Source of the DNA: a virus | Lineage: Duplodnaviria > Heunggongvirae > Uroviricota > Caudoviricetes | Reading direction: 5' to 3' (one strand) | Length of the DNA stretch: 10,110 nt | Virus record (IMG/VR): IMGVR_UViG_3300010280_000146 | Shown here: positions 1 to 10,110 of the stretch, one piece after another | How positions within the stretch are numbered: position 1 is the stretch's first letter | Layout of the letters: the number at the start of each line of letters is the position of its first letter | Program-made: the position numbers and the translations under genes | The notes under the pieces: model-generated | Databases searched by the model: none | What the model was told of the DNA's origin: nothing | Seen by the model: only the letters and a program-made list of their open reading frames with translations

Positions 1-1
1 A

Positions 2-121
2 CATCTGCCGTACGATTTCCTCGGTCGCGTTTCCAACCGCATTATCAATGAAGTGAATGGTATTTCCCGCGTGGTGTATGACATCAGCGGCAAGCCACCA
101 GCGACTATTGAGTGGGAATGA
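2..121 (+). CDS. guaA: GMP synthase, 3' end (partial; 5' part lies upstream of the window)
   Basis: Frame ending at TGA 119-121 translates to [39 protein letters not shown], which I recognise as the conserved C-terminus of enterobacterial GuaA (recalled from memory, not searched). Confidence 0.8.
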
Positions 122-167
122 TTAACAGCTAACTCATAGCAAGTCATTCCTATTCAGATGCTAATTC

Positions 168-200
168 AACCCTCTGTTTTTACAGAGGGTTTTTGTTTTT
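168..200 (+). terminator. Rho-independent terminator downstream of guaA
   Basis: Stem CCCTCTG (170-176) / CAGAGGG (183-189), 6-nt loop, followed by TTTTTGTTTTT (190-200). Confidence 0.6.
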
Positions 201-249
201 ATGTATTCATTTCTATTCACTCTACACCATATTTTTCGGCGGTACAGGT

Positions 250-285
250 GACGGTATTACCTTAAAGGTATACTCTCATACCGTC
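250..285. promoter_or_regulatory. Inverted repeat GACGGTA...TACCGTC enclosing a TTACC-N5-GGTAT operator-like site (257-271) upstream of int
   Basis: Arms at 250-256 and 279-285 are exact reverse complements; the inner 15-mer TTACCTTAAAGGTAT matches the palindrome found in the other promoter regions at 9 of 10 half-site positions. Confidence 0.35.
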
Positions 286-313
286 ATGAAAATGGTTTCT
301 ATACGGGTGAATT

Positions 314-1564
314 GTGCTTACCGATACAAAATTAAAAAACCTCAAGCCGCAGGACAAACTGTACAAGGTCTCCGATCGTGACGGGCTGTATGTAGCTGTT
401 CTTACGTCAGGCACGGTCTCGTTTCGCTACGACTACCGTATCAACGGTCGCCGCGAAACGCTGGTAATCGGGCAGTATGGGCGTGACGGTATCAGCCTGG
501 CAGAAGCGCGAGAAGAACTGATTGCTGCAAAGAAGTTGCTTAAAGCAGGCCAGTCACCGGCTGCGGCTAAACGTGACGGTATCAAAAAGATTCGTGGTGC
601 TGAGACGTTTGCGGTACATACCGACAGTTATATGAAACACGTCATCCTGGCTGAAAGTACCCGCGCAATGAAGCAGGCAGTGATCGACCGTGACATACTT
701 CCTGTTCTTGGCAACAAAATGATGGCTGAAATTACCACATCGATGGTTCGTGATTTGTGTGACCGGATTGTCGAACGCGGTGGCCGGGCAACAGCAGTGC
801 AGGCCAGGGAGATCATCAGCAGCGTATACCGTCACGCCAATGACCGTGGTCATGGTTTGTTTAATCCTGCAGCTGACATTAAACCTTCGTCTATCGCCAT
901 ATTTAAACCACGAGAGCGAACACTGACACCAGAAGAAATTGGCCTGTTCTTCCGCACGTTGGATGCCATTGGTGCTATGGGCACTATGAAAATGGCTTTA
1001 AAGCTGGTGCTTATCACTATGGTTCGTAAAGGCGAATTCACCAATGCAACGTGGGATGAAATAGATTTTAAAAAATGGACATGGACAATTCCTTCAGACC
1101 GCATGAAGGGAAGCCGGGCGCACGTTATTTACCTGCCTAAACAGGCACAGGATATATTGGTCGGGTTGCAGATGTGCGCTGGTGGAAGTGAATATCTGGT
1201 TCCTGGTCGTTACAATTTCCGGAAGCCATTATCTAATGCCGCGCTGAACTCTCTGATCGACAGAACGGTGAAAATAATAAATGAAGATGGTGAGCATATT
1301 CAGGACTTCACTGTACATGATATGCGCCGTACAGCCAGTACATTGTTGCATGAGGCTGGTTATCCTTCAGACTGGATTGAAAAGGCTCTGGCACATGAGC
1401 AGAAAGGTGTGCGCGCCGTATATAACAAAGCGGAATACGCTAGACAGCGCGCCTACATGTTGCAGCAGTGGGCCGATATGATTGATTCCTGGATTAACGG
1501 GGATCATACGGATCTGATTCCGTTCTCCCCGTCGAAGTTTGAGAAGTGGATGGCGGGGGAATAA
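314..1564 (+). CDS. int: Tyrosine recombinase / phage integrase, P4-type (N-terminal arm-binding DUF4102-like domain plus catalytic domain)
   Basis: 416-aa ORF with GTG start. N-terminus LTDTKLKNLKP...LYVAVLTSGTVSFRYDYRINGRRETLVIGQYG is typical of P4-like integrase arm-binding domains; C-terminal HDMRRT (HxxR box) and VRAVYNKAEY (catalytic Tyr region). Sits next to a host gene 3' end. Confidence 0.9.
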   Translation: MLTDTKLKNLKPQDKLYKVSDRDGLYVAVLTSGTVSFRYDYRINGRRETLVIGQYGRDGISLAEAREELIAAKKLLKAGQSPAAAKRDGIKKIRGAETFAVHTDSYMKHVILAESTRAMKQAVIDRDILPVLGNKMMAEITTSMVRDLCDRIVERGGRATAVQAREIISSVYRHANDRGHGLFNPAADIKPSSIAIFKPRERTLTPEEIGLFFRTLDAIGAMGTMKMALKLVLITMVRKGEFTNATWDEIDFKKWTWTIPSDRMKGSRAHVIYLPKQAQDILVGLQMCAGGSEYLVPGRYNFRKPLSNAALNSLIDRTVKIINEDGEHIQDFTVHDMRRTASTLLHEAGYPSDWIEKALAHEQKGVRAVYNKAEYARQRAYMLQQWADMIDSWINGDHTDLIPFSPSKFEKWMAGE

Positions 1565-1567
1565 CGT

Positions 1568-1762
1568 TTAATTATTCTGCTGATTTTCTTCCATCTCGGC
1601 TTCTGCTGCCAGTGATTCAATTTTATCTGCGAATATTGCTGACAGTGTTGCAAATTCAGCATCAGTGACAGCGGGAACAGGAACAAACCTGATCCCGCTG
1701 TGTGCAAGCATGTTTGCAGTTTCAAGGCATTTCCTTAAATCTGCTGGTGATGCCCTGTTCAT
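1568..1762 (-). CDS. Small hypothetical protein (64 aa), translationally coupled to the upstream methyltransferase gene
   Basis: Internal ATG of track ORF 1568..1882 at 1762..1760 forms an ATGA overlap with the methyltransferase stop (1761..1759). Product MNRASPADLRKCLETANMLAHSGIRFVPVPAVTDAEF... has an acidic tail. The track's N-terminal extension overlaps the methyltransferase in another frame and is rejected. Confidence 0.5.
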   Translation of the reverse strand: MNRASPADLRKCLETANMLAHSGIRFVPVPAVTDAEFATLSAIFADKIESLAAEAEMEENQQNN

Positions 1763-2409
1763 GCTGCACGCTCCCGTCCCTGGTTGTCTGTTGGTGACAG
1801 AGGAGCATTGCTGAATGCATTTGTTAATCCGCCAATATACAACGCGTATCCTGGGTGTAGTTGCACGGCCGGGTCTTCGCACTGATTACCCCAAACATCG
1901 AAGCCATGAGACGACTGGCGGGCGAACAGTTCAATGCGAGAAACATCGCCTAACAATTGCACAAGTTTTTCACGAACGATATCTGGTTTTCTTGAATGCT
2001 CAAGCCGCGGTGCGGTAAATGACTGAACGATCCCTGCATTAATGCGCGGAGGTAGTTTTCCCTTAACTGCAAACAGGCAATCTTCACTATTGGCGCGAGT
2101 CATGTGTCCCATACCCATAACCAGTTTATCTGGTTGTCGACTACCACATTTTATCCACGTGAAGCCCTTCATGGTCATCAGACGGAATCCCCAGGCTTCA
2201 ACAACTTTTAGCGCTTCGAGTGGTTGTGTTGGCACCCACCACATGGCCAACAGACAGTTTTCATCGGCCAAATCCCACACAGGAAGGCGGCAGATATCCA
2301 GCACACTCATAACCGGATATTTAAAACCGGCACCGCGATTACCATCTGCGGCTTTGTCCCGGTATACCCAGGGTGGATCTGCATAGATTAGTGTGTATTT
2401 CTTAGTCAT
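1759..2409 (-). CDS. MT-A70 family DNA N6-adenine methyltransferase (phage Dam-like, orphan)
   Basis: 216-aa ORF starting MTKKYTLIYADPPWVY; the DPPW catalytic motif near the N-terminus is characteristic of MT-A70-type amino-methyltransferases. No adjacent restriction endonuclease gene is visible. Confidence 0.85.
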   Translation of the reverse strand: MTKKYTLIYADPPWVYRDKAADGNRGAGFKYPVMSVLDICRLPVWDLADENCLLAMWWVPTQPLEALKVVEAWGFRLMTMKGFTWIKCGSRQPDKLVMGMGHMTRANSEDCLFAVKGKLPPRINAGIVQSFTAPRLEHSRKPDIVREKLVQLLGDVSRIELFARQSSHGFDVWGNQCEDPAVQLHPGYALYIGGLTNAFSNAPLSPTDNQGRERAA

Positions 2410-2701
2410 AAACCACCCCGCAACATCCTATACCGCTATAGTCGCCACGGCGAAGGCCGTTACCTTTTGTGATACATTGGTCCCTGCGAACCGCGATCCT
2501 TGCACGCTCAACATCACCAGAAGCAACATCCATACACTGAAGCCAAAGGTGAGCGGCAATGCGGAACTGCCCTTTTTTTTCTCTTTCAATCGCGCGTTTT
2601 TCGATCTCTATCGCCGCAGGAGTAACGGCGACAATCTTTGACGGACTGCGCATTGAAACCTTATTCATGTGATATTTTTCAAGTCGGCTTAACTTTCTCA
2701 C
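2402..2701 (-). CDS. Hypothetical protein; start uncertain (GTG 2701, ATG 2668 or ATG 2653)
   Basis: ORF ends in an 8-nt overlap with the methyltransferase start (GTTTATGACTAA), suggesting coupling. Charged region AIEIEKRAIEREKKGQFRIAAHLWLQ looks protein-like but the C-terminus is low complexity. No family recognised. Confidence 0.4.
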   Translation of the reverse strand: MRKLSRLEKYHMNKVSMRSPSKIVAVTPAAIEIEKRAIEREKKGQFRIAAHLWLQCMDVASGDVERARIAVRRDQCITKGNGLRRGDYSGIGCCGVVYD

Positions 2702-2810
2702 TTAATCCAACCCTCTCTGAAAATTAATGCCAGCAGATAAAGCCATGCTGAAACAGAGGCCAGGAATAAGTACCATCCTGACCATTTGCTCCAGTGCCTT
2801 AGCAGCGCAC

Positions 2811-3059
2811 TCATGCAGCGTTGCTCACGGGACGATATACACGTTGCTGAACAGGAGGTTTTTTACCCTGGAACTCTGCTGGGCTTGCTGCCTGACGTTC
2901 ATCAAGCCAACGTTCAACTTCATCACGGTTCCATGCGCAGCGTTTATCGGTGATATACCAGCGTTTGGGAAATTCCCCTGCGCGCTCCATACGGTCGATA
3001 GTGCTCCATGACAGTGGCACCACCGCCAGGAGTTCCTTCTTACCTAATGCACCTTTCAT
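2811..3059 (-). CDS. AlpA/Xis-like excisionase-family DNA-binding protein (MerR-type HTH)
   Basis: 82 aa; LSWSTIDRMERAGEFPKRWYITDKRCAWNRDEVERWLDE fits the AlpA/excisionase HTH_17 pattern (STIYR...G.FP.P......W...E...WL). RBS AGAGG lies 6 nt upstream of ATG 3059. Confidence 0.75.
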   Translation of the reverse strand: MKGALGKKELLAVVPLSWSTIDRMERAGEFPKRWYITDKRCAWNRDEVERWLDERQAASPAEFQGKKPPVQQRVYRPVSNAA

Positions 3060-3081
3060 AAATACCTCTTTTGGTTGCAGT

Positions 3082-3100
3082 GCGGCGCGCGTGGCGCCGC
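3082..3100 (-). other. All-GC stem-loop in the bet/xis intergenic region (candidate RNA processing or stability element, not a canonical terminator)
   Basis: GCGGCGC (3082-3088) / GCGCCGC (3094-3100) with 5-nt loop GCGTG. On the transcribed minus strand it sits 9 nt after the bet stop and just upstream of the xis-like RBS, with no U-run after it. Confidence 0.4.
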
Positions 3101-3108
3101 GGTGGTGG

Positions 3109-3990
3109 TTACATAGATGTTTCGTTTAATTCTTCCCGACGAACGCTGTAAACGTCGGTGGCTTTTGCCAGCAGTTCGTCATCATCTGAAAGTTTTTGTG
3201 CAATGTATTTGTAAGCCTTATCCAGTTCGGAGACAGTGCTGTAATTCATCGCTGCGCTGGTAAAGGCCATCAGCATTTCTTCTGGATCACGGCTATCCGC
3301 TTTACGCGTTTGCTCATCAGGCTTTTTCACTGGTTTAGCGTTGATCAGACTGTTCATTCCCGCAGCAGTGGTCGTTTGCGGAGTAATGTCTCGCTCAACG
3401 CGCGGTGCCGTTTCCTGTAATTCGTCTGGGGTGTAAACACCGAGAAGTACATCAGGAGCGTGCAGGCGAGCCCATCGTTTCGTGCAAAGATAGGCAAGTT
3501 GCTGGCGCGGATCCTGTTCCCACAATGGAGAGTTACGCACTCCGGCTTGCGCCATACTGATGGTAAGCTCACGGGGTTCTGCTTCTCCTTTAAGAACTGC
3601 TGACACAGTTACCGTCAGATTCGGTGATTTATCTGTTTTGCCGTTAACATTCGACCAGTCACCGCTCCAGCGATAATTCAGGCGTGTCGCTAGCAGGCTG
3701 GAAGAGGATACGACCGCGTTTACCAACTGTGCTTCGTAGCCTAACGTTCCGTTTACCACATGCGTTTTCTGCGCCACGGCGAAAGGGTTCATTCCCCACT
3801 GTGCCGCCTGCATGGTCACCGCCAGGCAATCGGCAGGTTTGCCTTCAAGATGTTTCGGTACAGTCGCTTTGCTTTGTGACATCAACTCCGCGAAACGCAC
3901 CAGTTGATTCATGCCATCGGGGCTGAAGATTGCCGCAGCAGTGCCCACAGTTGCGCCTGGTTGTGATGTGATTGCGATATCATTGCTCAT
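3109..3990 (-). CDS. Bet/RecT-superfamily single-strand annealing protein (lambda Bet-like recombinase)
   Basis: 293 aa; segments MQAAQWGMNPF, NSPLWEQDP...RWARLHAPDVLLGVYTPDE and ERDITP parallel lambda Bet motifs (QYGLNPW, TGPWQSHP...QCARLAFGFAGIYDKDE, ERDITP) as recalled from memory. ATGA overlap with the upstream exonuclease gene. Confidence 0.85.
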   Translation of the reverse strand: MSNDIAITSQPGATVGTAAAIFSPDGMNQLVRFAELMSQSKATVPKHLEGKPADCLAVTMQAAQWGMNPFAVAQKTHVVNGTLGYEAQLVNAVVSSSSLLATRLNYRWSGDWSNVNGKTDKSPNLTVTVSAVLKGEAEPRELTISMAQAGVRNSPLWEQDPRQQLAYLCTKRWARLHAPDVLLGVYTPDELQETAPRVERDITPQTTTAAGMNSLINAKPVKKPDEQTRKADSRDPEEMLMAFTSAAMNYSTVSELDKAYKYIAQKLSDDDELLAKATDVYSVRREELNETSM

Positions 3991-4808
3991 ACGTACATAT
4001 CCTGTTTACGTGCCCAGTCAGGGCGTTTAATAATTTCCACTCCGCCCCATTCATCGTTGATGCGGCATTCGTGGTAGGTATTCAGATCCCGGCGGAACAG
4101 AGCGTGCCCGGCATCGACATCTGGCGCATCCAGCTCGAACACGCGTACCGGATACCGACCACAATCAATGCTTTCGCTCACGGCAAGAAAGAAAAAACCA
4201 TGCGGCTGACCAGTAACCCTCATTGCGCCTTCGCGGTACATTGCGTCCTGCACGTGGTAGCGGAATTCCTCGATGTGGCGTGCAAAACGGTCCATATCCG
4301 CAACCTTTTTCACGTCGACGATCACGTTGTGCTCGTTCAGCCATTTGTCTGGACGAATTCGGCACAACTCACCCGTTTCTTCATCGTTCCAGTACATTGA
4401 TGCTTCGCAGTAACCAGGTGCTTCCAACATCCAGCGTGCCGCCGGATGAGCCATTGCGCTATCACGCATCAGCTCCAGTTTTCGCCACTGCTCGACATCA
4501 AGTACCGCAATACCCATATCCGTCACATCACGAAGAAATGCTTCTTCGTCAGCTTTACCTTGTTTTGTCCGACGATCGAATTTCGGTGAAACGATGAAGC
4601 GTTTGTCGAATTCTCCAGGTTCCAGAAGCAGGCAGTGCAATGCGGTTCCCATATCCAGTGCAGAATTTTTCTCTTCGTCTTCTGGTGCTGCCTGAATCCA
4701 TTTAAGAAGCGCCGGATTCTTGGCAACCATGTCCAGTTGCGACTTACTCACGCCGTCACCGGCGTGGTAGTCTTCGTTGCTGATGTCGAAATAAATTCCC
4801 GGTTTCAT
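3987..4808 (-). CDS. RecE-like PD-(D/E)XK exonuclease (exodeoxyribonuclease VIII-like; partner of the annealing protein)
   Basis: 273 aa; N-terminal GIYFDISNEDYH and the nuclease core RIRPDKW...VIVDVKKV (D...D/E-x-K) plus YHVQDAMY resemble RecE C-terminal-domain-type nucleases; directly upstream of and coupled to the Bet-like gene. Confidence 0.8.
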   Translation of the reverse strand: MKPGIYFDISNEDYHAGDGVSKSQLDMVAKNPALLKWIQAAPEDEEKNSALDMGTALHCLLLEPGEFDKRFIVSPKFDRRTKQGKADEEAFLRDVTDMGIAVLDVEQWRKLELMRDSAMAHPAARWMLEAPGYCEASMYWNDEETGELCRIRPDKWLNEHNVIVDVKKVADMDRFARHIEEFRYHVQDAMYREGAMRVTGQPHGFFFLAVSESIDCGRYPVRVFELDAPDVDAGHALFRRDLNTYHECRINDEWGGVEIIKRPDWARKQDMYV

Positions 4809-5104
4809 GCCGCGTCCCTCTGCCCATCAAGCTGATCTGCCAGATCCCAGCGGGCGATAATTGCCATTGCCTCTCGCCGGTAGGCATCCATTAGTTCTTC
4901 GAACTCAGGGCTGTCTTTAGCGGCCTCCAGTACTTCCTGGCGAACGCCTTTGCCTGTTACAACGTCGAAAGTTGAGGCCAGTTGATGAAGTCGGATGCTC
5001 TCAATCAGTTCAACTTGTCGGTCATATAGCTGTTCTGACAGGCGGTAGTCCTTGTCGAACGCCAGCATGATTTTTTGAAGATTTTTCTGCTGATTAACGT
5101 TCAT
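4805..5104 (-). CDS. Hypothetical protein (99 aa) first-in-line upstream of the exonuclease gene; function unknown
   Basis: Track ORF 4805..5119; preferred start is ATG 5104 because GGGAGG sits 7 nt upstream. ATGA overlap with the exonuclease start at 4805-4808. Product MNVNQQKNLQKIMLAFDKDYRLSEQLYDRQVELIESIRLHQ..., no family recognised. Confidence 0.6.
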   Translation of the reverse strand: MNVNQQKNLQKIMLAFDKDYRLSEQLYDRQVELIESIRLHQLASTFDVVTGKGVRQEVLEAAKDSPEFEELMDAYRREAMAIIARWDLADQLDGQRDAA

Positions 5105-5106
5105 TA

Positions 5107-5259
5107 TCAGCCCTCCCATATCTCGTTATCGTTGGCCACATCGCGAGCTTCTTTGCTGACGAAAGCCCACTTAATGCCTTCCTGTAAGGTGCGGAACTTC
5201 CAGCTCATGAATCCGCATGCAGTAACACAGTACCAACCGTTGATAATTTTCCACTGCAT
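5107..5259 (-). CDS. Unannotated small ORF (50 aa, Trp/Cys-rich) at the head of the leftward operon
   Basis: Hand-translated: ATG at 5259..5257 to TGA at 5109..5107 gives MQWKIINGWYCVTACGFMSWKFRTLQEGIKWAFVSKEARDVANDNEIWEG. Its stop is 2 nt from the next start (TGAtaATG) and its 3' end carries that gene's RBS. Below the 60-aa track cutoff. Confidence 0.35.
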   Translation of the reverse strand: MQWKIINGWYCVTACGFMSWKFRTLQEGIKWAFVSKEARDVANDNEIWEG

Positions 5260-5278
5260 AACTTGTTACCTCGGTCTG

Positions 5279-5293
5279 TTACCGTTGAGGTAA
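5279..5293. promoter_or_regulatory. Operator-like palindrome TTACC GTTGA GGTAA (leftward early promoter region, site 1)
   Basis: Perfect 5-bp inverted half-sites with a 5-bp spacer; overlaps the putative -10 and start-site region of the leftward promoter. Confidence 0.45.
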
Positions 5294-5321
5294 TAATTAT
5301 GCGTATCTGGTTTGATGTCAA
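5293..5321 (-). promoter_or_regulatory. Putative pL-like sigma70 promoter for the leftward recombination operon
   Basis: Minus-strand -35 TTGACA (plus 5316-5321, perfect consensus), 17-bp spacer, -10 AATTAT (plus 5293-5298); flanked by the two palindromic sites. Confidence 0.4.
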
Positions 5322-5340
5322 TAGATATGAGTTAAAAAAA

Positions 5341-5355
5341 TTACCCGTTAGGTAA
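5341..5355. promoter_or_regulatory. Operator-like palindrome TTACC CGTTA GGTAA (leftward early promoter region, site 2)
   Basis: Perfect inverted half-sites; centre is 62 bp from the centre of site 5279-5293. Confidence 0.45.
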
Positions 5356-5365
5356 TCGAATAGGC

Positions 5366-5390
5366 AATAAAAAAGCCGCCATAAGGCGGC
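5366..5390 (-). terminator. Rho-independent terminator of the repressor-candidate gene
   Basis: On the minus strand: stem GCCGCC / GGCGGC with loop TTAT followed by TTTTTATTG, 23 nt downstream of the stop at 5413-5415. Confidence 0.6.
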
Positions 5391-5412
5391 TTACTTACTG
5401 AAAAATATGATT

Positions 5413-5997
5413 TTATTGTTTGTTTTTTTCGTTCTGGTTGATGACAAATTCAATGTAACTTTCGATCTTTGCCTTCTCTGTTTCAGGTAACAATGCGTAG
5501 CGCGAGCGGTCATAGTTGATAGTTGCAGGGTCATGCGGATGAATCAGTAGTTCATATCCGTGACGCCCGAATGCAGATGCAACATTCTCCAGGGTGGAAA
5601 TGGAAACGCTGACCTCATTGTTTAACAGGCGGCTTATTGTCACCTGGGCGACGCCGGATGCGCGGTGAAGTTTTCCCTGAGTTGAAAGGTCGCGGCTTTC
5701 ACTCATCCAGCGTTCCAGGTTGTGAGCTGCCAGCTGACCAATGTCGCTTGGGCCGACAGGCTGAAAACCTTCCTGAGAAAGCGAGCGATCGATATCAAGC
5801 CAGTTACGGGGTTTATTGGCGGCAGCTTCAATTTTTCGCGCAACCTGGTCGCCGATAACCTTCTTGCCAAGAGCCCAGCGGTTTACCAGATTTGCCTGAG
5901 TTCCAAGTTTTTCTGCCATCCGCGTCTGAACACCATTGAATTCACGGTCGATCAAGTCGTTGAGATTTTGCCTGCGGACGTCCTGGATACTTTTCAT
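5413..5997 (-). CDS. Tandem helix-turn-helix (two XRE-type HTH domains) transcriptional regulator; candidate prophage repressor
   Basis: 194 aa. First HTH around GVQTRMAEKLGTQANLVNRWALGKKVIGDQVARKIEAA, second around LHRASGVAQVTISRLLNNEVSVSISTLENVASAF. No LexA/S24 peptidase motifs seen. Placed like cI, divergent from a Cro-like gene, with its own terminator. Confidence 0.75.
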   Translation of the reverse strand: MKSIQDVRRQNLNDLIDREFNGVQTRMAEKLGTQANLVNRWALGKKVIGDQVARKIEAAANKPRNWLDIDRSLSQEGFQPVGPSDIGQLAAHNLERWMSESRDLSTQGKLHRASGVAQVTISRLLNNEVSVSISTLENVASAFGRHGYELLIHPHDPATINYDRSRYALLPETEKAKIESYIEFVINQNEKNKQ

Positions 5998-6052
5998 TTT
6001 CTGGAAAATCGCCTCATATATGAATCAGTAGATGATTCAATTTAAAGCAATA

Positions 6053-6067
6053 TTACCCAACAGGTAA
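6053..6067. promoter_or_regulatory. Operator-like palindrome TTACC CAACA GGTAA (divergent promoter region, site 1)
   Basis: Perfect inverted half-sites between the repressor-candidate start (5997) and the Cro-like start (6152). Confidence 0.45.
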
Positions 6068-6069
6068 AT

Positions 6070-6084
6070 GCACCCCATAGGTAA
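6070..6084. promoter_or_regulatory. Degenerate operator-like site GCACC CCATA GGTAA (divergent promoter region, site 2)
   Basis: Right half-site perfect, left half-site 3 of 5; centre 17 bp from site 1. Confidence 0.3.
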
Positions 6085-6090
6085 CTATCC

Positions 6091-6127
6091 TTGATTTTTG
6101 TTACCTTATGGGTGAATATTTATTATC
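6091..6127 (+). promoter_or_regulatory. Putative pR-like promoter for the Cro-like gene (element assignment ambiguous)
   Basis: Candidate -35 TTGATT (6091-6096) or TTGTTA (6099-6104) with -10 TATTAT (6121-6126, 16-bp spacer from the latter); overlaps operator-like site 3. Confidence 0.3.
6101..6115. promoter_or_regulatory. Operator-like site TTACC TTATG GGTGA (divergent promoter region, site 3)
   Basis: Left half-site perfect, right half-site 4 of 5; overlaps the candidate rightward promoter. Confidence 0.35.
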
Positions 6128-6151
6128 TGAAATAAATATCAGGCAATAGCT

Positions 6152-6382
6152 ATGAGCGATAACGGACATTTCGATTTCAAAAAGCACTGGCTTGCACTTA
6201 CTCCGGATGAGCGTGAAGCCTTCGCACAGGAAGCCGGAACGACGAGTCACTATATCCAGACTCACTTAACAGGTAAGCGCAAAATGCCAGGTAAGGTATT
6301 GATGAATGGGCTTTTTAAAGCCTGTAAAACAAGACAATGGCTGCGCTCAAAAGCGGAACTGGCATACTTCTTCTACTCATGA
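6152..6382 (+). CDS. Cro/YdaS-like small HTH regulator
   Basis: 76 aa; LTPDEREAFAQEAGTTSHYIQTHLTGKRKMPGKVLMNGLFKACK fits Cro/CI-type and YdaS-like HTH proteins. Divergent from the repressor candidate and followed by a terminator. Confidence 0.7.
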   Translation: MSDNGHFDFKKHWLALTPDEREAFAQEAGTTSHYIQTHLTGKRKMPGKVLMNGLFKACKTRQWLRSKAELAYFFYS

Positions 6383-6403
6383 TATCTGGCAACAACCCTC
6401 TGT

Positions 6404-6427
6404 AGACCGCCATCCGGCGGTCTTTTC
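6404..6427 (+). terminator. Rho-independent terminator directly after the Cro-like gene
   Basis: Stem AGACCGCC (6404-6411) / GGCGGTCT (6416-6423), loop ATCC, then a short T-run (6424-6426). Confidence 0.55.
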
Positions 6428-6437
6428 ATATCTATTC

Positions 6438-6452
6438 GTACCTCAAAGGTAA
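6438..6452. promoter_or_regulatory. Operator-like site GTACC TCAAA GGTAA upstream of the replication operon
   Basis: 9 of 10 half-site positions match TTACC/GGTAA; lies between the cro terminator and the 66-aa gene, followed by a TTGATA -35-like hexamer at 6470-6475. Confidence 0.3.
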
Positions 6453-6532
6453 TAAAAAACCAAATCTGGTTGATATTTTTTTTGTGTCAGCACAAAATAA
6501 CCGTAATCCCAATACTAATAACAGGGCTTACC

Positions 6533-6733
6533 ATGGAAATCATTACACGTATTGATGCCGCAAAGCGCGGACTTAAACGCTACTACACCGGAAAACCATG
6601 TAAGCACGGACATGACAGTGAACGCTGGGTTTACAACGGACACTGTGTTGAGTGCACCATGGAATCAAACCGTCGCATCAGGGCAGAGATTAAGCAGATC
6701 ATGATTAATTCCTCCCCACAACATTCAAGCTGA
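6533..6733 (+). CDS. Small Cys/His-containing (putative zinc-binding) protein at the cII-equivalent position
   Basis: Preferred internal ATG 6533 of track ORF 6470..6733. 66 aa, MEIITRIDAAKRGLKRYYTGKPCKHGHDSERWVYNGHCVECT..., with a C-x-H-x-H ... C-x-x-C arrangement. The track's upstream extension is hydrophobic and lies in promoter DNA. Confidence 0.55.
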   Translation: MEIITRIDAAKRGLKRYYTGKPCKHGHDSERWVYNGHCVECTMESNRRIRAEIKQIMINSSPQHSS

Positions 6734-6748
6734 TAGCGGAGATTAATC

Positions 6749-7564
6749 ATGAGCAGACATGCAACAGATTGGGCCTGGGAGACAGATCCAGGTAGCTCGT
6801 CATTAAAGCTCATACTGCTCTCGATGGCTGACAGAGCCGATGAATATAACCTCTGCTACCCCAGCATAGAACGCCTCGTTAAAGACACTTGTCTGAATAA
6901 AAAAACCGTGCAGGCCGGGCTTATATCGCTCATGAAAATGGGGCTTATTTCAGATACCGGAGAGAGAAAGGGAGCGACAAAAAGAGTGCGGGTTTTCTCT
7001 CTTAATATAACCAAAAACGGGAACATTAAAGGCAACCGGGAGGGGGGCAATGAACCCGAAAACGGTAATGTTACCGAAAACGGGAATATACCCAAAAACG
7101 GGATGTTGAATGATCCCAAAAACGGGATGTTGAATGATCCCAAAAACGGGATCCAGAACCAGTCATATAACCGGTCATTTAACCAAGAGAGGGAGAGCAG
7201 GACAAAAAACGGGGATTCTGTGTCTCATGACCCCGGCGCAAACAACGCCGTGATGAATAACTTTGTTCCTCCTGGTGGGCCAGGGCAATTAGGCAAATTT
7301 GTCATGCATGAACAATGGCAGCCATCAGATGACTTTCTTCGGAAAAGCTCATTGCAGGGAATCTACCTGGATAGTCTGCCAACGGCACAGGAACTTGCAG
7401 AGTTCAGAATTTACTGGATGGCTGAGGGTAAGGCATACCATCAGGCACAGTGGGAGCAGAAGCTGGCAAGGCGGCTGCAGATTAGCAGACAGAAGCAATC
7501 AACATTACCTGATAACAACGTTCCGCACTGGAACAGCCCTGAAGCGTGGGAGGATTTCTTGTGA
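6749..7564 (+). CDS. Replication initiator (O-like): N-terminal winged-HTH domain, Asn/Gly-rich repeat linker, C-terminal DnaT-like domain
   Basis: 271 aa. N-terminus MSRHATDWAWE...LKLILLSMADRADE...SIERLVKDTCLNKKTVQAGLISLMKMGLIS (HTH_36-like). C-terminus WQPSDDFLRKSSLQGIYLDSLPTAQELAEFRIYWMAEGKAYHQAQWEQKLARRLQISRQ closely parallels the E. coli DnaT C-terminal region (WQPDADF...[29 protein letters not shown], recalled). RBS GGAG 8 nt upstream. Confidence 0.85.
   Translation: MSRHATDWAWETDPGSSSLKLILLSMADRADEYNLCYPSIERLVKDTCLNKKTVQAGLISLMKMGLISDTGERKGATKRVRVFSLNITKNGNIKGNREGGNEPENGNVTENGNIPKNGMLNDPKNGMLNDPKNGIQNQSYNRSFNQERESRTKNGDSVSHDPGANNAVMNNFVPPGGPGQLGKFVMHEQWQPSDDFLRKSSLQGIYLDSLPTAQELAEFRIYWMAEGKAYHQAQWEQKLARRLQISRQKQSTLPDNNVPHWNSPEAWEDFL
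7011..7150 (+). repeat. Iteron-like direct repeats inside the O-like gene (candidate origin of replication)
   Basis: Six copies of the core C(C)nAAAACGG(G) at 7011, 7055, 7075, 7091, 7115 and 7139, including two exact 24-bp tandem units CCCAAAAACGGGATGTTGAATGAT (7091-7114, 7115-7138); they encode the repeated NGMLNDPK linker. Confidence 0.6.
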
Positions 7565-8346
7565 ACAACGTTTTTACCGCGATACAAAACCGTGACGGAG
7601 AAGCCCTTTCTCGCATGTCAGGTTATGAGCATCAGTACACCAACAATGACAACGTGGTGAACATGTCAGCAGAGAGGCTTGTTGATGCCCTTTTCAAACA
7701 GCTGAAACAACTGTTTCCGGCGGCAGTGGTAACCAACCTGAAGACGCCAGAGCAGGAAGTTGCTGCAAAACAGCAGTGGATTGCTGCGTTTGCCGAAGGG
7801 GGGATCCGAACCCGTGAACAGGTTTCTGCTGGTATGCGCCACGCCCGCGCCAGTGAATCTCCGTTCTGGCCGTCGCCAGGGCAATTCATCAAGTGGTGTA
7901 AAGACAGCAAGATGGTTCTTGGCGTCACCATTGACGATGTGATGGCGGAGTTTCACCGGTACAGCAAGGAAAAAAGTTTATATCCTGGTGGTCCCGAAAG
8001 ATTCCCGTGGCGGCATCCGGTTATGTACTGGGTCGTATGTGATACCCGCCGTGCAATGTATCAGCGCCAGCTTAGCGAGATTGAGGTTGAGAAACACGCG
8101 CGCAGGCTGCTCGATGATTGGGCGAAAAAGGTGGCTTCCGGACAGCAGATACCCGATCCGGTGATCAGCATACAGGCAAAGCCAGAGCCCATGAGTACAC
8201 CTCCGGACACAGGGAGAGACGTTTACCATCCACCAGGGCGAAGTTTCGGGTGCATGCCTAACGCCGCCACTCTGGGGGGAATAACACCGGCGCAGTGGCT
8301 GATGGAGGAATACAGGCGGGGAAAGGCGGCAGGATTTATCAAGTAA
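7561..8346 (+). CDS. Lambda P-like replication protein (DnaB helicase loader)
   Basis: GTG 7561 with GGGAGG 7 nt upstream, overlapping the O-like stop (GTGA). FPAAVVTNLKTPEQEVAAKQQWIAAFAEGGIRTREQVSAGMRHARASESPFWPSPGQFIKWC parallels lambda P (FPASLANRDQNEVNEIRRQWVLAFRENGITTMEQVNAGMRVARRQNRPFLPSPGQFVAWC, recalled). The track start at 7546 is an alternative. Confidence 0.75.
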   Translation: MNNVFTAIQNRDGEALSRMSGYEHQYTNNDNVVNMSAERLVDALFKQLKQLFPAAVVTNLKTPEQEVAAKQQWIAAFAEGGIRTREQVSAGMRHARASESPFWPSPGQFIKWCKDSKMVLGVTIDDVMAEFHRYSKEKSLYPGGPERFPWRHPVMYWVVCDTRRAMYQRQLSEIEVEKHARRLLDDWAKKVASGQQIPDPVISIQAKPEPMSTPPDTGRDVYHPPGRSFGCMPNAATLGGITPAQWLMEEYRRGKAAGFIK

Positions 8347-8383
8347 TACCAGCGCGATAGCGCATTTTTTTACGCCTTGATAA

Positions 8384-8398
8384 TTACCTTTTGGGTAA
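8384..8398. promoter_or_regulatory. Operator-like palindrome TTACC TTTTG GGTAA downstream of the P-like gene
   Basis: Perfect inverted half-sites in the AT-rich intergenic region 8347-8463. Confidence 0.4.
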
Positions 8399-8445
8399 TA
8401 AAGTATTCTAAACTCTATTGATTTCGTGTCTTATGTGGTTTTTAA

Positions 8446-8460
8446 TTACCTCAGGGGTAA
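8446..8460. promoter_or_regulatory. Operator-like palindrome TTACC TCAGG GGTAA abutting the DUF1064 gene start
   Basis: Perfect inverted half-sites ending 3 nt before ATG 8464 and overlapping the likely RBS; centre 62 bp from site 8384-8398. Confidence 0.4.
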
Positions 8461-8463
8461 ATC

Positions 8464-8808
8464 ATGAGAAAACAGATACAGGCTCTTGGTCGACTCAAAA
8501 CAGGCCAGATGAACAAAACAGAATCTGCGTATTGCCAGCACCTTGAGCTGCGTAAACGTGCAGGAGAAATCGTCTGGTATCGATTTGAGGGTATCAAGCT
8601 GCGGTTAGCTGACAACACGTTCTATACGCCCGATTTTGCTGTGATGCTCGCCACCGGCGAGATGGAACTGCACGAAGTGAAAGGTTTCTGGACCGACGAC
8701 GCCAGGGTGAAAACCAAAGTCGCCGCAGATCAGTATCCGTTCCGAATCATCGGGGTAACGGTTAAACCAAAGAAAGCAGGTGGTGGCTGGAACATCGAAG
8801 AGTTCTGA
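8464..8808 (+). CDS. DUF1064-family phage protein (nuclease-like fold, function unknown)
   Basis: 114 aa; NKTESAYCQHLELRKRAGEIVWYRFEGIKLRL...YTPDFAVMLATGEMELHEVKGFWTDDARVKTKVAADQYP fits the DUF1064 pattern as recalled. Confidence 0.65.
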   Translation: MRKQIQALGRLKTGQMNKTESAYCQHLELRKRAGEIVWYRFEGIKLRLADNTFYTPDFAVMLATGEMELHEVKGFWTDDARVKTKVAADQYPFRIIGVTVKPKKAGGGWNIEEF

Positions 8809-8848
8809 ATCGACGATCTTTTTAGTTATCAATGTAATCAATAAGTTA

Positions 8849-8857
8849 TGTGGATAA
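8849..8857 (-). promoter_or_regulatory. Consensus DnaA box (TTATCCACA on the minus strand) upstream of the 187-aa gene
   Basis: Plus-strand TGTGGATAA at 8849-8857 is the exact reverse complement of the DnaA box consensus; a single copy, so chance cannot be excluded. Confidence 0.25.
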
Positions 8858-8869
8858 GCGAGGGTAAAG

Positions 8870-9433
8870 ATGGAAAGTAATATCAAAGGGTTAGTTGCCG
8901 CCGGGCATGAGATGGCTTCGGAACTGAAAGCAGAATGTGGTGCCGTTGATATGCGCAGCGTGGCAAAGCTGATCAGCGATTTGGCAACGCAACTGGAAGT
9001 GCAACTGGTGCGTGCTAATGCGCTGGCCGAAGACCAGCAGAAAGCGATTGAGTCAATTAAGCAGGCTGATGCGGCTGTTAAGTTGGCACACGAGAAGTTT
9101 TCGGCGCTGGCGGCGGAGAATGCGGGGCTGAAGTCTGGCGCTATGGACGAAATCAAGGTTATCAACCGTGGAGGGCAGGCATATTGTGTAAAAGATGGCG
9201 TGCAAGTTAATCCCATGTATGCAAGAGGGTGGAATGACTATCGCGCAAAGTCTCTGCAATCAGACCCCCCAGCCACCGATGCTTTCCTGGCTGAAATTGA
9301 ACGCAAAGCAATCCGCAAGTTCATTAACAGCATTGAACACATCCTGCGTGACAAGTTGTCACCGTATGACACCGAAGAGATGCTTGAGACTATGCGTATT
9401 TTTCTGGAAGAACAGGGAGGCGAGCAAAAATGA
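8870..9433 (+). CDS. Hypothetical protein (187 aa) with a predicted coiled-coil N-terminal half
   Basis: RBS GAGGG 5 nt upstream of ATG 8870; Ala/Glu/Lys-rich heptad-like N-terminal region; no family recognised. Confidence 0.6.
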   Translation: MESNIKGLVAAGHEMASELKAECGAVDMRSVAKLISDLATQLEVQLVRANALAEDQQKAIESIKQADAAVKLAHEKFSALAAENAGLKSGAMDEIKVINRGGQAYCVKDGVQVNPMYARGWNDYRAKSLQSDPPATDAFLAEIERKAIRKFINSIEHILRDKLSPYDTEEMLETMRIFLEEQGGEQK

Positions 9434-9732
9434 CAATCACAAAACAACGAGTAGAAAAAATCATATATCGCCATGAAATGGGACTGAACAGCGATGTCAC
9501 TGCCGAAGAGGTTTATGACCTGGCTGTACTGGCGCTGAATTTATCAAATATCGCAAACCTGAAGCGATACGAGCTTGATATGGGTGGTTGTGACTCGTTC
9601 GGTCAGGATTGTGGCGCTGACATGACTGAAGATTCTGATGGCGATTATGTCCTGTTTGATGACGTGGTTAAGTTGTTTGAGCTTGATACATTCGAAAGCC
9701 CAGCAAAGGAGGCAACCAGTGAGCAAGATTGA
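9430..9732 (+). CDS. Hypothetical acidic protein (100 aa)
   Basis: ATGA overlap with the upstream gene stop at 9430-9433; acidic C-terminal half (DSDGDYVLFDD...); no family recognised. Confidence 0.5.
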   Translation: MTITKQRVEKIIYRHEMGLNSDVTAEEVYDLAVLALNLSNIANLKRYELDMGGCDSFGQDCGADMTEDSDGDYVLFDDVVKLFELDTFESPAKEATSEQD

Positions 9733-10110
9733 CTATCAGGCACTGCGTGAAAAGGCAGAGCGTGCAATTCCGGCAATGGAACGCCTGTTAATGTTGCCAG
9801 TTGATGATGATCTGATAAGCGAACAGGAACTTAAAGATTACGGTGTGGATATTGATGCGCTCAACGCCTTCAAATTTCTGACCGGACCAGAAACCGTGCA
9901 GGCGCTGCTGGATGAACGGGAAAGAAACCAGCAATACATCAAACGCCGTGACCAGGAGAACGAGGATATTGCGCTAACGGTTGGGAGGCTGCTAATCGAA
10001 AACGGCCAGCTTGTTGCCGATACGCTACGCCACTTAGCTGATAACGAAATCGACTCTGATTATTTTGCTATCACCTCAACGAATGAGAACGGTACTGAAA
10101 TTGATCATGA
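9719..10110 (+). CDS. Hypothetical protein, 3'-truncated by the window edge (not in the ORF track because no stop is reached)
   Basis: GTG 9719 with AAGGAGG (9706-9712) 6 nt upstream; open frame to the window end, hand-translated as MSKIDYQALREKAERAIPAMERLLMLPVDDDLISEQELKDYGVDIDALNAF.... Start overlaps the previous gene by 14 nt. Possible resemblance to Ead/Ea22-like N-termini is only a weak recollection. Confidence 0.5.
   Translation, partial: MSKIDYQALREKAERAIPAMERLLMLPVDDDLISEQELKDYGVDIDALNAFKFLTGPETVQALLDERERNQQYIKRRDQENEDIALTVGRLLIENGQLVADTLRHLADNEIDSDYFAITSTNENGTEIDH

Follow-up and report, generated by a model that had tools for sequence, protein, structure and literature searches.

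The integration of uetakeviruses, the podoviruses that resemble phiV10 and epsilon15, has been described at nucleotide level for vB_EcoP_ZX5. In this phage, a 17-mer, ATTGAGTGGGAATGATT, is the core of attP and lies 190 bp upstream of the integrase gene, while the same 17-mer at the 3′ end of guaA is attB, and attB, attL, and attR have all been verified by PCR and Sanger sequencing (PMC9782041). This 17-mer is also stated to be the proved attP of phiV10 and epsilon15 (PMC9782041). The ORF12 integrase of ZX5 is reported to have a verified effect on the lytic-lysogenic cycle, and the verified proteins comprise the integrase, the repressor, and the anti-repressor (PMC9782041). The phiV10-like phage TL-2011b sits within guaA as well (PMC3293862). 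The site is also occupied by a genomic island, GIsul2, an element with int and alpA whose integration point in the guaA 3′ end is GAGTGGGA (PMC9376610).

The window analysed here, a stretch of 10,110 nucleotides, opens with the end of guaA, and we consider it highly probable that its first 313 bases are the attL of a Uetakevirus (phiV10/epsilon15-like podovirus) prophage lodged in the extreme 3′ end of that gene. The coordinates of the features are collected in Table 1. Host DNA makes up window bases 2-106, with bases 107-121 falling within the att core, and from base 124 the order is a 44-nt spacer, a terminator at 168-191, candidate arm-type Int sites, and int, which begins about 115 bp past the terminator T tract. 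On the evidence of the alignments described below, everything from base 124 onward, terminator included, is phage DNA. A first-pass annotation of this DNA had recognised the last 39 codons of guaA, its terminator, and int within about 115 bp, and had proposed an integrative element at the guaA end; the features are all in place, and the junction itself recurs widely. In 5,426 of 5,426 complete E. coli genomes, the match to window 2-121 is underlain by annotated guaA, and the guaA junction is occupied in 568 of the 5,426 (10.5%). No tRNA or tmRNA gene that might serve as a target was found in the window.

Compared with isolated uetakeviruses (phiV10, phiv142-3, PAS61, and others), the window is 97-98% identical over 87-91% of its length, while the closest full match to window 1-1600 is E23. 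Members of the genus (phiV10, vB_EcoP_ZX5, phiv142-3, PAS61, and epsilon15) carry the identical 17-bp attP core 190 bp upstream of int, as is the case here, and have the terminator, arm-type sites, integrase, AlpA-like gene, and repressor in common with the window, together with integration at the guaA 3′ end. Window 107-313 differs from its relatives by few bases (98.2% identity to phiV10, 100% to HEMP4), with epsilon15 being only about 84% identical across the att region. The junction is thus an ordinary prophage junction of a kind already described, and current understanding is unchanged by it, the att core and the integration site having been published. The window stops at position 10,110, and what is said below of attR, of the structural genes, and of the intactness of the prophage is drawn from near-identical lysogens.

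Table 1. Features of the guaA junction and the adjoining early region, in window coordinates
Feature	Position	Strand	Basis or remark
guaA (GMP synthase) 3′ end	2-121	+	In-frame translation; 39 last codons, TGA stop at 119-121
att common core, ATTGAGTGGGAATGATT	107-123	+	Overlap of phage and empty-site matches; Ile-Glu-Trp-Glu-stop plus TT
Predicted RNA hairpin	108-157	+	guaA stop-codon region (core) paired with phage spacer TCATTCCTATTCA
Phage 44-nt spacer, start of P′ arm	124-167	+	In all free phage genomes, absent from empty sites
Phage rho-independent terminator	168-199	+	Stem 168-177/182-191, then T tract
Candidate arm-type Int site TGACGGTAT (P′ arm, +142 from core)	249-257	+	Conserved in phiV10, epsilon15, BUCT711, and Tyrion
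Candidate arm-type site, inverted (+171)	278-286	-	9-mer copy, just upstream of int
P4-type tyrosine integrase, 416 aa, GTG start	314-1564	+	Pfam domains, PHROG 1 integrase, P4 Int alignment
Candidate arm-type site in int coding region (+377)	484-492	+	epsilon15 annotation as integrase binding site
Candidate arm-type site in int coding region (+467)	574-582	+	9-mer copy; epsilon15 annotation
Further inverted 9-mer copy inside int	826-834	-	Only in E. coli phages among those examined
Leftward early gene block: DUF1382, MT-A70 methylase, PerC-like, AlpA-like, RecT, PD-(D/E)XK nuclease, small ORFs	1568-5259	-	Convergent with int
AlpA/Vis-family small DNA-binding protein, 82 aa, candidate excisionase (recombination directionality factor)	2811-3059	-	PF05930, PHROG 66

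The limits of the core are set by two kinds of match that overlap. In a search with the whole window, free phage genomes align starting at base 107, and nearly all of the 36 phage records that match the query 95-330 begin at that base as well, the few exceptions being prophage extracts with guaA in them and records whose own first base is where the match begins. At empty E. coli sites, the match with the window ends at base 123, with a different spacer thereafter. The shared core is therefore 107-123, and the crossover lies inside it, within the guaA coding end. We aligned the window as attL, K-12 as attB, phiV10 as attP, and the far prophage end in MCJCHV-1 as attR, and the only block common to all four ahead of the terminator is the 17-bp core. 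The first-pass annotation had placed the crossover at about 200-313, which is contradicted by phage matches that begin at 107 and matches to empty sites that end at 123.

The far end of the prophage was followed in two complete lysogen genomes, in which the core-to-core distance is 40,661 bp (MCJCHV-1) and 39,661 bp (E23). Both lysogens have podovirus structural genes, and in both, attR consists of the Rz/Rz1-side phage arm, which reads ...CGTAAATA before the core, the core itself, and then a native K-12-type spacer, the native terminator, and yfgI. The native E. coli spacer that follows the core is TGAC(C/T)CTGCACTATGAATGAACAA, and it leads to a native terminator with the loop TACT and then to yfgI. 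At a length of at least 10 nt, the two E23 junctions share the 17-bp core, the terminator halves (11 + 14 nt), and the arm motif GGTGACGGTAT, and nothing else. Segment 122-313, whose repetition at the far boundary the first-pass annotation had anticipated, is thus not found there again, and what is repeated is limited to the core, the terminator halves, and one arm-type site. Within the window, which is too short to contain attR, no second copy of the core was found in a search allowing up to three mismatches.

A Klebsiella lysogen, represented by a K. pneumoniae prophage record, narrows the crossover further. Its attL carries the full phage core, ending ...GAA TGA TT, and in attR of the same record GTAATCC comes after ATTGAGTGGGA, giving the GAG TAA with which guaA natively ends in Klebsiella. 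Because this attR keeps only ATTGAGTGGGA of the core, the exchange would be confined to ATTGAGTGGGA, and strand exchange most likely takes place within these bases (107-117), with which the GIsul2 core GAGTGGGA agrees (PMC9376610). Judged from the two ends of this record, the phage replaces the last Klebsiella Glu codon synonymously and swaps the stop codon, GAG TAA becoming GAA TGA. The suggestion, made as a fallback in the first-pass annotation, that the element brings a replacement guaA 3′ end is therefore seen directly in this lysogen. The two partners have the same core in E. coli, where guaA is therefore rebuilt exactly and remains unchanged. In the mechanism that we propose, the P4-type integrase would recombine the 17-bp core of attP with the identical last four guaA codons, stop codon, and two following bases of the host. 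In a host such as Klebsiella, whose guaA end is not the same, the final codon and the stop would come from the phage. The core is flanked by partial copies of itself. In the spacer of the window, TCATTCCTATTCA at 144-156 is an imperfect inverted copy of the core, and in phiV10 attP, CACTCAATTG, about 20 nt to the left of the core, repeats its left end, ATTGAGTG, in inverted orientation (L002 1472-1508). The counterpart on the other side, at a distance of 22 nt, repeats the right end of the core, likewise inverted, so that the core-like repeats of attP are roughly symmetrical.

The phage DNA that follows the core carries a terminator of its own. A 10-bp stem, closed by a 4-nt loop and followed by a T tail, makes up the hairpin at 168-191; its predicted folding energy is -16 kcal/mol (z = -5.4), and none of 200 shuffled sequences folded as well. 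The records of phiV10 and epsilon15 annotate the equivalent hairpin as a rho-independent terminator, located between the lysis genes and int. The stem of the phage hairpin, AACCCTCTGT/ACAGAGGGTT, matches base for base that of the guaA terminator native to E. coli and K. pneumoniae (compared in E. coli K-12, L001 1647-1670, and in K. pneumoniae attR, L128 about 417-440), and the phage hairpin therefore passed for the intact host terminator in the first-pass annotation. Its sequence belongs to the phage, in agreement with the annotation of phiV10 and epsilon15. The surroundings of the stem differ between phage and host: the loop is TTTT in the phage, TACT in the E. coli chromosome, and GTTT in K. 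pneumoniae; a different spacer, of 24 nt, follows the core at empty E. coli sites; and the distance from core to terminator is 44 nt in the phage vs 24-26 nt in E. coli. The phage version of the terminator does not vary among uetakeviruses of Escherichia, Salmonella, Klebsiella, and Enterobacter, and uetakevirus prophages are also found in hosts with another native terminator (IMG/VR loci L169, L170, L177, and L241). From these comparisons we infer that the 10-bp stem shared by phage and host reflects common ancestry, chance being very unlikely, and its origin would most simply be a capture of host sequence by an ancestral phage.

It follows from the four att sequences that integration swaps two equivalent terminators. 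In the free phage, the terminator stands after the lysis genes, and once integrated it stands after guaA and ends the guaBA transcript, while the lysis genes at attR gain the native guaA terminator, leaving both transcription units terminated. The terminator that now ends the guaBA transcript thus belongs to the phage, and it may shield int and the prophage from guaBA read-through. Recombination between the look-alike terminators would leave a phage spacer without int, and there was no sign of such scars among the E. coli matches, whose coverage drops straight from full to 36% in a non-exhaustive survey.

A second structure is predicted in RNA that spans the stop codon of guaA, with the core pairing to the phage spacer (Table 1). 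This hairpin, at 108-157, is predicted to contain 16+5 pairs and would exist only in transcripts of attP and attL. Among six sequences, variation in the phage arm of the hairpin mostly places C or U opposite G, combinations that pair in RNA and not in DNA. The changes seen in these six sequences are one-sided only, and the invariance of the core, which forms one arm, leaves no room for compensatory covariation. The epsilon15 record calls the equivalent region an RNase III site. It can be speculated, as a reading that is somewhat improbable on present evidence, that segment 124-199 is a captured and functionally maintained mimic of the host guaA 3′ UTR, and that, through the stop-region hairpin, the phage subjects the guaA mRNA to processing at its end, by RNase III for instance, which would occur in lysogens alone. 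Neither the identity of the phage and native terminator stems nor the hairpin at the guaA stop was found described in the literature examined, which did not extend to the original epsilon15 and phiV10 genome papers.

How the junction is to be read can be considered with these structures in hand. The native 10-bp stem of the hairpin at 168-191 makes it resemble an intact host terminator when the sequence is viewed in isolation, and would accommodate a crossover at about 200-313, downstream of a native guaA terminator that was kept. This is extremely unlikely, as free phage genomes already hold bases 107-313, terminator included, empty sites diverge from the window at base 124, with a 24-nt and not a 44-nt spacer and a different loop, and attR has the native spacer and terminator directly after the core. 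The probability that int and guaA are adjacent through an assembly artefact is vanishingly small: no point in its favour was found, the junction is the same in 568 complete genomes, and that of ZX5 was confirmed by PCR and Sanger sequencing (PMC9782041).

The nature of the element and its state in this genome can be questioned as well. GIsul2 uses the same guaA site, GAGTGGGA, and carries int and alpA (PMC9376610), and int homologues with 42-54% identity lie 290-370 nt past the same core in 32 of about 109 loci among the matches listed, which would suit a GIsul2-type guaA island or a P4-like satellite in place of a phage. The 97-98% identity of the 10-kb window to isolated uetakeviruses over 87-91% of its length, and a spacer and terminator of the uetakevirus type, not of the GTCTGGCA/GCCCGC island type, make an element of this kind very improbable. 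It is also unlikely, if less remotely so, that a genuine junction here belongs to a defective prophage, either decayed or reduced to its left end. The visible sequence amounts to 10 kb alone, and several frameshifted or partial genes, DnaT-like and DUF551 among them, are annotated in the E23 prophage; however, the int, AlpA-like, recT, nuclease, repressor, and replication genes of the window are open, full-length ORFs, and lysogens with the same attL harbor full prophages of 39.7-40.7 kb with attR. We thus retain the attL of a Uetakevirus prophage as the reading of this junction in what follows.

The integrase was classed as P4-type in the first-pass annotation, and both its domains and its full-length alignment with P4 Int bear this out. 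Three domains score above the Pfam cut-offs, an N-terminal Arm-DNA-bind_3 (DUF4102; PF13356, 72 bits), a central, SAM-like Phage_int_M (PF22022, 47 bits), and a C-terminal catalytic Phage_integrase (PF00589, 71 bits), and the alignment with P4 Int spans the full length, with 28% identity over 409 aa (E = 9e-42). Arg238, His335, Arg338, His361, and Tyr370 align with the catalytic residues of P4 Int (R..HxxR..H..Y), and phiV10 is annotated with the same 1,251-bp int gene. The candidate arm-type sites are copies of the 9-mer TGACGGTAT, which occurs five times in the window, always within 249-834, vs 0.04 occurrences expected, while a sixth copy is located in the other arm, 80 bp to the left of the core (attP, attR). 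The offsets -80, +142, +171 (inverted), +377, and +467 are conserved in phiV10, epsilon15, the Klebsiella phage BUCT711, and the Enterobacter phage Tyrion, save that Tyrion is without the inverted +171 copy, and the region is only 75-85% identical among these four phages. The epsilon15 record annotates the sites equivalent to the candidate arm-type sites as integrase binding sites. The copies at 484-492 and 574-582 both encode the peptide RDGI with identical codons (CGTGACGGTATC), such that the protein repeat and the DNA site are one and the same.

The copies at 249-257 and 278-286 bracket a TATACT hexamer, read from the sequence at 268-273 just upstream of int. No consensus sigma-70 promoter for int was scored in 1-2000. 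Binding of Int to the candidate sites that bracket the region upstream of its gene may autoregulate int by repression.

Convergent with int is a leftward early gene block whose annotation matches phiV10 and the lysogens. The stop codon of int and the convergent stop of DUF1382 are 3 bp apart (1564-1568), with no terminator-like hairpin between them, so that early transcripts made leftward would continue into int, antisense to it, in the direction of guaA. A promoter-like (PL-like) site at 5321-5293 is placed at the leftward block on its position only, and promoters and terminators are no more numerous in 1500-6600 than expected by chance. The excision factor is probably the AlpA/Vis-like protein encoded in this block, to judge by its homology. 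This small protein of the winged-helix type scores 24.2 bits against PF05930 (Phage_AlpA), for which the cut-off is 21, matches PHROG 66, "excisionase and transcriptional regulator" (E = 2e-16), and is 38% identical to P4 Vis over 50 aa (E = 6e-10). Mosaicism is seen in the early region; for example, RecT (293 aa) and the PD-(D/E)XK nuclease (273 aa) are here separate, overlapping genes on the minus strand at 3109-4808, where phiV10 is annotated with a single 1,761-bp RecE-RecT fusion.

The target itself is widespread. Conservation of the C-terminal IEWE-stop of GMP synthase is strong enough for the 17-mer to recur at the guaA end across bacterial phyla and in some archaea, and the guaA site therefore acts like a tRNA-gene target that is common to phages and genomic islands. 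Among the matches listed (L008-L127), the exact 17-mer ends guaA (...KPPxTIEWE*) in Alpha-, Beta-, and Gammaproteobacteria, Clostridia, cyanobacteria, and archaea. The roughly 109 loci come from species-representative genomes, with Escherichia, Salmonella, and Klebsiella loci not being among the matches listed, and in the 32 that have a full-length int homologue, the homologue lies on the same strand as the core. From these sequence matches, a single integrase clade appears to use the guaA end as a hotspot for integration in many phyla. In gamma- and betaproteobacterial guaA islands with a related integrase, an intrinsic terminator is found 42-46 nt after the core, at an offset as in the phage (L024, L025, L033, L037, L040, L051, L061, L076, and L077), and most alphaproteobacterial guaA islands are without a terminator after the core. 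In three IMG/VR loci (L138, L155, and L193), a uetakevirus right arm and core are followed directly by the left end of a GIsul2-like island (TCGCGTCTGGCA...) and not by host DNA, which implies that phage and island occupy the guaA site in tandem. The practical value of the analysis lies in correct annotation, the prophage boundary falling at 107/123 inside the guaA coding end and not past the terminator.

Of the known systems, GIsul2 shares the chromosomal target of the window, and its core GAGTGGGA lies inside the 17-mer of the window. The guaA islands of many Proteobacteria encode homologous integrases of up to 54% identity in the same geometry as in the window. They differ in their cargo, which consists of resistance and mobilisation genes and not of virion genes, in a GTCTGGCA-like spacer and arm motif, and in a GCCCGC-type terminator stem. 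The left end of the window is accordingly not that of a GIsul2-type element, with its GTCTGGCA-rich spacer and GCCCGC terminator, but has a spacer and terminator of the uetakevirus type followed by phage early genes.

P4 is similar to the window in its integration module. The domain architecture of P4 Int is the same as that of the window integrase; the P4 core is located about 150 bp upstream of int, with int reading away from it, compared with about 190 bp and the same direction in the window; and the arm repeats of P4 lie between core and int and inside the 5′ end of int, as do the candidate sites here. Vis, the AlpA-family protein of P4, is encoded apart from int, as is its counterpart in the window. 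The two differ in the sequences of core and arm repeats and in their carriers, P4 being a satellite whereas the carrier of the window is a full podovirus. P4 targets the 3′ end of a tRNA-Leu gene, unlike the window, whose target is the 3′ end of a protein-coding gene.

Lambda likewise combines a tyrosine integrase with arm-type and core-type sites, and the predicted RNA hairpin of the window can be likened to a structured RNA element that spans att in lambda, known there as sib. The gene order differs. In lambda, int and xis are adjacent and transcribed toward att, whereas in the window the xis candidate lies 1.2 kb from int on the minus strand. As the first-pass annotation correctly observed, int here, unlike that of lambda, reads away from attL and converges on the leftward block that holds the Vis/AlpA-type excisionase candidate.

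Follow-up and report, generated by a model that had tools for sequence, protein, structure and literature searches.

The window, by which we mean the whole stretch of 10,110 nucleotides analysed here (IMG/VR record IMGVR_UViG_3300010280_000146), belongs to a phiV10-like prophage (Uetakevirus, epsilon15-like) at guaA; it is 98% identical to phiV10, and its immunity region is present in about 10% of complete E. coli genomes. It carries the integrase gene, divergent genes for a repressor (Rep) and a Cro-like regulator, replication genes and a DUF1064 gene (Table 1). Between these genes recurs a 15-bp palindrome, TTACC-N5-GGTAA (17 bp if written as ATTACC-N5-GGTAAT), in which the first-pass annotation saw the sites of one repressor controlling at least five transcription units.

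Table 1. Palindromic sites, promoter-like elements, hairpins and genes of the window
Feature	Position	Strand	Remarks
Operator-like site upstream of int	257..271		TTACCTTAAAGGTAT, one mismatch; mismatch search
Integrase gene (int)	314..1564	+	ORF; phiV10p31
OL1, perfect copy	5279..5293		Abuts -10 of PL, centre near +1
PL, promoter-like, TTGACA-17-AATTAT (10/12)	5293..5321	-	Best promoter match of the window
OL2, perfect copy	5341..5355		62 bp upstream of OL1, centre near -62
Terminator-like hairpin 3' of rep	5373..5392	-	Also annotated in phiV10
rep, 194-aa repressor, SPC32H Rep homologue	5413..5997	-	PDB 5D50 match
OR1, perfect copy	6053..6067		Invariant in 18 variants
OR2, GCACC...GGTAA, two mismatches	6070..6084		17 bp from OR1
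PR, candidate core promoter	6091..6126	+	TTGATT -35 (6091-6096, conserved) or TTGTTA-17-TATTAT (6098-6126)
OR3, one-mismatch copy (GGTGA)	6101..6115		Within PR candidate core promoter
Cro-like 76-aa regulator gene	6152..6382	+	phrog_35
Terminator-like hairpin 3' of cro-like gene	6404..6423	+	
One-mismatch copy, GTACC...GGTAA	6438..6452		Centre about -60 from next promoter-like site
Promoter-like, TTGATA-17-CAAAAT	6470..6498	+	Upstream of replication genes
Upstream operator of pre-DUF1064 pair, perfect copy	8384..8398		
Promoter-like, TTGATT-17-TTTAAT	8418..8446	+	Conserved CTATTGA element, 10 lineages
Alternative to the preceding promoter, TTGATA-16-TAAAGT	8377-8404		Promoter scan
Downstream operator of pre-DUF1064 pair, perfect copy	8446..8460		62 bp from 8384
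DUF1064 gene, heads downstream operon	8464..8808	+	Pfam PF06356; phiV10p45

An exact search of the window recovers the five perfect copies, where 200 dinucleotide shuffles give 0.00. Tolerating one mismatch adds the sites at 257, 6101 and 6438 and brings the count to eight; the motif frequency is not equal to that of shuffled sequence (0.20 expected) nor to that of coding DNA, which stays at chance level. The fourth copy formerly described as near-perfect, at 6070, has two mismatches and is not significant alone, since at this tolerance the window yields 11 sites where 3.0 are expected; it lies 17 bp from 6053, where epsilon15-type phages (epsilon15, SPC32H, BUCT711) have a syntenic perfect copy. 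With a gene map carried over from phiV10, the non-coding share of the window is 925 bases (9.1%, with 37% GC), and it contains, in their entirety, all eight sites with at most one mismatch as well as the one at 6070 (positional p = 4.9e-9); a first-order Markov simulation predicts 0.05 such sites in the non-coding DNA. The recurrence of the motif in nine copies is thus confirmed. Coding DNA has no copy with one mismatch or fewer, in line with the earlier inspection by eye, which had found no full copy there, and its only two-mismatch matches (4756 and 6262) are at chance level. The places originally assigned to the copies are correct too: the region in front of int, the gaps that separate rep from p39 and from the cro-like gene, the stretch behind the terminator at 6404-6423 and the region preceding the DUF1064 gene.

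Among 80 IMG/VR loci with identical Rep, which served as natural variants, 6% of the half-site columns are variable, against 60% for the spacers and 22% for other intergenic DNA. The half-sites of OL1 are nearly invariant in 57 variants (5282 and 5283 differ in one variant each), those of OL2 are invariant, with polymorphism of at least 12% at four of its five spacer positions, and those of the operator at 8384 are invariant in 62 variants with a highly polymorphic spacer. OR2 keeps its half-sites, deviant GC included, while its spacer varies. One half of OR3 is degenerate in every lineage, and at 6438 the left half is degenerate and the right half invariant in all lineages, position 6439 being polymorphic (T/C). 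In phiV10, epsilon15, SPC32H, Tyrion and BUCT711, the site at 257 keeps the form TTACC-N5-GGTAT and varies in its spacer; its last T is part of a conserved -10-like hexamer (TATACT/TATAAT, 269-274), and it is flanked by inverted Int arm-type 10-mers (GTGACGGTAT) at 248-257 and 278-287.

Promoter-like matches are not enriched in the window overall (8 found, 12.7 in shuffles), and the promoter scan of the window identified no rep promoter with any confidence. The hexamers close to the palindromes are conserved across genera and stand in fixed register with the operators, and these consensus matches back the five promoter regions initially proposed as far as their location goes, the transcription starts themselves being predicted. 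At PL, the -35 element CTATTGAC and its spacing are conserved in 10 lineages; upstream of the replication genes, GGTTGAT(A/C) and (C/T)AAAAT are conserved in 5 phages. At two sites, PL and the region preceding the DUF1064 gene, a pair of operators exactly 62 bp apart surrounds the putative promoter, and this spacing is found in 152 of 155 pairs at the IMG/VR loci and is 61-63 bp in every other lineage. The downstream member of the second pair overlaps the end of the -10 hexamer and the +1 region; it also contains the Shine-Dalgarno sequence of the DUF1064 gene and ends 3 nt before its ATG. A lone upstream copy (6438) holds the equivalent place at a third promoter-like site, after the cro terminator.

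The first-pass annotation did not recognise the motif as a known operator, and on this point it has to be corrected. In the GenBank record of Salmonella phage epsilon15 (AY150271.2), seven copies of the identical palindrome are annotated as "protein_bind: repressor / lysogeny"; their coordinates are those of our motif-scan matches, and they include syntenic ones at PL and in front of the gene located after the replication genes. The two phages share ATTACC-N5-GGTAAT, its syntenic places and a homologous adjoining repressor, and differ in detail: epsilon15 has three operators at PL where the window has two, OR2 has degenerated to GCACC in the window, and the mismatch of OR3 lies in the opposite half-site. 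For the epsilon15 repressor (gp38) binding sites, the reference is Kropinski et al. (2007, Virology 369:234). The phiV10 record, unlike that of epsilon15, is without operator annotation, and neither this record nor the ZX5 study lists operators of the immunity region.

The complete genomes of phiV10, epsilon15, SPC32H, Tyrion and BUCT711 have 13-18 sites each with at most one mismatch (0.4-0.8 expected), spread over about ten intergenic regions, and 47 of 47 perfect sites are non-coding and syntenic, once the phiV10 terS start is corrected and one doubtful Tyrion ORF set aside. Copies also occur upstream of terminase (packaging), portal (head), tail-fibre and lysis genes, those of the epsilon15-type genomes being placed before terS, before the head operon and in the gap between ant and the tailspike gene. 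In SPC32H, five copies with one mismatch fall within genes, which means that not every site of this kind is functional. Motif and layout likewise flank Rep homologues in Superficieibacter, Erwinia, Klebsiella, Citrobacter and Scandinavium; in six prophages of other genera the perfect copies are all non-coding and at the same places. The conserved layout comprises the PL pair, three sites between rep and cro, the pair after the replication genes and one site upstream of int. Conservation in related prophages, which had been suggested as a check, is therefore observed in five phages and six prophages of other genera. Further away, Pseudomonas phage PseuP_224 shows TTACC-N4-GGTAA palindromes immediately upstream of its cI gene; it encodes a homologue of the N-terminal domain of Rep, and no homologue of the Cro-like protein is detectable in it. 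In Psychrobacter phage pOW20-A, ATACC-N5-GGTAT recurs in the three-site layout. The motif is absent from more distant homologues whose helix differs. As a separate observation, the Psychrobacter and Pseudomonas proteins related to the N-terminal domain have a C-terminal half that reads, by eye, as S24-like.

Rep matches the crystallised repressor of SPC32H (PDB 5D50) over residues 1-190 of 194 (phmmer, E = 4e-42), with an identity of only about 42-43%; it is 43% identical to epsilon15 gp38. Across 5 genera, the helix NLVNRW (36-41) does not vary, in proteins whose overall identity is only about 43%. Pfam places an HTH_3 domain at residues 106-147 and a weak YdaS-like HTH at 21-61, and the same search found no Peptidase_S24 domain; of the hydrophobic residues that serve tetramerisation in the C-terminal part, at least one, the Phe F184, is invariant. 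SPC32H Rep is described as a tetramer that binds palindromic sites via its N-terminal domains (PMC9638917; PMC9986798). The "tandem HTH" first noted in the protein is thus true of the sequence and not of the function in the homologue, where only the N-terminal domain binds DNA, the second HTH-like domain dimerises and the C-terminal domain serves for tetramerisation and Ant binding (PMC9986798). According to a review, the repression mechanism of the SPC32H-type repressor is not extensively characterised (PMC9986798). The Cro-like protein matches phrog_35, "transcriptional repressor" (E = 5.6e-13), and its HTH segment, AGTTSHYIQ.HLT, is also invariant in 5 genera; since it is as invariant as the Rep helix, the sites are not assignable to Rep by conservation alone.

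We think that the palindromes are very probably the binding sites of the prophage's own repressor. The best explanation overall, to which we give a probability of about 85% on the evidence of motif placement, conservation and protein homology, is that they are Rep operators which would silence nearly every transcription unit directly and be released by Ant. Each site would be read by a pair of Rep N-terminal HTH domains on the two TTACC half-sites, the 5-bp spacer being left uncontacted. At PL and at the predicted pre-DUF1064 promoter, one operator adjoins the -10 hexamer and includes the putative transcription start, so that its occupation would block RNA polymerase. The second, 62 bp (about 5.9 helical turns) upstream, would therefore be on the same face of the DNA and is probably bound by the remaining DNA-binding pair of that Rep tetramer, with the promoter in a small loop; the degenerate copy at -60 of the third promoter would be on its own. 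In the gap between rep and the cro-like gene, the three sites are 17 and 31 bp apart with the weakest (6101) in the candidate PR core promoter, whereas OR1 and OR2, upstream of it, could also set the transcription of rep itself. The copy overlapping the -10-like hexamer upstream of int would keep this gene silent in the lysogen. In the complete relatives, sites also precede the genes for terminase, portal, tail fibre and lysis, and Rep therefore appears to shut off nearly every unit directly, without a cascade. Release would come from the small antirepressor Ant under LexA control, as in SPC32H; the ant gene lies outside the window, and in phiV10, p24 shares 88% identity with SPC32H Ant, a LexA box (CTGT-N8-ACAG) lying upstream of it. 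The Rep-Ant switch of SPC32H, which resembles the window in its full-length Rep homology, its operator motif and layout and its lack of an S24 autocleavage domain, is said to have been described by Kim and Ryu 2013 (J Virol) and Kim et al. 2016 (PNAS), with structures 5D50 and 5D4Z in the PDB.

Several other readings have to be weighed. One concerns only the outliers: the site at 257 could be part of an attP arm, and that at 6438 an auxiliary or anchoring site or a relic, neither being a transcriptional operator. Both carry one mismatch; the first sits between arm-type repeats in a block conserved as a whole, and the second is degenerate in every lineage, polymorphic at 6439 and devoid of a full partner at +1. 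We nevertheless consider this unlikely, because the half-sites of both are kept across genera while the spacers change, the deviant base of 257 coincides with the conserved -10-like hexamer, 6438 corresponds in its position (-60) to the upstream operators of PL and of the pre-DUF1064 promoter, and only about 0.05 such sites are expected by chance.

It could also be argued that the palindromes are primarily sites of the Cro-like protein, Rep binding elsewhere or to a subset only. This protein belongs to a phage repressor family, has an HTH invariant across five genera and is always found together with Rep in the phage collection; moreover, Cro and CI share operators in lambda-type switches. However, PseuP_224 has TTACC half-site palindromes next to a homologue of the Rep N-terminal domain without a detectable Cro-like homologue, the epsilon15 annotators gave the sites to the repressor, and SPC32H Rep is reported to bind palindromic sites (PMC9638917). 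We regard it as quite improbable that the Cro-like protein is the main reader; use of the OR sites by both proteins is likely, and is compatible with the explanation by Rep operators.

A host transcription factor whose site was recruited by the phage would fit a motif common to phages of at least seven enterobacterial genera, as a conserved host protein might be expected to produce. Yet the motif goes with homologues of the N-terminal domain of Rep even in Pseudomonas and Psychrobacter phages, where the site is slightly changed, and is densest around rep, as expected of an autoregulated immunity region. We know of no E. coli regulator with this consensus, and give this possibility very little credence. 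Finally, a chance or compositional origin in AT-rich intergenic DNA is refuted by the shuffles, by the Markov simulation and by the syntenic conservation of half-sites with variable spacers.

Returning to Rep as the reader of the sites, we propose more tentatively, and with rather less than even confidence, a fixed module (operator at -62, -35/-10 hexamers, operator at +1) which would be present at PL and upstream of the DUF1064/RuvC gene, degenerate (with the upstream operator alone) after the cro terminator, and held to within 1 bp in spacing across at least 10 lineages in which the sequence between the operators has diverged; a single Rep tetramer would clamp both operators in a loop of about six turns, and the genus would form one immunity group. 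The last part is suggested because the half-sites and the recognition helices of both regulators are invariant from E. coli to Klebsiella, Salmonella, Enterobacter, Citrobacter and Erwinia. This fixed pairing around a promoter may be previously undescribed, and it fits looping by the Rep tetramer; the 62-bp spacing could also partly reflect common descent of a duplicated promoter module instead of a looping constraint.

The arrangement resembles that of lambda in its divergent repressor and cro-like genes with three operators between them, one of them weak (6053, 6070, 6101), in a second operator cluster at the leftward early promoter, and in two-fold symmetric sites of similar size, for which cooperative pairing of separated sites is plausible. 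It differs from lambda in that Rep has a C-terminal half unrelated to that of CI and is not RecA-cleavable, in that PL has a split pair flanking the promoter instead of three adjacent sites, and in that the proposed loop is local (about 62 bp), whereas that between OL and OR spans 2.4 kb. Operators beyond OL and OR, at int, the replication genes and later early genes (257, 6438, 8384, 8446), and at late genes in the complete relatives, also depart from the lambda layout, and this distribution supports the original proposal of one repressor for many units. Other parallels are P1 C1 and the "stoperators" of mycobacteriophage L5 gp71, in which one repressor with a dozen or more genome-wide sites silences many units directly; the dispersed sites of the relatives are similar in this respect, the window covering the early region only. 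Unlike the sites of the window, which are symmetric palindromes in promoter regions, those of P1 and L5 lack symmetry, and the stoperators of L5 work in a single orientation inside transcribed DNA; the proteins are unrelated.

The observation is thus correct and largely ordinary, because the same motif was already annotated as repressor-binding in the related epsilon15, and current ideas on phage immunity are unchanged by it. Its value lies partly in annotation, as the site map can be transferred to hundreds of prophages. The 62-bp pairing offers a simple genetic test of the way in which the SPC32H-type repressor, an unusual "trans" tetramer, contacts DNA. If the genus is indeed one immunity group, divergence would lie in the Ant-binding half of Rep and not in operator specificity. 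More generally, direct silencing would act on almost all promoters of these podoviral prophages, a point that matters for the engineering of phiV10-type reporter phages.

The TTACC-N5-GGTAA palindrome occurs in the window in five exact copies (expected in shuffles: none), and a tolerance of one mismatch adds sites 257, 6101 and 6438 (sites are named by their start position), giving 8 sites against 0.20 expected in shuffled sequence; a Markov simulation of the window's non-coding DNA yields 0.05 sites at the same tolerance. The first-pass annotation had described nine such palindromes, five perfect and four near-perfect. Their count and placement stand (five exact, three with one mismatch), and what needs adjusting is site 6070, which has two mismatches. 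The copies are indeed restricted to intergenic DNA, as had been claimed: by the gene map all nine lie within the 9.1% of the window that is non-coding, and both matches in coding sequence have two mismatches, which is the chance level. A role as hairpin, terminator or other RNA element can be dismissed, because a stem of only 5 bp is too weak, and the real terminators lie elsewhere.

Features of the window discussed in the text (start position only for most operators)
Feature	Position	Strand	Sequence or content
att core	~108-124		attgagtgggaatgatt
Int arm-type 10-mers	248-257, 278-287, 483-492, 573-582, 826-835		GTGACGGTAT
Operator 5' of int	257-271		one mismatch
RecT	3109-3990		
Exonuclease	3987-4808		
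PL operators	5279, 5341		exact
PL promoter-like site	5321 to 5293	minus	TTGACA-17-AATTAT
rep	5413-5997	minus	194 aa
OR1	6053		exact
OR2	6070		two mismatches
OR3	6101		one mismatch
cro-like gene	6152-6382	plus	76 aa
Operator 3' of cro terminator	6438		one mismatch
Hexamers of third module	6470-6498		TTGATA-17-CAAAAT
Iteron-like repeats	7054-7152		18 bp x 2.8 copies; 24 bp x 2.6 copies
Pre-DUF1064 operators	8384, 8446		exact
Rightward (pre-DUF1064) promoter-like site	8418-8446	plus	TTGATT-17-TTTAAT, from conserved CTATTGA

The window shares 98% identity with the early region of phiV10, an Escherichia phage of the genus Uetakevirus (the epsilon15-like podoviruses), and its gene order is guaA 3' end, int, leftward early genes, rep, cro-like gene, replication genes and, of the rightward operon that follows, the first genes. 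Since nucleotides 1-124 hold the 3' end of host guaA and the att core, known from the sister phage ZX5 (PMC9782041), the left end is the attL junction of a prophage. The rep/cro segment is carried by 541 of 5426 complete E. coli genomes. RecT and the exonuclease are separate ORFs with a 4-nt overlap, where the phiV10 annotation has a single fused 'recET' CDS (1761 nt); the two differ either by a frameshift or because one of them contains an annotation or sequencing artefact. The DnaT-like replication gene contains two iteron-like tandem repeats, the 24-bp one 100% identical between copies, and by analogy with the lambda O gene this is probably the replication origin.

The palindrome had not been recognised as a known operator, and on this point the earlier view has to be given up. 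The GenBank record of epsilon15 (AY150271.2) holds seven features labelled 'protein_bind: repressor / lysogeny', with ATTACCATTTTGGTAAT, ATTACCTTTTGGGTAAT, ATTACCAAAAGGGTAAT and similar sequences, and their coordinates agree with matches of our motif scan. Some occupy the same places as in the window (the PL region and the gap 5' of the gene following the replication genes), and further ones lie 5' of terS, 5' of the head operon and in the gap that separates the tailspike gene from the ant homologue. Literature text searches for operator descriptions returned secondary mentions only, and the paper on ZX5, whose Rep is identical, predicts promoters and gives no operator sequence (PMC9782041). 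The 194-aa Rep matches SPC32H Rep (PDB 5D50) over its full length (E = 4e-42). The latter has been described as a tetramer whose N-terminal domains bind palindromic sites, with a dimerisation domain in the middle and a C-terminal domain for tetramerisation and binding of the antirepressor Ant (PMC9638917; PMC9986798).

Whole-genome scans allowing one mismatch (0.4-0.8 sites expected per genome) found 14 sites in phiV10, 15 in epsilon15, 18 in SPC32H, 15 in Enterobacter phage Tyrion and 13 in Klebsiella phage BUCT711. By the annotation tables the perfect copies in these genomes are non-coding in 47 of 47 cases, a count that assumes a phiV10 terS start at 122 (from homology) and a spurious Tyrion ORF over the PL operators. 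As annotated, terS starts at 41, which puts two operators (87 and 105) in the CDS, and homology with epsilon15 and Tyrion indicates 122; the Tyrion ORF, 'gp39' (34059-34271), covers the PL operators and promoter. Judging from these comparisons, the terS start (41-122) and 'gp39' are probable annotation errors. The same sites surround Rep homologues in prophages of Superficieibacter, Erwinia dacicola, Klebsiella, two Citrobacter species and Scandinavium, so that the motif is kept in five phage genomes and in prophages of other genera. This conservation, the annotation of the motif and its multi-site layout in the type phage, and the homology of Rep argue that the palindromes were rightly read as repressor operators.

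An alignment of ten lineages reveals one module common to PL, which has the strongest promoter match of the window, and the pre-DUF1064/RuvC promoter: an operator, about 19 bp, CTATTGA (-35), 17 bp, and a -10 hexamer whose final T doubles as the opening T of a second operator. From this register, the operators are centred near +1 and -62. A promoter scan also gave TTGATA-16-TAAAGT, with operator 8384 in its spacer; it is probably not the main promoter, since its -35 is not conserved and the conserved CTATTGA points to the rightward site of the table, and we retain both as candidates. Of 155 operator pairs from IMG/VR loci, 152 are spaced 62 bp centre to centre, and every other lineage has 61-63 bp. 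A third, degenerate module lies 3' of the cro terminator, where site 6438 is centred at about -60 from two hexamers, both conserved; a search at 62 bp from sites 257 and 6438 for a partner operator gave no more than a weak half-site. In every lineage the rep-cro gap reads OR1, 2 bp, OR2, a conserved TTGATT and OR3, the last being imperfect in one half in all lineages and located inside the PR core promoter. No convincing rep promoter was found on the minus strand at 5998-6052.

The site 5' of int is TTACC-N5-GGTAT in all five genera, and its final T begins a conserved TATACT/TATAAT hexamer. The 10-mer GTGACGGTAT occurs five times in and near the 5' part of int (one mismatch allowed; 0.43 expected), and the epsilon15 homologues of these copies are annotated as integrase-binding (arm-type) sites. 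Because two inverted copies bracket this operator, Rep and Int might compete or cooperate there. Outside the window, phiV10 encodes a homologue of SPC32H Ant at 88% identity, preceded by the LexA box CTGTataaatacACAG (phiV10 20543-20891); a one-mismatch operator (20877) shares the gap with this box and faces the tail-fibre gene, and a perfect operator (20497) precedes a second antirepressor gene, of Bro-N type.

Which protein binds these sites is not settled by conservation, since Rep and the Cro-like protein are both invariant in the relevant segment and always found together. The N-terminal helix NLVNRW of Rep is invariant in the five phages, at ~43% identity between the phiV10 and epsilon15 types, and the HTH segment of the Cro-like protein, a member of a phage repressor family, is just as invariant. 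Pseudomonas phage PseuP_224 (2921-2975) has ATTACC-CGTA-GGTAAT and TTACC-TGTT-GGTAA immediately 5' of a cI whose N-terminal domain is homologous to that of Rep, and no homologue of the window's Cro-like protein is detectable in it. Psychrobacter phage pOW20-A, which encodes homologues of both the Rep N-terminal domain and the Cro-like protein, has three ATACC-N5-GGTAT sites (2858-2994; spacings 17 and 33 bp) with a -35-like TTGAC between the second and third, the layout of the window. More distant N-terminal-domain homologues (Paraburkholderia, Hydrogenovibrio, Thiomicrospira) have other recognition helices and lack TTACC-N5-GGTAA, which fits, anecdotally, a recognition helix and site that change together. 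On the strength of these sequence comparisons, the two outlying phages and the different-helix homologues without the motif, we assign the sites to Rep; the Cro-like protein likely also uses the OR sites, as the lambda analogy suggests. In both outliers the Rep N-terminal domain and TACC/GGTA half-sites (spacer N5 in pOW20-A, N4 in PseuP_224) are joined to a different C-terminal half, which by eye looks S24 (LexA-like). The DNA-binding module and its operators appear to be swapped together between repressors controlled by Ant and repressors that can cleave themselves.

All loci that the Rep alignment retrieved from IMG/VR encode a 100% identical Rep, which is of no use for distant comparison, and we therefore turned to polymorphism, in 80 loci whose intergenic DNA differs. 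Half-site columns are variable in 6% of cases (mean minor-allele fraction 0.006), other intergenic columns in 22% (0.025) and flanking coding columns in 7% (0.0035); the deviant half-site bases GC 6070-6071 and G 6114 are also fixed. Spacer columns are variable in 60% (0.123). Half-sites that hardly vary around a variable spacer are what one expects of a helix-turn-helix protein that binds as a dimer and does not touch the centre of its site. The 5-bp spacers (e.g. 5346-5350, 8389-8393) exceed every other intergenic class in polymorphism, perhaps simply because no other positions are neutral; alternatively, they could modulate operator affinity, or the operators could act as recombination joints.

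In the mechanism that we propose, Rep would occlude RNA polymerase at OR3 and at the operators centred near +1, and the in-phase -62 operators are most simply explained if the Rep tetramer bound at +1 also holds them, with its second DNA-binding pair, in a short loop. OR1 and OR2 may serve rep autoregulation, and derepression would come from LexA-controlled Ant. The novelty is low, since the annotation of the type phage already has the motif and its multi-site layout, and the repressor family is structurally characterised; what might be added to knowledge is only the conserved 62-bp pairing and the fact that a single operator specificity is shared by phages of many host genera.

Follow-up and report, generated by a model that had tools for sequence, protein, structure and literature searches.

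The nested palindromes that precede the integrase gene (int) in this stretch of DNA (10,110 nucleotides, here called the window) lie between a terminator and the int start codon, and they raise the question of which protein, if any, they serve. The original prediction offered two alternatives: an operator of the int promoter, or integrase or excisionase binding sites that belong to the attachment region. Positions 241-290 read ggtacaggTGACGGTATTACCttaaaGGTATactctcATACCGTCAtgaa, and the predicted elements are present as described. GACGGTA at 250-256 and TACCGTC at 279-285 form an inverted repeat that encloses TTACC (257-261)-N5-GGTAT (267-271). The outer repeat, first reported as 7 bp, is in fact perfect over 9 bp, with TGACGGTAT at 249-257 and ATACCGTCA at 278-286 being 20 nucleotides apart. 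Inside TTACC-N5-GGTAT, the sequence TACCTT-A-AAGGTA (258-270) is a perfect 6-bp palindrome. We consider it probable that these palindromes form a composite region on the likely int promoter, in which arm-type sites for the integrase (Int) are placed around a repressor operator, all within the P' arm of the left attachment site (attL) of a uetakevirus. Both alternatives appear to be correct, the operator for the inner layer of the palindrome and the attachment-region sites for the outer.

A bare short inverted repeat of this kind is within chance. Inverted repeats of 7 bp whose halves are at most 40 nucleotides apart number 51 in the window, compared with approximately 29 in dinucleotide shuffles, and 9-bp inverted-repeat seeds number nine, compared with approximately 2.1. 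The significance of the palindromes comes from the recurrence of the motif found in each half.

The window is the attL of a prophage resembling phiV10 and epsilon15 (genus Uetakevirus) that is inserted at the guaA stop codon. Positions 1-121 (plus strand) are the 3' end of the host guaA gene, including the stop codon at 119-121, and positions 1-123 match sequence annotated as guaA in all 5426 of 5426 complete E. coli genomes. Homology to empty guaA loci stops at approximately position 123, and only 568 of the 5426 genomes match beyond this point. An occupied locus (L001, strain MCJCHV-1) was compared with an empty locus (L002, strain 2A), and the empty locus diverges directly after ATTGAGTGGGAATGATT. 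Exactly these 17 bp are shared by attB, attL and attR when L001, L002 and the window are aligned. The identical 17-mer is located at 107-123 of the window, where it forms the attL junction (BOP'), at position 41195 of L001 in attR, at position 1606 of L002 in the empty attB, and in free phage genomes. This att core includes the guaA stop codon, and it is the core of attP reported for phiV10, epsilon15 and ZX5 (PMC9782041).

In L001, guaA and yfgI are separated by a 40.7-kb podovirus prophage. At the DNA level, the window is 96.8-98% identical to phiv142-3, PAS61, phiV10 and ZX5, all of which belong to Uetakevirus. The attP sequence reconstructed from the left part of attR and the right part of attL is also found in the free phages Tyrion, BUCT711 and epsilon15, and in pHL15EC-2, a circular copy of 41 kb that is on record as a plasmid. 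The palindrome sequence is absent from uninterrupted guaA loci, and the nested palindrome is phage DNA. Its predicted place in the attachment region holds for the P' arm of attL, where it lies 126-163 bp to the right of the core; it is not the crossover site, and the att core itself is approximately 126 bp to its left.

The terminator upstream of the palindrome had been taken for that of guaA. A terminator scan finds an intrinsic terminator at 168-195 (plus strand), past the homology break, and the same terminator is present in free phage attP. It is phage-borne and only resembles the native guaA terminator, which sits at attR and attB; upon integration, the phage terminator replaces the native one. 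Host DNA, with the terminator as the native one of guaA, was rejected as a reading because homology to the empty locus ends near position 123. The true boundary of the element is at the guaA stop codon, and the element takes in the terminator at 168-195. Prophages of the epsilon15/phiV10 type are found in approximately 10% of complete E. coli genomes (568/5426).

The GACGGTA repeat that makes up the outer arms differs from the core, is present in several copies on both sides of it, and is absent at empty sites. Matches to TGACGGTAT with at most one mismatch number nine in the window, compared with 1.66 expected, and this count was reached by 0 of 200 shuffles. Five of the copies are exact, and all five lie within 249-834. 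Exact copies number six in the 49 kb of L001 (0.33 expected), and all are within approximately 720 bp of the att core; the sixth is approximately 80 bp to the left of the core, in attR. Measured from the core, the P arm has copies at -78 and -66, which are present both in attR and in the genomes of free phages. The P' arm has copies at +132, +144, +158 and +171 (inverted), and int itself contains copies at +379 and +469, as well as a variable few more. These offsets are identical in three phages (the reconstructed attP, Tyrion and BUCT711).

The four P' arm copies upstream of int (R1 to R4) differ in quality. R2 (TGACGGTAT, 249-257, plus strand) is a putative arm-type site that forms the left arm of the outer palindrome, and is invariant in 11 of 11 relatives. 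Its homologous 10-mer in epsilon15 (NC_004775.2, 26873-26882) is annotated as a protein_bind feature, 'integrase'. The weak copy R1 (CGGCGGTAC, 237-245, plus strand) is 12 bp upstream of R2 and matches at six of nine positions; its position is occupied by CGACGGTAC in Tyrion, and by TGACGGTAT in BUCT711 and K. pneumoniae. R3 (TAAAGGTAT, 263-271, plus strand) is a degenerate copy with seven of nine matches, and reads TTACGGTAT in BUCT711. R4 is an inverted copy of TGACGGTAT (278-286, minus strand) and is the right arm of the outer palindrome. It is less conserved than R2, and its changes are one-sided, although an inverted copy near the same position recurs in distant relatives.

The att region of the window contains no exact match to the IHF consensus WATCAANNNNTTR. 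The IHF sites of epsilon15 exist only as annotations, and we claim no such site for the window.

The int gene (314-1564, plus strand) encodes a P4-like integrase that matches Pfam families PF13356 (E 3.9e-20), PF22022 and PF00589. The PF13356 domain (Arm-DNA-bind_3) spans Int residues 2-87 and is followed by the central and catalytic P4-like domains. The N-terminus also matches the arm-type binding domains in PDB entries 3ju0 and 3jtz (phmmer). Most likely, judging from these matches and from the layout of the repeat, the outer arms are arm-type sites for the N-terminal domain of this integrase. A role in attachment is supported for the outer arms in that the repeat marks both arms of attP and tracks the integrase lineage, as would be expected of sites that Int binds.

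This tracking is seen among 47 Int relatives, which were sampled as one genome per species. GACGGTA is kept with integrases down to approximately 47% identity, in gamma-, beta- and alpha-proteobacteria (Enterobacterales, Aeromonadales, Neisseriales, Rhodocyclales, Burkholderiales and Caulobacterales). The int genes of relatives with at least approximately 47% identity are nearly all located 200-370 bp downstream of a GAGTGGGA core. Where enough upstream sequence is available, there are mostly one to seven copies of GACGGTA before int, in both orientations, and the DNA around the motifs in these loci is unrelated to that of the window. In a recurring layout, a pair of direct copies at a distance of 12 bp is followed after approximately 40 bp by an inverted copy and, approximately 24 bp beyond that, by another direct copy. 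The window has a compact version of this layout, with direct copies at 237, 249 and 263 and an inverted copy at 278. Int relatives with less than 40% identity have other repeats, such as CATGGGCACA in L038. The N-terminal domain is the best-conserved part of Int among the relatives that share the motif; in L030, for example, it is 76% identical, compared with 43% and 56% for the other parts.

These comparisons indicate that the repeat follows the lineage of the integrase, and not that of the host or the flanking DNA. The consensus derived from 108 distinct instances is T-GACGGTA-W. It is usable as an arm-site consensus for a broad family of integrases that target guaA and are relatives of that of the resistance island GIsul2.

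Copies of the motif also occur inside the int coding sequence. In a comparison of 19 int genes with 60-81% DNA identity to that of the window, the longest stretch without any change in the 1.25-kb gene is TGACGGTAT at 484-492 (plus strand), the second longest is ACGGTA at 576-581, and TACCG at 619-623 is joint third. The second run lies in another copy of TGACGGTAT (574-582, plus strand), and the third in a degenerate inverted copy, TGTCGGTAT (618-626, minus strand), that is perfect in more distant relatives. The copies at 484-492 and 574-582 correspond to integrase sites in the epsilon15 annotation. The alignment has 92 columns in which the amino acid is invariant and its codons are degenerate, and in four of these the codon is invariant as well (D57 GAC, G58 GGT, G88 GGT and T102 ACC). 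Those four codons are exactly the ones whose third base falls in a motif copy (hypergeometric P = 3.6e-7). In the codon before D57, the residue varies (R, I, P, A or S), but the third base is always T. Beta- and alpha-proteobacterial relatives that have the residues DGI use other codons there.

The pattern of synonymous positions indicates that the in-gene copies are under selection at the DNA level. They could provide extra contacts in the intasome, or could act in looping or as a roadblock to transcription of int. If they are functional, the attP or autoregulatory unit would reach approximately 520 bp into int, and the copies are a clean example of putative binding sites kept in a coding sequence by synonymous constraint. 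One further exact copy, at 826-834 (minus strand), is found only in the window, L003, L010 and L027. It was rejected as a conserved site because of its few carriers and variable synonymous positions, and is probably incidental.

On one strand, the core (107-123), the terminator (168-195) and the int start codon (314) follow one another in that order. The int promoter must therefore be located within 196-313, since transcription of int proceeds away from the core and the terminator separates the two. The candidate is a -10-like hexamer, TATACT (269-274, plus strand), whose counterpart is TATAAT in epsilon15 and pHL15EC-2. The best -35-like hexamer is GTGACG (248-253), which lies in the left arm of the outer palindrome, 15 bp upstream of TATACT; this spacing is suboptimal. 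A strict scan for sigma-70 promoters found none within 100-420. A strong sigma-70 promoter was rejected as a candidate on these grounds, just a -10-like hexamer with a poor -35 element being present. TATACT overlaps both R3 and the operator-like sequence at 257-271.

That operator-like sequence, TTACC-TTAAA-GGTAT, is one mismatch from TTACC-N5-GGTAA, a pattern that recurs throughout the phage. The immunity region holds TTACC-CAACA-GGTAA, and its pattern was used for the search. The window has five perfect copies, at 5279, 5341, 6053, 8384 and 8446, and one-mismatch copies at 6101 and 6438 in addition to that at 257-271. L001 has 11 perfect copies, and 16 with at most one mismatch, compared with 0.85 expected. 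The copies are nearly all intergenic, and some are paired 62 bp apart. Several take up exactly the space that separates a -35-like from a -10-like hexamer, as in TTGATA-a-TTACCTGTTGGGTAA-TAAAAT. The putative operators of the immunity region (6053-6115) comprise a perfect copy at 6053-6067, one with two mismatches at 6070-6084 and one with a single mismatch at 6101-6115. Tyrion, BUCT711 and epsilon15 have the same operator motif at matching places, and each has an off-consensus copy ending in GGTAT before int.

The product of the gene at 5413-5997 (minus strand) is the candidate prophage repressor. It has an HTH_3 domain (Pfam), and operator copies flank the gene at 5279, 5341, 6053 and 6101. 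Its homologue in ZX5 has been shown to act as a repressor (PMC9782041). Given this arrangement, the protein presumably binds TTACC-N5-GGTAA. A comparison aimed at co-variation between operator and repressor failed to link the two, in that Tyrion, BUCT711 and epsilon15 share the operator despite diverged repressors; the Tyrion and BUCT711 proteins are 78% and 45% identical to that of the window, and the epsilon15 protein is 42% identical to the ZX5 repressor. On comparative grounds, the proposed operator at the int promoter is supported for the inner TTACC-N5-GGTAT, a near-consensus copy of the phage-wide operator to which the repressor may bind.

Perhaps, however, only the Int sites work, and TTACC-N5-GGTAT is a by-product of closely packed GGTA cores and a -10 hexamer. 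The palindrome matches the operator at nine of ten half-site positions, and at 10 of 12 in the extended form (A)TTACC-N5-GGTAA(T). It always has the same mismatch and reaches the perfect consensus in no relative, and the site before int is not labelled as a repressor site in the epsilon15 record. The GGTAT half (267-271) doubles as part of the Int-like copy R3 and of the -10-like hexamer, and with such overlapping roles its conservation could be explained in more than one way. The other half, TTACC (257-261), is unchanged in 11 of 11 relatives even though it is outside T-GACGGTA-W. Alignment of the 11 epsilon15-like relatives shows no change in TTACC or GGTATA, whereas the 5-nucleotide spacer between them is free to vary. 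Wherever sequence is available at this place in an epsilon15-like relative, the palindrome lies at -57 relative to the int start, and its spacers are TTAAA, CTAAA, CTTAA, TGTAA, ATTAC and CCAAA.

Two further observations bear on the same question. A match with at most one mismatch would occur by chance in the approximately 190-bp spacer with a probability near 0.003, and a bona fide one-mismatch copy exists in the immunity region, at 6101. Moreover, the palindrome is absent from relatives outside the epsilon15-like clade that nevertheless keep the Int motif. The exception is L016 (Pantoea), in which Int motifs again flank an operator-like sequence, TTACCAGATTGGTAG, but in a different geometry, the arms being oriented the other way round. 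Taken with the invariance of TTACC, these data make a by-product unlikely, and an off-consensus operator embedded among Int sites is the reading that we prefer.

A different protein might bind the outer arms. The window encodes a candidate excisionase or regulator of the AlpA family (2811-3059, minus strand; Pfam PF05930, PHROG 66), which would be a recombination directionality factor. Conceivably this protein, and not the N-terminal domain of Int, binds TGACGGTAW, setting the direction of recombination and repressing int as do TorI of KplE1 and Vis of P4. AlpA homologues accompany Int in most relatives, and the excisionase sites of KplE1 also overlap the int promoter (PMC2951348). However, the repeat is found on the two arms, in either orientation and as far as approximately 520 bp from the core, a distribution that fits arm-type Int sites better than arrays of excisionase sites. 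Also, in the distant relatives that have kept the motif intact, the AlpA homologues are only approximately 31-48% identical, whereas the N-terminal domain of Int is 54-76% identical and retains an invariant FR[YL]DYR..RRET. The annotators of epsilon15 likewise assigned the copies to the integrase. Binding of the outer arms by AlpA is improbable in our estimation, more so than a by-product origin of the inner palindrome. An attempt to separate Int from AlpA by co-occurrence failed, as AlpA is found nearly everywhere with Int.

The palindromes might instead act as a hairpin, either in the RNA of the int leader, for example as an RNase III site, or as a DNA cruciform. Positions 26874-26912 of epsilon15 (NC_004775.2), which correspond to the nested palindrome, are annotated as a putative RNase III site. 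The DNA does fold (-9.9 kcal/mol, z = -3.5). With 14 base pairs, and these interrupted, the hairpin is short for an RNase III substrate. Among 11 sequences, compensatory changes affect 0 of the 13 pairs; wherever the stem varies, only its right arm has changed. Several relatives, among them Tyrion, pHL15EC-2 and Superficieibacter, no longer have a perfectly symmetrical repeat, the hairpin is missing from distant relatives that retain the motif, and there is no match to Rfam. In addition, if TATACT is the -10 element, transcription would start inside the right arm. An RNA or DNA hairpin was therefore rejected as the function of the palindromes, on the lack of covariation, the one-sided changes and the loss in distant relatives, and we regard it as very unlikely. 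That the palindromes are functionless products of chance is scarcely credible: inverted repeats of 7-9 bp at such spacing are common in the window, but motif enrichment, fixed positions across genera, synonymous constraint and lineage co-variation together appear effectively to refute it.

The composite arrangement of Int sites around a repressor operator suggests how the region might work. Int bound at both the arm sites and the core would link the two into a recombination complex, the intasome. The sites used would be 249-257, the inverted copy at 278-286, the weak copies at 237-245 and 263-271, the two P-arm copies, and two or three sites within int (at 484, 574 and 618). The inner palindrome (257-271) would serve as an off-consensus operator for the repressor encoded at 5413-5997. 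Because both types of site overlap TATACT, Int and the repressor would both hold int expression down in the lysogen. From sequence comparison we infer which protein pairs with which site, where the promoter lies and what the regulatory outcome would be. A more extensive proposal is that int carries functional, long-selected Int sites (484-492, 574-582 and 618-626), that T-GACGGTA-W is lineage-wide, and that the int promoter is also wired to the prophage repressor in epsilon15-like phages; we judge this proposal to be about evenly balanced between right and wrong. The region is ordinary temperate-phage machinery, and the understanding of site-specific recombination is unchanged.

A literature search on the motif and on Uetakevirus operators found no experimental work; the search did not cover the primary genome papers of epsilon15 and phiV10. 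The closest known system is epsilon15 (Uetakevirus), which has homologous DNA, the same core ATTGAGTGGGAATGATT, and integrase marks at the same four positions as in the window. In its record (NC_004775.2, by Kropinski and co-workers), GTGACGGTAT is annotated as a protein_bind feature, 'integrase', at four places (in the P arm, just before int, and at two positions in int), and ATTACC-N5-GGTAAT is annotated as 'repressor' at seven places. The inverted copy, the weak copies and the off-consensus operator before int are without annotation in that record, whose features are predictions. The phiV10 record has none of these site features, and the window is closer to phiV10, phiv142-3 and ZX5 than to epsilon15. 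The present finding is largely anticipated by the existing epsilon15 annotation, and its novelty is low. The additions made here are the conservation of the motif across the family, the synonymous constraint within int, the contrast with GIsul2 and the operator-like inner palindrome.

The attP of phage lambda has the arm-type sites P1, P2 and P'1 to P'3, which are bound by a heterobivalent integrase. As in lambda, a short repeat unrelated to the core is found on both arms in the uetakevirus attachment site, and close direct copies are present on the P' arm. In contrast, the lambda int gene is transcribed in the direction of attP and its product does not control it through the arm sites, and the N-terminal domain of lambda Int belongs to a different family. 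Copies inside the int coding sequence, up to approximately 520 bp from the core, also distinguish the window from lambda.

The intS gene of KplE1 (CPS-53) provides a precedent for the proposed regulation, in that its promoter is located inside attL, an arm-type site overlaps the -10 element, and Int represses its own gene (PMC2951348). In both systems, transcription of a P4-like int gene leads away from the core, and the excisionase gene is not coupled to int (PMC2951348). The two differ in their targets, which are the tRNA gene argW for KplE1 and the guaA 3' end for the element in the window, and in their arm motifs, the P' sites of KplE1 sharing TAAA (PMC2951348). The second repressor of intS in KplE1 is the excisionase TorI, whereas a prophage-repressor operator is the candidate here; and autoregulation has been demonstrated in KplE1 (PMC2951348), whereas we infer it for the window.

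The resistance island GIsul2 (PMC9376610) uses the same GAGTGGGA target at the guaA 3' end, has an AlpA gene adjoining, and encodes an Int that is 54% identical to that of the window. Its repeat before int is ATGG[CT]AT, in six copies, instead of GACGGTA, and it has no phage repressor operator. The N-terminal domain of its Int reads FRYNYS..RQET, compared with FRYDYR..RRET in the window, with three residues changed.

The palindromic TTACC-N5-GGTAA element, a proposed repressor operator, is not confined to the region upstream of int but is spread phage-wide. The prophage has 11 perfect copies, and the related phages Tyrion, BUCT711 and epsilon15 have 9 to 11 apiece. Within the window, copies of the motif lie at 5279-5293, 5341-5355, 6053-6067, 6101-6115, 6438-6452, 8384-8398 and 8446-8460; some copies are paired at a spacing of 62 bp, and several occupy the spacer of promoter-like sequences. 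This distribution suggests that many phage promoters, some of them in the late region, are under the control of a single regulator.

A phage-borne intrinsic terminator, AACCCTCTGTTTTTACAGAGGGTTTTTG, is located at 168-195 in the window, and its stem is nearly identical to that of the native guaA terminator, AACCCTCTGTTACTACAGAGGGTTTTTT, which is found at ~41237-41264 in the occupied locus of E. coli strain MCJCHV-1 and at ~1644-1672 in the empty locus of strain 2A. In the integrated state guaA is ended by the phage terminator, and the native terminator lies downstream of the lysis genes of the phage. Different terminators occupy the same position in more distant relatives.

An intact attP is present in pHL15EC-2 (NZ_CP079771.1; 41,027 bp, circular), a circular copy of a phage of the window type whose database entry describes it as a non-mobilizable plasmid from E. 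coli. The HL15 chromosome, from the same strain, also has int adjoining guaA, with 87% identity over the junction.

A copy of TACCGTC, one orientation of the proposed arm-type motif, occurs inside the host guaA coding sequence at a fixed distance of 372 bp upstream of the att core in several non-E. coli genera (loci L005, L006, L008, L011-L013, L015, L021 and L026); the E. coli guaA sequences examined contain no such copy. It probably reflects ordinary coding conservation. Two further inverted repeats occur in the window: an 11-bp repeat, TCATGATTAAT / ATTAATCATGA (6699-6709 / 6744-6754), directly before the ORF that starts at 6749, and a 9-bp repeat, ACAGCGGGA / TCCCGCTGT (1668-1676 / 1693-1701), within the DUF1382 ORF ~100 bp beyond the int stop. 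The RecT-family gene at 3109-3990 is 60 bp (20 codons) shorter than its counterpart at 3536-4477 in the MCJCHV-1 locus, whose prophage is 99% similar.

Two integrase relatives carry other repeats upstream of int. For a 38% identical integrase (locus L038, ~1290-1500), the repeat is CATGGGCACA / TGTGCCCAT, which occurs at least five times and is presumably the enzyme's own arm-type motif. The GIsul2 integrase (plasmid NC_022371.1) is 54% identical to that of the window and has the same guaA target. Upstream of its gene (L055 8670-9000), GACGGTA is absent and ATGG[CT]AT occurs six times, with copies in both orientations; the strands of its N-domain bear three substitutions. Together, the changes in repeat and N-domain have the appearance of a natural specificity swap.

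In Pantoea sp. R13S299 (L016), a perfect TTACCCAGCAGGTAA lies immediately downstream of int. At ~1400-1500, an operator-like TTACCAGATTGGTAG is positioned at -43 from int, between one inverted and one direct copy of GACGGTA; the arms of this nested palindrome are in the reverse orientation to those of the window's (249-286).

Follow-up and report, generated by a model that had tools for sequence, protein, structure and literature searches.

The int-proximal end of the early-left operon in a phiV10-like prophage was found to consist of a PerC gene that belongs to the backbone, an MT-A70 methyltransferase gene that is swappable cargo and an Orf63-like gene that is optional. Taken as a whole, this end of the operon is best explained, with a probability of about 0.55, as a PerC backbone followed by a slot for exchangeable DNA methyltransferases and by the optional Orf63-like gene. 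The stretch of DNA that was analysed (10,110 nucleotides, referred to here as the window) is a Uetakevirus prophage of the phiV10/epsilon15 type, inserted at the guaA 3' end, in which the segment concerned occupies positions 1568-2701.

The segment contains three open reading frames on the minus strand: a PerC-like protein of 99 aa that starts with GTG at 2701 (PerC99; 2402-2701; PF06069, PHROG 868), an MT-A70 methyltransferase of 216 aa (1759-2409; PF05063) and an Orf63-like DUF1382 protein of 64 aa with an ATG start (1568-1762; PF07131, PDB 8DSB). The PerC stop overlaps the methyltransferase start by 8 nt (ATGACTAA, 2402-2409), the methyltransferase stop overlaps the Orf63-like start in the ATGA at 1759-1762, and each of the three starts is preceded by a Shine-Dalgarno-like motif (GGGAG, GGGGTGG and GAGAGGG). 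Upstream lies p35, a hydrophobic ORF of 38 aa (2698-2814, minus strand) annotated as the membrane protein PhiV10p35, which has a 4-nt overlap with PerC as well as with xis and so links both. It is under weak constraint (13 non-synonymous versus 5 synonymous variants). The xis gene (2811-3059, minus strand; PF05930, PHROG 66) encodes an excisionase/regulator of the AlpA family. At the other end a P4-type tyrosine integrase (314-1564, plus strand; Pfam Arm-DNA-bind_3, Phage_int_M and Phage_integrase) is convergent with the minus-strand operon and borders the swappable slot as its conserved right flank. The three reading frames, their two overlaps and the position of the methyltransferase between xis and int agree exactly with the first-pass annotation of this DNA. 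Its description of a coupled three-gene cassette does not hold, as the overlaps continue through five or more genes (xis, p35, PerC, methyltransferase and Orf63-like) and the three genes do not move as a group. From orf50 to the Orf63-like gene six of the eight junctions overlap; because overlapping is thus the norm in this operon, the overlaps reflect general operon packing and do not mark out a three-gene unit.

A sigma-70-like match to the promoter consensus (TTGACA-17-AATTAT; 5293-5321, minus strand), which closely follows a terminator-like hairpin (5392-5373), is a candidate early-left promoter, and judged by this match it may serve the entire minus-strand operon down to 1568. A scan of the stretch from this promoter to 1568 gave no terminator-like site on the minus strand. 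An internal promoter or terminator that would split the genes was also considered and rejected, since none was found in the consensus scan. The window gave no Rfam matches, and its repeats were at chance level only.

The methyltransferase matches PF05063 with 78.5 bits (cutoff 23.9), residues 5-176 covering profile positions 1-172 of 172. Its catalytic motif YADPPWVY is found at residues 9-16, and the DPPW therein (11-14) aligns with the DPPW of the best-matching solved MT-A70 chains. The nearest of these were deposited as MT-A70 family proteins, and METTL3 ranks behind them. The protein was further assigned to PHROG 359 ('DNA methyltransferase') and to a Type II methyltransferase model of PADLOC (1e-76). 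It is a beta-class enzyme reduced to the catalytic core with a mosaic C-terminal tail, does not have a target-recognition domain, and has remained intact in all 77 close relatives. Its neighbours are PerC, DUF1382, int, p35 and xis. Profile searches and PADLOC detected no restriction endonuclease in the 10-kb window, where the sole nuclease is a RecE-like recombination exonuclease, and the pairing that defines a Type II restriction-modification system is absent. The enzyme is therefore an orphan, as had been proposed for it. With 35 GATC sites where 39 +/- 5 are expected, the window shows neither an excess nor a deficit of this motif. Because E. coli already has its own Dam, a phage enzyme specific for GATC would be partly redundant. 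The related enzyme M.EcoGV is cited in PMC10810198 as methylating GATC in vivo when overproduced, and PMC6602927 lists it with GATC specificity.

The exchange of the methyltransferase became apparent in the sister prophages. PerC-anchored retrieval yielded 15 of these that share the backbone RecE-RecT-AlpA-PerC...int-guaA, and a methyltransferase is present in all 15: MT-A70 in nine, a Dam of PF05869 in four and a C5+Dam fusion in two. Identical PerC proteins are accompanied by different methyltransferase families, PerC type P0094 by Dam or MT-A70 and type P0090 by MT-A70 or C5+Dam. Homology of the window to the Dam-bearing relatives breaks off at the stop codon of PerC (2402) and sets in again at 1553, within int. 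In other prophages the slot is also filled by a D12 Dam or by PAPS_reduct+Dam, and in three more loci MT-A70 homologs adjoin C5 and D12 DNA methyltransferases. The orphan Dam enzymes of phages (PF05869 of the T1/VT2-Sa type and the D12 class, PF02086) thus occupy the same PerC-adjacent or int-proximal slot. Like the methyltransferase of the window they are orphans, expressed early and without an endonuclease, whereas their fold and family are unrelated to MT-A70, which is a circularly permuted beta class with an N-terminal DPPW. Because genuine DNA methylases replace MT-A70 in place, an orphan, Dam-like DNA adenine methyltransferase is the favoured interpretation. The replacement means that these methyltransferases are interchangeable as cargo; it is no proof that they have the same substrates.

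It is possible, though it should be regarded as tentative, that PerC and the methyltransferase function together as a module of two genes, in which PerC controls the orphan DNA methyltransferase downstream, of whatever family. This control could concern timing or dosing (by translational coupling or by a promoter activity of PerC itself), or the two could take joint methylation-dependent decisions. The last six codons of PerC (..GVVYD*) encode the Shine-Dalgarno sequence (GGGGTGG) and the ATG of the methyltransferase. A PerC 3' end that carries these signals for the next gene was found in two lineages (GGGGTGGTtT-ATGAC-TAA and GGAGGCGTACTCA-ATGAC-TGA), in which PerC is 29-36% identical to that of the window. 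A DNA methyltransferase is located downstream of PerC in 15 of 15 epsilon15-like loci, and in the lambdoid lineage the PerC-coupled gene is a DNA methyltransferase in 12 of 13 loci, represented by MT-A70, PF05869 Dam, a PAPS-reductase+Dam fusion, D12 Dam and C5+Dam. The arrangement occurs at two genome positions, between xis and int and in the region after the replication genes, and in a Dickeya locus PerC is situated between a D12 Dam and an MT-A70 gene with all junctions overlapping. However, the loci within each lineage share descent, which leaves effectively only two to three independent observations. Among the epsilon15-like relatives there are many in which PerC is coupled to DUF1317, and the methyltransferase may be removed from PerC by as many as two cargo genes; no methyltransferase adjoins the PerC genes found in non-phage contexts. 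The characterised PerC/Pch proteins control virulence, curli and flagella genes of the host and no link to a methylase was reported for them (PMC6265319). Moreover, a conserved flank that serves cassette exchange would yield the same pattern without a functional link. That the last codons of PerC carry the ribosome-binding site and the ATG of what is usually a DNA methylase, which may belong to any of four families, may be new. One could go further and regard the phage PerC proteins as dedicated companions of orphan DNA methyltransferases, coupled through the PerC 3' end and controlling or cooperating with methylation, but we consider this rather unlikely. Such companions might be analogous to a restriction-modification controller or be part of a switch, linked to methylation, that governs prophage induction and host genes; in a sub-variant PerC99 would stand in for PNB-2, the partner of a related methyltransferase (see below), and redirect MT-A70 to RNA. 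As PerC/Pch are known mainly for virulence control, the recurrent coupling suggests a possible, so far unrecognised link to phage methylation.

PerC99 itself matches PF06069 with 30.1 bits (cutoff 22.6) and PHROG 868 over its full length (5.7e-62), and its relatives in the database are all named PerC family. The match to ANR (NF033650) is weak and below the cutoff (23.6 bits). PerC99 belongs to a subfamily of about 134 clusters that occurs in Enterobacteriaceae prophages only and is marked by an N-terminal KLSRLEKYH extension and by a C-terminal YSGI...GVVYD tail encoding the start of the next gene. The conservation of KLSRLEKYH in homologs supports the GTG start. Queries with a single PerC protein retrieved loci of close relatives only, and the broad PerC alignment was too divergent. 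With PerC of EPEC and PchA-E of EHEC (PF06069) PerC99 has in common that it is small, helical, prophage-encoded and equipped with a PerC domain; it differs in that it represents a distinct subfamily, while the characterised pch genes have no reported methyltransferase neighbour. The AlphaFold2 model (pLDDT 73) predicts a four-helix protein that has a disordered tail and lacks an HTH. A fold search of the PDB with this model gave nothing significant, the best hits being MIT/TPR-like bundles (E 0.5), and no HTH match of PerC99 to Pfam was obtained. In this PerC99 differs from the controller (C) proteins of restriction-modification systems, which have an HTH DNA-binding fold that was seen neither in the model nor in Pfam.

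The two published views of the enzyme family are in conflict, as one describes a Dam-like GATC DNA methylase and the other a PNB-2-dependent 16S rRNA methylase. According to the latter, M.EcoPA8orf6770P of the Shiga-toxin phage PA8 shows almost no DNA methylation in vitro when alone (Gong et al., PMC10810198) and prefers 16S rRNA when bound to PNB-2 (Gong, Chakraborty and Koudelka, NAR 2024; PMC10810198). The MT-A70 protein of the window could by analogy be the catalytic subunit of a 16S rRNA methyltransferase, in which the role of PNB-2 as specificity subunit is taken over by the coupled PerC-like or some other phage protein; methylation of the ribosome would then tune spontaneous induction of the prophage. 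The window enzyme is 81% identical to M.EcoPA8orf6770P (residues 1-192, E 4e-124), whose upstream PNB-2, overlapping by 4 nt, forms a 1:1 complex with it and directs 16S rRNA methylation. Like the PA8 enzyme it is confined to the core and without a target-recognition domain. Both M.EcoPA8orf6770P-PNB-2 and M.EcoGV are, as is the window methyltransferase, orphan, prophage-borne and close to int. In PA8 a small upstream gene likewise overlaps the start of the methyltransferase, so that a small protein is encoded in the same coupled upstream position, and a DUF1382 gene overlaps its 3' end. In addition, fusions of a winged helix-turn-helix (wHTH) domain to PerC are found directly 5' of MT-A70 in Buttiauxella and Dryocola prophages, and a separate wHTH gene is found 5' of MT-A70 in phage Tyrion.

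Other observations make the rRNA methyltransferase doubtful. PNB-2 (143 aa, a predicted wHTH protein) is missing from the window and its place is taken by the non-homologous PerC: BLASTP gave no alignment of PerC99 with PNB-2, and a phmmer search of all ORFs of the window and 40 diverse loci for PNB-2 homologs returned only PA8 itself. On these grounds PerC99 was rejected as a PNB-2 homolog. A PNB-2 homolog was seen by eye in HK639, a phage outside the 40 loci scanned with phmmer. The C-terminal tails of the methyltransferases, proposed to bind PNB-2, diverge after approximately residue 180 (...PAVQLHPGYALYIGGLTNAFSNAPLSPTDNQGRERAA in the window, ...PSIEMVPGIVKFLEKTNERKNDVDKGITS in PA8), and the last 27 or so residues of the full-length STEC isoform are not matched in the window enzyme. 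The idea that the tail type tracks the upstream neighbour, as a docking signal would, was discarded, for the common tail '...PAVQLLPGC.V.V.KTEAA' is combined with many upstream genes that are unrelated. Since the same PerC accompanies unrelated methyltransferase folds (Dam or C5+Dam), it cannot be a dedicated subunit of MT-A70, and the slot otherwise holds genuine DNA methylases. PerC99 also appears, in its predicted model, to be devoid of a nucleic-acid-binding fold. Even for PA8 the modified rRNA base has not been pinned down, and the phages differ in type, the window being a podovirus of the genus Uetakevirus and PA8 an Stx phage of the Sepvirinae. That unrelated genuine DNA methylases replace MT-A70 at the exact position beside an unchanged PerC is independent evidence for a role in DNA methylation. 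The matter is of some relevance, as the closely related Shiga-toxin phage methyltransferase has been tied to toxin release, and the sister prophages with identical backbones, in which the methylase alone differs, constitute natural test pairs.

The Orf63-like protein matches PF07131 with 105.2 bits (profile positions 1-60 of 60) and lambda Orf63 (PDB 8DSB) with an E value of 8.5e-13 over residues 2-62, its conserved strand IRFVPVP aligning with the IRFVPIP of 8DSB; the invariant positions of the family were described in PMC10869804. It is a full-length homolog of lambda Orf63 of the exo-xis region, in both cases encoded in the early-left operon near xis. Unlike in lambda, where no methyltransferase is found at this site, the window copy stands last in front of int, coupled to the methyltransferase. 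It is 47% identical to the DUF1382 protein encoded 3' of MT-A70 in PA8. Among 80 phiV10-like contigs it is located downstream of the methyltransferase in 50, and in the other 30 NinI is found instead or the gene is missing; in some relatives it lies upstream of the methyltransferase. DUF1382 was rejected as a conserved partner, because it follows the methyltransferase only in the window/phiV10 and PA8/P27 types and is missing from 40 diverse genomes. Both small ORFs are genuine genes and subject to purifying selection. Among the phiV10-like contigs with full-length alignments, 77 of 78 have an intact PerC99 and 49 of 50 an intact Orf63-like gene, both with more synonymous than non-synonymous variants, and dN/dS of PerC is 0.16-0.22 versus diverged relatives. 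The first-pass annotation, which could name no family for either, was right about the orphan MT-A70 enzyme, its position and its conserved neighbours; profile searches did assign the small proteins, to PerC and to DUF1382/lambda Orf63, and neither the three-gene cassette nor the toxin-like module that it considered could be upheld. A toxin-like, modification-dependent or anti-phage defence function of the three genes is highly improbable: only their tight packing and the presence of a methyltransferase point to it, while the small ORFs have no PADLOC match, the methyltransferase matches generic Type II methyltransferase models only, domains of nucleases, toxins or ATPases are absent, the three genes are not found together as a set, and Orf63 homologs have been characterised as pro-lytic developmental factors (PMC10869804).

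For the swappable DNA methyltransferase slot the following course of events can be envisaged. Upon induction or infection the operon would be transcribed from the promoter near 5300, and ribosomes that finish PerC would start on the methyltransferase and those finishing the methyltransferase on the Orf63-like gene. MT-A70 would N6-methylate adenines of phage and host DNA, most likely in a Dam-like manner at GATC by analogy with M.EcoGV. This methylation might shield the phage DNA against restriction, strengthen the Dam-dependent control over the balance of lysis and lysogeny, or do both; anti-restriction or epigenetic methylation is the most likely role of the enzyme. PerC and the Orf63-like protein would act separately, as a modulator of transcription and as a pro-lytic factor of the exo-xis developmental type, respectively.

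The locus is otherwise ordinary and already annotated, apart from the conserved coupling of PerC to a methylase, which seems to have gone undescribed so far. At the DNA level the segment is 98% identical to p32-p34 of phiV10 and likewise to E. coli prophages, in which DUF1382, MT-A70 and PerC have been annotated. PhiV10p32-p34 have the identical order (DUF1382, DNA methyltransferase and PerC-family activator) between an AlpA-type xis and int, and the genus (Uetakevirus) and the integration site adjacent to guaA are the same, so that there is no substantive difference from the window. No experimental work on phiV10 p32-p34 or epsilon15 gp29-gp31 was found in the searchable literature. In epsilon15 gp29-gp31 an ORF of 35 aa is inserted between PerC and a shorter methyltransferase (192 aa), and a serotype-conversion gene takes the place of DUF1382. 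The segment of the window is carried, at 95% identity or more, by roughly a tenth of the complete E. coli genomes (565 of 5426).

The MT-A70 methyltransferase gene (1759-2409, minus strand, 216 aa) lies between a 64-aa Orf63-like ORF (1568-1762, minus) and the 99-aa PerC99 ORF, which has a GTG start (2402-2701, minus). In the first-pass annotation these genes were described as a coupled three-gene cassette between the excisionase and integrase genes. The overlaps claimed for it proved to be exact, an ATGA at the junction with the Orf63-like ORF (1759-1762) and 8 nt at that with PerC99 (2402-2409, ATGACTAA). However, the coupling extends to p35, a hydrophobic 38-aa ORF (2698-2814, minus) that overlaps PerC99 by 4 nt (GTGA), and to the AlpA-type excisionase gene (2811-3059, minus), which overlaps p35 by 4 nt. 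Overlaps of 4 nt were also found between RecT (3109-3990) and the RecE-like PD-(D/E)XK nuclease (3987-4808), and between the latter and orf104. A consensus scan of the minus strand yielded one sigma-70-like promoter (5321-5293), with a terminator-like hairpin just upstream of it (5392-5373), and no minus-strand terminator-like site from this promoter down to 1568. Because 6 of the 8 junctions across the operon overlap, and the chain runs past PerC99 from one predicted promoter without a terminator-like site, the overlaps are general operon packing and do not mark out three genes as a unit.

Both small ORFs, for which no family could previously be named, were identified by profile searches. The Orf63-like protein matched PF07131 (DUF1382, 105 bits) and, over its full length, the structure of lambda Orf63 (8DSB, E 8.5e-13), a dimeric, pro-lytic protein from the exo-xis region (PMC10869804). 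PerC99 matched PF06069 (PerC, 30.1 bits, cutoff 22.6) and PHROG 868 full-length, and the ANR family weakly, below threshold. Its GTG start at 2701 is supported by the N-terminus KLSRLEKYH, which is conserved in diverged homologs with ATG starts. An AlphaFold2 model of PerC99 (30-sequence alignment, pLDDT 73) showed four helices, with the C-terminal tail, which corresponds to the junction region, disordered; it gave no significant fold match in the PDB and no HTH. Intactness was counted only in phiV10-like viral contigs with a full-length alignment of the gene concerned. The methyltransferase was intact in 77/77 contigs (65 synonymous to 35 non-synonymous variant codons), PerC99 in 77/78 (27 to 15) and the Orf63-like gene in 49/50 (15 to 9). 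Among relatives about 25% diverged, dN/dS was 0.05-0.11 for the methyltransferase and 0.16-0.22 for PerC. Judged from these comparisons the PerC99 and Orf63-like genes are under purifying selection, and the conservation of the small ORFs, which the cassette proposal assumed, stands. Variants of p35 in close relatives were non-synonymous and synonymous in a ratio of 13:5; the ORF is either under weak constraint or perhaps not a genuine gene.

Escherichia phage phiV10 carries the segment at 98% identity, with p32, p33 and p34 annotated as DUF1382, DNA methyltransferase and PerC-type activator. Of 5426 complete E. coli genomes, 565 contain prophages at least 95% identical to the segment, inserted downstream of guaA; the window itself opens with ~120 nt from the end of that gene. 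MT-A70 proteins 57-91% identical to that of the window were found in 40 species with highly variable neighbours, including NinB, DnaC-like, HNH, DndB-like and RusA proteins, and DUF1382 as the gene after the methyltransferase was confined to the window/phiV10 type and the type of the Stx phages PA8 and P27. Klebsiella and Citrobacter relatives carry DUF1382 upstream of it. Even in 80 near-identical phiV10-like contigs the following gene was DUF1382 in 50 and NinI phosphatase in 25, whereas 4 had nothing before int and in one the three reference proteins all failed to match. A retrieval anchored on PerC, and independent of the methyltransferase (protein search and genomic look-ups), gave 15 sister prophages with the common backbone RecE-RecT-AlpA-(p35)-PerC-(DUF1317)-...-int-guaA. 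In all 15 the int-proximal slot was occupied by a methyltransferase, of a family that varied and was confirmed with Pfam: MT-A70 in 9 loci, PF05869 Dam in 4 and a C5-cytosine methyltransferase fused to Dam in 2. One identical PerC (P0094) accompanied Dam in one genome and MT-A70 in another, and PerC P0090 was paired with either MT-A70 or the C5+Dam fusion. In BLASTN comparisons with Dam-bearing relatives, homology extended as far as the stop codon of PerC (2402), resuming at 1553, inside the end of int (314-1564, plus). This break and the exchange of methyltransferases indicate that PerC and int are backbone, and that 1554-2401, containing the MT-A70 and Orf63-like genes, is exchangeable cargo. 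The variable neighbours and the lack of co-occurrence of PerC, methyltransferase and DUF1382 rule out the triad as a unit; of the cassette idea the overlaps and the conservation of the small ORFs remain, but not the self-contained unit or the absence of named families.

A second, lambdoid lineage was found in prophages of Lonsdalea, Acerihabitans, Buttiauxella, Dryocola and Dickeya and in related viral contigs, where a PerC 29-36% identical to that of the window stands after the replication genes and before RusA. In 12 of these 13 loci a methylase gene comes after PerC and, except in L161, overlaps its end: MT-A70 (L150 and L151, overlapping; L161, ~170 nt apart), PF05869 Dam (L152, L157, L159), a PAPS-reductase+Dam fusion (L153, L158), D12-class Dam (L154-L156) or the C5+Dam fusion (L160). 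In L162, the exception, a Q antiterminator comes after a wHTH-PerC fusion. In Dickeya ananatis (L164, 1680-3360) a D12 Dam, PerC and MT-A70 stand in a row before RusA, each junction a 4-nt overlap. Three genera have, as the upstream protein, a fusion of a MarR-like wHTH and a PerC domain; such single-protein fusions (L101, L103, L105, L133, L162) directly precede MT-A70 in four of five cases. No methylase neighboured the PerC genes of a Serratia chromosomal locus or a conjugative element. The final codons of PerC include, in both lineages, the Shine-Dalgarno sequence and the start codon from which the following gene is read. The epsilon15-like junction reads GGGGTGGT(T/G)T ATGAC TAA, encoding ..GVVYD*, and the lambdoid one GGAGGCGTACTCA ATGAC TGA, encoding ..GGVLND*; a further form is GGGGTGGCxGC ATGA. 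Since the start codon sits within PerC, the non-homologous downstream genes all start MT(K/D/N)... DUF1317 is the gene coupled to PerC in many epsilon15-like relatives, whose methyltransferase lies one to three genes further on, so the start site is a property of the PerC 3' end and not specific to MT-A70. The strong synteny could reflect a real functional link between PerC and the methylase, e.g. a controller-like role, which would be compatible with DNA methylation. This is rather unlikely, as the independent lineages are few and a conserved recombination flank would yield the same pattern.

The methyltransferase matched PF05063 (MT-A70) with 78.5 bits over all 172 domain positions, with DPPW at residues 11-14. 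We consider it, with a probability of roughly 0.55, a phage DNA adenine methyltransferase of the orphan kind, interchangeable in function with Dam-type enzymes. This is argued by three other DNA-methyltransferase architectures replacing MT-A70 in place in two lineages, by C5 and D12 methyltransferases neighbouring it in other phages, and by its full-length match to a REBASE-derived Type II methyltransferase model (PADLOC) together with the reported GATC activity of M.EcoGV. That similar enzyme methylates GATC in vivo upon overproduction (noted in PMC10810198) and is listed as a GATC enzyme (PMC6602927). The window enzyme would be expressed from the early-left operon, its translation probably begun by ribosomes terminating PerC, and we infer that its methylation would help evade restriction, regulate induction in the manner of Dam, or do both.

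The main experimental counterweight, in favour of an RNA methylase, is the rRNA activity reported for a relative, gp5 (M.EcoPA8orf6770P) of Stx phage PA8, an MT-A70 protein that increases spontaneous induction as well as virulence (Gong, Chakraborty and Koudelka, NAR 2024, PMC10810198). It is 81% identical to the window enzyme over residues 1-192, after which the tails diverge, and is also followed by a DUF1382 gene (47% identical to the window copy). However, gp5 alone was almost without activity on DNA or RNA; the preference for 16S rRNA belongs to its 1:1 complex with the product of the upstream, co-transcribed gene gp6 (PNB-2) (PMC10810198). PNB-2 has no detectable similarity to PerC99 and is absent from the window; a phmmer search with PNB-2 gave no match beyond PA8 across the window and the diverse loci scanned. 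An RNA-methylase role is improbable for this copy. In phage HK639 (L128, 1412-2660), a locus outside that scan, a clear PNB-2 homolog (HK639_37, 142 aa) precedes a 45%-identical MT-A70 by two genes, which implies that this pairing is old and predates Stx phages. In P27 the ORF upstream of the methyltransferase retains just the last 11 residues of PNB-2. The suggested toxin-like or defence module received no support from the PADLOC search.

The genes have been annotated since the sequencing of phiV10, and a close MT-A70 relative, lambda Orf63 and PerC/Pch are each characterised; the finding is therefore of a familiar kind, an orphan phage methyltransferase whose accessory neighbours are ordinary. 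Two features appear to be undescribed in the literature searchable here, namely the slot in which methylases are interchanged and the start site embedded in PerC that is conserved across two phage lineages, and their pattern bears on whether the MT-A70 family targets DNA or rRNA.

Several further features were observed. The C-terminal tail of the methyltransferase (residues ~193-216, window 1759-1830) extends ~19 aa beyond the family norm (~197 aa, ending ..KTEAA), and its motif NAPLSPTDNQG is found again in a Kluyvera genome (L087), at the C-terminal end of a distinct 54-aa ORF that lies downstream of the methyltransferase; the shared motif suggests a deletion or fusion junction. Two natural deletion fusions (P0117 and P0087), one of the PerC N-terminal half with DUF1382 and loss of the methyltransferase, the other of p35 with PerC, show ongoing rearrangement at the overlapping junctions. 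Between PerC/DUF1317 and the methyltransferase of sister prophages a cargo hotspot was seen (L085, L089, L091, L092, L093, L134, L140, L141, L143) with DndB-like, NUMOD4-HNH endonuclease, weak sub-threshold PD-(D/E)XK-like, DUF4406 and unknown 203- and 220-aa proteins, which may be defence or counter-defence genes. The stops of int and the Orf63-like gene converge 3 nt apart (1564-1568) without a terminator, and the latter gene contains an inverted repeat (1668-1701; 14 nt, loop of 6 nt) that might affect convergent transcripts. RecT and the RecE-like nuclease are two ORFs here and a single RecE-RecT fusion in the phiV10 record. A putative repressor (5413-5997) with two HTH regions (residues ~21-61 and 104-148) is encoded on the strand of the early-left operon, the hairpin and the promoter-like site lying between the two.

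Follow-up and report, generated by a model that had tools for sequence, protein, structure and literature searches.

A putative distant homologue of lambda Gam and a Uetakevirus-specific small protein encoded at the head of the early-left operon of a phiV10-like prophage

The first two genes of the early-left operon of a phiV10/epsilon15-type (Uetakevirus) prophage, named here orf50 and orf99, encode small proteins, and the family of the second one looks, on the basis of profile comparisons, like a remote relative of lambda Gam. This resemblance is the new part of the analysis; neither gene is new as an open reading frame, both having been catalogued earlier as hypothetical proteins. The window, the whole stretch of 10,110 nucleotides of viral DNA that was analysed (IMG/VR record IMGVR_UViG_3300010280_000146), belongs to a phiV10-like E. 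coli prophage with 96–99% DNA identity to phiV10 and its relatives, and the region described here is its early-left operon head. The reality of the two genes, the coupling signals between them, the layout of operators and promoter, the synteny and the remote sequence similarity to Gam were all supported directly. As a whole explanation we favour, by somewhat more than an even chance, an operon head with coupled orf50, orf99, exo and recT genes in which orf99 represents a diverged Gam lineage and orf50 a Uetakevirus-specific early factor. The following features were assigned in the window.

5413..5997, minus strand: prophage repressor gene with two HTH_3 motifs, related to Rep of epsilon15 and SPC32H
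5373..5392, minus strand: intrinsic terminator after the repressor gene, annotated as terminator in phiV10
5341..5355, no strand: second palindrome resembling an operator, TTACCCGTTAGGTAA, located upstream of the -35 hexamer at a distance of 62 bp from the first one
5293..5321, minus strand: PL-like leftward early promoter, TTGACA-17-AATTAT, matching 10/12 consensus positions
5279..5293, no strand: first palindrome resembling an operator, TTACCGTTGAGGTAA; it overlaps both the -10 hexamer and the transcription start of the leftward promoter
5269..5272, minus strand: Shine-Dalgarno sequence GAGG of orf50, 9 nt 5' of its ATG
5107..5259, minus strand: orf50, first cistron of the early-left operon (ATG 5259-5257, TGA 5109-5107), 50 aa with 5 Trp and 2 Cys
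5112..5117, minus strand: Shine-Dalgarno sequence GGGAGG of orf99, within the last codons (3' end) of orf50 and 7 nt before the orf99 ATG
4805..5104, minus strand: orf99 (ATG 5104-5102, TGA 4807-4805), 99 aa
3987..4808, minus strand: PD-(D/E)XK exonuclease gene (DUF3799, RecE-like), its start overlapping the orf99 stop
3109..3990, minus strand: gene of the RecT single-strand annealing protein, its start overlapping the exonuclease stop

The palindrome TTACC-N5-GGTAA was found in five copies in the window (0.01 expected), two of which flank the leftward promoter. The epsilon15 RefSeq record lists palindromes of this type as binding sites of the repressor, and their spacing, too, is 62 bp. The initial annotation had placed both small genes right after the leftward promoter and before exo; this placement was confirmed, and the operator palindromes mark the promoter as repressor-controlled. 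In the paper on phage vB_EcoP_ZX5 a PL promoter was predicted and genes of the orf50/orf99 type were not treated. The terminator at 5373..5392 parts repressor transcription from the early-left operon. The gene arrangement otherwise corresponds to the standard early-left operon layout and holds no surprise for a phage biologist.

The stop codon of orf50 and the start codon of orf99 are separated by a gap of only 2 nt (TGAtaATG), and the ribosome-binding site of orf99 is embedded in orf50. Both signals, already pointed out in the initial annotation, were read directly in the sequence. An ATGA overlap (4808-4805) joins the orf99 stop to the exonuclease start, and the exonuclease and RecT genes share an overlap of the same type (3990-3987). 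In Klebsiella and Enterobacter relatives orf50 and orf99 overlap by GTGA instead of being separated by the gap. A GAGG or GGGG motif precedes the orf50 ATG by 8-10 nt in all of the loci compared (10/10). The proposal of real, coupled translation was supported by the conservation of both genes and by these coupling signals. The variable C-terminal tail of orf50 is best explained by the demands of the next gene, orf99, whose ribosome-binding site and start codon shape it. According to these signals, release of the repressor from both TTACC-N5-GGTAA operators would yield one mRNA starting from the promoter at 5321-5293, on which orf50, orf99, the PD-(D/E)XK exonuclease and RecT would be translated as a coupled chain.

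The presence of a 99-aa protein gene before exo was confirmed by direct reading of the sequence. A version of 104 aa with a start at 5119, given in the mechanical list of open reading frames, was rejected; this start is not conserved, and the homologues begin with M/V-N-[IV]-Q-Q. The protein is identical with PhiV10p38, epsilon15 gp36, WP_024237619.1 and phrog_856, all listed as "hypothetical" or without assigned function, and it is annotated as hypothetical in phiV10, epsilon15 and many RefSeq E. coli genomes. It matched the phrog_856 profile over its full length (1-99/99, E=2e-55), as did all 28 aligned relatives. The dN/dS ratio was about 0.2-0.3, and between genera pS was about 0.7 and pN about 0.33. 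A profile search widened the family, all members of which still came from Enterobacterales. The protein is acidic (pI 4.71, 19 Asp+Glu versus 13 Lys+Arg), and its AF2 model is all-alpha with five helices at a pLDDT of 67.

No matches were obtained in NCBIfam or in PADLOC, the library of which holds defence proteins and not anti-defence proteins. A word-indexed protein search returned close relatives only, and when 1.84 billion representatives were searched exhaustively by HMM, only 34 clusters were retrieved, 0 of them with a known domain. A weak Pfam match to 'Phage_zn_bind_5' was discarded since it originated from a frameshifted variant (P0077), and Pfam DUF2985 matches (E 0.03-0.1) were judged to be due to chance.

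The similarity of orf99 to Gam emerged from profile comparisons. Using hhalign, the orf99 family profile aligned to lambda Gam alone with P=0.0039. Against an alignment of five Gam sequences the probability was 63-72% (P=3.5e-5 to 7.2e-5), with orf99 residues 34-86 placed on GamS 36-90. The score of 31.2 has to be compared with 300 column shuffles (mean 11.1, sd 2.2, maximum 18.6) and with scores of 14-16 when one of the two alignments was reversed. Thus, the remote-homology check recommended at the outset returned a collinear profile-profile match to Gam above the shuffled controls. One family member (P0173) matched the Pfam Gam family PF06064 with E=0.0042 and 17.7 bits, residues 31-94 lying on profile positions 33-96 of 98 in the same register as in the profile-profile alignment. 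This was the best score and the only match among 28 members; no family member reached the PF06064 gathering score of 25 bits, and the orf99 protein of the window itself did not match PF06064. Among the 25 PHROG families listed for orf99 only phrog_259 carries a functional description, 'gam-like host nuclease inhibitor', and its match to the orf99 family is below threshold. The ranking was reciprocal in a set of 2,890 ORF segments: with the orf99 HMM, all five Gams followed immediately on the family's own members (E 7.7e-5 to 0.031, the next decoy coming at 0.51), and with the Gam HMM, 11 orf99 members came right behind the Gams.

Orf99 and GamS are also alike in size and charge (99 aa and pI 4.71 for orf99 versus 98 aa and pI 4.99 for GamS), both are all-alpha, orf99 according to its AF2 model, and both are encoded directly upstream of annealing protein/exonuclease genes in the early-left operon. 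The collinear segment contains a shared EF(E/Q)E motif followed by an amphipathic helix. However, the identity amounts to about 20%, and all matches remain below curated family thresholds. The gene order differs as well (gam-like, exo, recT versus gam, bet, exo in lambda), and the partner exonuclease of orf99 is of the PD-(D/E)XK DUF3799 type, unlike that of lambda. The N-terminal third of orf99 could not be aligned confidently with Gam, in which this part forms the helix inserted into the RecB channel (PMC5218532). GamS itself is a dimer that has a long N-terminal helix and a helical domain for dimerisation. The structure-prediction check did not bear out the assignment: Foldseek searches with the orf99 model (pLDDT 67) did not recover Gam, and UvsY was among the non-significant matches (E about 6-10).

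The phiV10 annotation contains no canonical Gam or Abc gene, and a tblastn search with lambda Gam gave no overlap with the Uetakevirus set among the matches listed. A literature search on the accessions, the phage gene names and Uetakevirus together with Gam found no report on these proteins, including their expression or phenotype. P22 Abc2, Abc1 and Arf are small early-left proteins (about 47-97 aa) that modulate RecBCD or aid the phage recombinase. No similarity of orf99 to Abc2 and Abc1 was detectable (hhalign P=0.065, over 20 columns, and P=0.28, respectively), and Abc2 is basic (pI 8.95) and encoded downstream of erf, unlike orf99.

In our view orf99 is a candidate for remote homology to lambda Gam and, by inference, a putative RecBCD inhibitor. 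The GamS dimer obstructs the site at which RecBCD binds DNA (PMC5218532), and Gam lowers the ciprofloxacin MIC about fourfold (PMC5218532). As a highly diverged member of the Gam lineage, orf99 would make up, with exo and recT, a gam-exo-recT counterpart of the lambda gam-bet-exo module. It would occupy the site at which host RecBCD binds DNA ends, and might bind SbcCD as well. The RecBCD block would then protect linear and rolling-circle phage DNA and leave its ends to the phage's own recombinase. The initial annotation had pointed to host-modulating factors, among them kil and gam, at this position in lambda and Rac; for orf99 the gam part gained from the remote but reproducible similarity, and for orf50 the kil/racC part found no support in sequence.

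The orf99 family is always found directly upstream of a phage recombination gene, in at least 20 loci related to the window and with four kinds of partner. In Uetakevirus the partner is the DUF3799 exonuclease with RecT, and the same pair accompanies an orf99 homologue in an unrelated lambdoid prophage (L106) that has KilR upstream and lacks orf50. In epsilon15 and Klebsiella phages the partner is a lambda-Exo-like exonuclease (according to the HHpred annotation of epsilon15) with RecT. At two further loci the orf99 homologue adjoins RecT alone (L103) or a Sak4-like AAA_24 ATPase (L104). This tight linkage to differing annealing proteins, including the two loci without an exonuclease in between, would also suit a recombination accessory factor with a function unrelated to Gam, such as a mediator or regulator of the exonuclease, the annealing protein or SSB resembling P22 Arf or T4 UvsY. 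The Gam similarity would then stem either from convergence, both proteins being small, acidic and helical, or from a common ancestor whose descendants came to differ in target. Such a role would agree with the lack of detectable conservation in the N-terminal third, which is the RecB-inserting helix in Gam, and with the fold searches that missed Gam and listed UvsY. The UvsY matches were not significant, however, and the Gam similarity is collinear, reciprocal and far above composition-matched controls. Lambda Gam is also located directly upstream of its annealing protein; therefore, synteny does not separate an inhibitor from an accessory factor. Altogether, we regard the accessory function as unlikely and retain the Gam-lineage assignment.

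The initial annotation had described a Trp/Cys-rich reading frame of 50 aa at 5107-5259, and its coordinates and composition were confirmed. Orf50 corresponds to PhiV10p39, epsilon15 gp37, WP_001198620.1 and phrog_898, all of them "hypothetical" or without assigned function. It matched the phrog_898 profile over its full length (1-50/50, E=1.9e-38), and so did all 20 aligned relatives. Residues 1-38 form a conserved core. The pI is 6.1; one Cys is invariant and the second nearly so. A metal or disulfide site that strictly requires two Cys was rejected, a divergent homologue (L105) having Leu at the position of Cys11. A transmembrane helix was rejected as well, the Kyte-Doolittle value of residues 3-20 being about 0.6 in a rough hand estimate and well under that of a membrane span. 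The AF2 model calculated from a 20-sequence alignment reached a pLDDT of 53, too poor for a fold search. No match was found in Pfam, NCBIfam, PADLOC or PDB; sequence matches to PDB chains, e.g. mucolipin 'QWEFINGWY', were due to chance only. Orf50 is a genuine Uetakevirus-specific protein with a compact aromatic core (residues 1-38).

Our best guess for orf50 is an early host-directed factor that would bind a host protein and possibly act on cell division. This host-modulating role is proposed by analogy of position. More speculatively, orf50 might found a new class of host-directed proteins that disables a conserved division, repair or defence target unlike those of Kil, Gam and Abc, and the orf99 lineage might combine the Gam scaffold with a new N-terminal helix, perhaps for a different nuclease channel; we regard this as possible but doubtful. 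On this reading the 38-residue aromatic-rich core would be invariant across Uetakeviruses of Escherichia, Salmonella, Klebsiella, Enterobacter, Citrobacter and Erwinia, and orf50 would be the first protein of all to be synthesised once repression is lifted.

The slot of orf50, just upstream of gam or the recombination genes in the early-left operon, codes for small cell-division inhibitors elsewhere: Kil in lambda and P22, and KilR in Rac. Orf50 could accordingly be a functional analogue of Kil/KilR, a small FtsZ-ring inhibitor causing a transient block of host division after induction, an identification that overlaps with the orf50 part of the explanation favoured here. Its size is close to that of lambda Kil (50 aa versus 47 aa), it lies directly upstream of a Gam-like gene like kil in lambda, 933W and phiES15, and in the lambdoid prophage L106 a KilR-family gene fills its slot next to the orf99 homologue. 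Position alone is weak evidence, however, and the proteins differ in charge (pI 6.1 versus 9.6 for Kil) and in the Trp content of orf50. No similarity of orf50 to lambda Kil (hhalign P=0.41) or P22 Arf (P=0.54) was detected, Pfam Kil/KilR (PF27398) gave no match at E<=10, and the orf50 HMM found nothing in the early-left regions of lambda, P22 and L106. The kinship to kil, kilR or racC-type factors suggested initially thus found no sequence link by Pfam or profile comparison, and orf50 has no sequence tie to any known family, Kil, KilR and RacC included. A Kil-like function appears improbable.

The surroundings of orf99 vary. Several phages carry an inserted gene for a coiled-coil protein of 326-344 aa between orf50 and orf99, and extra small genes occur between orf99 and exo. 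The orf50-exo interval is an insertion hot spot, which would be in line with orf50, and possibly orf99, being 'moron-like' anti-defence or host-takeover early genes unrelated to recombination that are kept at the operon head only for immediate expression. Early operons often begin with host-directed genes, orf50 is limited to Uetakevirus-type elements, and orf99 also occurs without orf50. On the other hand, orf99 tracks recombination genes across unrelated phages, and every Uetakevirus examined has both genes, which makes them core genes and not variable cargo; the two were found together in 36/36 phage records holding either. The absence of a PADLOC match also speaks against moron-like genes, within a library of defence and not anti-defence proteins. 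We regard this origin as quite improbable.

The designation of orf50 as unannotated, made in the initial annotation, applies to some records only. The gene is left out in E. coli 2017.15.01CC (PGAP), Salmonella phage VB_ST_E15 and Enterobacter phage Tyrion, the last with an antisense ORF called at its position; it is annotated as hypothetical in phiV10, epsilon15 and many RefSeq E. coli genomes. A lack of conservation of the 50-aa frame in relatives had been named as the observation that would speak against the gene. The frame was intact in 17/17 diverse loci, and dN/dS was 0.06-0.16 versus Salmonella, Klebsiella and Enterobacter phages. Between genera pS was about 0.7, i.e. synonymous sites were saturated, and pN 0.07-0.25. 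In codons 1-35 the variable sites were distributed over the three codon positions as 13/14/29, and the first 18 residues are nearly invariant though four-fold sites there vary. Synonymous sites are thus saturated while protein change is low, and therefore orf50 and orf99 are, as judged from these substitution patterns, real genes. That orf50 is a chance ORF in the 5' leader, as implied by its omission from some PGAP-annotated E. coli genomes and two phage annotations and by the antisense ORF in Tyrion, is already contradicted by the comparative data (intact frame, low dN/dS at saturated synonymous sites, 3-base periodicity, a conserved Shine-Dalgarno sequence and 368 IMG/VR viral contigs encoding the same protein) and can be practically dismissed. 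A genome scan for orf50 yielded 7 true loci and 1 spurious locus (L099), which was rejected because 'NDWYCVTACGG' falls outside any gene there. The 80 copies listed in an IMG/VR scan were all identical and added no diversity.

If orf99 is a working Gam analogue, phages of the phiV10/epsilon15 type carry a compact three-gene module of inhibitor, exonuclease and RecT, which could serve recombineering in enterobacteria. It would also explain how concatemers are protected from RecBCD in these headful-packaging phages, and it would predict that such phages are sensed by defence systems responding to RecBCD antagonists. Retron Ec48 is a defence system reported to respond in this way. Gabija is reported to be another one (PMC12407980). 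Two large PHROG families of unknown function (phrog_856, phrog_898) would gain a testable annotation, and the analysis flags a real 50-aa gene that annotation pipelines call inconsistently. The prophage segment was found in 548/5426 complete E. coli genomes (about 1 in 10); therefore, orf50 and orf99 are widespread.

A search with the 751 bases around orf50 and orf99, the 50- and 99-aa open reading frames considered here, found them at 95-99% identity in 548 of 5426 complete E. coli genomes, and at 96-99% identity in Escherichia phage phiV10 and its relatives. These phages are epsilon15-like podoviruses of the genus Uetakevirus. The genes and signals are arranged in the following order.

5997..5413, minus strand: repressor with two HTH_3 motifs
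5392..5373, minus strand: intrinsic terminator
5321..5293, minus strand: promoter TTGACA-17-AATTAT
5259..5107, minus strand: orf50
5104..4805, minus strand: orf99
4808..3987, minus strand: PD-(D/E)XK exonuclease, family DUF3799
3990..3109, minus strand: RecT
After RecT, minus strand: AlpA-like, 38-aa membrane protein, PerC-like, MT-A70 methylase and DUF1382 genes
Divergent, plus strand: integrase

This is the layout of a standard early-left operon, comprising repressor, terminator, operators and PL, small host-directed genes and recombination genes. At its two ends the 38-aa reading frame (2698-2814, minus strand) overlaps its AlpA-like and PerC-like neighbours; it is conserved across related loci and matched phrog_17484 ("membrane protein", moron and host-takeover category).

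The initial annotation had placed two small, coupled and possibly host-modulating genes at the head of this operon, and the layout, stop/start gap and embedded ribosome-binding site it described are all present in the sequence. Direct reading revealed a 2-base gap between the orf50 stop codon TGA (5109-5107) and the orf99 ATG at 5104. The sequence GGGAGG (5117-5112) lies within the final orf50 codons, 7 nt upstream of this ATG, and GAGG (5272-5269) is found 9 nt upstream of the orf50 ATG. ATGA overlaps connect the orf99 stop with the exonuclease start and the exonuclease stop with the RecT start. Thus, the embedded ribosome-binding site, the short gap and the overlaps suggest that the four genes form a translationally coupled chain. 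In phiV10, exonuclease and RecT are annotated as one fused 586-aa "RecE-RecT" protein (PhiV10p37; 849-2609 of its locus), unlike the two overlapping genes of the window (3109-4808) and most relatives. This reflects either a frameshift or fusion in phiV10 or an error in its sequence or annotation.

The promoter is flanked by a pair of TTACC-N5-GGTAA palindromes with a spacing of 62 bp, one of which spans the -10/+1 region. The motif occurs 5 times in the window versus 0.01 expected. The epsilon15 annotation lists the same palindromes, likewise 62 bp apart, as repressor-binding sites. Judged from these sequence features, the operon is therefore a predicted repressor-controlled, early-left, PL-like operon with orf50 as first cistron. 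The interval separating the repressor gene from the divergent cro-like gene (6152-6382, phrog_35) contains a further operator palindrome (6053-6067) and degenerate copies at 6066-6084 and 6101-6113; these palindromes surround a rightward promoter-like site (6098-6126). Two more copies, at 8384-8398 and 8446-8460 and again exactly 62 bp apart, lie after the replication genes, and a DUF1064 gene (8464-8808, plus strand) follows closely downstream. This pair suggests a third promoter under repressor control, well away from the immunity region.

Both orf50 and orf99 are genes. They co-occurred in 36 of the 36 phage records containing either. In comparisons with the orthologous genes of Salmonella, Klebsiella and Enterobacter phages, saturation of synonymous sites (pS 0.63-0.84) went with low non-synonymous change: pN 0.07-0.25 and dN/dS 0.06-0.16 for orf50, and pN about 0.33 and dN/dS about 0.2-0.3 for orf99. 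Among 16 loci, variable sites in orf50 codons 1-35 were distributed 13/14/29 over the three codon positions. The 50-aa frame is thus conserved in related elements, with low pN and a codon-position bias. Four-fold sites vary freely within the invariant orf50 stretch MQWKIINGWYCVTACG, which indicates that the constraint acts on the protein and not on DNA or RNA.

The description of the 50-aa gene as unannotated holds in part. It is absent from the annotation of some PGAP-annotated genomes and of phage VB_ST_E15, but is listed as a hypothetical protein elsewhere. As reading frames both genes are already catalogued: orf50 as PhiV10p39, epsilon15 gp37 and RefSeq E. coli WP_001198620.1, and orf99 as PhiV10p38, gp36 and WP_024237619.1, all hypothetical proteins. 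Full-length PHROG matches were to families 898 (orf50) and 856 (orf99), both of "unknown function". The annotation of phage Tyrion likewise lacks the 50-aa gene and has instead an antisense reading frame, gp39 (2080-2292, plus strand of its locus), with a predicted ribosome-binding site. The conserved frame on the sense strand is uninterrupted in Tyrion, with 85% identity to orf50, and gp39 is therefore likely to be an annotation error.

At normal thresholds orf99 matched nothing in Pfam, NCBIfam, PADLOC or PDB sequences. When 1.84 billion representative proteins were searched exhaustively with an HMM, only 34 clusters emerged, so the family is small. Its source-named members are all enterobacterial except one record labelled Pedobacter. 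The gene always lies directly 5' of a phage recombination gene, whatever its type, also in divergent members.

Genomic context of orf99-family genes
Uetakeviruses: DUF3799 exonuclease and RecT downstream
L106, an unrelated lambdoid prophage (S24 repressor, O/P replication genes): DUF3799 exonuclease and RecT downstream, KilR-family gene upstream, without orf50
epsilon15 and a Klebsiella prophage: lambda-Exo-like exonuclease (HHpred annotation of epsilon15) and RecT
L103, a related locus: RecT directly downstream
L104, weakest member: Sak4-like AAA_24 ATPase downstream

The same position is occupied by gam in lambda, 933W, SEN34 and phiES15. Comparison of the orf99 profile with the single lambda Gam sequence gave P=0.0039, and with a five-sequence Gam alignment a probability of 63-72% (P=3.5e-5 to 7.2e-5), aligning orf99 residues 34-86 with GamS 36-90. 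With a score of 31.2, the orf99-Gam comparison lay above all 300 column shuffles (11.1±2.2, highest 18.6) and above the 14-16 reached after reversal of one of the two alignments. As independent evidence, family member P0173 matched Pfam Gam (E=0.0042; residues 31-94 on positions 33-96/98) in a register that agrees with the profile-profile alignment. In reciprocal HMM ranking of 2,890 ORF segments each family followed directly after the other's own members, and the sole functionally described PHROG family among the weak matches listed was "gam-like host nuclease inhibitor". Length (99 aa versus 98 aa for GamS) and acidity (pI 4.7 versus 5.0) are also similar. Direct comparison revealed no similarity of P22 Abc1 and Abc2 to orf99, and the phiV10 annotation contains no canonical Gam or Abc gene. 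Consequently, orf99 is probably a very diverged relative of Gam. On this basis a role as an inhibitor of the host nuclease RecBCD, which would complete a gam-exo-recT module, is judged slightly more likely than not. A Gam-like assignment of phrog_856 or epsilon15 gp36 was absent from the annotations and literature searched; were it right, orf99 would be a new, divergent Gam-type member. The finding is unsurprising; its use lies in annotation and in work on recombineering or defence triggers.

Only Uetakevirus-type elements carry orf50, with matches on 368 IMG/VR contigs and in no more than 7 genomes of the species-representative set (Scandinavium, Kluyvera, Pseudocitrobacter, two Citrobacter species, Klebsiella and "Ca. 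Erwinia dacicola"). Conservation is strong across residues 1-38, among them five aromatic positions as well as Gly8, Cys15, Gly16 and an MSWKF motif. The C-terminal ~12 residues vary, and the types they form track the ribosome-binding site and the initiation codon of the gene that follows. An obligatory Cys pair was ruled out by a divergent copy in which Leu replaces Cys11. In a natural 59-aa variant from E. coli (P0054), nine residues of the invariant core, WYCVTACGF, occur twice in tandem. AF2 gave no usable model of orf50 (pLDDT 53). No credible relative appeared in any library or pairwise comparison, and by sequence orf50 remains an apparent orphan family. Its position as first gene after PL, upstream of the Gam-like gene, is the sole functional clue; kil in lambda-type phages and kilR in L106 occupy the same slot. 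For this reason a putative role as a Kil-like, host-directed early factor is proposed with low confidence.

Several relatives carry a 326-344-aa protein between orf50 and orf99, whose start overlaps the orf50 stop. It contains a long Glu/Lys/Ala-rich coiled-coil region and had no Pfam match. The orf50/orf99, orf99/exo and exo/recT junctions are insertion hot spots among the relatives, and the extra small genes found there (84, 45, 96 and about 100 aa) had no Pfam match either.

Inserted genes (coordinates of the respective locus)
L097, 5147-6139: 326-344-aa insert
L093, 5135-6127: 326-344-aa insert
L005 (phiv142-3 Orf45), 2659-3693: 326-344-aa insert
L105, 264-1244: 326-344-aa insert
L006, 2443-2697: extra junction gene
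L002 (Tyrion gp37), 1606-1743: extra junction gene
L094, 5449-5739: extra junction gene
L092, 5119-5424: extra junction gene
L008 (SPN1S), 3259-3669: HNH endonuclease between exo and recT

The protein at L094 5449-5739, located between orf99 and exo of a Pseudocitrobacter Uetakevirus, shares the motif GM(S/N)LRDYFAAKAM with a protein encoded upstream of KilR in the lambdoid prophage (L106 4351-4731). Neither matched Pfam, and from the common motif they look like another mobile small early gene.

Follow-up and report, generated by a model that had tools for sequence, protein, structure and literature searches.

The stretch of tailed-phage DNA analyzed here (IMG/VR record IMGVR_UViG_3300010280_000146; 10,110 nucleotides, hereafter the window) carries, between positions 5279 and 5355, two short inverted repeats with a promoter-like sequence on the minus strand between them. 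This arrangement raises the questions of what the element is, which protein would read the repeats and what the 62 bp between them might mean. Over its whole length, the region from 4700 to 6500 of the window shows 98.2% identity to Escherichia phage phiV10, a Uetakevirus (epsilon15-like temperate podophage), and to ~17 close relatives. Based on the phiV10 annotation and the list of open reading frames (ORFs), the integrase gene heads the layout, ahead of a leftward operon that includes DUF1382, methylase, PerC-like and AlpA/Xis-like genes. The genes and terminator that bear on the locus are:

3109 to 3990, leftward operon: recT-like gene
3987 to 4808, leftward operon: recE-like gene
4805 to 5119 and 5107 to 5259, leftward operon: two small ORFs
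5107 to 5272, minus strand: first gene of the operon of the leftward promoter (PL), including its SD (ATG at 5259, SD GAGG at 5272 to 5269); 50 aa, phiV10 p39 (ORF list, phiV10 annotation)
5373 to 5392, minus strand: intrinsic terminator of the repressor gene (terminator scan; also annotated in phiV10)
5413 to 5997, minus strand: gene for the repressor Rep, 194 aa, the presumed binder of the sites (phmmer, Pfam)
6152 to 6382: divergent cro-like gene, followed by its own terminator and then by replication genes
8464 (ATG): DUF1064 gene, after a second promoter module, P3

The recE-like and recT-like genes of the window are separate ORFs with a 4-nt overlap, as in phage Tyrion, whereas the phiV10 record has RecET as one fused 586-aa protein.

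The probable leftward promoter and its two flanking sites

The original prediction placed a minus-strand TTGACA −35 and an AATTAT −10 between the two repeats. Both hexamers are evident in the sequence and were recovered by a promoter scan, which found TTGACA at 5321 to 5316, a 17-nt spacer and AATTAT at 5298 to 5293. With a score of 10/12 this was the top sigma-70-like match between 4800 and 6600, and its spacer falls within the 16 to 18 nt expected between the −35 and −10 of a sigma-70 promoter; the AATTAT −10 alone matches the consensus at 4/6 positions. In the direction of transcription, the candidate elements are:

5340 to 5356 (core 5341 to 5355, TTACCCGTTAGGTAA): putative upstream Rep operator of PL, ATTACCCGTTAGGTAAT, centered at ~−62 (exact motif match)
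5334 to 5339, minus strand: T-tract just after the upstream operator, ~−54 to −49 (read from the sequence)
5316 to 5321, minus strand: −35 TTGACA, inside the conserved block CTATTGAC
5293 to 5298, minus strand: −10 AATTAT, ending at 5293 with a T that also opens the core of the downstream operator
5278 to 5294 (core 5279 to 5293, TTACCGTTGAGGTAA): putative downstream Rep operator of PL (exact motif match)

The PL layout is thus an operator, 19 nt, the −35, 17 nt and a −10 that overlaps the second operator. The sites begin at 5279 and 5341 and, as had been claimed, lie 62 bp apart, both start to start and center to center. Transcription is predicted to start near 5286, ~7 nt past the −10; with such a start, the downstream operator would span ~−7 to +8 and be centered on +1, in agreement with the proposal that it covers the −10 and start-site region; it shares one base (5293) with the −10. 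It ends 19 nt before the first leftward gene. The upstream operator lies 17 nt past the terminator of the repressor gene. This position of the element, after the repressor terminator and before the first leftward gene, as in lambda PL, supports its reading as a leftward early promoter. The T-tract is possibly an UP-element-like or bendable segment; its length varies from T6 to T8 in relatives, and this is the source of the 61- and 63-bp variants of the spacing. The predicted leader RNA of PL showed no significant structure when compared with shuffled sequence (z = 0.27).

The sites had been described as perfect palindromes. Over 15 bp they are not, as their centers, GTTGA and CGTTA, are not self-complementary. 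They are, however, perfect matches to TTACC-N5-GGTAA. Specifically, the operators are hyphenated inverted repeats of 17 bp, aTTACC-N5-GGTAAt, and both PL cores match all 10 specified bases; the arms are complementary over 5 bp (6 bp at 5340 to 5356, ATTACC/GGTAAT) and the 5-nt center is asymmetric. The motif is strongly enriched. The window contains five exact copies, compared to 0.00 expected (not one exact site in 200 shuffles), and 11 sites with up to two mismatches, compared to 3.0 expected. TTACC was the sole 5- or 6-nt arm, at spacers of 2 to 8 nt, that gave at least three inverted repeats in the window. In the phiV10 genome, 14 sites with up to one mismatch were found (0.64 expected), almost all of them intergenic and at the heads of transcription units.

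The Rep repressor and other candidate sites

In a phmmer search, residues 1 to 190 of the 194-aa protein encoded at 5413 to 5997 matched the Rep protein of Salmonella phage SPC32H (PDB 5D50; E = 4e-42), for which a second matching structure, 5D4Z, is available. Pfam gave a strong HTH_3 match at residues 106 to 147 and a weak resemblance of the N-terminal domain to YdaS_toxin/Cro; only HTH families were found, and no Peptidase_S24 domain. The notion that the protein has two HTH motifs that both bind DNA was rejected: HTH_3 falls within the crystallized 92 to 198 fragment, which is the dimerization domain, so that database notes of "two HTH motifs" mislead on which part reads DNA. In the N-terminal domain, the sequence NLVNRW (36 to 41) is invariant in six aligned Reps of 42 to 78% identity. 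The tetramer-interface residues F187 and F190 of SPC32H Rep align with Y181 and F184 of the window Rep.

The work on SPC32H Rep, as summarized in PMC9638917, describes a protein that binds DNA as a tetramer, with dimers binding weakly. Each palindromic site is read by two N-terminal domains that belong to separate dimers, and Ant, a tetrameric antirepressor, breaks the Rep tetramer up into dimers. A structural study divides Rep into an N-terminal DNA-binding, a middle dimerization and a C-terminal tetramerization domain, places the two middle-domain pairs ~100 Å apart and likens the C-terminal domain to the DNA-looping tetramerization domains of Rco and p53 ("TetDloop"); crystal contacts suggest that octamers can form, and the structural repression mechanism is said there to have "not been extensively characterized" (PMC9986798). 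From its homology to SPC32H Rep and the conserved interface aromatics, we infer that the window Rep is likewise a tetramer with two DNA-binding units.

The induction circuit described for SPC32H also appears to be encoded by phiV10. In the 20543 to 20837 region of that genome, which lies outside the window, p24 is 88% identical to SPC32H Ant; a perfect LexA box, CTGTATAAATACACAG, is found just upstream of p24 at 20822 to 20837, and Rep sites are located near this ant homolog at 20497 and 20877. The combination of an Ant homolog, a LexA box and Rep sites suggests that the Rep–Ant–LexA circuit extends to phiV10-type phages.

The remaining sites of the window are:

257 to 271: one-mismatch site, TTACCTTAAAGGTAT, ~43 nt upstream of the integrase start
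6053 to 6067, 6070 to 6084 and 6101 to 6115, rep/cro-like intergenic region: OR cluster of one exact site, one with a GCACC half-site and one with a GGTGA half-site
6438 to 6452: lone one-mismatch site, GTACC...GGTAA, 14 nt past the cro-like terminator
8384 to 8460, plus strand: P3 module, with an operator at 8384 to 8398, 19 nt, TTGATT at 8418 to 8423, 17 nt, TTTAAT at 8441 to 8446 and an operator at 8446 to 8460

The centers of the OR sites are 17 and 31 bp apart, and the imperfect half-sites (GGTGC and TCACC) are invariant in 80 of 80 related loci, which suggests a conserved affinity hierarchy analogous to that of lambda OR1 to OR3. This three-site OR-like cluster, the adjacent gene for a Rep homolog and the annotation of orthologous sites in epsilon15 together support the proposed control of PL by a repressor. 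The site at 257 to 271 is found in its GGTAT form in phiV10, epsilon15, SPC32H and Tyrion as well; the epsilon15 annotation of the corresponding region shows Int-binding and RNase III features in place of an operator.

P3 repeats the plan of PL. Its operators are exactly 62 bp apart, the gap of 19 nt and the one-base overlap of −10 and operator are the same, its −35 block is CTATTGAT and the DUF1064 gene follows it directly. Thus, the PL element is one of two copies of a module. P3 was not called as a promoter by the consensus scan, and its −10 lacks an A at position 2, so its status as a promoter rests on architecture and not on consensus. A promoter-like TTGATA, 16 nt, TAAAGT at 8377 to 8404, with the operator in its spacer, was attributed to chance since its TTGATA is unconserved and lies in a hypervariable flank. 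The −35 conservation at PL and P3 reaches beyond the hexamer (5316 to 5324 and 8415 to 8423); the two modules could be paralogs, or the block could be recognized by an extra factor. The rep terminator, the cro-like terminator and one that phiV10 annotates after its P gene each have a Rep site 14 to 18 nt further on (5341 to 5355, 6438 to 6452 and 8384 to 8398, respectively). The third of these, upstream of P3, is weak and was missed by the terminator scan.

Conservation of the 62-bp spacing

The RefSeq record of Salmonella phage epsilon15 (NC_004775) has "protein_bind, repressor, lysogeny" features at 32554 to 32570 and 32616 to 32632, in the interval that separates the repressor gene from gp37. 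Their spacing is likewise 62 bp, and in an alignment they fall in register with the window sites at 5279 and 5341; further repressor protein_bind features stand at 32479, 35906, 12, 2931 and 19895. The epsilon15 repressor, gp38, is 42% identical to the window Rep, and the half-sites, spacing, position, −35 block and −10 overlap of its PL are those of the window. The two differ in a third site, present in epsilon15 76 bp further downstream, and in the gap to the first gene, which is 89 nt in epsilon15 and 19 nt in the window. Kropinski et al., in the epsilon15 genome paper of 2007, reportedly gave an operator consensus of this kind, 17 bp long. In the phiV10 record, terminators are annotated but operators are not, the open literature that we searched held no mention of the operator sequence or of phiV10 operators, and the ZX5 paper speculates on a "PL operon" and names no sites. 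The SPC32H switch has a homologous full-length repressor (42% identity) and the same operators and modules as the window; the Ant homolog (88% identical) and LexA box are shared by the near-identical phiV10. As the motif, the adjacent cognate Rep gene and an orthologous annotated position were all found, the window sites can be assigned, from sequence comparison, to the operator family of epsilon15 and SPC32H Rep.

In all, 16 modules were compared, PL and P3 from each of 8 phages (the window, phiV10, Tyrion, BUCT554, epsilon15, SPC32H and two Klebsiella phages). All 16 consist of aTTACC-N5-GGTAAt, 19 nt, the −35 block, 17 nt and a −10 that ends on the first T of the downstream aTTACC, the gap between operator and −35 being 20 nt in Klebsiella PL and 19 nt elsewhere. 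The −35 block reads CTATTGA(C/T/A) in 15 of them; the exception is the P3 of Tyrion, GTATTGAT (GTATTGA). A scan of genome contigs with a Rep alignment yielded five relatives that match the N-terminal domain only and six more full-length ones with the same motif; these six prophages (of Superficieibacter, Erwinia dacicola, Klebsiella, Scandinavium and, twice, Citrobacter) have a spacing of 61 to 63 bp at both promoters. Among 80 phiV10-like loci from IMG/VR, which contain 155 operator pairs, the spacing is 62 bp in 152 pairs, 61 bp in one and 63 bp in two. Overall, a pattern search found the bracket, at 61 to 63 bp, in 94 of 99 loci. The other five are the N-terminal-only relatives (Paraburkholderia, Hydrogenovibrio and Thiomicrospira), in which we found neither the TTACC motif nor any recurrent inverted repeat, and which have a different presumed recognition helix. 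There was no case of operator/repressor covariation among the loci from the Rep scans. The 80 viral loci, all found by the Rep scan, encode an identical protein; they hold no covariation signal but could be used for polymorphism.

The sequence between the operators has changed far more than its length. Across these 47 bp, identity drops to 27/47 (~57%) in epsilon15 PL and to 22 to 26/47 in the P3 modules. A spacing of 61 to 63 bp around so diverged an interior indicates that length is constrained where sequence is not. Hence the importance that the original prediction had attached to the spacing is supported by comparison: it is kept at 61 to 63 bp at two promoters in every full-length relative examined while the intervening sequence drifts. 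The predicted six helical turns agree with the arithmetic (62/10.5 = 5.9 turns), and the statement that both sites lie on the same DNA face is to be read as phasing arithmetic only. In these terms, two operators that flank or overlap a promoter are in helical phase at this locus, and the 94 loci keep them at 61 to 63 bp. The distance from OR to PL is less constant, 703 to 726 bp in relatives (712 bp in the window), and OR and P3 are 1.7 to 2.3 kb apart.

Reps that are only 42 to 45% identical to that of the window, from phages of Salmonella, Klebsiella, Citrobacter and Scandinavium, are accompanied by identical operator half-sites. Thus, phages of different hosts may be mutually immune or cross-regulating.

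Within 79 to 80 near-identical phages with identical Rep, the TTACC/GGTAA half-sites are kept at the upstream operator of PL in 79/79, at its downstream operator in 77/79 and at the corresponding P3 operators in 76/76 and 75/76. The centers vary freely, with 15 and 4 alleles at the upstream and downstream operators of PL and 27 and 10 at those of P3. The arms are fixed and never covary. This pattern argues for a protein that reads two half-sites without contacting the center, and not for an RNA stem. Per-column diversity is 0.2 to 0.5 in the upstream-operator centers and ~6 nt just upstream of them (5341 to 5361 and 8375 to 8398); the third-codon means are 0.05 in rep and 0.01 to 0.02 in neighboring genes. 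Relaxed constraint, a mutational hotspot or selection on operator strength are possible sources of this excess variation.

Possible modes of repression by Rep

We consider it very probable that the repeats are operators and the element between them a promoter. That the element is specifically the PL-type leftward early promoter of a phiV10-like phage, held repressed by Rep in the lysogen, is probable. Rep would read TTACC/GGTAA half-sites, 10 bp apart center to center, probably via an N-terminal helix–turn–helix that includes NLVNRW. Bound at the downstream operator, over the −10 and +1, it would block RNA polymerase directly, while a second operator, at ~−62, is separated from the −35 by a constant 19 nt. 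One Rep tetramer might hold both operators, with cooperative binding and a bent 47-bp core promoter; Ant, which is under LexA control and would be made once LexA is cleaved, would then split the tetramer and free both sites together. That a single tetramer clamps both operators in this way is a possibility to which we give somewhat less than even weight. Two DNA-binding units per tetramer and poorly binding dimers would favor engagement of two sites. Bringing sites 62 bp (~210 Å) apart to within 100 to 140 Å would take a bend of ~180 degrees, at a cost of ~10 kT in a worm-like-chain estimate. Such a bend is feasible but not trivial, and for this reason the clamp step is put forward conditionally. 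A wider form of the proposal is given similar weight: a micro-loop of a single tetramer would be a portable 62-bp clamp that every Uetakevirus uses at two promoters or more, with 61 to 63 bp reading out the geometry of the tetramer.

Somewhat doubtful, yet the nearest competitor of the clamp, is an arrangement without a loop in which Rep acts at each operator independently. The downstream operator would occlude the promoter, and the upstream one would either block contacts of the alpha-CTD with an UP element (−40 to −60) or stop transcripts that read through the rep terminator. The idea of such a roadblock stems from the operators found 14 to 18 nt beyond each of the three terminators: the upstream PL operator is 17 nt past that of rep, the 6438 site 14 nt past that of the cro-like gene, and the upstream P3 operator follows a stretch annotated as a terminator in phiV10. 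All modules have an A/T-rich tract between the upstream operator and the −35, and a protein that blocks the alpha-CTD would also predict a fixed distance to the −35, so the constant 19-nt gap could reflect this function as well as the clamp. Two further points weigh against the preferred reading. The third PL site of epsilon15 and SPC32H, 76 bp further downstream, is not needed by a clamp, and PL and P3 may be paralogous copies. On the other hand, a pure roadblock does not need a spacing held within 1 bp of the promoter while the interior diverges to ~57% identity, and Rep is by homology a tetramer with two DNA-binding units whose dimers are weak binders (PMC9638917).

The operators might instead take part in a long-range loop to OR, 712 bp away, as in the OL–OR octamer of lambda, the 62 bp being a by-product of promoter geometry. 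In all relatives, 703 to 726 bp separate OR from the PL pair, and crystal contacts suggest that Rep can form octamers (PMC9986798). The distance from OR to PL, however, varies by more than 20 bp, compared to 1 bp at most for the pair, and the P3 pair keeps its 62 bp at a variable distance of ~1.9 to 2.3 kb from OR. As a replacement for the clamp such looping is improbable; it is possible in addition to the bracket and would leave the invariant 62 bp unexplained. That the repeats arose by chance or act as RNA hairpins in a leader or terminator is the least credible reading and is effectively refuted. A 5-bp hairpin is conceivable for each repeat, but 200 shuffles gave no exact site at all, the transcript would take in only ~8 nt of the downstream site and none of the upstream one, which lies before the start, the predicted leader folds like shuffled sequence, and fixed arms around a free center, without arm covariation, are the pattern of protein half-sites.

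The element resembles lambda PL/OL and its repressor CI in being a leftward early promoter beside an immunity region, with a prophage repressor, a three-site OR and an operator over the core promoter. It differs in that the lambda operators, of 17 bp each, form an adjacent set of three to which dimers bind cooperatively, compared to two sites in the window that flank the promoter at a spacing of 62 bp, and in that Rep operators are also scattered across the phiV10 genome. Rep lacks the S24 autocleavage domain of CI, which points to induction by an antirepressor. By analogy, the single-tetramer clamp recalls PrgX (pCF10), Rco (pLS20), GalR and LacI, in which a tetramer with two DNA-binding units engages two in-phase operators that flank or overlap a promoter; these proteins are unrelated to Rep apart from the tetramerization fold, and for Rep looping is a proposal. 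The loops of gal (~113 bp) and lac O1–O3 (92 bp) are both longer than 62 bp. P1 C1, the CB repressors of N15 and phiKO2 and the stoperators of mycobacteriophage L5 gp71 provide a further likeness, as prophage repressors with many dispersed operators; in phiV10, one repressor has ~14 sites genome-wide, at the start of most transcription units and in some cases just past terminators. The Rep sites differ in being symmetric and mostly at promoters, and a stoperator-like block of elongation is conjecture for Rep.

The PL bracket does not overturn current understanding. Its novelty is low since the orthologous epsilon15 sites are already annotated and the repressor family is structurally solved; what may be new is that the fixed 62-bp bracket is reused as a module, at two promoters, throughout the genus. 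For annotation, the gain is the placement of PL, P3 and ~14 Rep operators in phiV10-type prophages, which are common in E. coli including O157:H7. The strict 62-bp bracket at two promoters and the solved tetrameric repressor together predict one tetramer per promoter and repression that depends on helical phase. If the clamp is true, few known repression loops would be as short, and release by Ant would occur in one step, making a switch that works without cleavage of the repressor. Finally, the half-site shared by relatives from E. coli, Salmonella, Klebsiella, Enterobacter, Citrobacter and Erwinia, with Reps down to 42% identity, prompts the question whether these phages are cross-immune.

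What the first reader, a model, noticed from the sequence alone, without database searches (positions are those of the whole stretch)
5413..5997. Repressor candidate built from two tandem HTH domains, with no LexA-like cleavage domain
The protein in the cI position has two XRE-type HTH domains in one 194-aa chain rather than one HTH plus a dimerisation or S24 peptidase domain. A tandem-HTH monomer could read both half-sites of the TTACC-N5-GGTAA palindrome as a pseudo-dimer. Absence of an autocleavage domain implies induction, if any, through an antirepressor or another route.
Basis: partly seen in the sequence, partly recalled or inferred. Interest (0 to 1): 0.55.

Follow-up and report, generated by a model that had tools for sequence, protein, structure and literature searches.

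The report
Known phiV10/ε15-type antirepressor-controlled phage repressor
This gene encodes the already characterised lysogeny repressor of phiV10/ε15-type E. coli prophages; its second "HTH" corresponds to the domain described as the dimerisation module in a solved homologue, and relatives carrying the identical repressor encode a LexA-controlled antirepressor, so the finding is ordinary.

Summary
The ORF (5413-5997, minus strand, 194 aa) is real. It is 100% identical to the repressor of E. coli phages phiV10 and vB_EcoP_ZX5, and overexpressing the ZX5 protein blocks lytic growth. It is a full-length homologue (E = 4e-42) of Salmonella phage SPC32H Rep, solved alone and bound to its antirepressor Ant (PDB 5D4Z, 5D50).

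There are two XRE-type helix-turn-helix folds and no S24 peptidase domain, Ala-Gly/Cys-Gly site or cysteine.

- **Pseudo-dimer idea, not supported.** In SPC32H Rep the N-terminal domain binds DNA, the middle HTH-like domain dimerises, and the C-terminal domain tetramerises and binds Ant. The perfectly symmetric operator, the conserved and basic N-terminal domain, and the dissimilar recognition helices all favour paired identical N-terminal domains.
- **Antirepressor route, supported.** phiV10 and a guaA-integrated E. coli prophage with an identical Rep encode an SPC32H-type Ant behind a consensus LexA box. Ant lies outside this window. Rep and Ant co-occur in 35 of 36 phage records.

The TTACC-N5-GGTAA operators are strongly non-random and keep their spacing across the genus. 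ε15's RefSeq record already annotates them. Novelty: already known.

The parts
5413..5997 (-). rep: 194-aa lysogeny repressor (stop codon 5413-5415). Identical to phiV10 gp40 and ZX5 ORF21, and homologous to SPC32H Rep.
5782..5997 (-). Rep residues 1-72: N-terminal HTH domain, inferred to bind DNA (net charge +5; invariant N36, R40, W41 in the putative recognition helix).
   Evidence: domain role from PMC9986798
5728..5781 (-). Rep residues 73-90: poorly conserved linker; residues 74-82 are predicted with low confidence (pLDDT < 50).
5542..5727 (-). Rep residues 91-152: middle domain with a canonical HTH_3 signature. It corresponds to the dimerisation domain (MDD) of SPC32H Rep.
   Evidence: role
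5416..5541 (-). Rep residues 153-194: C-terminal domain corresponding to the tetramerisation/Ant-binding domain (CAD, 'TetDloop') of SPC32H Rep. No Pfam match.
   Evidence: role
5373..5392 (-). Terminator-like hairpin just downstream of rep.
   Evidence: annotated as a terminator in phiV10
5341..5355 (.). OL operator, exact palindrome TTACCCGTTAGGTAA, upstream of the -35 of the leftward promoter-like site.
5279..5293 (.). OL operator, exact palindrome TTACCGTTGAGGTAA, abutting the -10 of the leftward promoter-like site and 62 bp from the other OL site.
5293..5321 (-). PL-like sigma-70 promoter match (TTGACA-17-AATTAT, 10 of 12), bracketed by the two OL sites.
   Evidence: consensus match only
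6053..6067 (.). OR operator, exact palindrome TTACCCAACAGGTAA, nearest to rep.
6070..6084 (.). OR operator-like site with 2 mismatches (GCACCCCATAGGTAA), 17 bp from the first OR site. The same 17-bp spacing occurs in ε15 and BUCT711.
6101..6115 (.). OR operator with 1 mismatch (TTACCTTATGGGTGA), overlapping the -35 and spacer of the rightward promoter-like site.
6098..6126 (+). PR-like sigma-70 promoter match (TTGTTA-17-TATTAT) ahead of the Cro-like gene.
   Evidence: consensus match only
6152..6382 (+). Divergent Cro-like gene (76 aa; phrog_35 'transcriptional repressor').
6438..6452 (.). Operator-like site with 1 mismatch, between the terminator after the Cro-like gene and the next gene. The position is conserved in Tyrion and BUCT711.
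8384..8398 (.). Exact operator in the spacer of a promoter-like site downstream of the P-like replication gene.
8446..8460 (.). Exact operator 62 bp further on, immediately before the DUF1064 gene start at 8464. The pair and its 62-bp spacing are conserved in ε15, Tyrion and BUCT711.
257..271 (.). Operator-like site with 1 mismatch, upstream of the integrase gene.

Best explanation
The gene encodes the Rep-type lysogeny repressor of a phiV10-like (genus Uetakevirus, ε15-like) prophage integrated at the 3' end of guaA in E. coli.

By homology with SPC32H Rep it has three modules: an N-terminal HTH DNA-binding domain (about residues 1-72), a middle domain (about 91-152) that keeps an XRE/HTH_3 fold but serves as the dimerisation domain, and a C-terminal domain (about 153-194) that builds tetramers and is the docking site for the antirepressor.

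Pairs of identical N-terminal domains read the symmetric 15-bp operators TTACC-N5-GGTAA. One tetramer offers two such pairs, which fits operators that come in clusters: 62 bp apart around the leftward promoter, 17 and 31 bp apart at the rep/cro divergent region, and 62 bp apart ahead of the DUF1064 gene.

The protein cannot autocleave. Induction is inferred to work through Ant, a small protein of about 85 aa encoded elsewhere in the prophage behind a LexA box. DNA damage removes LexA, Ant is made, Ant binds the C-terminal domains of Rep, breaks the tetramer into dimers and takes Rep off the DNA.

Shown here: identity and homology, domain folds, absence of S24, operator statistics and their conservation, and presence of ant with a LexA box in relatives that carry an identical Rep. 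Shown in the literature: repressor activity of the identical protein, and the SPC32H structures and oligomeric mechanism. Inferred: that this mechanism transfers at 42% identity, and which promoters are controlled.
For: Identity and function:
- Full-length match to PDB 5D50 chain A 'Repressor' (E = 4e-42, residues 1-190) and to 5D4Z (E = 4e-20, residues 89-190).
- 100% identical to the repressor of phiV10, ZX5 and other E. coli Uetakeviruses, and 42% identical to the rep gene of SPC32H and ε15.
- The window is about 97% identical to phiV10 26720-36679.
- Overexpressing the identical ZX5 ORF21 left no free phage and cut endolysin and holin transcripts by 99.99% and 99.97% (PMC9782041).

Domains:
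- The AF2 model and Foldseek put 5D50 and 5D4Z first, followed by XRE HTH proteins including SinR.
- Domain roles come from PMC9986798 and PMC9638917.
- No S24 match; no Ala-Gly, Cys-Gly or cysteine.
- The N-terminal domain has net charge +5 and is the most conserved domain (53% identity to ε15 against 35% for the middle domain), with invariant N36, R40 and W41.

Operators:
- 8 sites against 0.2 expected.
- The same half-site and the same spacings occur in ε15, Tyrion and BUCT711.
- ε15's RefSeq record annotates these sites as repressor-binding.
- They overlap promoter-like hexamers.

Antirepressor:
- phiV10p24 matches 5D50 chain E 'Anti-repressor protein' at E = 3e-46, with TACTGTGTATTTATACAGT upstream.
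- E. coli strain E23 has a prophage at guaA with an identical Rep, an Ant that is 85/86 identical, the LexA-box core CTGTATAAATATACAG and an exact Rep operator upstream.
- All 35 phage records with Ant are among the 36 records with full-length Rep.
Against: - The primary SPC32H papers (PMC4983836, PMC3807360) are not held, so the domain roles rest on secondary descriptions and on my recollection of the abstracts.
- Rep here is only about 42% identical to SPC32H Rep (35% in the middle domain), so the oligomeric state and trans-pairing are extrapolated.
- The middle domain keeps a better HTH_3 signature than the N-terminal domain and an invariant R123 in the helix-3 position, so residual DNA contact is not excluded.
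- The AF2 monomer model does not reproduce the beta-strand reported for the C-terminal domain, and pTM is only 0.43.
- ant is not in the 10-kb window, so its presence in this particular prophage is inferred from relatives.
- The ZX5 study attributed anti-repression to a Bro-N protein and did not test the SPC32H-type Ant.
Confidence: 0.85

Rival explanations
1. One reading: one Rep chain binds one palindrome as a pseudo-dimer, with the N-terminal HTH on one TTACC half-site and the second HTH on the other. No oligomerisation is needed.
For: Two HTH-type folds lie in one chain, joined by an 18-residue linker that is flexible in part. The middle domain has a canonical HTH_3 signature above Pfam's cutoff, and hhalign aligns the two helix-turn-helix units in register, with Q24/Q107 and R40/R123 matched. 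Parts of each domain resemble the DNA-binding regions of cI-type repressors of Pseudomonas phages (H126-H128).
Against: - The half-sites are exactly symmetric in 5 window sites and in about 20 sites in three other phages, which implies two identical readers.
- The two candidate recognition helices are unrelated in sequence, and the domains show no significant similarity (blastp E = 0.026 on an out-of-register 19-aa stretch; hhalign probability 13%).
- The solved homologue uses the middle domain for dimerisation and binds DNA as a tetramer; its dimeric form binds DNA only weakly.
- The middle domain is electrically neutral while the N-terminal domain is +5.
- The model ignores the conserved C-terminal domain.
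Confidence: 0.04
2. A hybrid model: the N-terminal domains read the palindromes as in SPC32H, but the middle HTH-like domain also contacts DNA, non-specifically or at sequences between the paired operators. This would help wrap or loop the 62-bp inter-operator DNA.
For: The middle domain retains an HTH_3 signature, with near-invariant Q107 and Q118 at the starts of helices 2 and 3 and an invariant R123 among the close homologues aligned here, all at least 52% identical. The 62-bp operator spacing is strictly conserved in four phages at two loci, which suggests a fixed protein-DNA geometry.
Against: No secondary source read here assigns DNA binding to the middle domain. Its net charge is 0. Q118 is a proline in ε15 and SPC32H. 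The conserved residues could equally serve the dimer interface.
Confidence: 0.08
3. The effective antirepressor in E. coli phiV10-like prophages is the Bro-N domain protein (phiV10p23, ZX5 ORF4) rather than the SPC32H-type Ant, or the two act together.
For: Overexpressing ZX5 ORF4 (Bro-N) lowered prophage titre from 10^9 to 10^6 and cut rep transcripts by 75% (PMC9782041). A Bro-N gene lies next to ant in phiV10 and in the E23 prophage.
Against: The ZX5 data come from overexpression only, with no binding assay. The Bro-N proteins are poorly conserved (39% between ZX5 and phiV10), whereas the small Ant is 60-100% conserved and co-occurs with Rep in 35 of 36 records. The consensus LexA box lies directly upstream of ant. 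The solved complex is Rep-Ant.
Confidence: 0.1

Closest known systems
Rep of Salmonella phage SPC32H (PDB 5D4Z, 5D50; Kim & Ryu 2013 J Virol; Kim et al. 2016 PNAS) and its orthologue ε15 gp38
   Same: Full-length homology (E = 4e-42, about 42% identity), the same length and three-part layout, the same genomic position, the same TTACC-N5-GGTAA operators at the same spacings, no S24 domain, and a cognate small Ant behind a LexA box in the same phage genus.
   Different: The sequence has diverged, especially the middle domain (35% identity) and the linker (28%). The host is E. coli, with integration at guaA. Oligomeric state and Ant binding have not been tested for this protein.
phiV10 gp40 / vB_EcoP_ZX5 ORF21 repressor
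   Same: 100% identical protein. The GenBank note for phiV10 already says 'two helix-turn-helix motifs'. ZX5 ORF21 was shown to block the lytic cycle when overexpressed.
   Different: None at the protein level. The window is a related prophage, about 97% identical in DNA to phiV10 over this region.
LexA-controlled antirepressor systems of other temperate phages (coliphage 186 Tum; Gifsy and Fels-2 antirepressors)
   Same: The same logic: a non-cleavable repressor is inactivated by a small protein whose gene is repressed by LexA (review PMC7380047).
   Different: I tested no homology to the repressors or antirepressors of those systems. From my recollection of the Kim & Ryu 2013 abstract, which is not held here, SPC32H Ant was described as structurally distinct from the Sipho- and Myoviridae antirepressors.
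SinR (B. subtilis) and Rco of plasmid pLS20: HTH repressors with a C-terminal tetramerisation domain
   Same: An N-terminal XRE HTH plus a C-terminal oligomerisation module, antagonised by a small protein partner (SinI, Rap). SinR is among the Foldseek hits, and the C-terminal domain of SPC32H Rep has been likened to the Rco/p53 tetramerisation fold.
   Different: Those proteins lack the extra middle HTH-like dimerisation domain, and there is no close sequence relationship.
λ cI / LexA-type S24 autocleaving repressors
   Same: The same role and gene position (between PL and PR, divergent from cro) and multipartite operators.
   Different: No S24 peptidase domain and no Ala-Gly cleavage site, so induction cannot proceed by RecA-stimulated self-cleavage.
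MarA/Rob (AraC family): monomers with two HTH motifs
   Same: Two HTH units in one polypeptide.
   Different: Those proteins bind asymmetric sites with two different recognition helices. Here the operators are perfectly symmetric.

Membership tests
SPC32H/ε15-type Rep (Uetakevirus antirepressor-controlled repressor) | Full-length sequence homology to SPC32H Rep | tested here: met
   phmmer against PDB: 5D50_A E = 4e-42 over residues 1-190; 5D4Z E = 4e-20. tblastn finds SPC32H rep at 41.8% identity and 98% coverage.
SPC32H/ε15-type Rep (Uetakevirus antirepressor-controlled repressor) | Three-domain layout: N-terminal DNA-binding HTH, middle dimerisation domain, C-terminal tetramerisation/Ant-binding domain | tested here: met
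   AF2 shows two helical bundles, a linker and a C-terminal helical segment. Foldseek's top hits are 5D50 and 5D4Z. All three segments align to 5D50_A. The beta-strand of the C-terminal domain is not reproduced in the monomer model.
SPC32H/ε15-type Rep (Uetakevirus antirepressor-controlled repressor) | Cognate small Ant gene with a LexA box in the same phage | tested here: met
   Not present within the window. Present in phiV10 and in E. coli E23's guaA prophage, which has an identical Rep. Co-occurrence in 35 of 36 phage records.
SPC32H/ε15-type Rep (Uetakevirus antirepressor-controlled repressor) | Symmetric operators clustered at early promoters | tested here: met
   8 sites against 0.2 expected. 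The same motif and spacing occur in ε15, where they are annotated as repressor-binding. They overlap promoter-like sites.
SPC32H/ε15-type Rep (Uetakevirus antirepressor-controlled repressor) | Binds DNA as a tetramer; Ant binding dissociates it into dimers | not testable with these tools
   Known for SPC32H only, from secondary descriptions. It needs biochemistry or multimer modelling.
SPC32H/ε15-type Rep (Uetakevirus antirepressor-controlled repressor) | Represses lytic genes in vivo | not testable with these tools
   Reported for the identical protein, ZX5 ORF21 (PMC9782041).
λ cI / LexA-like S24 autocleaving repressors | C-terminal Peptidase_S24 domain with a Ser/Lys dyad | tested here: not met
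   No S24 hit in Pfam at E <= 1, and the whole chain is accounted for by the three domains aligned to 5D50.
λ cI / LexA-like S24 autocleaving repressors | Ala-Gly or Cys-Gly cleavage site in the linker | tested here: not met
   No AG or CG dipeptide, and no cysteine.
Single-chain two-HTH DNA binders (MarA/Rob-like pseudo-dimer reading) | Two HTH units of one chain each read one half of the site; sites are typically asymmetric | tested here: not met
   The operators are perfectly symmetric. The recognition helices are dissimilar. In the homologue the second HTH-like domain is described as a dimerisation domain. A direct binding test was not possible.

The most novel reading that the evidence does not exclude
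The middle domain carries a better-preserved HTH_3 signature than the true DNA-binding domain. It may not be only a dimerisation module: it could still touch DNA between the strictly 62-bp-spaced operator pairs, so that the Rep tetramer wraps promoter DNA rather than simply bridging two palindromes. Relatedly, Rep operators next to ant, int and late-region promoters would make Rep a genome-wide repressor, with ant under dual LexA and Rep control.
Probability: 0.1. Interest if true: 0.4.

Novelty: already known. Interest (0 to 1): 0.12.

Why it matters
It adds little for discovery. The protein, its two HTH motifs, its operators, its antirepressor and the structure of a homologue are all already in public records and papers.

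Its practical value is for annotation:
- In this family the domain that automated tools flag as 'the HTH' is the dimerisation domain, and the real DNA-binding domain scores below Pfam thresholds.
- The SPC32H-type Ant gene is still labelled 'hypothetical protein' in most E. coli phage records. That includes ZX5, where a different protein (Bro-N) was tested as the antirepressor.

Tried and rejected
- **Primary papers.** I tried to read Kim et al. 2016 (DOI and PMC4983836), Kim & Ryu 2013 (DOI and PMC3807360) and the ε15 genome paper (PMC2698709). None is held, so I used secondary descriptions.
- **ant in the window.** tblastn of Ant against the window found nothing. There are no CTGT-N8-ACAG LexA-box cores in the window either.
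- **Recent internal duplication.** I looked for this as the origin of the two HTH domains. blastp and hhalign show no significant similarity, only a weak in-register HTH alignment, so I rejected it.
- **S24 autocleavage.** Rejected.
- **tRNA at the attachment site.** None. The prophage sits at the 3' end of guaA instead.
- **Operator divergence between phages.** I tried to use this to tell which domain reads DNA. The half-site is the same in all four phages compared, so the test only shows consistency with the highly conserved N-terminal helix; it does not discriminate.
- **A promoter for rep itself.** The simple promoter scan found no convincing one.

Full report
**1. What is at the coordinates**

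The minus-strand ORF at 5413-5997 encodes 194 aa. It sits in the classical cI position. To its left are a terminator-like hairpin (5373-5392), a promoter-like site and the leftward early genes: two small conserved ORFs, a YqaJ/RecE-like exonuclease, RecT, an AlpA-like regulator, a PerC-like regulator, a methylase and the integrase. To its right, divergently transcribed, are a 76-aa Cro-like gene (6152-6382), a small conserved ORF, a DnaT/O-like initiator and a λ P-like helicase loader.

The window is about 97% identical to phiV10 coordinates 26720-36679. Bases 1-123 are the 3' end of guaA, ending in the published att core ATTGAGTGGGAATGATT at 107-123. The window is therefore the left arm of a phiV10-like (genus Uetakevirus, ε15-like) prophage in E. 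coli.

**2. Checking the observation**

Pfam gives HTH_3 with two matched stretches, the best at residues 106-147 (38.5 bits against a cutoff of 23). It also gives a YdaS-type HTH match at 21-61, and no Peptidase_S24 at E <= 1.

Scanned separately:
- The N-terminal 80 aa score below the curated cutoffs (HTH_3 16 bits, YdaS_toxin 20.5 bits).
- The middle piece scores above them (HTH_3 27 bits, HTH_26 26.4 bits).
- The last 42 aa match nothing.

AlphaFold2 with a 47-sequence alignment (mean pLDDT 79) predicts two 4-5-helix bundles at 4-59 and 83-151. It also predicts a low-confidence linker at 74-82 and a C-terminal segment with helices at 164-168 and 172-193. Foldseek against the PDB returns 5D50 and 5D4Z first, then XRE-family HTH proteins such as 3VK0, SinR and DdrO. 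The chain has no Ala-Gly, no Cys-Gly and no cysteine.

So 'two XRE-type HTH folds and no S24 domain' is correct. 'Nothing but two HTH domains, no dimerisation domain' is not: a conserved third domain exists. phiV10's GenBank note already reads 'two helix-turn-helix motifs (PF01381); similar to putative repressor epsilon15p38'.

**3. What it is**

The protein is 100% identical to the repressor of phiV10, vB_EcoP_ZX5, phiv142-3, PAS61 and the O157 typing phages 9 and 10, among others. It is 75-78% identical to the Enterobacter phage homologues, about 45% to the Klebsiella phage homologues, and about 42% to ε15 and SPC32H rep.

Against the PDB it matches 5D50 chain A 'Repressor' over its full length (E = 4e-42) and 5D4Z, which covers residues 92-198 of that protein (E = 4e-20). 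These are the structures of Salmonella phage SPC32H Rep, alone and bound to its antirepressor Ant.

Secondary sources describe Rep as follows:
- It has an N-terminal DNA-binding domain, a middle dimerisation domain (MDD) and a C-terminal domain (CAD or 'TetDloop') that forms tetramers and binds Ant (PMC9986798 section 15).
- It binds DNA as a tetramer, and the dimeric form binds only weakly.
- The N-terminal domains that pair on a palindrome are proposed to come from different dimers.
- Tetrameric Ant binds two Rep dimers and breaks the tetramer (PMC9638917 discussion).

For the identical E. coli protein (ZX5 ORF21), overexpression left no free phage and reduced endolysin and holin transcripts by 99.99% and 99.97% (PMC9782041).

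**4. Which domain reads the operator**

Four observations argue against it.

(a) The operators are perfectly symmetric. There are five exact TTACC-N5-GGTAA sites in the window and about twenty in ε15, Tyrion and BUCT711.

(b) The two candidate recognition helices differ (ANLVNRWAL against QVTISRLL). The two domains have no significant similarity: blastp finds only an out-of-register 19-aa stretch, and hhalign gives 13% probability. The helix-turn-helix units do align in register.

(c) The N-terminal domain is basic (net +5), while the middle domain is neutral and the C-terminal domain is -1.

(d) The half-site is invariant across phages whose Reps are only 42-45% identical. In parallel, the N-terminal domain is the best conserved part (53% identity to ε15, against 35% for the middle domain and 28% for the linker), and N36, R40 and W41 in its helix 3 are invariant in 47 homologues.

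Together with the solved homologue, this favours two identical N-terminal domains per palindrome. It does not strictly exclude an accessory DNA contact by the middle domain, which keeps a canonical HTH_3 signature and an invariant R123.

**5. Operator architecture**

Sites with at most 1 mismatch number 8, against 0.20 expected; 0 of 200 shuffles reached 8. They cluster in three main regions.

- **OL, 5279-5293 and 5341-5355.** The two sites are 62 bp apart and bracket a strong promoter-like site on the minus strand (TTGACA-17-AATTAT, 5321-5293).
- **OR, 6053-6067 (exact), 6070-6084 (2 mismatches) and 6101-6115 (1 mismatch).** The spacings are 17 and 31 bp. The last site overlaps the -35 and spacer of a rightward promoter-like site at 6098-6126.
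- **A pair at 8384-8398 and 8446-8460.** These are again 62 bp apart. The first lies in the spacer of a promoter-like site, and the second abuts the DUF1064 gene start.

Weaker sites lie at 6438-6452 and, upstream of int, at 257-271.

The 62-bp spacings recur in ε15, Tyrion and BUCT711 (63 bp at BUCT711's OL). At OR, the 17-bp spacing recurs in ε15 and BUCT711, ε15 also shows the 30-bp spacing, and Tyrion shows the overall 48-bp span. ε15's RefSeq record annotates four of these sites as 'protein_bind: repressor'. Paired sites at fixed spacing are what a tetramer with two DNA-reading heads would use, but that link is inference.

**6. Induction route**

ant is not in the window, which fits its position in phiV10, outside the span that matches the window.

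phiV10p24 (85 aa, annotated 'hypothetical protein') matches 5D50 chain E 'Anti-repressor protein' at E = 3e-46. TACTGTGTATTTATACAGT, a consensus LexA box, lies just upstream, and a 1-mismatch Rep operator lies further upstream.

In E. coli strain E23 a prophage at guaA encodes a Rep identical to the window's. Next to its tailspike gene it carries an Ant that is 85/86 identical to phiV10's. The LexA-box core CTGTATAAATATACAG and an exact TTACCTTTCGGGTAA operator lie upstream of that ant.

Across the phage collection, all 35 records with Ant are among the 36 with full-length Rep. It is also the published mechanism for SPC32H: a LexA-controlled ant and a non-cleaved Rep. I recall this from the Kim & Ryu 2013 abstract, and the review PMC7380047 supports it.

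**7. Comparison with known systems, and novelty**

This is a member of the SPC32H/ε15 Rep family. Every defining feature I could test was met. Tetramerisation and Ant binding were not testable here.

It is not a λ cI/LexA-type repressor, because it has no S24 domain and no cleavage site. It works like the other LexA-controlled antirepressor systems (186 Tum, the Gifsy phages) in logic, though I tested no sequence relationship to them. It resembles SinR and Rco in combining an HTH with a tetramerisation domain.

Nothing in the finding is new. The protein is already in GenBank with the two-HTH note, an identical copy has been tested functionally, and a homologue has been solved with its antirepressor.

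**8. Verdict**

Novelty is 'already known' and interest is low.

The one residual oddity is that the better-preserved HTH signature belongs to the domain described as the dimerisation domain. That misleads automated and manual annotation; the ZX5 paper, for example, assigns DNA binding to the C-terminal HTH.

Noticed in passing
window 8384-8398 and 8446-8460: A third pair of exact Rep operators lies downstream of the P-like replication gene and immediately before the DUF1064 gene. It has the same 62-bp spacing as the OL pair. Both the pair and the spacing are conserved in ε15, Tyrion and BUCT711, and one ε15 site is annotated as repressor-binding. This suggests a separately repressed promoter for the nin-like/late region.
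   Followed up: partly
L001 (phiV10) 87-119, 3252-3266, 20497-20511, 20877-20891, 24692-24706, 26870-26884: Operator-like TTACC-N5-GGTAA sites occur across phiV10 outside the immunity region. They flank ant, lie upstream of int, lie near the start of the small terminase gene, and lie between oac and the lysis genes. Together with the LexA box, the site upstream of ant suggests dual LexA and Rep control of the antirepressor.
   Followed up: partly
L001 20543-20800 (-); ZX5 MW722083.1 2092-2346 (-): The SPC32H-type Ant homologue is annotated 'hypothetical protein' in phiV10, ZX5 and most E. coli, Klebsiella and Enterobacter records. The ZX5 paper tested a Bro-N protein (ORF4) as 'the anti-repressor' and never mentions SPC32H.
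   Followed up: partly
Rep against Ant across phage records: Ant is much more conserved than Rep between E. coli and Salmonella phages (84-88% identity against 42%). The TTACC half-site is also shared by all the Reps, which raises the question of how immunity specificity is set and whether Ant acts across prophages.
   Followed up: no
window 1-123: Bases 1 to about 120 are the 3' end of guaA (...PPATIEWE*). The published att core ATTGAGTGGGAATGATT lies at 107-123, so the window starts at attL of a guaA-integrated prophage. 569 of 5,426 complete E. coli genomes match at least 80% of bases 1-1600.
   Followed up: yes
window 7054-7185: Tandem repeats lie inside the O/DnaT-like replication initiator gene: a 24-bp unit in 2.6 copies at 100% match (7091-7152), plus 18-bp and 12-bp repeats. 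They encode the PKNGMLND repeats and look like λ-style origin iterons embedded in the initiator gene.
   Followed up: no
window 3109-3990 and 3987-4808 (-): The RecT-like and exonuclease genes are separate, overlapping ORFs here and in the E23 prophage. phiV10's RefSeq record annotates a single fused RecE-RecT CDS (29722-31482).
   Followed up: no
window 5542-5727 against 5782-5997: In Pfam scans the middle (dimerisation) domain passes the HTH_3 cutoff, while the N-terminal DNA-binding domain does not. Automated annotation therefore points to the wrong domain as the DNA binder.
   Followed up: yes

Follow-up and report, generated by a model that had tools for sequence, protein, structure and literature searches.

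A conserved three-site cluster of candidate Rep operators between the divergent repressor and gp41 genes of a phiV10-like prophage

The window analyzed here, a stretch of 10,110 nucleotides of viral DNA, contains three related inverted repeats, named A, B and C, in the 154-bp intergenic region (5998-6151) between the repressor gene on the minus strand and gp41 on the plus strand. By its motif, its cognate repressor and its homologous positions, this region is a member of the epsilon15/SPC32H Rep-operator family, and the sequence and placement of the three sites make it very probable that they are binding sites of the repressor (Rep) on back-to-back promoters, in the right-hand operator region of a phiV10-type prophage. 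The region is an ordinary example of a known operator type, predictable from the Salmonella phages epsilon15 and SPC32H and unannotated in phiV10-type records. It represents no new kind of regulatory system, and its remaining value lies in the conserved spacings as test cases for the DNA-binding mode of Rep.

The window shares 98% identity with Escherichia phage phiV10 and with its relatives, namely typing phages 9 and 10, PAS61, phiv142-3, ZX5 and TL-2011b. It opens in the 3′ end of guaA and has the att core ATTGAGTGGGAATGATT at 107-123, where phage ZX5 is reported to integrate; this indicates an integrated phiV10-like prophage of the genus Uetakevirus (epsilon15-like podoviruses) at guaA of E. 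coli. A phiV10-like element is present in approximately 540-557 of 5426 complete E. coli genomes, about one in ten. The gene order is int, methylase, AlpA-like, RecT, exonuclease, two small genes and repressor, and, beyond the divergent gap, gp41, a small gene, DnaT/O-like, P-like and DUF1064. Prophages of this type double as O157 reporter and typing phages, and an accurate operator and promoter map shows which genes remain off in lysogens and by what means the prophage is held silent.

Sites A, B and C and their conservation

Site A (6053-6067, TTACCCAACAGGTAA, centre 6060) lies proximal to the repressor gene and is a perfect TTACC-N5-GGTAA with 0 mismatches. Site B (6070-6084, GCACCCCATAGGTAA, centre 6077) abuts A and is degenerate, reading GCACC-N5-GGTAA, and both of its 2 mismatches fall in one half-site and include the invariant TT. 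Site C (6101-6115, TTACCTTATGGGTGA, centre 6108) is proximal to gp41 and has 1 mismatch (TTACC-N5-GGTGA). The centre-to-centre spacing is 17 bp for A-B and 31 bp for B-C. The first-pass annotation of this DNA had described one perfect and two degenerate sites in the 154-bp gap with these distances between centres, and its coordinates were reproduced exactly.

The motif occurs far more often than expected by chance. Allowing at most 1 mismatch, the window has 8 matches to TTACC-N5-GGTAA where 0.20 would be expected, a count not reached in any of 200 shuffles; allowing at most 2 mismatches, there were 11 matches against 3.0 expected. We also scored the window with a weight matrix trained solely on operators of other phages located outside this intergenic region. 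The matrix, built from 40-46 operators of relatives, gives aTTACC-wwwww-GGTAAt. Sites A, C and B scored 20.6, 13.8 and 6.4 bits, respectively, where matrix strength is a sequence proxy distinct from affinity, and 8 sites in the window scored at least 13 bits against 0.06 expected. With a first matrix of nearly identical make-up, the training operators themselves scored 10-26 bits. Because a match equal in score to B (6.5 bits, 6262-6276, centre 6269) sits inside the coding sequence of gp41, site B is not significant by score alone. Since the invariant THLTGK is encoded there, the match within gp41 was attributed to a coincidence of coding and rejected as an operator. Two other kinds of element were rejected as well: direct repeats of the lambda CII type (TTGC-N6-TTGC) were found 12 times against 15 expected, and the Rfam matches for structured RNA in the region were below threshold and located on terminators.

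For comparison, homologous regions were collected from phages Tyrion, BUCT554, Klebsiella BUCT711, epsilon15 and SPC32H, from six prophages in the genomes of Superficieibacter, Erwinia, Klebsiella, Citrobacter (two) and Scandinavium, and finally from E. coli PT62, a divergent variant. The repressors of the first eleven relatives (PT62 aside) are 41-78% identical to that of the window. The layout A-17-B-30/31-C is kept in 13 relatives, always with the repressor gene adjacent to A, and the genera that carry it are Escherichia, Enterobacter, Klebsiella, Salmonella, Citrobacter, Superficieibacter, Erwinia and Scandinavium. The claim of an operator cluster in the gap that separates the divergent repressor gene from the gene of a small Cro-type HTH protein was borne out.

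In the 12-sequence alignment, the mean pairwise column conservation of the half-sites was 1.00 for A, 0.89 for B and 0.86 for C, and that of the central 5-bp spacers was 0.56, 0.43 and 0.42, respectively; the two leaders showed 0.51-0.58. The comparison across related prophages proposed in the first-pass annotation gave half-sites conserved at 86-100% against spacers at 42-56%, and such a contrast is the footprint expected of a protein reading both half-sites. Across the phiV10 and epsilon15 lineages, intergenic conservation is confined to blocks formed by the three operators and the promoter hexamers. When the motif was searched for in distant relatives of the Rep N-terminal domain (Paraburkholderia, Hydrogenovibrio), no sites were found, and this search was uninformative.

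The half-sites of A were identical in 11 of the 11 distinct aligned relatives. Site B aligns column for column with full-strength sites of epsilon15, SPC32H and the Klebsiella phages (19-24 bits), and its half-site GCACC is found exactly in Tyrion, BUCT554, Superficieibacter, Scandinavium and E. coli PT62, with a varying 5-bp spacer. Site B is therefore backed by its aligned position, its score being at chance level. In every relative, one half-site of C is imperfect (TCACC/ACACC type); it is the half towards gp41 in the phiV10 group and the half towards the repressor gene in the epsilon15 group. The graded site quality emphasized earlier is, as judged from these sequences, real in the window phage (20.6, 13.8 and 6.4 bits); it does not extend to the family as a whole, since B is full-strength in the epsilon15, SPC32H and Klebsiella lineages, and the universal part is the imperfection of C only.

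The repressor and the predicted promoters

The repressor gene (5413-5997, minus strand) encodes a 194-aa protein of the SPC32H-Rep family, 100% identical to the repressors of phiV10, ZX5 and a dozen others. In a phmmer comparison it matched the SPC32H Rep over its full length (PDB 5D50, E=4e-42, residues 1-190, 42% identity; also 5D4Z). A Pfam search found no Peptidase_S24 domain in Rep, and two HTH regions were found. In the alignment of Rep proteins, the predicted recognition helix NLVNRW is invariant together with many residues of the C-terminal tetramerisation region, which explains one operator core across repressors that are 42% identical.

The SPC32H Rep is described as consisting of an N-terminal DNA-binding domain, a middle HTH-like dimerisation domain and a C-terminal domain for tetramerisation and antirepressor binding (PMC9986798). 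According to the same account and a related one, it binds DNA as a tetramer that is disassembled by a tetrameric antirepressor, and the pair of DNA-binding domains on each palindrome was proposed to come from different dimers (PMC9986798, PMC9638917). A single tetramer is stated to suffice for repression, unlike in the case of SaPI1 Stl (PMC9638917). For the protein identical to that of the window, overexpression of ZX5 Rep left no free phage and reduced the mRNAs of endolysin and holin by 99.97-99.99%, and overexpression of the ZX5 antirepressor lowered rep mRNA by 75% (PMC9782041).

To find promoters, every -35/-10 pair of the 12 aligned sequences was scored, and those at conserved positions were kept. 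One clear positionally conserved candidate per strand was obtained, with consensus matches in 12/12 relatives, and from these we infer the promoter positions. The predicted rightward promoter for gp41 has a -35 box TTGATT (6091-6096, plus strand), invariant in 12/12, and a -10 box GAATAT (6114-6119, plus strand; GAATAT or AATAAT in the relatives) at a conserved position after a spacer of 16-17 bp, and would start near 6126. The spacer is taken up by site C, which extends over the first 2 bp of this -10 box. A scan with a generic consensus gave an alternative rightward promoter 7 bp downstream, TTGTTA (6098-6103) with TATTAT (6121-6126) on the plus strand, which C overlaps too.

The predicted repressor promoter has a -35 box TTTACC (6063-6068, minus strand), invariant in 12/12, 5 of whose 6 bases come from site A, and a weak -10 box TTAAAT (6040-6045, minus strand); TT(A/T)AAT or TCTAAT is found 17 bp from TTTACC in 12/12, and the start is predicted near 6033. 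Most of the spacer is formed by site A as well. The base preceding TTACC in this -35 box is T in 12/12 sequences, compared with A (66%) in the operator consensus, which fits double duty as a -35 box. The promoter is rated weak (5-7 bits) because its -10 box lacks the usual A at position 2. Site B lies within the 22 bp that separate both predicted -35 boxes, at approximately -44 relative to the leftward start and -49 relative to the rightward one. Two other candidates for the repressor promoter, TAATAT at 6055-6050 and TTGCCT-N15-TAATAA in the gp41 leader, were rejected because they had no usable -35 box or were not conserved in the epsilon15 group. It is unusual for the strongest operator to sit on the promoter of the repressor gene itself, and the promoter assignment might be wrong, or gp41 might be the main user of A.

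The ATG of rep is secure because the alignment with the crystallised SPC32H protein begins at the N-terminal residue 1. The remark in the first-pass annotation that rep has no obvious Shine-Dalgarno element at normal distance was roughly right: the nearest similar element, GAGG at 6015-6012 on the minus strand, precedes the ATG by 14 nt, and the relatives have a purine-rich patch with an invariant G at equal distance. A leaderless rep mRNA is not favoured, however, because the conserved promoter candidate (12/12) predicts a leader of approximately 35 nt. In the alignment of relatives, no conserved promoter-like hexamers were found next to the rep ATG. Poor translation initiation of rep thus seems more likely from the sequence than a leaderless mRNA.

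Other operators, gp41 and the working of the region

The cluster is not a self-contained three-site switch, since operators were found at no fewer than five locations in the window, with 8 strong sites. Downstream of the terminator of the repressor gene are two perfect sites 62 bp apart (61-63 bp in all relatives), left operator 1 at 5279-5293 (21.6 bits), which lies by the -10 box of a predicted leftward promoter and is homologous to annotated epsilon15 repressor sites, and left operator 2 at 5341-5355 (22.1 bits). A single operator with one mismatch (6438-6452, 18.4 bits) follows the gp41 terminator and lies upstream of the promoter of the replication genes, and in phiV10, Tyrion and PT62 its counterpart lies at a distance of 336-337 bp from site C. 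A second 62-bp pair, present in all relatives, precedes the DUF1064 gene; its upstream member at 8384-8398 (25.5 bits) and its downstream member at 8446-8460 (21.0 bits) are both perfect, and the latter overlaps the ribosome-binding region of the gene at 8464. Finally, an operator-like site with one mismatch (257-271, 16.4 bits) was found approximately 50 bp upstream of the integrase start, and epsilon15 has the same imperfect site (GGTAT) at equal distance from int. At most 1 mismatch allowed, the whole genomes of phiV10 and epsilon15 contain approximately 14 and 15 sites, respectively.

The GenBank record of phiV10 has no operator annotation, and the accessible literature on phiV10-type phages gives no description of the three sites. 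The epsilon15 record contains seven features of 16-17 bp, labelled 'protein_bind, repressor, lysogeny', that read ATTACC-N5-GGTAAT. The intergenic region of epsilon15 genes 38/39, homologous to the one studied here, has two perfect cores and one site with 1 mismatch, all unmarked in the record, which shows only an IHF site there. The epsilon15 genome paper of Kropinski et al. (2007) reportedly proposed the hyphenated inverted repeat ATTACC-N5-GGTAAT as the operator, with a consensus that reportedly reads ATTACCWDWWNGGTAAT; a full-text literature search for ATTACCWDWWNGGTAAT gave no match.

We propose that Rep, binding as a tetramer via its N-terminal HTH, would recognise aTTACC-N5-GGTAAt and would be inactivated by an antirepressor, without RecA-dependent self-cleavage. 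Because C fills the spacer and the -10 edge of the predicted sigma-70 rightward promoter, Rep bound there would block it and keep early rightward transcription off. Similarly, A covers the -35 box and spacer of the weak predicted repressor promoter, so that Rep at A would limit its own synthesis. Site B would most likely serve as a second site for the A-bound tetramer, or as a bridge to C three helical turns away. These site-by-site roles and the pairing by tetramers are what we infer from the arrangement of sites and promoters. The 61-63 bp operator pairs (approximately six turns) at two other early promoters in all relatives suggest two-site binding by one tetramer, and the cluster would belong to a phage-wide set of Rep operators that controls the left operon, the replication genes, DUF1064, the integrase and late regions outside the window.

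A possible second regulator at these sites is gp41 (6152-6382, plus strand), a predicted Cro-type HTH protein of 76 aa that matches phrog_35 'transcriptional repressor' (E=5.6e-13). By sequence, neither a Pfam nor a PDB match was found. An AF2 model built from 19 homologues is a five-helix bundle (pLDDT 83.7), and its best fold matches, which are weak (E>1, TM 0.54-0.63), were the 434 repressor DNA-binding domain, the YdaS N-terminal domain, C-proteins and P22 c2; the Cro-type fold is thus a prediction from this model and these weak matches. The protein is 27% identical to the N-terminal HTH of Rep over 41 aa. It is far better conserved than Rep: the gp41 proteins of the phiV10 and epsilon15 lineages share 58-76% identity and an invariant recognition helix, compared with 42% identity for Rep. 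Because no other intergenic blocks are conserved across the lineages, a gp41 site in this region should coincide with the operators or the hexamers, and if gp41 acts here, A, B and C are most likely its sites.

These properties leave some room, as a possibility we hold tentatively, for a lambda-style bistable switch in which Rep and gp41 would bind A, B and C with opposite preference, gp41 first at A, turning off the repressor promoter, and Rep at C (and B), turning off the rightward promoter. Such a switch would suit a small HTH protein with a predicted 434-Cro/YdaS fold that appears to be a distant paralogue of the Rep DNA-binding domain, is encoded by the first gene of the rightward transcript, keeps its recognition helix across lineages and has the three operators and promoter hexamers as the sole conserved blocks at its disposal. 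The strongest site lies over the repressor promoter, as for lambda Cro at OR3, and the 75% drop of rep mRNA with the ZX5 antirepressor fits a shut-off of rep in the lytic phase (PMC9782041). However, DNA binding by gp41 is putative, and the protein could act elsewhere or as an activator. In addition, the recognition helices TTSHYIQTH of gp41 and TQANLVNRW of Rep are unlike each other, the repressor class, spacing and induction route are unlike those of lambda, and most of the approximately 11 other operators of the phage have no obvious need for a Cro.

The status of site B allows for another arrangement, to which we assign a rather low probability: the phiV10 lineage would have a two-site operator of A and C, and B would be a decayed relic that no longer attracts Rep by itself. 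Its 6.4 bits are under the score of every training operator (10-26 bits) and equal to the chance match within gp41, and its 2 mismatches in one half-site hit the invariant TT. On the other hand, GCACC is exact in five other lineages next to a freely varying spacer, which argues for constraint; the half-site columns of B stand at 0.89 compared with 0.43 in its spacer, and a site abutting the perfect A would allow cooperative filling by a tetramer.

It is unlikely, and slightly less likely than a decayed B, that Rep at B activates the repressor promoter as lambda CI does at OR2, with A repressing only at high Rep. The centre of B, approximately 44 bp upstream of the predicted rep start, would be a classic activator position, the poor -10 box of the predicted promoter is typical of activator-dependent promoters, and the 75% fall of ZX5 rep mRNA on antirepressor overexpression (PMC9782041) would be in line with a loss of activation. 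However, A is much stronger by sequence, overlaps the same -35 box and spacer and should fill first; the rep start site is itself a prediction; and the fall of rep mRNA is also explicable by a Cro-like shut-off or by cell lysis.

The view that the sites are chance matches or bind another protein (IHF, or integrase at arm sites), for which the IHF site and missing repressor site in the epsilon15 record of the homologous region might speak, is effectively refuted by the 8 matches against 0.2 expected, by the layout with its half-site versus spacer footprint in 13 relatives, and by the two perfect cores and one 1-mismatch site that the epsilon15 region carries and the record omits.

Returning to repression by a Rep tetramer, the conserved geometry may itself encode how the protein engages DNA through loops or wraps, and immunity might be set at the interface of repressor and antirepressor; we put this forward as speculation that has a minor chance of being correct. 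It would draw on A and B abutting each other, B and C lying three helical turns apart, and the 61-63 bp pairs bracketing other early promoters. If true, small defined loops or wraps would replace the pairwise cooperativity of the lambda style, with the strongest operator placed on the promoter of rep. Furthermore, the half-site and the recognition helix are frozen across 42%-identical repressors, so operator recognition might not set immunity specificity.

Comparison with known systems

The closest counterpart is the epsilon15/SPC32H system. Its operators have the same half-sites (ATTACC-N5-GGTAAT), and its repressors are homologous to that of the window, with an identical recognition helix and the three-part architecture. 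The gene order is also shared, as are the three sites at 17 and 30 bp and the 62-bp pairs, found at the left operon and ahead of the early gene that follows. The differences are that Rep is only 42% identical, that B is full-strength there and degenerate here, that the imperfect half of C is on the opposite side, and that the spacers are richer in G+C.

The resemblance to the logic of lambda OR1-OR2-OR3 that the first-pass annotation had pointed out holds only in outline. Both regions have three related but unequal sites between divergent genes for a repressor and a small HTH protein, the back-to-back promoters overlap these sites (by prediction in the window), and one site is positioned as an activator site for the repressor promoter. 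Lambda CI is a dimer with a self-cleaving S24 C-terminal domain, its operators have a centre spacing of approximately 23-24 bp with the strongest CI site over PR, and the PRM transcript is leaderless. In contrast, Rep has no S24 domain and belongs to a tetrameric family controlled by antirepressors, the spacing is 17 and 31 bp in the window (17 and 30/31 bp among relatives), a difference from lambda that had been noted, and the predicted rep leader is approximately 35 nt. Site A, the top site by the matrix, lies over the predicted repressor promoter, the reverse of the CI order, and operators occur at five or more locations. The logic ascribed to OR1-OR3 thus stands only for the divergent three-site outline, and by repressor architecture, spacing and strength order, as read from the sequence, membership in the lambda CI/Cro class is ruled out.

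Tetrameric looping repressors, namely Rco of pLS20, PrgX and Stl of SaPI1, provide a further comparison. They share with Rep an N-terminal HTH and a C-terminal tetramerisation domain, and the 61-63 bp operator pairs of the window would, by analogy, fit two-site binding by one tetramer. SPC32H Rep and Rco are reported to have in common the DNA-binding domain, the TetDloop architecture and an antirepressor partner (PMC9986798). The proteins are otherwise structurally unrelated to Rep, and looping by Rep is purely putative. The secondary literature describes the DNA engagement of the SPC32H-type tetrameric repressor as still poorly characterised, and the natural spacing variants of this operator family (17, 30/31 and 61-63 bp) form a test set for it.

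Operator specificity in the phage group

When we compared the window with three relatives (L002, L004 and L005), the half-site of the operators, TTACC-N5-GGTAA palindromes predicted to be the binding sites of the prophage repressor Rep, was found to be invariant together with the recognition helix of Rep, although the repressors are only 41-45% identical. For gp41, the small Cro-type helix-turn-helix (HTH) gene divergent from rep, the identity in the same comparison was 58-76%. Judging from the sequences, operator specificity seems to be frozen in this phage group, perhaps owing to the approximately 15 operators carried by each genome, and differences in immunity may therefore reside in the repressor-antirepressor interface. 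The antirepressor genes are located outside the window. In ZX5, a phage with an identical repressor, overexpression of a Bro-N-type 'anti-repressor' lowered the repressor mRNA by 75% (PMC9782041). This fall is a hint that Rep autoregulates positively or that the repressor promoter is shut off in the lytic phase.

The GenBank record of epsilon15 (L007, AY150271.2) annotates seven repressor binding sites. Within its gene 38/39 intergenic region, the sole annotation is an IHF site and none of the three repressor sites is marked; two perfect cores and one core with a single mismatch are present there (33341-33402). Inside gp41 of the window, a weak operator-like match, TCACTTAACAGGTAA (6262-6276, 6.5 bits), is probably a coincidence of the coding sequence, which here specifies THLTGK, an invariant stretch of the HTH. 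Because such a match reaches 6.5 bits, the score of site B, the degenerate member of the three operators between rep and gp41, is at chance level when taken on its own.

Paired and single operators

Two pairs of perfect operators, at 5279-5293 and 5341-5355 (left) and at 8384-8398 and 8446-8460 (right), each have their centres 62 bp apart. A spacing of 61-63 bp, approximately six helical turns, was kept at both the left and the right pair in all the 13 relatives, and this conservation suggests that the two sites of each pair would be bound by one tetramer. Which promoter belongs inside the pairs is ambiguous, and the candidates are predicted ones. At the left pair, the candidate consists of TTGACA (5321-5316) and AATTAT (5298-5293). 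The right pair offers two, namely TTGATA (8377-8382) with TAAAGT (8399-8404), where the operator falls in the spacer, and TTGATT (8418-8423) with TTTAAT (8441-8446).

A lone operator with one mismatch (6438-6452, 18.4 bits) lies directly past the gp41 terminator (6404-6423) and approximately 60 bp upstream of the predicted start of a candidate promoter (6470-6498), which would drive the replication genes; no partner operator was found at this start site. Its counterpart lies 336-337 bp from site C, another of the three operators between rep and gp41, in phiV10, Tyrion and E. coli PT62, and a scan allowing at most one mismatch detected no counterpart in epsilon15 and SPC32H.

Integrase end, replication and recombination genes

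The window opens in the 3′ end of guaA and has the att core ATTGAGTGGGAATGATT at 107-123, and this segment (1-123) is the left junction of an integrated prophage. An operator-like site, TTACCTTAAAGGTAT (257-271, 16.4 bits), precedes the GTG start codon of the integrase gene (314) by approximately 50 bp. Since the same imperfect site recurs in epsilon15 at an equal distance from int (26882-26896 versus 26939), int may also be under repressor control.

Iteron-like tandem repeats (7054-7152; 18-bp units in 2.8 copies and 24-bp units in 2.6 copies at 100% identity) lie within the DnaT/O-like replication gene and code for an Asn/Gly-rich stretch. They may constitute an origin of replication that lies, as in lambda, within the initiator gene. 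The RecT gene and the YqaJ/lambda-exonuclease-like gene are present in the window as two overlapping ORFs (3109-3990 and 3987-4808), whereas the phiV10 record gives one 'recET fusion' CDS over the same region.

Follow-up and report, generated by a model that had tools for sequence, protein, structure and literature searches.

In the phage DNA analysed here, the replication operon very probably has a promoter of its own, next to a site for the phage repressor. We read the gap at 6383-6532, between the gene in the Cro position and that operon, as the conserved boundary of two early transcription units, with replication probably gated by the repressor (Rep) at this promoter (P_rep). The window, by which we mean the whole stretch of 10,110 nt, is, as judged from its sequence, a phiV10-like Uetakevirus prophage of the phiV10/epsilon15/SPC32H type. 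The 1.6 kb around 6404-6452 matches Escherichia phage phiV10 and its relatives (Uetakevirus, the epsilon15 group) at 97-98% identity, and 541 of 5426 complete E. coli genomes contain the same 1.6-kb region.

The layout of the window is collected in Table 1. The 66-aa, O-like and P-like genes downstream of the gap are as an earlier note on this DNA had described them, each being an open reading frame with the family matches listed in the table, and iterons lie inside the O-like gene at 7054-7152. The same note had called the 76-aa gene upstream of the gap 'Cro-like', a label that we can support only moderately. The protein matches phrog_35 'transcriptional repressor' (E = 5.6e-13), which favours the label, and its AF2 model has five helices (pLDDT 81.6). 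The fold matches of that model, in contrast, are weak: the best were YdaS and 434-type HTH domains (TM 0.56-0.62, E ~1), so that the fold search of the 76-aa protein returned HTH-like matches, none of them significant.

Table 1. Genes and candidate control elements of the window (positions count from the first letter of the window; strand is given where assigned).
Feature	Position	Strand	Remarks
Lone Rep operator upstream of int	258-270		in the spacer of the candidate P_int promoter (248-274)
Integrase (int)	314-1564		
Methylase, then AlpA-family protein			between integrase and RecT in gene order
RecT	3109-3990	-	
Exonuclease	3987-4808	-	
pL cassette	5280-5392	-	rep terminator 5392-5373, CTATTCG, operator 5342-5354, promoter, operator 5280-5292
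Rep repressor, 194 aa	5413-5997	-	Pfam and PHROG matches
OR, three Rep operators	6054-6114		6054-6066, 6071-6083 and 6102-6114, around candidate pR (6098-6126) and candidate PRM
Cro-position gene, 76 aa	6152-6382	+	open reading frame; first gene of the rightward early transcript
Intrinsic terminator	6404-6427	+	stem-loop 6404-6423 plus UUUU; fold energy; annotated in phiV10
Putative Rep operator O_rep	6437-6453		cgTACC-TCAAA-GGTAAT; core 6439-6451, centre 6445; about -60 from the inferred start
16-bp linker	6454-6469	+	A-tract plus CCAAATCTGG; sets the 18-bp gap from operator core to -35
Candidate replication-operon promoter P_rep	6470-6498	+	-35 TTGATA, 17 bp, -10 CAAAAT
Cys/His-rich conserved 66-aa protein	6533-6733	+	phrog_1081; first gene of the replication operon
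O-like replication initiator	6749-7564	+	HTH_36 and DnaT domain
Lambda-P-like helicase loader	7546-8346	+	PF06992, E = 1.5e-56
Post-P cassette	8352-8459	+	weak hairpin 8352-8363 plus T7; promoter 8377-8404
DUF1064 protein	8464-8808		

The operator-like site that the earlier note had placed near 6438-6452 is borne out by the comparison with other sites. Its core (TACCTCAAAGGTA) is an exact TACC-N5-GGTA; measured against ATTACC-N5-GGTAAT, the right half is perfect and the left half differs at its two outer bases. The motif is enriched in the window. With up to one mismatch it occurs 11 times against 1.8 expected, a count reached in none of 200 shuffles, and the seven exact occurrences each adjoin a top-scoring promoter candidate. 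Nine of the 11 sites lie in non-coding gaps (at 258; 5280 and 5342; 6054, 6071 and 6102; 6439; 8385 and 8447), and the other two, at 4757 within the exonuclease gene and at 8347 where the P-like gene stops, have one mismatch each and are probably due to chance. The complete phiV10 genome holds 10 exact sites, mostly intergenic, against 0.59 expected from base composition. Outside its early region there are exact sites at 88, 3253 and 20498 and near-matches at 20878 and 24693; further phiV10 sites precede the late genes, adjoin oac or lie close to the antirepressor region. The same motif, as ATTACC-N5-GGTAAT, is annotated in the epsilon15 GenBank record (AY150271.2) as four 'protein_bind: repressor' features.

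The protein that we infer to bind the palindrome is Rep. The Rep of the window is a full-length homologue of SPC32H Rep (PDB 5D50; E = 1.9e-41), with two HTH-like domains and no peptidase domain. SPC32H Rep reportedly binds DNA as a tetramer, and an antirepressor removes it (PMC9638917); it also has a proposed tetramerisation domain of the type found in DNA-looping regulators, its mechanism of repression being described as 'not extensively characterized' (PMC9986798). Co-variation of site and repressor specificity was uninformative, as all 20 lineages compared below share the TACC/GGTA core even with Rep proteins that are 42-45% identical. With the motif, a cognate repressor and conservation of position all found, the palindrome at 6437-6453 appears to be a member of the Uetakevirus Rep operator set.

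The -35-like TTGATA that had been noted at 6470-6475 likewise stands: it pairs with CAAAAT at 6493-6498 across a 17-bp spacer, the two hexamers together match the consensus at 9 of 12 positions, and both are conserved in relatives. Taken alone the hexamer match is not significant, a scan having found 8 such sites against 12.7 expected. When candidates on both strands were ranked with a simple sigma-70 weight matrix, built on approximate consensus frequencies, the top four in the window were exactly the four operator-associated promoters (8377-8404, 5321-5293 at pL, 6098-6126 at pR and 6470-6498, in that order), with P_rep fourth. Transcription would start near 6505 and give a 28-nt leader. The -10 is weak, so P_rep may need an activator. 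A CCAWWTNYGG box beside the -35 was considered as a repeated motif and rejected; it occurs once in the window, which is chance level.

Operator and promoter gain most of their credibility from comparison across lineages. With the 66-aa protein as the anchor, the upstream 175 nt were collected for each locus from four annotated phages (epsilon15, SPC32H, Enterobacter phage Tyrion and Klebsiella phage BUCT711), from five of the seven genomes of a GTDB scan (the other two were unrelated) and from 159 of 160 IMG/VR contigs (one was too short). The resulting 168 loci are not independent and were clustered at 93% identity into 20 lineages. In 19 of the 20, the same elements precede the 66-aa/O-like/P-like operon in the same order: hairpin, operator, gap, -35 and -10. 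Across these 19 the operator has 0-2 mismatches, the gap from operator to -35 (TTGAT(A/C)) is 18 bp except in one lineage, where it is 17 bp, and the -10 is [C/G/A]AAAAT at a spacer of 16-17 bp, with two deviating calls (CAGATT in L119, and AATTAT at a spacer of 19 in L004). Lineage L171, which has this operator core at other places, shows just a half-site here.

Counted by locus, the operator is at this position in 167 of 168 and in all five phages compared; epsilon15 and SPC32H have it with one mismatch (GGTG). The right half-site is GGTAAT in 160 loci and GGTAAC in 7, and the left is TACC in 84 and CACC in 72 of the 167. Of the 167 loci, 158 have a gap of 18 bp between operator and -35, 7 one of 17 bp and 2 one of 19 bp, although the sequence of the gap varies, and the spacer between -35 and -10 is 16-17 bp in 163 of 167. 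Column conservation over the 19 lineages was highest at the -35 with the GG that goes with it (0.98), the right half of the operator, GGTAAT (0.965), the -10 (0.94) and the left half of the operator (0.855); it was lower in the promoter spacer (0.70) and the leader (0.69) and lowest between stop codon and hairpin (0.55) and in the operator centre (0.54). This pattern is the signature that positions contacted by protein would leave. Conserved half-sites and hexamers, set against a drifting centre and spacer, lend operator and promoter much more credence than either match could alone, and a gap fixed at 18 bp while its sequence drifts argues that operator and P_rep work together.

How they work together is less obvious, and here the earlier claim of an operator-controlled promoter for replication divides in two. 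The promoter part stands on the conserved hexamers. The operator-control part does not stand in the same way: the centre of the site is some 60 bp upstream of the inferred start, clear of both the -35 and the -10. At pL, pR, the post-P promoter and the candidate int promoter, operators overlap the core promoter, whereas P_rep alone has an upstream site only. At pL (-35 TTGACA, -10 AATTAT), the start site falls within one of two operators and the other is 62 bp upstream; at the post-P promoter, one (8385-8397) lies in the promoter spacer and another (8447-8459) 62 bp downstream. These 62-bp operator pairs, at pL and after the replication genes, are found in all relatives compared. The int operator is present in phiV10, epsilon15, Tyrion and BUCT711, and the SPC32H stretch examined ends inside int. 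The upstream half of the pL cassette runs in the order terminator, CTATTCG heptamer, operator, about 20 bp and -35, and the same heptamer precedes the operator at P_rep. From this shared order and heptamer, P_rep looks like a pL-type cassette without the core operator. A full operator 62 bp further downstream, which completes the pair at pL, is missing at P_rep. A half-site does lie just after the -10, 59-60 bp away (AACC in the window, ATTACC in epsilon15-type leaders), and it is not conserved in Tyrion or BUCT711.

In the reading that we favour, most pR transcripts would end after the Cro-position gene, at 6427, and the replication genes would be transcribed mainly from P_rep. In a lysogen, tetrameric Rep on the site near -60 would keep P_rep off, and the bound repressor would also obstruct polymerases reading through the terminator. 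Removal of Rep by the antirepressor would then open pL, pR, P_rep and the post-P promoter together, so that each early operon would be gated directly via dispersed operators, not by a lambda-type antitermination cascade. Repression from -60 by a single site is the weakest link of this explanation, because the operator does not overlap the core promoter as operators do at pL, pR, the post-P promoter and the candidate int promoter. The frequent CACC in the left half-site, the lone half-site of L171 and the weak -10 also count against it. Three routes can be suggested. GalR bound at gal OE, at -60.5, represses via the polymerase alpha subunit, and Rep might interfere in the same way with the alpha subunit on the A-rich upstream DNA. 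A second pair of Rep DNA-binding domains might instead reach the weak half-site just after the -10. Finally, Rep might loop to the odd third operator of OR, 337-385 bp away.

A wider scheme, which we put forward tentatively, is that in Uetakeviruses the entire early programme would proceed without antitermination. The int, pL, pR, replication and post-replication units would then be self-contained terminator/Rep operator/promoter cassettes, with the Rep tetramer bridging sites in fixed geometries (62-bp pairs bracketing or following core promoters, and lone sites pairing over distance). If that were true, the -60 site would be half of a Rep loop or wrap, a geometry undescribed for the SPC32H-type 'trans' tetramer.

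The same geometry can be turned against operator control. The promoter may be real and the Rep site not its operator; the site would then be an auxiliary looping site for pR/OR, giving the third operator of OR a partner, or a pure roadblock behind a leaky terminator in the manner of the mycobacteriophage L5 'stoperators', or both, and P_rep would be silent in lysogens for some other reason, for instance because its weak -10 depends on an early activator. Such auxiliary sites have precedent in lac O2, which lies about 400 bp downstream of O1, and here the distance from operator to OR is 337-388 bp in all five phages compared. An operator outside the core promoter, near -60, fits this alternative, as do the odd number of operators in OR (three) and the reported binding of the Rep tetramer through two pairs of domains (PMC9638917, PMC9986798). 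The operator also lies 11 bp past the terminator tail, and the upstream pL operator likewise sits just behind the rep terminator, where read-through from rep, a gene transcribed constitutively, must be stopped. A roadblock or a looping partner would tolerate indels, however, and the gap to the -35 is 18 bp in nearly all loci; the distance to OR varies by 4 bp between phages, about 0.4 of a helical turn. An unrepressed replication promoter would, moreover, be hazardous to a prophage. We consider this alternative unlikely, yet it is the strongest of those that compete with gating by Rep at P_rep. Helical phasing between operator and OR was tried as separate evidence and set aside as uninformative, the distance varying from 337 to 341 bp.

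In the favoured reading, most pR transcription would also stop before the replication genes. The earlier note had placed a terminator at 6404-6427 directly after the Cro-like gene, and there is indeed a hairpin there. The stem-loop, AGACCGCC-ATCC-GGCGGTCT, begins 21 nt past the stop codon at 6382 and has 8 pairs, 6 of them G-C, around an AUCC loop. Its folding energy is -15.0 kcal/mol (z = -4.2; 1 of 200 shuffles folds equally well), and that of its 81-nt context gives z = -3.1. On its 3' side stands TTTT (6424-6427) followed by CATATCT, a short U-tract (UUUU plus CAUAUCU) that satisfies the tail rule of our terminator scan, 5 T in 8. In the GenBank entry for phiV10 this hairpin already appears, at 33078-33100, as a 'putative rho-independent terminator'. 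On the minus strand, a weak antisense promoter-like site at 6406-6379 falls within the least conserved segment.

Hairpins of -11 to -24 kcal/mol are present in 19 of the 20 lineages, a comparison that rests on per-sequence folding, since MAFFT mis-registers loops of differing length. In one lineage (L141) the stem is unrelated in sequence, GAGCCACUC/GAGUGGCUU, and leads into U6, which points to selection on the structure. Formal covariation is weak, with double changes in only 2 of 5 pairs and the GCCGCC core itself conserved. The tail is UUUUCAU in the window, in Tyrion and in several other lineages, and U6 in three lineages, L141 included; epsilon15, SPC32H, Klebsiella phages and others have non-canonical tails (UCCUUCC, UCCUGCC or UAAGCC), and a usable U-tract is missing after the hairpin in about half of the lineages. 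In the window, termination is therefore likely but probably only partial, given the four U's here and the replacement of the U-tract in the epsilon15, SPC32H and Klebsiella lineages. Nor is termination universal to the cassette, as the U-tract is missing in so many lineages, and a substantial share of transcription may come by read-through from pR. Across the group the hairpin may serve a further role, for instance in protecting an RNA 3' end.

If read-through were the whole story, the replication genes would be transcribed from pR, past a leaky terminator or by an unrecognised antitermination system, and the hexamers would not be a working promoter. The short or missing U-tracts make this plausible at first sight, as does a hexamer match that by itself is no better than chance, and the pL operon encodes PerC-like and AlpA-family regulators. 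Yet conservation of the -35 and -10 reaches 94-98%, at a constant spacing of 16-17 bp, over 19 lineages in which spacer and leader drift, and P_rep ranks beside the three other operator-linked promoters of the window. We looked for the parts of an antitermination system as well. Between pR and the terminator, boxA (CGCTCTTA, up to one mismatch) was absent except for a minus-strand match at the start codon; no boxB hairpin was found upstream of the terminator, the only hairpin there being the terminator itself; the ten window ORFs from 4805 to the right end gave no match to an N-like or Q-like antiterminator family; the annotations of the phiV10 and epsilon15 stretches examined include no antiterminator; and a search against Rfam returned three sub-threshold matches, none of them in this region. 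The earlier suggestion that replication might require antitermination at this terminator thus finds no support, with neither a boxA/nut-like element nor a recognisable N/Q homologue nor an Rfam element found in the stretches and proteins examined and the promoter hexamers conserved, and transcription of the replication genes by read-through in place of P_rep seems very improbable.

Less probable still is that the palindrome serves as a class I activator site, for the Cro-position protein or for Rep, at a weak P_rep that would make replication delayed-early: the position near -60 resembles the classic class I position of CRP (-61.5), the phasing to the -35 is strictly fixed, the -10 is weak, and Cro and repressor share operators in lambdoid switches, but nothing we found indicates that the 76-aa protein, whose HTH assignment is only moderately supported, binds the motif, a lysogenic repressor that activates replication genes would be counter-productive, and the same motif overlaps the cores of the other lytic promoters, where only repression is possible.

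Gating of replication by Rep at P_rep therefore remains the reading that we prefer, and its novelty is modest. The terminator was already annotated in phiV10 and the motif in epsilon15; no record examined annotates the operator at 6437-6453, its constant placement relative to a conserved promoter of the replication operon, or the cassette design shared across the genus. This is ordinary, well-conserved phage gene control and not a new principle. It matters in that a widespread group of E. coli, Salmonella and Klebsiella prophages appears to wire its replication genes unlike lambda, with replication gated directly by the immunity repressor at a promoter of its own and not through an antitermination cascade. 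The sites also provide a map for the SPC32H-type Rep tetramer, whose structure has been characterised: 62-bp pairs, the OR triple, and lone sites at -60 of P_rep and at the int promoter. Promoter and operator are relevant to phiV10-based reporter phages and to predicting which prophages replicate on induction.

Among known systems, epsilon15 and SPC32H (Uetakevirus Rep/Ant; PDB 5D50, 5D4Z) are closest, having the same palindrome, a homologous repressor and the same gene order as the window; the hairpin before the site has a usable U-tract in the window but not in epsilon15 or SPC32H. Neither epsilon15 nor any other record examined has an annotation for the site lying between the Cro-position gene and the replication operon.

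The contrast with lambda that the earlier note had drawn, in which a terminator directly after the first rightward gene sets this phage apart, was overstated. Lambda has that pattern too: tR1 follows cro at once, and it is through partial read-through and N antitermination that transcription from pR extends into cII-O-P. The two phages share not only a terminator immediately after the first rightward gene but also O and P (or O-like and P-like) genes downstream of it, with origin iterons inside O or the O-like gene, and transcription through or near the origin, established as important for lambda replication, likely matters here as well. They differ in the terminator itself and in what comes after it. 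In lambda, the terminator depends on Rho and yields to N acting at nutR, with no internal promoter or operator; in the window, the candidate terminator is intrinsic, no boxA or N was found, and a conserved promoter with a putative repressor site follows.

The gal and lac operons offer a parallel for the geometry. As at gal OE and lac O2/O3, a palindromic operator lies outside the core promoter, here about 60 bp upstream, and the repressor is of a kind able to bridge two operators; the difference is that the window has only a half-site after the -10 where a second full operator would be expected downstream.

Finally, in function the layout stands nearer to phages with dispersed operators whose immunity repressor gates replication directly, such as P1 and mycobacteriophage L5. 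P1 C1 acts at dispersed operators, among them Op53, which controls the lytic replicon kilA-repL, and L5 gp71 binds dispersed repressor sites known as 'stoperators'. P1 and L5 operators are asymmetric, and those of L5 orientation-dependent, whereas the sites of the window are palindromic; the P1 and L5 repressors also apparently belong to families other than that of Rep (the SPC32H family), so that the resemblance is one of function only. As in P1 and L5, a single repressor would serve many sites across the genome, intergenic and at several promoters (10 exact in phiV10), the immunity repressor would gate replication directly, and sites are placed where an elongating polymerase could be blocked.

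The putative operators of the window repressor Rep, predicted sites with the palindrome core TACC-N5-GGTA, include two pairs in the window, one at the leftward early promoter pL and one after the replication genes, with a start-to-start distance of exactly 62 bp in each. This pairing was kept at both places in the window and the five phages compared with it (L002-L005 among them), the sole exception being the pL pair of BUCT711, at 63 bp; epsilon15 and SPC32H have a third Rep-type site at pL, 76 bp further on. Because of the 62-bp spacing, we suggest that each operator pair is bridged by one Rep tetramer.

Upstream of int lies a lone putative operator that has been retained in phiV10, epsilon15, Tyrion and BUCT711. 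The repressor may control integrase expression directly. The window also contains ATTGAGTGGGAATGATT, identical to the att core published for vB_EcoP_ZX5, a phage whose integration site is the 3′ end of guaA (PMC9782041). The left-hand end of the window is likely to be either the prophage-host junction or the attP region. Since phiV10 has further Rep-type palindromes outside its early region (upstream of the terminase genes; close to p23, an antirepressor-like gene; and adjoining the O-acetyltransferase gene oac), the data suggest a repressor regulon that spans the whole phage genome.

Coordinates of features in the window and, where stated, in phiV10
Feature	Position	Strand	Remark
att core match	108-124		
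Weak int promoter candidate	248-253, 269-274		GTGACG and TATACT; Rep operator within spacer
Lone putative Rep operator	258-270		44 bp upstream of int start codon
RecT ORF	3109-3990	-	
Exonuclease ORF	3987-4808	-	
Rep operator pair, pL	5280-5354		
Pre-hairpin segment	6383-6403		
Tandem repeats	7054-7185		Within O-like gene
Rep operator pair after replication genes	8385-8459		
Further Rep-type palindromes	88, 106, 3253, 20498, 20878, 24693		phiV10 DQ126339.2
Annotated 'RecET' gene	29722-31482		phiV10

At the replication promoter, several lineages (L004, L007 and L126; also Tyrion L003, L006 and L095) carry TTATCCAAA or TTATCCATA between the operator and the -35 element, at about -48 to -40, where the window has AAAACCAAA. 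By sequence, these elements resemble a DnaA box, and TTATCCAAA is the R3 sequence of oriC. They could link transcription of the replication genes to DnaA, or could be chance occurrences in A+T-rich DNA. The IMG/VR lineage L171 (region 2330-2500) encodes a Rep homologue and has the same operator core at its OR and OL; upstream of its replication promoter, it has only the half-site GTTACC, 10 bp nearer the -35 element. This natural variant could reveal what the operator contributes at the replication promoter.

In most lineages, the 20-25 nt that separate the Cro-position stop codon from the predicted terminator hairpin are C-rich and G-poor (e.g. CAACAACCCTCTGTA, TCCCCATCA and CTCCCTCTCT), despite poor sequence conservation. 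This segment may be a short region for Rho loading, or just the 5′ flank of the terminator.

The exonuclease and RecT ORFs are separate in the window, with a 4-base overlap, whereas phiV10 is annotated with a single fused gene; this discrepancy reflects either a frameshift difference or an artefact of the phiV10 annotation. Finally, the O-like gene contains repeats of 18 bp (2.8 copies), 24 bp (2.6 copies, 100% identity; CCCAAAAACGGGATGTTGAATGAT) and 12 bp (2.4 copies), which look like origin iterons. In lambda, ori lies inside O, and the iteron-like repeats of the window likewise lie inside the O-like gene.

Follow-up and report, generated by a model that had tools for sequence, protein, structure and literature searches.

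Introduction

What does a temperate phage encode in the place where lambda carries cII, when the product does not look like CII? This question is raised by a stretch of 10,110 nucleotides (IMG/VR record IMGVR_UViG_3300010280_000146), referred to here as the window, which spans the early region of a temperate podophage of the phiV10/epsilon15 type, genus Uetakevirus. Reporter and biocontrol applications make use of the Uetakeviruses phiV10, epsilon15, SPN1S and SPC32H and the Stx phage TL-2011b, and the repressor/antirepressor switch of the genus has already been studied. For the missing early regulator of these phages, the first gene of the replication operon, which encodes a protein of 66 amino acids (aa), is the candidate that suggests itself. 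The initial annotation took its product for a small Cys/His protein with a metal-binding ribbon, and offered two possible roles, lysis-lysogeny regulator or replication accessory factor. The gene is already known as "hypothetical" (phiV10 p42, epsilon15 gp40, PHROG 1081). After the analysis described below its product is still a conserved hypothetical protein; the domain assignment is well supported, but no new mechanism is demonstrated.

A conserved gene at the head of the replication operon

The features of the window on which the argument draws are as follows.

314..1564: integrase
2811..3059, minus strand: AlpA-like gene
3109..3990, minus strand: RecT
3987..4808, minus strand: exonuclease
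5413..5997, minus strand: prophage repressor with two HTH_3 domains (phiV10 p40; Pfam HTH_3, phrog_8; 100% identical to the phiV10 repressor)
6152..6382, plus strand: cro-like gene (phiV10 p41; phrog_35 "transcriptional repressor", E = 5.6e-13; synteny)
6404..6427, plus strand: intrinsic terminator with an 8-bp GC-rich stem and a T-run, in a tR1-like position after the cro-like gene
6438..6452, plus strand: repressor-operator-like site GTACC-N5-GGTAA, one mismatch from TTACC-N5-GGTAA
6458..6471, unstranded: conserved palindrome AACCAAATCTGGTT, read from the sequence and overlapping the -35 element
6470..6498, plus strand: sigma-70 promoter-like site TTGATA-17-CAAAAT (-35 at 6470-6475, -10 at 6493-6498; 9/12 matches)
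6533..6733, plus strand: gene of the predicted 66-aa CHCC zinc-module protein (ORF; phrog_1081 match; purifying selection)
6749..7564, plus strand: replication initiator with HTH_36 and DnaT DNA-binding domains (PF17948, 1.2e-15; PF13730, 1.8e-10; phrog_1032, 9e-108)
7546..8346, plus strand: lambda P-like helicase loader (PF06992, 1.5e-56; phrog_109, 2.4e-92)
8464..8808: DUF1064 resolvase-like gene

Translation of the ORF at 6533..6733 gives MEIITRIDAAKRGLKRYYTGKPCKHGHDSERWVYNGHCVECTMESNRRIRAEIKQIMINSSPQHSS, in which PCKHGH spans residues 22-27 and CVEC residues 38-41, in exact agreement with what had been described. The supported start is the ATG at 6533, because homologues open with M[EK]II[TS]R, positions 6523-6526 read as a purine-rich AGGG and the sequence further upstream is a conserved non-coding promoter region; an in-frame TTG at 6470 is disfavoured. 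Compared with the orthologue of Enterobacter phage Tyrion, pS is 0.69 and pN 0.12 (dN/dS about 0.07, with synonymous sites near saturation), and compared with that of Klebsiella phage Kp4865-1, pS is 0.69 and pN 0.17; dN/dS over both comparisons is about 0.07-0.10. Judged by its substitution pattern, the ORF is a real gene under strong purifying selection. An Rfam scan returned no RNA elements within or near it.

The protein matches PHROG 1081 ("unknown function") over its full length (E = 7.7e-43, residues 1-66 against profile positions 1-66 of 67). Since that family comes without a function, filing the gene there gives it a name and explains nothing. The closest named orthologue is phiV10 p42 (YP_512297; 98% identity), followed by Tyrion gp42 (85%) and by epsilon15 gp40 (AAO06103) and SPN1S_0045 (52-54%). 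All four are annotated "hypothetical protein", share the window's order of repressor, cro-like gene, terminator, small gene and replication genes, and show no difference in kind from the window protein. At the DNA level, positions 6400-6800 match phiV10, vB_EcoP_PAS61 and related records with 98-99.8% identity. Phages of Escherichia, Salmonella, Klebsiella and Enterobacter carry the ORF intact, always of the same length and at this fixed position, as do relatives whose repressor is only 34% identical.

The region ahead of the gene is conserved as well. The terminator is also annotated in the phiV10 record, and its hairpin is kept in all relatives aligned. Tyrion, epsilon15, Kp4865-1, ZX5 and the relative L104 all retain the hairpin, the operator-like site, GGTTGAT and the -10 region. 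Relatives with a 34%-identical repressor still have the hairpin and the promoter elements, and one of them has TATAAT at -10. Taken by itself, the promoter match is at chance level (5 sites against 4.7 expected), and it is conservation alone that speaks for it: GGTTGAT and the -10 region are kept in all relatives, with TATAAT in the distant relative L114. Given the terminator, the operator-like and promoter-like sites, and the initiator ATG only 15 nt past the small-gene stop codon, the gene reads as the first of a separately promoted replication operon. The position assigned to it at the outset, first in the rightward operon and equivalent to cII by lying downstream of the cro-like gene and terminator, is thereby upheld.

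This operon is probably controlled by the repressor. The motif TTACC-N5-GGTAA has 11 matches in the window against 3.0 expected, a number that none of 200 shuffles reached; the copies without a mismatch are those on either side of the repressor gene (5279, 5341 and 6053) and those at 8384 and 8446. It agrees with the annotated epsilon15 repressor operators, ATTACC-N5-GGTAAT, and the site at the promoter is kept as [AG]TACC-N5-GGTAAT in Tyrion, epsilon15, Kp4865-1 and L104.

The palindrome that overlaps the -35 element is kept as CCA-N4-TGG or ACC-N6-GGTT in the window, ZX5, Tyrion, epsilon15 and Kp4865-1. Conservation does not attribute either this palindrome or the operator-like site to the 66-aa protein.

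A predicted CHCC metal site in a widespread phage module

An exhaustive profile search over 1.84 billion cluster representatives places the protein in a very large family. At E<=1e-3 the search recovers 16,433 representatives of 50%-identity clusters, and at E<=1e-10 it recovers 3,319. From the 149 best representative proteins, 392 copies of the module were scored. Four residues stand out in these copies: C23 (100%), H27 (99%), C38 (100%) and C41 (100%). They are the sole invariant columns both in 79 copies that are mutually less than 55% identical and in 23 distant stand-alone homologues. Across the small stand-alone homologues C23, H27 and C38 are invariant, and C41 is either invariant or conserved to at least 90%. 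Position 25 is occupied by His in 28% of the 392 copies, by Arg in 22% and by Asn in 18%, and H37 likewise lacks conservation. With four invariant ligands and two variable His, the pattern is C-x3-H-x10-C-x2-C (CHCC) and not the C-x-H-x-H ... C-x-x-C spacing first proposed.

The codons of the predicted zinc ligands were assigned from this conservation.

6599..6655, plus strand: predicted zinc-ligand codons, C23 at 6599-6601, H27 at 6611-6613, C38 at 6644-6646 and C41 at 6653-6655

The Cys/His pattern, which in these alignments is far above chance, therefore survives in amended form. The initial annotation had counted lack of Cys/His conservation across homologues as grounds against its reading; no such loss is seen at the four ligand positions, while the two other His, H25 and H37, are indeed variable, and H25 had been counted in the C-x-H-x-H reading. 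The four invariant residues strongly imply a metal site, and a single zinc ion is probably bound through C23, H27, C38 and C41. The window protein also has every residue of the module scaffold (R6, A9, G13, [YF]17, [FY]18, T19, G20, P22, G26 and R31), and R48, E52, I53, K54 and M57 are almost invariant inside the p42 subfamily. Since it carries the C-x3-H-x10-C-x2-C signature by which the CHCC module family is defined here, it is, on sequence grounds, a stand-alone copy of a widespread phage module.

The module has so far escaped curation. Scans of the protein and its multi-copy relatives against Pfam, NCBIfam and PADLOC found no family that covers it, and PADLOC, which collects anti-phage defence systems, had no match to the window protein or to two multi-copy relatives. 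A diverse profile run through a word-indexed protein search contributed only a few more sequences, none of them named. In PHROGs, the module is found in phrog_1081, in a few smaller families of "unknown function" and in the N-terminal part of phrog_1035, "endonuclease VII". The literature on phiV10/epsilon15 regulation, Uetakevirus, SPC32H, NUMOD/zinc finger and PHROG 1081 that was searched mentions neither the protein nor the module; it yielded no experimental report on the 66-aa protein or any module-family member, and no description of the module serving by itself as a conserved early gene in a temperate phage.

Predicted fold

AlphaFold2 models of the protein reach a pLDDT of 82.4 with a shallow alignment and 90.5 (pTM 0.66) with a deeper one, and both have an identical topology. 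The modelled elements are a short helix (residues 6-11), two strands (16-18 and 30-34) that form a beta-hairpin, and a long helix (39-60). In the models the strands flank the C23...H27 loop, and C38-x2-C41 opens the long helix.

6647..6712, plus strand: long basic C-terminal helix, residues 39-60, with the subfamily motif NRRxxAEIKxxM (AlphaFold models)

The stretch that forms this helix is generally basic across the 392 copies of the wider family, and the protein as a whole has 12 basic against 7 acidic residues. The ribbon suggested by the initial annotation, in which each of two knuckles sits on a beta-hairpin, is not what the models show. With the second ligand pair, C38/C41, at the N-terminus of a long helix, the modelled arrangement is treble-clef-like. 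Fold searches returned no match for the module, and hence none that backs either the ribbon or the treble-clef class; nor did they return a structural relative with bound DNA. Two profiles searched against PDB sequences gave nothing below E = 1, and a BFVD search returned solely members of the same module family. The family is thus large, uncurated and structurally unmatched.

Nuclease fusions and probable DNA binding

The company that the module keeps is the main guide to its activity. Typically, 1-5 tandem copies of it precede an HNH or endonuclease VII domain in the protein; the top representatives have 2-5 tandem copies spaced about 50-75 residues apart. Among the 149 representatives, Pfam identifies HNH in 37, HNH_5 in 35 and Endonuclease_7 in 18, and a looser HNH-like motif is present in 70. 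A first IMG/VR scan gave just prophages that are 98-100% identical, and a second, seeded with a distant homologue, gave 80 diverse loci. In these, 49 ORFs combine the module with an HNH motif, the module being N-terminal in every one of the 49. Two further fusions to HNH or EndoVII are recognised by Pfam, twelve proteins are small and stand alone, and the remaining ORFs have C-terminal regions without a Pfam domain. Among the BFVD relatives are proteins described as endonuclease VII, as HNH and as a GIY-YIG group I intron endonuclease, GIY-YIG being known by description only.

Such an architecture is familiar from homing endonucleases, which carry short nuclease-associated modules of the NUMOD type (PMC5714182). 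Like nuclease-associated DNA-binding modules, the CHCC module is short, occurs singly or in tandem, and is joined to phage nucleases of the HNH, endonuclease VII and GIY-YIG types (PMC5714182). Unlike NUMOD and AP2, it matches no Pfam NUMOD or AP2 model and is built round the CHCC site; NUMOD1, NUMOD3 and NUMOD4 gave no match to the window protein (E<=1) or to the 149 representatives (E<=1e-3). The window protein differs from the nuclease-fused copies in being free-standing, nuclease-less and under selection. Variable copy number and fusion to unrelated nuclease domains make DNA binding by the module, judged from its fusion partners, the leading hypothesis. The 66-aa protein is therefore read as probably a zinc-dependent nucleic-acid-binding finger, and specifically a DNA binder, and in its working it probably resembles the nuclease-associated DNA-binding modules.

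The possibility that the module is itself a degenerate HNH or His-Me finger was examined separately and rejected, as hhalign against 70 HNH regions gave a probability of 0.3%.

Comparison with known phage regulators

The likeness to lambda CII (Phage_CII) and P22 C1 is confined to gene position, past cro and a terminator and before the replication genes. CII is a helix-turn-helix tetramer, whereas the window protein has no Pfam match, Phage_CII included, at E<=1, has a predicted zinc site, and is modelled as a helix, a beta-hairpin and a long helix with no helix-turn-helix. The statement that it is unlike CII was accordingly correct.

The zinc domain of DnaG-type primases (zf-CHC2) shares with the window protein both the ligand order Cys, His, Cys, Cys and the replication context. 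Its spacing is C-x2-H-x17-C-x2-C, against C-x3-H-x10-C-x2-C, and zf-CHC2 (PF01807) and the primase zinc domain gave no Pfam match at E<=1, no PDB sequence match and no fold match. Ogr/Delta of P2, Com of Mu and the TraR/DksA-like proteins have a comparable size (60-75 aa), a single metal site and regulatory roles in phages. They are four-Cys proteins with other spacings, however, and their Pfam models do not match at E<=1. By every test run, the window protein lies outside the CII, NUMOD1/3/4, HNH, zf-CHC2, Ogr, Com and TraR families.

One precedent for a role in gene control comes from a homing endonuclease. I-TevI has a DNA-binding region with a zinc finger and binds an operator in its own promoter, and is thus also a transcriptional regulator. 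It shows that a homing-type DNA-binding part can serve in gene control. The finger of I-TevI is a four-Cys site that acts chiefly as a linker or distance element, and neither PDB sequence searches nor fold searches detected similarity between I-TevI and the window protein.

Linkage to the replication cassette and a proposed role

Recombination between relatives separates the small gene from the immunity genes. In phages ZX5 and TL-2011b, the repressor and cro-like genes are 98-100% identical to those of the window, against 60% for the small protein and 46% for the initiator, and the DNA alignment with the window breaks near 6475, inside the promoter. The breakpoint and the drop in identity indicate that the small gene was exchanged together with the replication cassette and not with the immunity genes. 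This genetic linkage favours a replication-side role over a lysis-lysogeny role. Stand-alone modules also lie directly upstream of a replication initiator at two other loci, L128 and L011, the latter with Terminase_2/3 and Phage_portal_3 genes; at a third, L018, the module protein is 36% identical and the downstream gene matches phrog_22470, "replication protein".

The coupling between small gene and initiator is not absolute, nor is it tight. A DNA methyltransferase gene lies between the two in epsilon15 and L104, and a 756-bp HNH gene in L114 and L134; the latter is absent from L128, which is otherwise 86-87% identical. Other stand-alone homologues occur beside HNH genes or in unrelated or uninformative contexts. 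There are also cases in which the small protein is 77-85% identical while the N-terminal domain of the initiator has been swapped.

A model in which the small protein reads the same origin repeats as the initiator was considered and dropped. The protein does not co-vary with the N-terminal domain of the initiator, and its retention at 77-85% identity despite replacement of that domain argues against a shared reading of the origin.

The preferred reading, advanced tentatively, is that the protein may be a DNA-binding accessory of the early-right/replication module, acting at or near its own operon on expression or initiation. In such a scheme the small gene would be transcribed first in the rightward replication operon. 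With the promoter placed after the post-cro terminator and next to an operator-like site, the protein would be made only after derepression or infection, alongside the initiator and the helicase loader. One Zn2+ would be held by C23 and H27 in the beta-hairpin loop and by C38 and C41 at the start of the long basic helix. DNA contacts could be made by the conserved Arg6 and Arg31, by variable surface positions and by the basic helix. The target would be phage DNA at or near the operon, in the promoter region or the origin, where binding would tune expression or initiation. As to its origin, the protein is probably the domesticated DNA-targeting part of a homing-nuclease lineage.

A broader version of this proposal is unlikely. 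According to it, the module would constitute an undescribed class of modular zinc-finger DNA recognition, with arrays of 1-5 units in phage homing nucleases reading long sites much as C2H2 fingers or TALE repeats do, and the Uetakevirus protein would be a domesticated single unit that regulates the switch or replication from the CII slot with an unrelated fold.

Alternative explanations

A functional analogue of CII is improbable. Such a protein would bind close to a weak promoter that lies downstream of cro and points leftward, and would activate synthesis of the repressor, and perhaps of the integrase, to establish lysogeny. The gene does occupy the cII position, past the cro-like gene and the tR1-like terminator and ahead of O- and P-like genes, and Pfam and PHROG matches reveal no other evident establishment-regulator candidate in the window. 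A leftward promoter-like site is present at 6406..6379, and since the terminator lacks a T-run on the minus strand, leftward transcription could continue into cro and the repressor gene. That site, however, is a 9/12 match that occurs at chance frequency, in a region unconserved in epsilon15 and Kp4865-1. Sequence and fold are unrelated to CII, and the relatives of the protein are mostly nuclease fusions in virulent phages. The 60% identity of the small protein beside immunity genes that are 98-100% identical would be tolerable for a self-contained cII/PRE unit, but it lends the idea no support.

A slim chance is left to an explanation through homing-endonuclease traffic, in which the protein would serve as a DNA-recognition subunit in trans with a separate HNH nuclease, or as a nuclease-less decoy that sits on the local target site and so shields the phage from related homing nucleases. 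In L114 and L134 the HNH gene shares 10 nt with the 3' end of the small gene, and the module comes before the HNH part as it does in the fusions, where it is N-terminal in 49/49 cases. Two further stand-alone proteins have comparable neighbours: P0221 (60 aa) is encoded 3 nt upstream of an HNH gene, and P0204 adjoins one. Yet the locus lacks an HNH gene in the window and in most Uetakeviruses, and the small gene is equally conserved with or without such a neighbour. The inserted HNH protein has its own full-length family, phrog_16986 (E = 2e-98), and an extra C-terminal region of 180 aa; belonging to a family of its own, it looks like an autonomous mobile gene.

A similarly slight probability attaches to the idea that the module binds protein or RNA instead of DNA, a replication or transcription factor of the host being one conceivable partner, and that the tandem arrays serve another purpose. 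Small phage zinc proteins that bind RNA polymerase, such as P2 Ogr, are known. The module has no fold match to a DNA-binding class, and about a third of its multi-copy or longer relatives have no recognisable nuclease. These points are set against the fusion to three nuclease types, the invariably C-terminal nuclease and the variable copy number, which together form the classical pattern of DNA recognition (PMC5714182), and against the excess of basic residues, the basic helix and the conserved Arg6 and Arg31.

Least probable, and disfavoured, is a functionless, decaying remnant of a homing-endonuclease gene that has lost its nuclease domain: most family members are nuclease fusions, the junction between p42 and the initiator demonstrably takes insertions (the HNH gene and the methyltransferase), and several database records leave the small ORF unannotated, but the ORF is intact, of constant length and in fixed synteny over four host genera and in the relatives with a 34%-identical repressor, its dN/dS is about 0.07-0.10 at saturating synonymous divergence, and it keeps every ligand and scaffold residue and is 99-100% conserved across 405 E. 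coli records.

Significance and occurrence in host genomes

Naming a module of more than 16,000 clusters that is absent from Pfam, NCBIfam and PDB would provide an annotation for thousands of "hypothetical" phage proteins. A description of the module would also put a name to the region through which many homing nucleases of the HNH and endonuclease VII kinds would target DNA. If tandem modules do read DNA in a modular fashion, they could offer a new scaffold for programmable DNA recognition. The gene is also common in hosts, as its 201 bases are carried by 424 of 5426 complete E. coli genomes (about 8%), where they are labelled "hypothetical protein".

Operator-like palindromes and a candidate early promoter

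The palindrome TTACC-N5-GGTAA is over-represented in the window, with 11 matches at two or fewer mismatches against 3.0 expected, a count reached by none of 200 shuffled controls. The motif agrees with ATTACC-N5-GGTAAT, the annotated repressor operators of phage epsilon15, despite the fact that the two repressors share just 42% identity. Sites of this type found by the motif scan (at most two mismatches) flank the repressor gene, while others lie 5′ of the small zinc-module gene and 3′ of the P-like gene:

257-271, 5279-5293 and 5341-5355: operator-like sites
6053-6067, 6070-6084 and 6101-6115: operator-like sites
6438-6452: operator-like site
8384-8398: operator-like site, perfect match (TTACCTTTTGGGTAA)
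8446-8460: second perfect operator-like site near the DUF1064 gene
8377-8404: promoter-like TTGATA-16-TAAAGT, directly upstream of the DUF1064 gene

The spacer of the promoter-like element holds the perfect site at 8384-8398. Together with the two perfect operator-like sites, this element suggests a third repressor-controlled early promoter ahead of the DUF1064 gene.

Mosaicism and gene insertion around the small gene

A recombination breakpoint lies at about 6475, within the promoter 5′ of the small gene, when the window is compared with phages ZX5 and TL-2011b. On the left side the window shares 98-100% identity with both phages in the repressor and cro-like genes; on the right side identity is 60% for the small protein and 46% for the initiator. 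Homologs of the small gene are unannotated in several GenBank phage records, including ZX5 (3632-3844), TL-2011b (6424-6582) and phage BP9 (134721-134918). Those of ZX5 and TL-2011b use a TTG start and overlap the next gene.

The junction downstream of the small gene carries additional genes in related phages:

L114, 3190-3945, also in L134: 257-aa HNH endonuclease (phrog_16986), exactly between the small gene and the initiator
L128, 3190-3225: corresponding interval, no HNH insert
Epsilon15, 3201-4370, and L104, 3192-4250: DNA (cytosine) methyltransferase, separating the small gene from the replication gene

L114, L134 and L128 are distant Uetakevirus-like viral contigs. The inserted HNH gene overlaps the last codons of the small gene in L114 and L134 but is missing from L128, which is otherwise 86-87% identical, a presence/absence polymorphism typical of free-standing homing endonuclease genes. 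Since the methyltransferase gene occupies the same junction, accessory genes seem to insert preferentially at this position, making it an apparent hot spot.

The zinc module itself appears singly at the N-terminus of several 140-225-aa proteins (IMG/VR loci L108, L126, L143, L138 and L170). Their C-terminal regions lack both Pfam domains and nuclease motifs, and thus the module is also joined to other, putative effector domains.

Replication and recombination genes

7003-7155, inside the replication-initiator gene: six direct repeats, approximately CC(C/A)AAAAACGGGA

These repeats are spaced 18-24 nt apart, with one larger gap, and code for a repetitive NG-rich linker of the initiator. They resemble an iteron-type origin embedded in the initiator gene, the arrangement seen in lambda O.

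3109-3990, minus strand: RecT
3987-4808, minus strand: exonuclease

These two ORFs overlap by 4 nt, whereas the phiV10 reference record has one 1761-bp CDS (649-2409) described as a RecE-RecT fusion. The discrepancy stems either from a genuine frameshift that distinguishes the two sequences or from an error of annotation or sequencing.

What the first reader, a model, noticed from the sequence alone, without database searches (positions are those of the whole stretch)
7011..7150. Iteron array embedded in the O-like gene, likely the origin of replication
Six CCnAAAACGG(G) repeats at 17-44 bp spacing, including two exact 24-bp tandem units, lie in the linker-coding part of the initiator gene. 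This parallels lambda, where ori iterons sit inside O. The repeats also encode a repetitive Asn/Gly-rich peptide, so unit number could vary by slippage and change both origin strength and linker length.
Basis: partly seen in the sequence, partly recalled or inferred. Interest (0 to 1): 0.6.

Follow-up and report, generated by a model that had tools for sequence, protein, structure and literature searches.

The report
Prophage replication origin inside initiator gene
The six short repeats are real and are almost certainly the sites where a phiV10-type E. coli prophage's replication initiator binds its own gene to start DNA copying, as in phage lambda; this is an ordinary kind of element, but undescribed for this phage family and followed by a second conserved DNA element not seen in lambda.

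Summary
Observation confirmed. CCNAAAACGG occurs six times at 7011-7149, against 0.09 expected by chance, including an exact 24-bp tandem. The repeats lie in the interdomain linker of a 271-aa initiator (6749-7564: HTH_36 winged-helix N-domain plus DnaT-like C-domain). A lambda-P helicase loader gene follows it.

Interpretation supported by comparative evidence; nothing here tests binding or replication directly.
- About 30 diverged relatives with the same N-domain, from Enterobacteria to Desulfovibrio and Burkholderia, all carry a dyad-symmetric repeat array at the same position.
- The repeat arms change together with the recognition helix and wing of the N-domain.
- The array follows the N-domain whatever the C-domain is, and it is absent where only the C-domain is shared.
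- Selection acts on the DNA, not the peptide. The core is read in all three frames, spacings of 17, 22 or 25 nt occur, and synonymous positions are fixed in 18 of 19 genomes.
- Unit number varies among close relatives (5-8 sites; gene 792-852 bp).

New here: a second conserved element directly follows the array, 2-4 tandem GAACC-type ~12-mers (window 7156-7191), in 23 of 26 genes. It is a candidate unwinding or helicase-loading site.

Gaps: no lambda-like AT-rich tract, and no experiment.

Verdict: a new member of a known kind; moderate interest.

The parts
6749..7564 (+). Replication initiator gene (271 aa). N-terminal HTH_36 winged-helix domain (about 6749-7003), repeat-bearing linker (about 7004-7290), DnaT-like ssDNA-binding C-domain (about 7286-7543).
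   Evidence: ORF list and translation. Pfam HTH_36 1.8e-10 and DnaT 1.2e-15. PHROG 1032 at 9e-108. PDB DnaT chains at E about 7e-21 over aa 180-265.
7005..7022 (+). Iteron 1 (ATATAACCAAAAACGGGA; core 7011-7020). It is separated from iteron 2 by a 45-nt step that holds a decayed unit.
   Evidence: arm complementarity 3/6.
7050..7067 (+). Iteron 2 (ATGAACCCGAAAACGGTA; core 7056-7065).
   Evidence: arms 2/6 with the 6-nt spacer, but CCG-AAAA-CGG is itself symmetric.
7068..7085 (+). Iteron 3 (ATGTTACCGAAAACGGGA; core 7074-7083). It belongs to the 18-bp unit that is lost or gained in relatives.
7086..7103 (+). Iteron 4 (ATATACCCAAAAACGGGA; core 7092-7101).
7110..7127 (+). Iteron 5 (ATGATCCCAAAAACGGGA; core 7116-7125). 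The dyad GATCCC-AAAAAC-GGGATG has 5/6 complementary arm positions. It belongs to the exact 24-bp tandem.
7134..7151 (+). Iteron 6 (ATGATCCCAAAAACGGGA; core 7140-7149). It has a perfect 6+6 dyad, GATCCC-AAAAAC-GGGATC.
7156..7191 (+). Post-array tandem of ~12-nt GAACC-type units (GAACCAGTCATA / TAACCGGTCATT / TAACCAAGAGAG). It is a candidate DNA-unwinding or helicase-loading element. phiV10 has one extra unit.
   Evidence: TRF finds period 12, 2.4 copies at 7157-7185. A three-unit tandem sits directly after the array in 23 of 26 non-redundant relatives, with none elsewhere in those genes, and shuffles give a mean of 0.8. Codons are fixed: Gln CAG 25/25, Ser TCA 14/14, Glu GAA 11/11, against a mean top-codon share of 0.48 in the N-domain control. 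The second unit is read in another frame in Vibrio-type genes. Within the window alone the element is not statistically significant.
7179..7218 (+). Purine-rich tract on the coding strand (about 80% purine), overlapping the last 12-mer unit. It also contains the non-conserved pseudo-site at 7202-7213.
   Evidence: Composition profile; variability of the pseudo-site.
7561..8346 (+). Lambda-P-type helicase loader gene. The likely GTG start at 7561 overlaps the initiator's TGA stop (GTGA), as annotated in phiV10. The mechanical ORF list starts at 7546.
   Evidence: Pfam PF06992 at 1.5e-56; PHROG 109 'P-like helicase loader' at 2.4e-92; phiV10 annotation.
6098..6126 (+). pR-like promoter candidate upstream of the cro-like gene, small ORF, initiator and P operon. 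It would drive transcription through the origin. Context only.
   Evidence: Consensus scan, 9/12 match; the number of sites is not above shuffles. It lies between the divergent repressor gene (5413-5997, minus strand) and the cro-like gene (6152-6382).

Best explanation
The array is the initiator-binding part of the replication origin of a phiV10/epsilon15-type (Uetakevirus) temperate phage integrated in E. coli.

Shown: six dyad-symmetric sites (best form GATCCC-AAAAAC-GGGATC) lie in the linker-coding part of the initiator gene. Their DNA sequence, not the peptide they encode, is under selection. They co-occur and co-vary with the initiator's HTH_36 winged-helix N-domain across very distant phages.

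Inferred:
- Dimers of the N-domain bind each site, one winged helix per arm, as lambda O does at its four iterons, and build a multimeric nucleoprotein complex. The A5 tract in each site probably bends the DNA.
- This strains the adjacent segment (7156 to about 7215), which holds 2-3 tandem GAACC-type 12-mers and a purine-rich tract, and this segment opens.
- The DnaT-like C-domains, concentrated there by the array, coat the exposed single strand. E. coli DnaT's C-domain forms a filament on ssDNA that marks the helicase-loading site.
- Together with the lambda-P-type loader encoded next door, these domains place host DnaB on the DNA.

Because the origin is coding sequence, gain or loss of 18- or 24-bp units changes the number of sites and the linker length at the same time. 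That variation is seen in nature.
For: Non-random array: 6 matches against 0.09 expected; exact 24-bp tandem.

Host gene and partner: HTH_36 + DnaT domains, PHROG replication initiation protein at 9e-108, P loader downstream, and a lambdoid layout of repressor / cro-like gene / terminator / initiator / P.

Same position in relatives:
- PPompW, Edwardsiella GF-2 and Edno5, Vibrio Her, and Acinetobacter AP22 and Ab105-2phi all have arrays 270-460 nt into the gene, with cores of the type CC[C/G]AAAA[C/T][G/T]GG.
- Among 25 genome loci examined from Superficieibacter to Desulfovibrio, Sphingobium and Methylotenera, all but two truncated ones have a repeat array at that position.
- Three out-of-sample phages (Bcep176, EBPR podovirus 1, Pseudomonas phi2) do too.

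Module linkage:
- The array goes with the N-domain whether the C-domain is DnaT-like, lambda-O-like (GF-2) or something else.
- SPN1S and Tyrion share only the DnaT-like C-domain and have no such array.

Covariation:
- Arms are CCC/GGG, GTACC/GGTAC, GTCGGA/TCCGAC, GTGCCA/TGGCAC and GTCGG/CCGAC, while the A-rich spacer is kept.
- The last three arm types coincide with changes at the start of the recognition helix (KKT to RDT/RHT/RET) and a remodelled wing.

DNA-level selection:
- The core is read as PKNG/PENG/TEIG, as xQKR and as PKT[EVD] in the three frames.
- Spacings of 17, 22, 23, 25 and 34 nt occur in Bcep176, the EBPR podovirus and phi2.
- At sites defined by peptide alone, Pro is CCC 53/53 and Lys/Glu end in A 75/76.
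- Counted per genome, 18 of 19 are all-C (background 0.18) and 18 of 19 are all-A (background 0.55).
- Synonymous sites in the N-domain of the same genes are scrambled.

Copy-number variation: 5, 6, 7 and 8 sites; gene lengths 792, 798, 816, 834, 840 and 852 bp.

Literature:
- Lambda's four iterons plus an AT-rich tract lie in the middle of O, and Stx phages have six, which lengthens O by 13 aa (PMC7466680).
- P22 gene 18 and phage L gene 18 carry their own internal repeats, read as the origin (PMC8022706).
- DnaT's C-domain forms a filament on ssDNA that marks the helicase-loading site (PMC13377028).
- The domesticated chromosomal version of this same architecture, DopC/DopE, was reported to have no iteron-like sequences (PMC5509034).
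Against: - No experiment exists: binding, unwinding and origin activity are all inferred.
- The window has no lambda-like strongly AT-rich tract next to the array. The flanks are only mildly unstable (z about +1.2 at 7150 and +2.0 at 6990), and the least stable 40-mers of the window are intergenic.
- Only two of the six sites have good dyad arms (5/6 and 6/6); the rest score 2-4/6.
- Homology of the N-domain to lambda O could not be shown here (hhalign probability 3.9%). The parallel with lambda is therefore architectural.
- The helix/wing covariation rests on three diverged lineages and is confounded with phylogeny.
- The role proposed for the 12-mers and for the DnaT-like domain is a model, not a result.
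Confidence: 0.85

Rival explanations
1. The repeats are true initiator binding sites, but they act mainly in control and not as the place where replication starts. They could serve autoregulation, titration or handcuffing of the initiator, or exclusion of related superinfecting phages by a resident prophage. The start site would then lie elsewhere, for example in the AT-rich intergenic gap at 8809-8869, which carries a perfect DnaA box.
For: A perfect TTATCCACA box lies at 8849-8857 (minus strand), inside one of the five least stable 40-mers of the window. The array flank is not strongly AT-rich. [quoted passage not shown]
Against: In every characterised lambdoid system the intragenic iterons are the origin (PMC7466680, PMC8022706). 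A conserved second element sits directly after the array in 23 of 26 relatives, as expected for an unwinding site next to initiator sites. The DnaA-box gap was not examined in relatives, and one perfect box in 10 kb has roughly an 8% chance (own estimate, 2 x 10,110 / 4^9).
Confidence: 0.07
2. The repeats are only a slippage-prone low-complexity region encoding a flexible Asn/Gly-rich linker. The DNA sequence itself has no function.
For: All spacings in the window are multiples of three, and the peptide is repetitive (PKNG/PENG). Units within one array are recent duplicates, so identical codons within a genome prove little.
Against: The same DNA core is read in three frames, giving unrelated peptides. 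In Bcep176, the EBPR podovirus and phi2, spacings are 17, 22, 25 or 34 nt. The residue encoded at the variable core position is N, I, F or Y, while the DNA keeps its dyad. Across 19 independent genomes the synonymous positions are fixed, against backgrounds of 18% and 55%. Each site has dyad symmetry, which means nothing for a peptide. The domesticated DopC reportedly lacks such repeats (PMC5509034).
Confidence: 0.04
3. The sites are bound by a different protein, not the initiator. Candidates are the small Cys/His-rich protein encoded just upstream (6533-6733) or a host factor.
For: The upstream 66-aa ORF is conserved in phiV10-type phages (PHROG 1081, 1.8e-42) and has a weak hit to the endonuclease VII family (phrog_1035, 2.4e-4).
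Against: The array follows the HTH_36 N-domain into phages that lack that small gene: GF-2 has a CII-like gene there, and AP22, Ab105-2phi and Vibrio Her have other neighbours. The arms co-vary with the N-domain's helix and wing. A host factor would not explain different arms in phages of related hosts.
Confidence: 0.03

Closest known systems
Phage lambda ori (four iterons plus AT-rich tract inside gene O, with P downstream)
   Same: Direct repeats with internal dyad symmetry and an A-rich centre lie in the middle of the initiator gene, between the DNA-binding N-domain and the C-domain. Lambda's are ATCCCTC-AAAAC-GAGGGA; here GATCCC-AAAAAC-GGGATC. Site spacing is about two helical turns (lambda 20-24 nt, here 18-24 nt). 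A P-type loader gene follows with an overlapping stop/start, and the operon lies downstream of a cro-like gene (PMC7466680).
   Different: The N-domain is Pfam HTH_36, not Phage_rep_O, and homology to lambda O was not detectable here. The C-domain is DnaT-like, not the lambda-O C-domain. There are six sites, not four, and the half-sites are 2 bp closer together. There is no strong AT-rich tract or 28-bp palindrome; tandem GAACC 12-mers follow the array in their place.
Stx phages 933W and P27 (six iterons; O protein 13 aa longer)
   Same: Extra iterons inside the initiator gene lengthen the protein, so origin and linker change together (PMC7466680). The same coupling is seen here among relatives with 5-8 sites.
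   Different: Those are true lambda-O family proteins with lambda-type iterons. There, binding and plasmid replication were tested experimentally; here nothing has been tested.
P22 gene 18 and phage L gene 18 origins
   Same: Distantly related initiators each carry their own repeats within their coding region, and these are read as the origin from sequence alone. Phage L has six imprecise 11-bp repeats (PMC8022706).
   Different: The repeat sequences and the partner differ (a DnaB-type helicase gp12, not a P loader). No post-array 12-mer element was mentioned in the passages read.
DopC/DopE (Brezellec et al. 2017): HTH_36 + DnaT C-motif protein paired with a lambda-P-like protein
   Same: The two-gene architecture is identical: an HTH_36 N-domain, a DnaT-like C-domain, and a PF06992 partner immediately downstream.
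   Different: DopCE is a chromosomal, vertically inherited pair in Cellvibrionales and Oceanospirillales, proposed to act as a helicase matchmaker. The authors found no iteron-like sequences in dopC (PMC5509034). The window's pair is phage-borne and has the array.
Unwinding elements with tandem 13-mers in oriC and iteron plasmids (RK2 oriV)
   Same: Initiator sites are flanked by a few tandem 12-13-nt repeats. In RK2 all four 13-mers are needed for the Rep-ssDNA complex (PMC4980987). Here 2-4 tandem units of about 12 nt follow the iterons.
   Different: Those elements are AT-rich and non-coding. These are only about 55-60% AT, lie in coding sequence, and start with GAACC. No unwinding has been shown.
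E. coli DnaT (replication-restart primosome)
   Same: The C-domain matches DnaT residues 85-170 at E about 7e-21. That domain forms a filament on ssDNA and marks the helicase-loading site (PMC13377028).
   Different: DnaT is brought to forks by PriA and PriB in a structure-specific way and has its own N-domain. Here the domain is fused to a sequence-specific winged helix and paired with a P-type loader.

Membership tests
Lambda-type phage origin (iterons inside the initiator gene) | Four or more direct repeats of about 11-20 bp inside the initiator's coding region, between the parts encoding the N- and C-domains | tested here: met
   Six sites at 7005-7151, encoding aa ~85-136, between HTH_36 (aa 18-67) and DnaT (aa 184-252).
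Lambda-type phage origin (iterons inside the initiator gene) | Each repeat has internal dyad symmetry, as expected for binding by an initiator dimer | tested here: met
   Arm complementarity is 6/6 and 5/6 for sites 6 and 5, and 2-4/6 for the others. Relatives show perfect dyads such as ACCCAAATTTGGGT, GTACCAATATTGGTAC and GTCGGA-AAAA-TCCGAC.
Lambda-type phage origin (iterons inside the initiator gene) | A strongly AT-rich tract directly next to the repeats | tested here: not met
   The 40-mer stability z-score is only +1.2 (7150) and +2.0 (6990), and AT content is 0.5-0.6 downstream. The least stable segments of the window are intergenic. Tandem GAACC 12-mers and a purine-rich tract occupy that position.
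Lambda-type phage origin (iterons inside the initiator gene) | Helicase loader or helicase gene immediately downstream of the initiator gene | tested here: met
   PF06992 Phage_lambda_P at 1.5e-56; PHROG 109 at 2.4e-92; GTGA overlap at 7561-7564.
Lambda-type phage origin (iterons inside the initiator gene) | Repeats differ between phages in step with the initiator's DNA-binding domain | tested here: met
   The arms change with N-domain divergence and with the helix and wing motifs. The array is absent where only the C-domain is shared.
Lambda-type phage origin (iterons inside the initiator gene) | The initiator binds the repeats, and the segment supports initiator-dependent replication | not testable with these tools
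   Needs EMSA or footprinting and an ori-plasmid assay.
Lambda O protein family (Pfam PF04492 Phage_rep_O) | N-domain matches PF04492 above its threshold | tested here: not met
   Only HTH_36 and DnaT are found at E <= 0.01. Lambda O as a positive control gives PF04492 at 5.7e-36. hhalign of the N-domain profile against lambda O gives probability 3.9%.
Lambda O protein family (Pfam PF04492 Phage_rep_O) | Lambda-O-type C-terminal domain | tested here: not met
   The C-domain is DnaT-like. A lambda-O-type C-terminus is seen in the Edwardsiella GF-2 relative, not here.
DopC/DopE-type pair (HTH_36 + DnaT C-motif protein with a lambda-P-like partner) | HTH_36 N-domain, DnaT-like C-domain and a PF06992 gene downstream | tested here: met
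   family definition from PMC5509034.
DopC/DopE-type pair (HTH_36 + DnaT C-motif protein with a lambda-P-like partner) | Resident chromosomal gene pair without iteron-like repeats | tested here: not met
   The window is a prophage with integrase, RecT/exonuclease and repressor genes, about 97-99% identical to phiV10 in this gene. It carries the array. It is therefore the phage-borne counterpart, not a DopCE member.
Iteron-plasmid origin (Rep protein, iterons, 13-mer unwinding element, DnaA boxes) | Tandem 13-mer repeats in an AT-rich unwinding element next to the iterons | tested here: inconclusive
   Tandem units of about 12 nt are present and conserved, but they are not AT-rich, and unwinding was not tested.
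Iteron-plasmid origin (Rep protein, iterons, 13-mer unwinding element, DnaA boxes) | DnaA boxes beside the iterons | tested here: not met
   The only TTWTNCACA matches in the window are at 8849 and 9185, more than 1.6 kb away.

The most novel reading that the evidence does not exclude
Initiators with this HTH_36 N-domain define a widespread, uncharacterised origin family built from two DNA modules embedded in the initiator gene. They occur in Gammaproteobacteria, Burkholderia, Desulfovibrio, Sphingobium and Methylotenera, in both phages and prophages.

The first module is a set of specificity iterons: variable dyad arms around a conserved A-rich spacer. The second is an almost universal tandem of GAACC-type ~12-mers, which would be a sequence-specific unwinding or helicase-loading element.

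In members with a DnaT-like C-domain, such as this one, the iteron-tethered C-domains would form a DnaT-type filament on that single strand and hand it to P-DnaB. Such a phage initiator would combine origin recognition with replication-restart-style helicase loading. The domesticated DopC/DopE pair would be the same machine stripped of its origin.
Probability: 0.3. Interest if true: 0.65.

Novelty: new member of a known kind. Interest (0 to 1): 0.4.

Why it matters
It locates the probable replication origin of phiV10/epsilon15-type prophages. The initiator gene is found in 424 of 5,426 complete E. coli genomes, and phiV10 is used as an O157:H7 typing and reporter phage (own knowledge). I found no published description of this origin.

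Practical uses:
- It gives a defined segment of about 230 bp for building phage-derived replicons.
- It offers a natural allelic series (5-8 sites) for asking how the number of sites and the linker length affect replication.
- It gives a clear negative control in the domesticated DopC genes.

More broadly, the family-wide comparison shows how a DNA element can be maintained inside a coding sequence across all three reading frames. It also points to a conserved 12-mer tandem that could be the missing unwinding or loading element. Finally, it links a sequence-specific phage initiator to the recently solved DnaT filament that marks helicase-loading sites.

Tried and rejected
- Seventh site at 7202-7213: rejected. 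The base at 7208 varies freely in close relatives, and its Thr codon is ACA, not ACC.
- Lambda-like AT-rich unwinding tract: searched with AT, purine and nearest-neighbour stability profiles, and not found.
- Homology of the N-domain to lambda O: hhalign gave probability 3.9%, so it is not claimed. Brezellec et al. labelled the domain by HHpred, but I could not reproduce a link.
- Reverse-strand ORF 6856-7143 (95 aa) across the array: no family hit, so treated as spurious.
- Minus-strand terminator-like hairpins at 7142-7123 and 7118-7099: these are by-products of adjacent iteron arms plus the A-tract, and their number is not above shuffles.
- In-window significance of AACCRGTCAT: not significant on its own (2 matches against 1.25 expected). 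Its support is purely comparative.
- Genome scan with a six-sequence N-domain alignment failed for lack of a conserved stretch. It was redone with three sequences.
I ran no further search on it, because Pfam already gives the fold class.
- Literature searches for phiV10 or epsilon15 iterons, and for the motif as a literal string, found nothing relevant.
- Codon counts pooled over sites are inflated by within-array duplication, so I recounted per genome.
Full report
**1. The observation**

The pattern CCNAAAACGG occurs six times in the 10,110-bp window. All six are on the + strand, at 7011, 7056, 7074, 7092, 7116 and 7140. Dinucleotide-preserving shuffles give 0.09 on average, and none of 200 reaches six. 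In register the units are about 18 nt long (AATRWWMCCVAAAACGGKA), with start-to-start steps of 45, 18, 18, 24 and 24 nt. Tandem Repeats Finder reports an 18-nt array at 7054-7103 and a 24-nt array at 7091-7152 with 2.6 copies and 100% matches. A looser search (CCCAAAAACGGG, up to 2 mismatches) adds only 7202-7213. That copy is not conserved and breaks the family codon rule, so I exclude it.

**2. The host gene and its setting**

The array lies in ORF 6749-7564 (271 aa).
- Pfam finds an HTH_36 helix-turn-helix domain at residues 18-67 and a DnaT DNA-binding domain at 184-252.
- PHROGs gives family 1032, 'replication initiation protein', at 9e-108, with weaker hits to 'O-like' families.
- The C-domain matches solved E. 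coli DnaT chains at E about 7e-21 over residues 180-265.
- The array encodes residues ~85-136, which is the interdomain linker.

The next gene is a lambda-P helicase loader (PF06992, 1.5e-56; PHROG 109). Its likely GTG start at 7561 overlaps the initiator's stop codon.

The window as a whole is a lambdoid early region. It contains an integrase, a methyltransferase, RecT and exonuclease genes, a divergent repressor (5413-5997) and cro-like gene (6152-6382), a terminator-like hairpin at 6404-6423, a small ORF, the initiator, P, and a DUF1064 protein.

The initiator gene is 97-99% identical to that of phage phiV10 and its relatives in the genus Uetakevirus. It is present in 424 of 5,426 complete E. 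coli genomes.

**3. Is it a DNA element or only a repetitive peptide?**

This is the central question. All spacings in the window are multiples of three, and the peptide is repetitive (PKNG/PENG). Four independent lines point to the DNA.

(a) *Position and linkage.*
- Every relative that shares the N-domain at 35-57% identity has its own array 270-460 nt into the gene. These are E. coli PPompW, Edwardsiella GF-2 and Edno5, Vibrio Her, and Acinetobacter AP22 and Ab105-2phi.
- I examined 25 of the 27 loci found in species-representative genomes. All but two truncated ones have a repeat array at that position. They range from Superficieibacter, Providencia, Vibrio and Pseudoalteromonas to Desulfovibrio, Sphingobium, a Zoogloeaceae MAG and Methylotenera.
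- The array goes with the N-domain whatever the C-terminus is: DnaT-like here and in PPompW, lambda-O-like in GF-2, and others in Vibrio and Acinetobacter phages.
- SPN1S and Tyrion share only the DnaT-like C-domain and have no such array.
- GF-2 is in effect a natural domain swap. It has this N-domain and array, then lambda's ori palindrome and lambda-O C-domain.

(b) *Reading frame.*
- The same core CCCAAAAACGG is read as PKNG/PENG/TEIG, as xQKR and as PKT[E/V/D] in the three frames, sometimes within one gene.
- In Burkholderia Bcep176, EBPR podovirus 1 and Pseudomonas phi2 the sites are spaced 17, 22, 23, 25 or 34 nt, so successive sites fall in different frames.

(c) *Synonymous sites.*
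- I defined sites by peptide alone ([PTS][KE]xG within the linker). Pro is CCC 53/53, Thr is ACC 18/19, Lys/Glu end in A 75/76, and Asn is AAC 47/49.
- Units within one array are recent duplicates, so I recounted per genome. In 18 of 19 genomes every such codon ends in C, against an 18% background in the same genes. In 18 of 19 every Lys/Glu codon ends in A, against 55%. The only exception in the window is the pseudo-site at 7202.
- As a control, 35 near-invariant amino-acid columns of the N-domain in the same genes have a mean top-codon share of 0.48. Their Ser and Leu columns use four to six codons.

(d) *Dyad symmetry and covariation.*
- The sites are inverted repeats around an A-rich centre: GATCCC-AAAAAC-GGGATC in the window, with arms matching 6/6 and 5/6 in the two best sites and 2-4/6 in the rest.
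- Across the family the arms change while the A-rich spacer stays. Examples are ATCCCAA-AA-TTGGGAT (GF-2), GTACC-GAAATT-GGTAC (Ab105-2phi), GTACCAATATTGGTAC (Acinetobacter), GTCGGA-AAAA-TCCGAC (Sphingobium), GTGCCA-AAAG-TGGCAC (Zoogloeaceae) and GTCGG-TAAATG-CCGAC (Methylotenera).
- All genes with CC(C)...GG(G) arms keep 'L-[N/D]-x-K-T' at the start of the predicted recognition helix and the wing motif 'DTG[E/K/R][R/K]xG'. The three with the other arms have RDT, RHT or RET there and a remodelled wing. This is the expected direction, but it rests on few lineages and is confounded with phylogeny.
- The residue encoded at the variable core position is N, I, F or Y, which are chemically unrelated, while the DNA keeps or improves its palindrome.

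**4. Copy-number variation**

Among close relatives the gene is 792, 798, 816, 828, 834, 840 or 852 bp long. The differences are whole 18-bp units (GGTAATGTTACCGAAAAC) or whole 24-bp units (GGGATGTTGAATGATCCCAAAAAC), giving 5, 6, 7 or 8 sites. phiV10's extra 12 bp is a third copy of the downstream 12-mer.

In 80 IMG/VR loci, 70 have six sites, four have seven or eight, and six have four or five matches to the motif. Only five of the 80 genes differ in length from 816 bp, and all five are longer. That sample is biased toward the best matches. Its effect on origin strength remains untested.

**5.

Directly after the last iteron come tandem units of about 12 nt: GAACCAGTCATA / TAACCGGTCATT / TAACCAAGAGAG (7156-7191; TRF period 12). 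A coding-strand purine-rich tract follows (about 80% purine, 7179-7218).

Within the window alone this is not significant. Comparatively it is striking.
- 23 of 26 non-redundant genes have a three-unit GAAYM tandem with a 9-13-nt period starting right after the array. There are none elsewhere in those genes. Shuffles give 0.8 genes on average, with a maximum of 4.
- The element is present even where the iterons are quite different. In Pseudomonas phi2 the iteron is ACCCCCGCAGGAAATGC and is followed by GAACCGTAATA GAACCTACAAGG GAACCGTCAGGA GAACCGTCACC.
- It is also under DNA-level constraint. In the first unit Gln is CAG 25/25, Ser is TCA 14/14 and Glu is GAA 11/11. The second copy lies 12 nt away in E. 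coli-type genes and 13 nt away in Vibrio-type genes, so it encodes YNRS in one and EPVI in the other.

Its function is unknown. My best guess is an unwinding or helicase-loading element, based on its position and repeat size. The analogy is to the tandem 13-mers beside initiator sites in oriC and in RK2 oriV, where all four 13-mers are needed for the Rep-ssDNA complex (PMC4980987).

**6. How it most likely works**

*Shown:* the anatomy, the DNA-level constraint, and the linkage to the N-domain.

*Inferred:*
- Dimers of the winged-helix N-domain bind the six sites and form a multimeric complex comparable to lambda's O-some.
- The adjacent 12-mer and purine-rich segment opens.
- The DnaT-like C-domains, held at high local concentration by the array, bind the exposed strand. 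[quoted passage not shown]
- The P-type loader then delivers DnaB.
- Transcription from the pR-like promoter would pass through the origin as in lambda. The promoter call is weak.

*What argues against a simple lambda copy:*
- There is no strongly AT-rich tract. The 40-mer stability z-score is only +1.2 to +2.0 at the flanks, and the least stable segments of the window are intergenic.
- The N-domain is not in lambda O's Pfam family, and its homology to lambda O is undetectable here.

**7. Comparison with what is known**

The kind of element is well known.
- Lambda has four iterons plus an AT-rich tract in the middle of O.
- Stx phages have six iterons, which lengthens O by 13 aa (PMC7466680).
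- P22 gene 18 and phage L gene 18 have their own internal repeats, which are read as origins from sequence alone (PMC8022706).

The protein architecture has also been described. Brezellec et al. found HTH_36 + DnaT C-motif proteins (DopC) next to lambda-P-like proteins (DopE) as a domesticated chromosomal pair. They explicitly found no iteron-like sequences in dopC (PMC5509034). That fits the view that the repeats serve an origin and are not a structural need of the linker.

I found no paper that describes the phiV10/epsilon15 origin, this iteron motif or the GAACC tandem. The searchable library lacks most subscription journals, including the original phiV10 and epsilon15 genome papers, so prior mention cannot be excluded.

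**8. Verdict**

- It is a new member of a known kind. A specialist would not be surprised by iterons inside an O-like gene.
- Moderate extra interest comes from three things: the family-wide conservation of the motif across very distant hosts, the second conserved element, and the fusion of an iteron-binding domain to a DnaT-type ssDNA-filament domain. Together these make a specific loading mechanism testable.

Noticed in passing
window 8849-8857 (minus strand), in the intergenic gap 8809-8869: A perfect DnaA-box consensus TTATCCACA sits inside one of the five least stable 40-mers of the window (8818-8857), between the DUF1064/resolvase-like gene and ORF 8870-9433. About 0.08 perfect boxes are expected per 10 kb. 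It could be a regulated promoter, a secondary origin-like site, or chance.
   Followed up: no
L090 (Edwardsiella phage GF-2) 1201-2043, especially gene nt 360-450: GF-2's initiator is a mosaic. It has this window's type of N-domain, iterons and GAAYC units, then lambda's ori palindrome (TCCGAGAATTCTGACGAATCCTCAGAC against lambda GTCAGAGAATTCTGGCGAATCCTCTGAC) and a lambda-O-type C-domain. The recombination joint therefore lies inside the origin.
   Followed up: partly
L092 (Vibrio phage P2) 1201-1701 compared with L093 (Vibrio phage Her) 1201-2169: P2 is identical to Her up to the fourth iteron (gene nt ~455). It then diverges and stops, losing the last iteron, the 12-mer tandem and the whole C-domain (166 against 322 aa). 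The 46-kb phages P2 and H8 may carry a truncated initiator, with the breakpoint inside the array.
   Followed up: no
L002 (phiV10) 1501-2328; window 7157-7185: The 12-nt unit CAGTCATATAAC is itself copy-number variable. phiV10 has three AACCAGTCAT copies where the window and 78 of 80 IMG/VR relatives have two.
   Followed up: partly
window 7021-7055: The 45-nt step between iterons 1 and 2 contains GGCAACCGGGAGGGGGGCAAT, which looks like a decayed unit (ACCG-GGAG-GGG). In Superficieibacter (L098, 87% N-domain identity) the four sites are contiguous at 18, 24 and 24 nt with no such gap.
   Followed up: partly
window 7099-7142, minus strand: Two terminator-like hairpins (TGGGATCATTCAACATCCCG followed by a T-run) are formed by the right arm of one iteron, the left arm of the next, and the A-tract. 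They would face antisense transcription. They are probably a by-product, and their number is not above shuffles.
   Followed up: no
window 6533-6733 (+): A small conserved ORF lies just upstream of the initiator (66 aa from the ATG at 6533; phiV10 p42; PHROG 1081, unknown function). It has a Cys/His pattern (C-x-H-G-H ... C-x-x-C) and a weak hit to the endonuclease VII family. It may be a zinc-binding DNA-binding protein.
   Followed up: no
Records PP488543.1 (phage BP9, 138 kb, Vequintavirus; L003) and PP350014.1 (PH444, 115 kb): A phiV10-type initiator and P module (96-98% identical) appears near the end of a 138-kb Vequintavirus record and in a 115-kb unannotated record. This suggests assembly chimeras or prophage contamination in those entries.
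   Followed up: no
L112 (Granulosicoccaceae MAG) 1501-1950: The homolog ends at 149 aa with a stop codon inside the post-array GAACC units. It may be a decaying copy, or a frameshift at the repeats.
   Followed up: no
NZ_CP148426.1 (hit H29), matched length 815 bp: One E. coli genome has a 1-nt length difference in this gene. It may be a frameshifted allele or a sequencing error in the repeat region.
   Followed up: no
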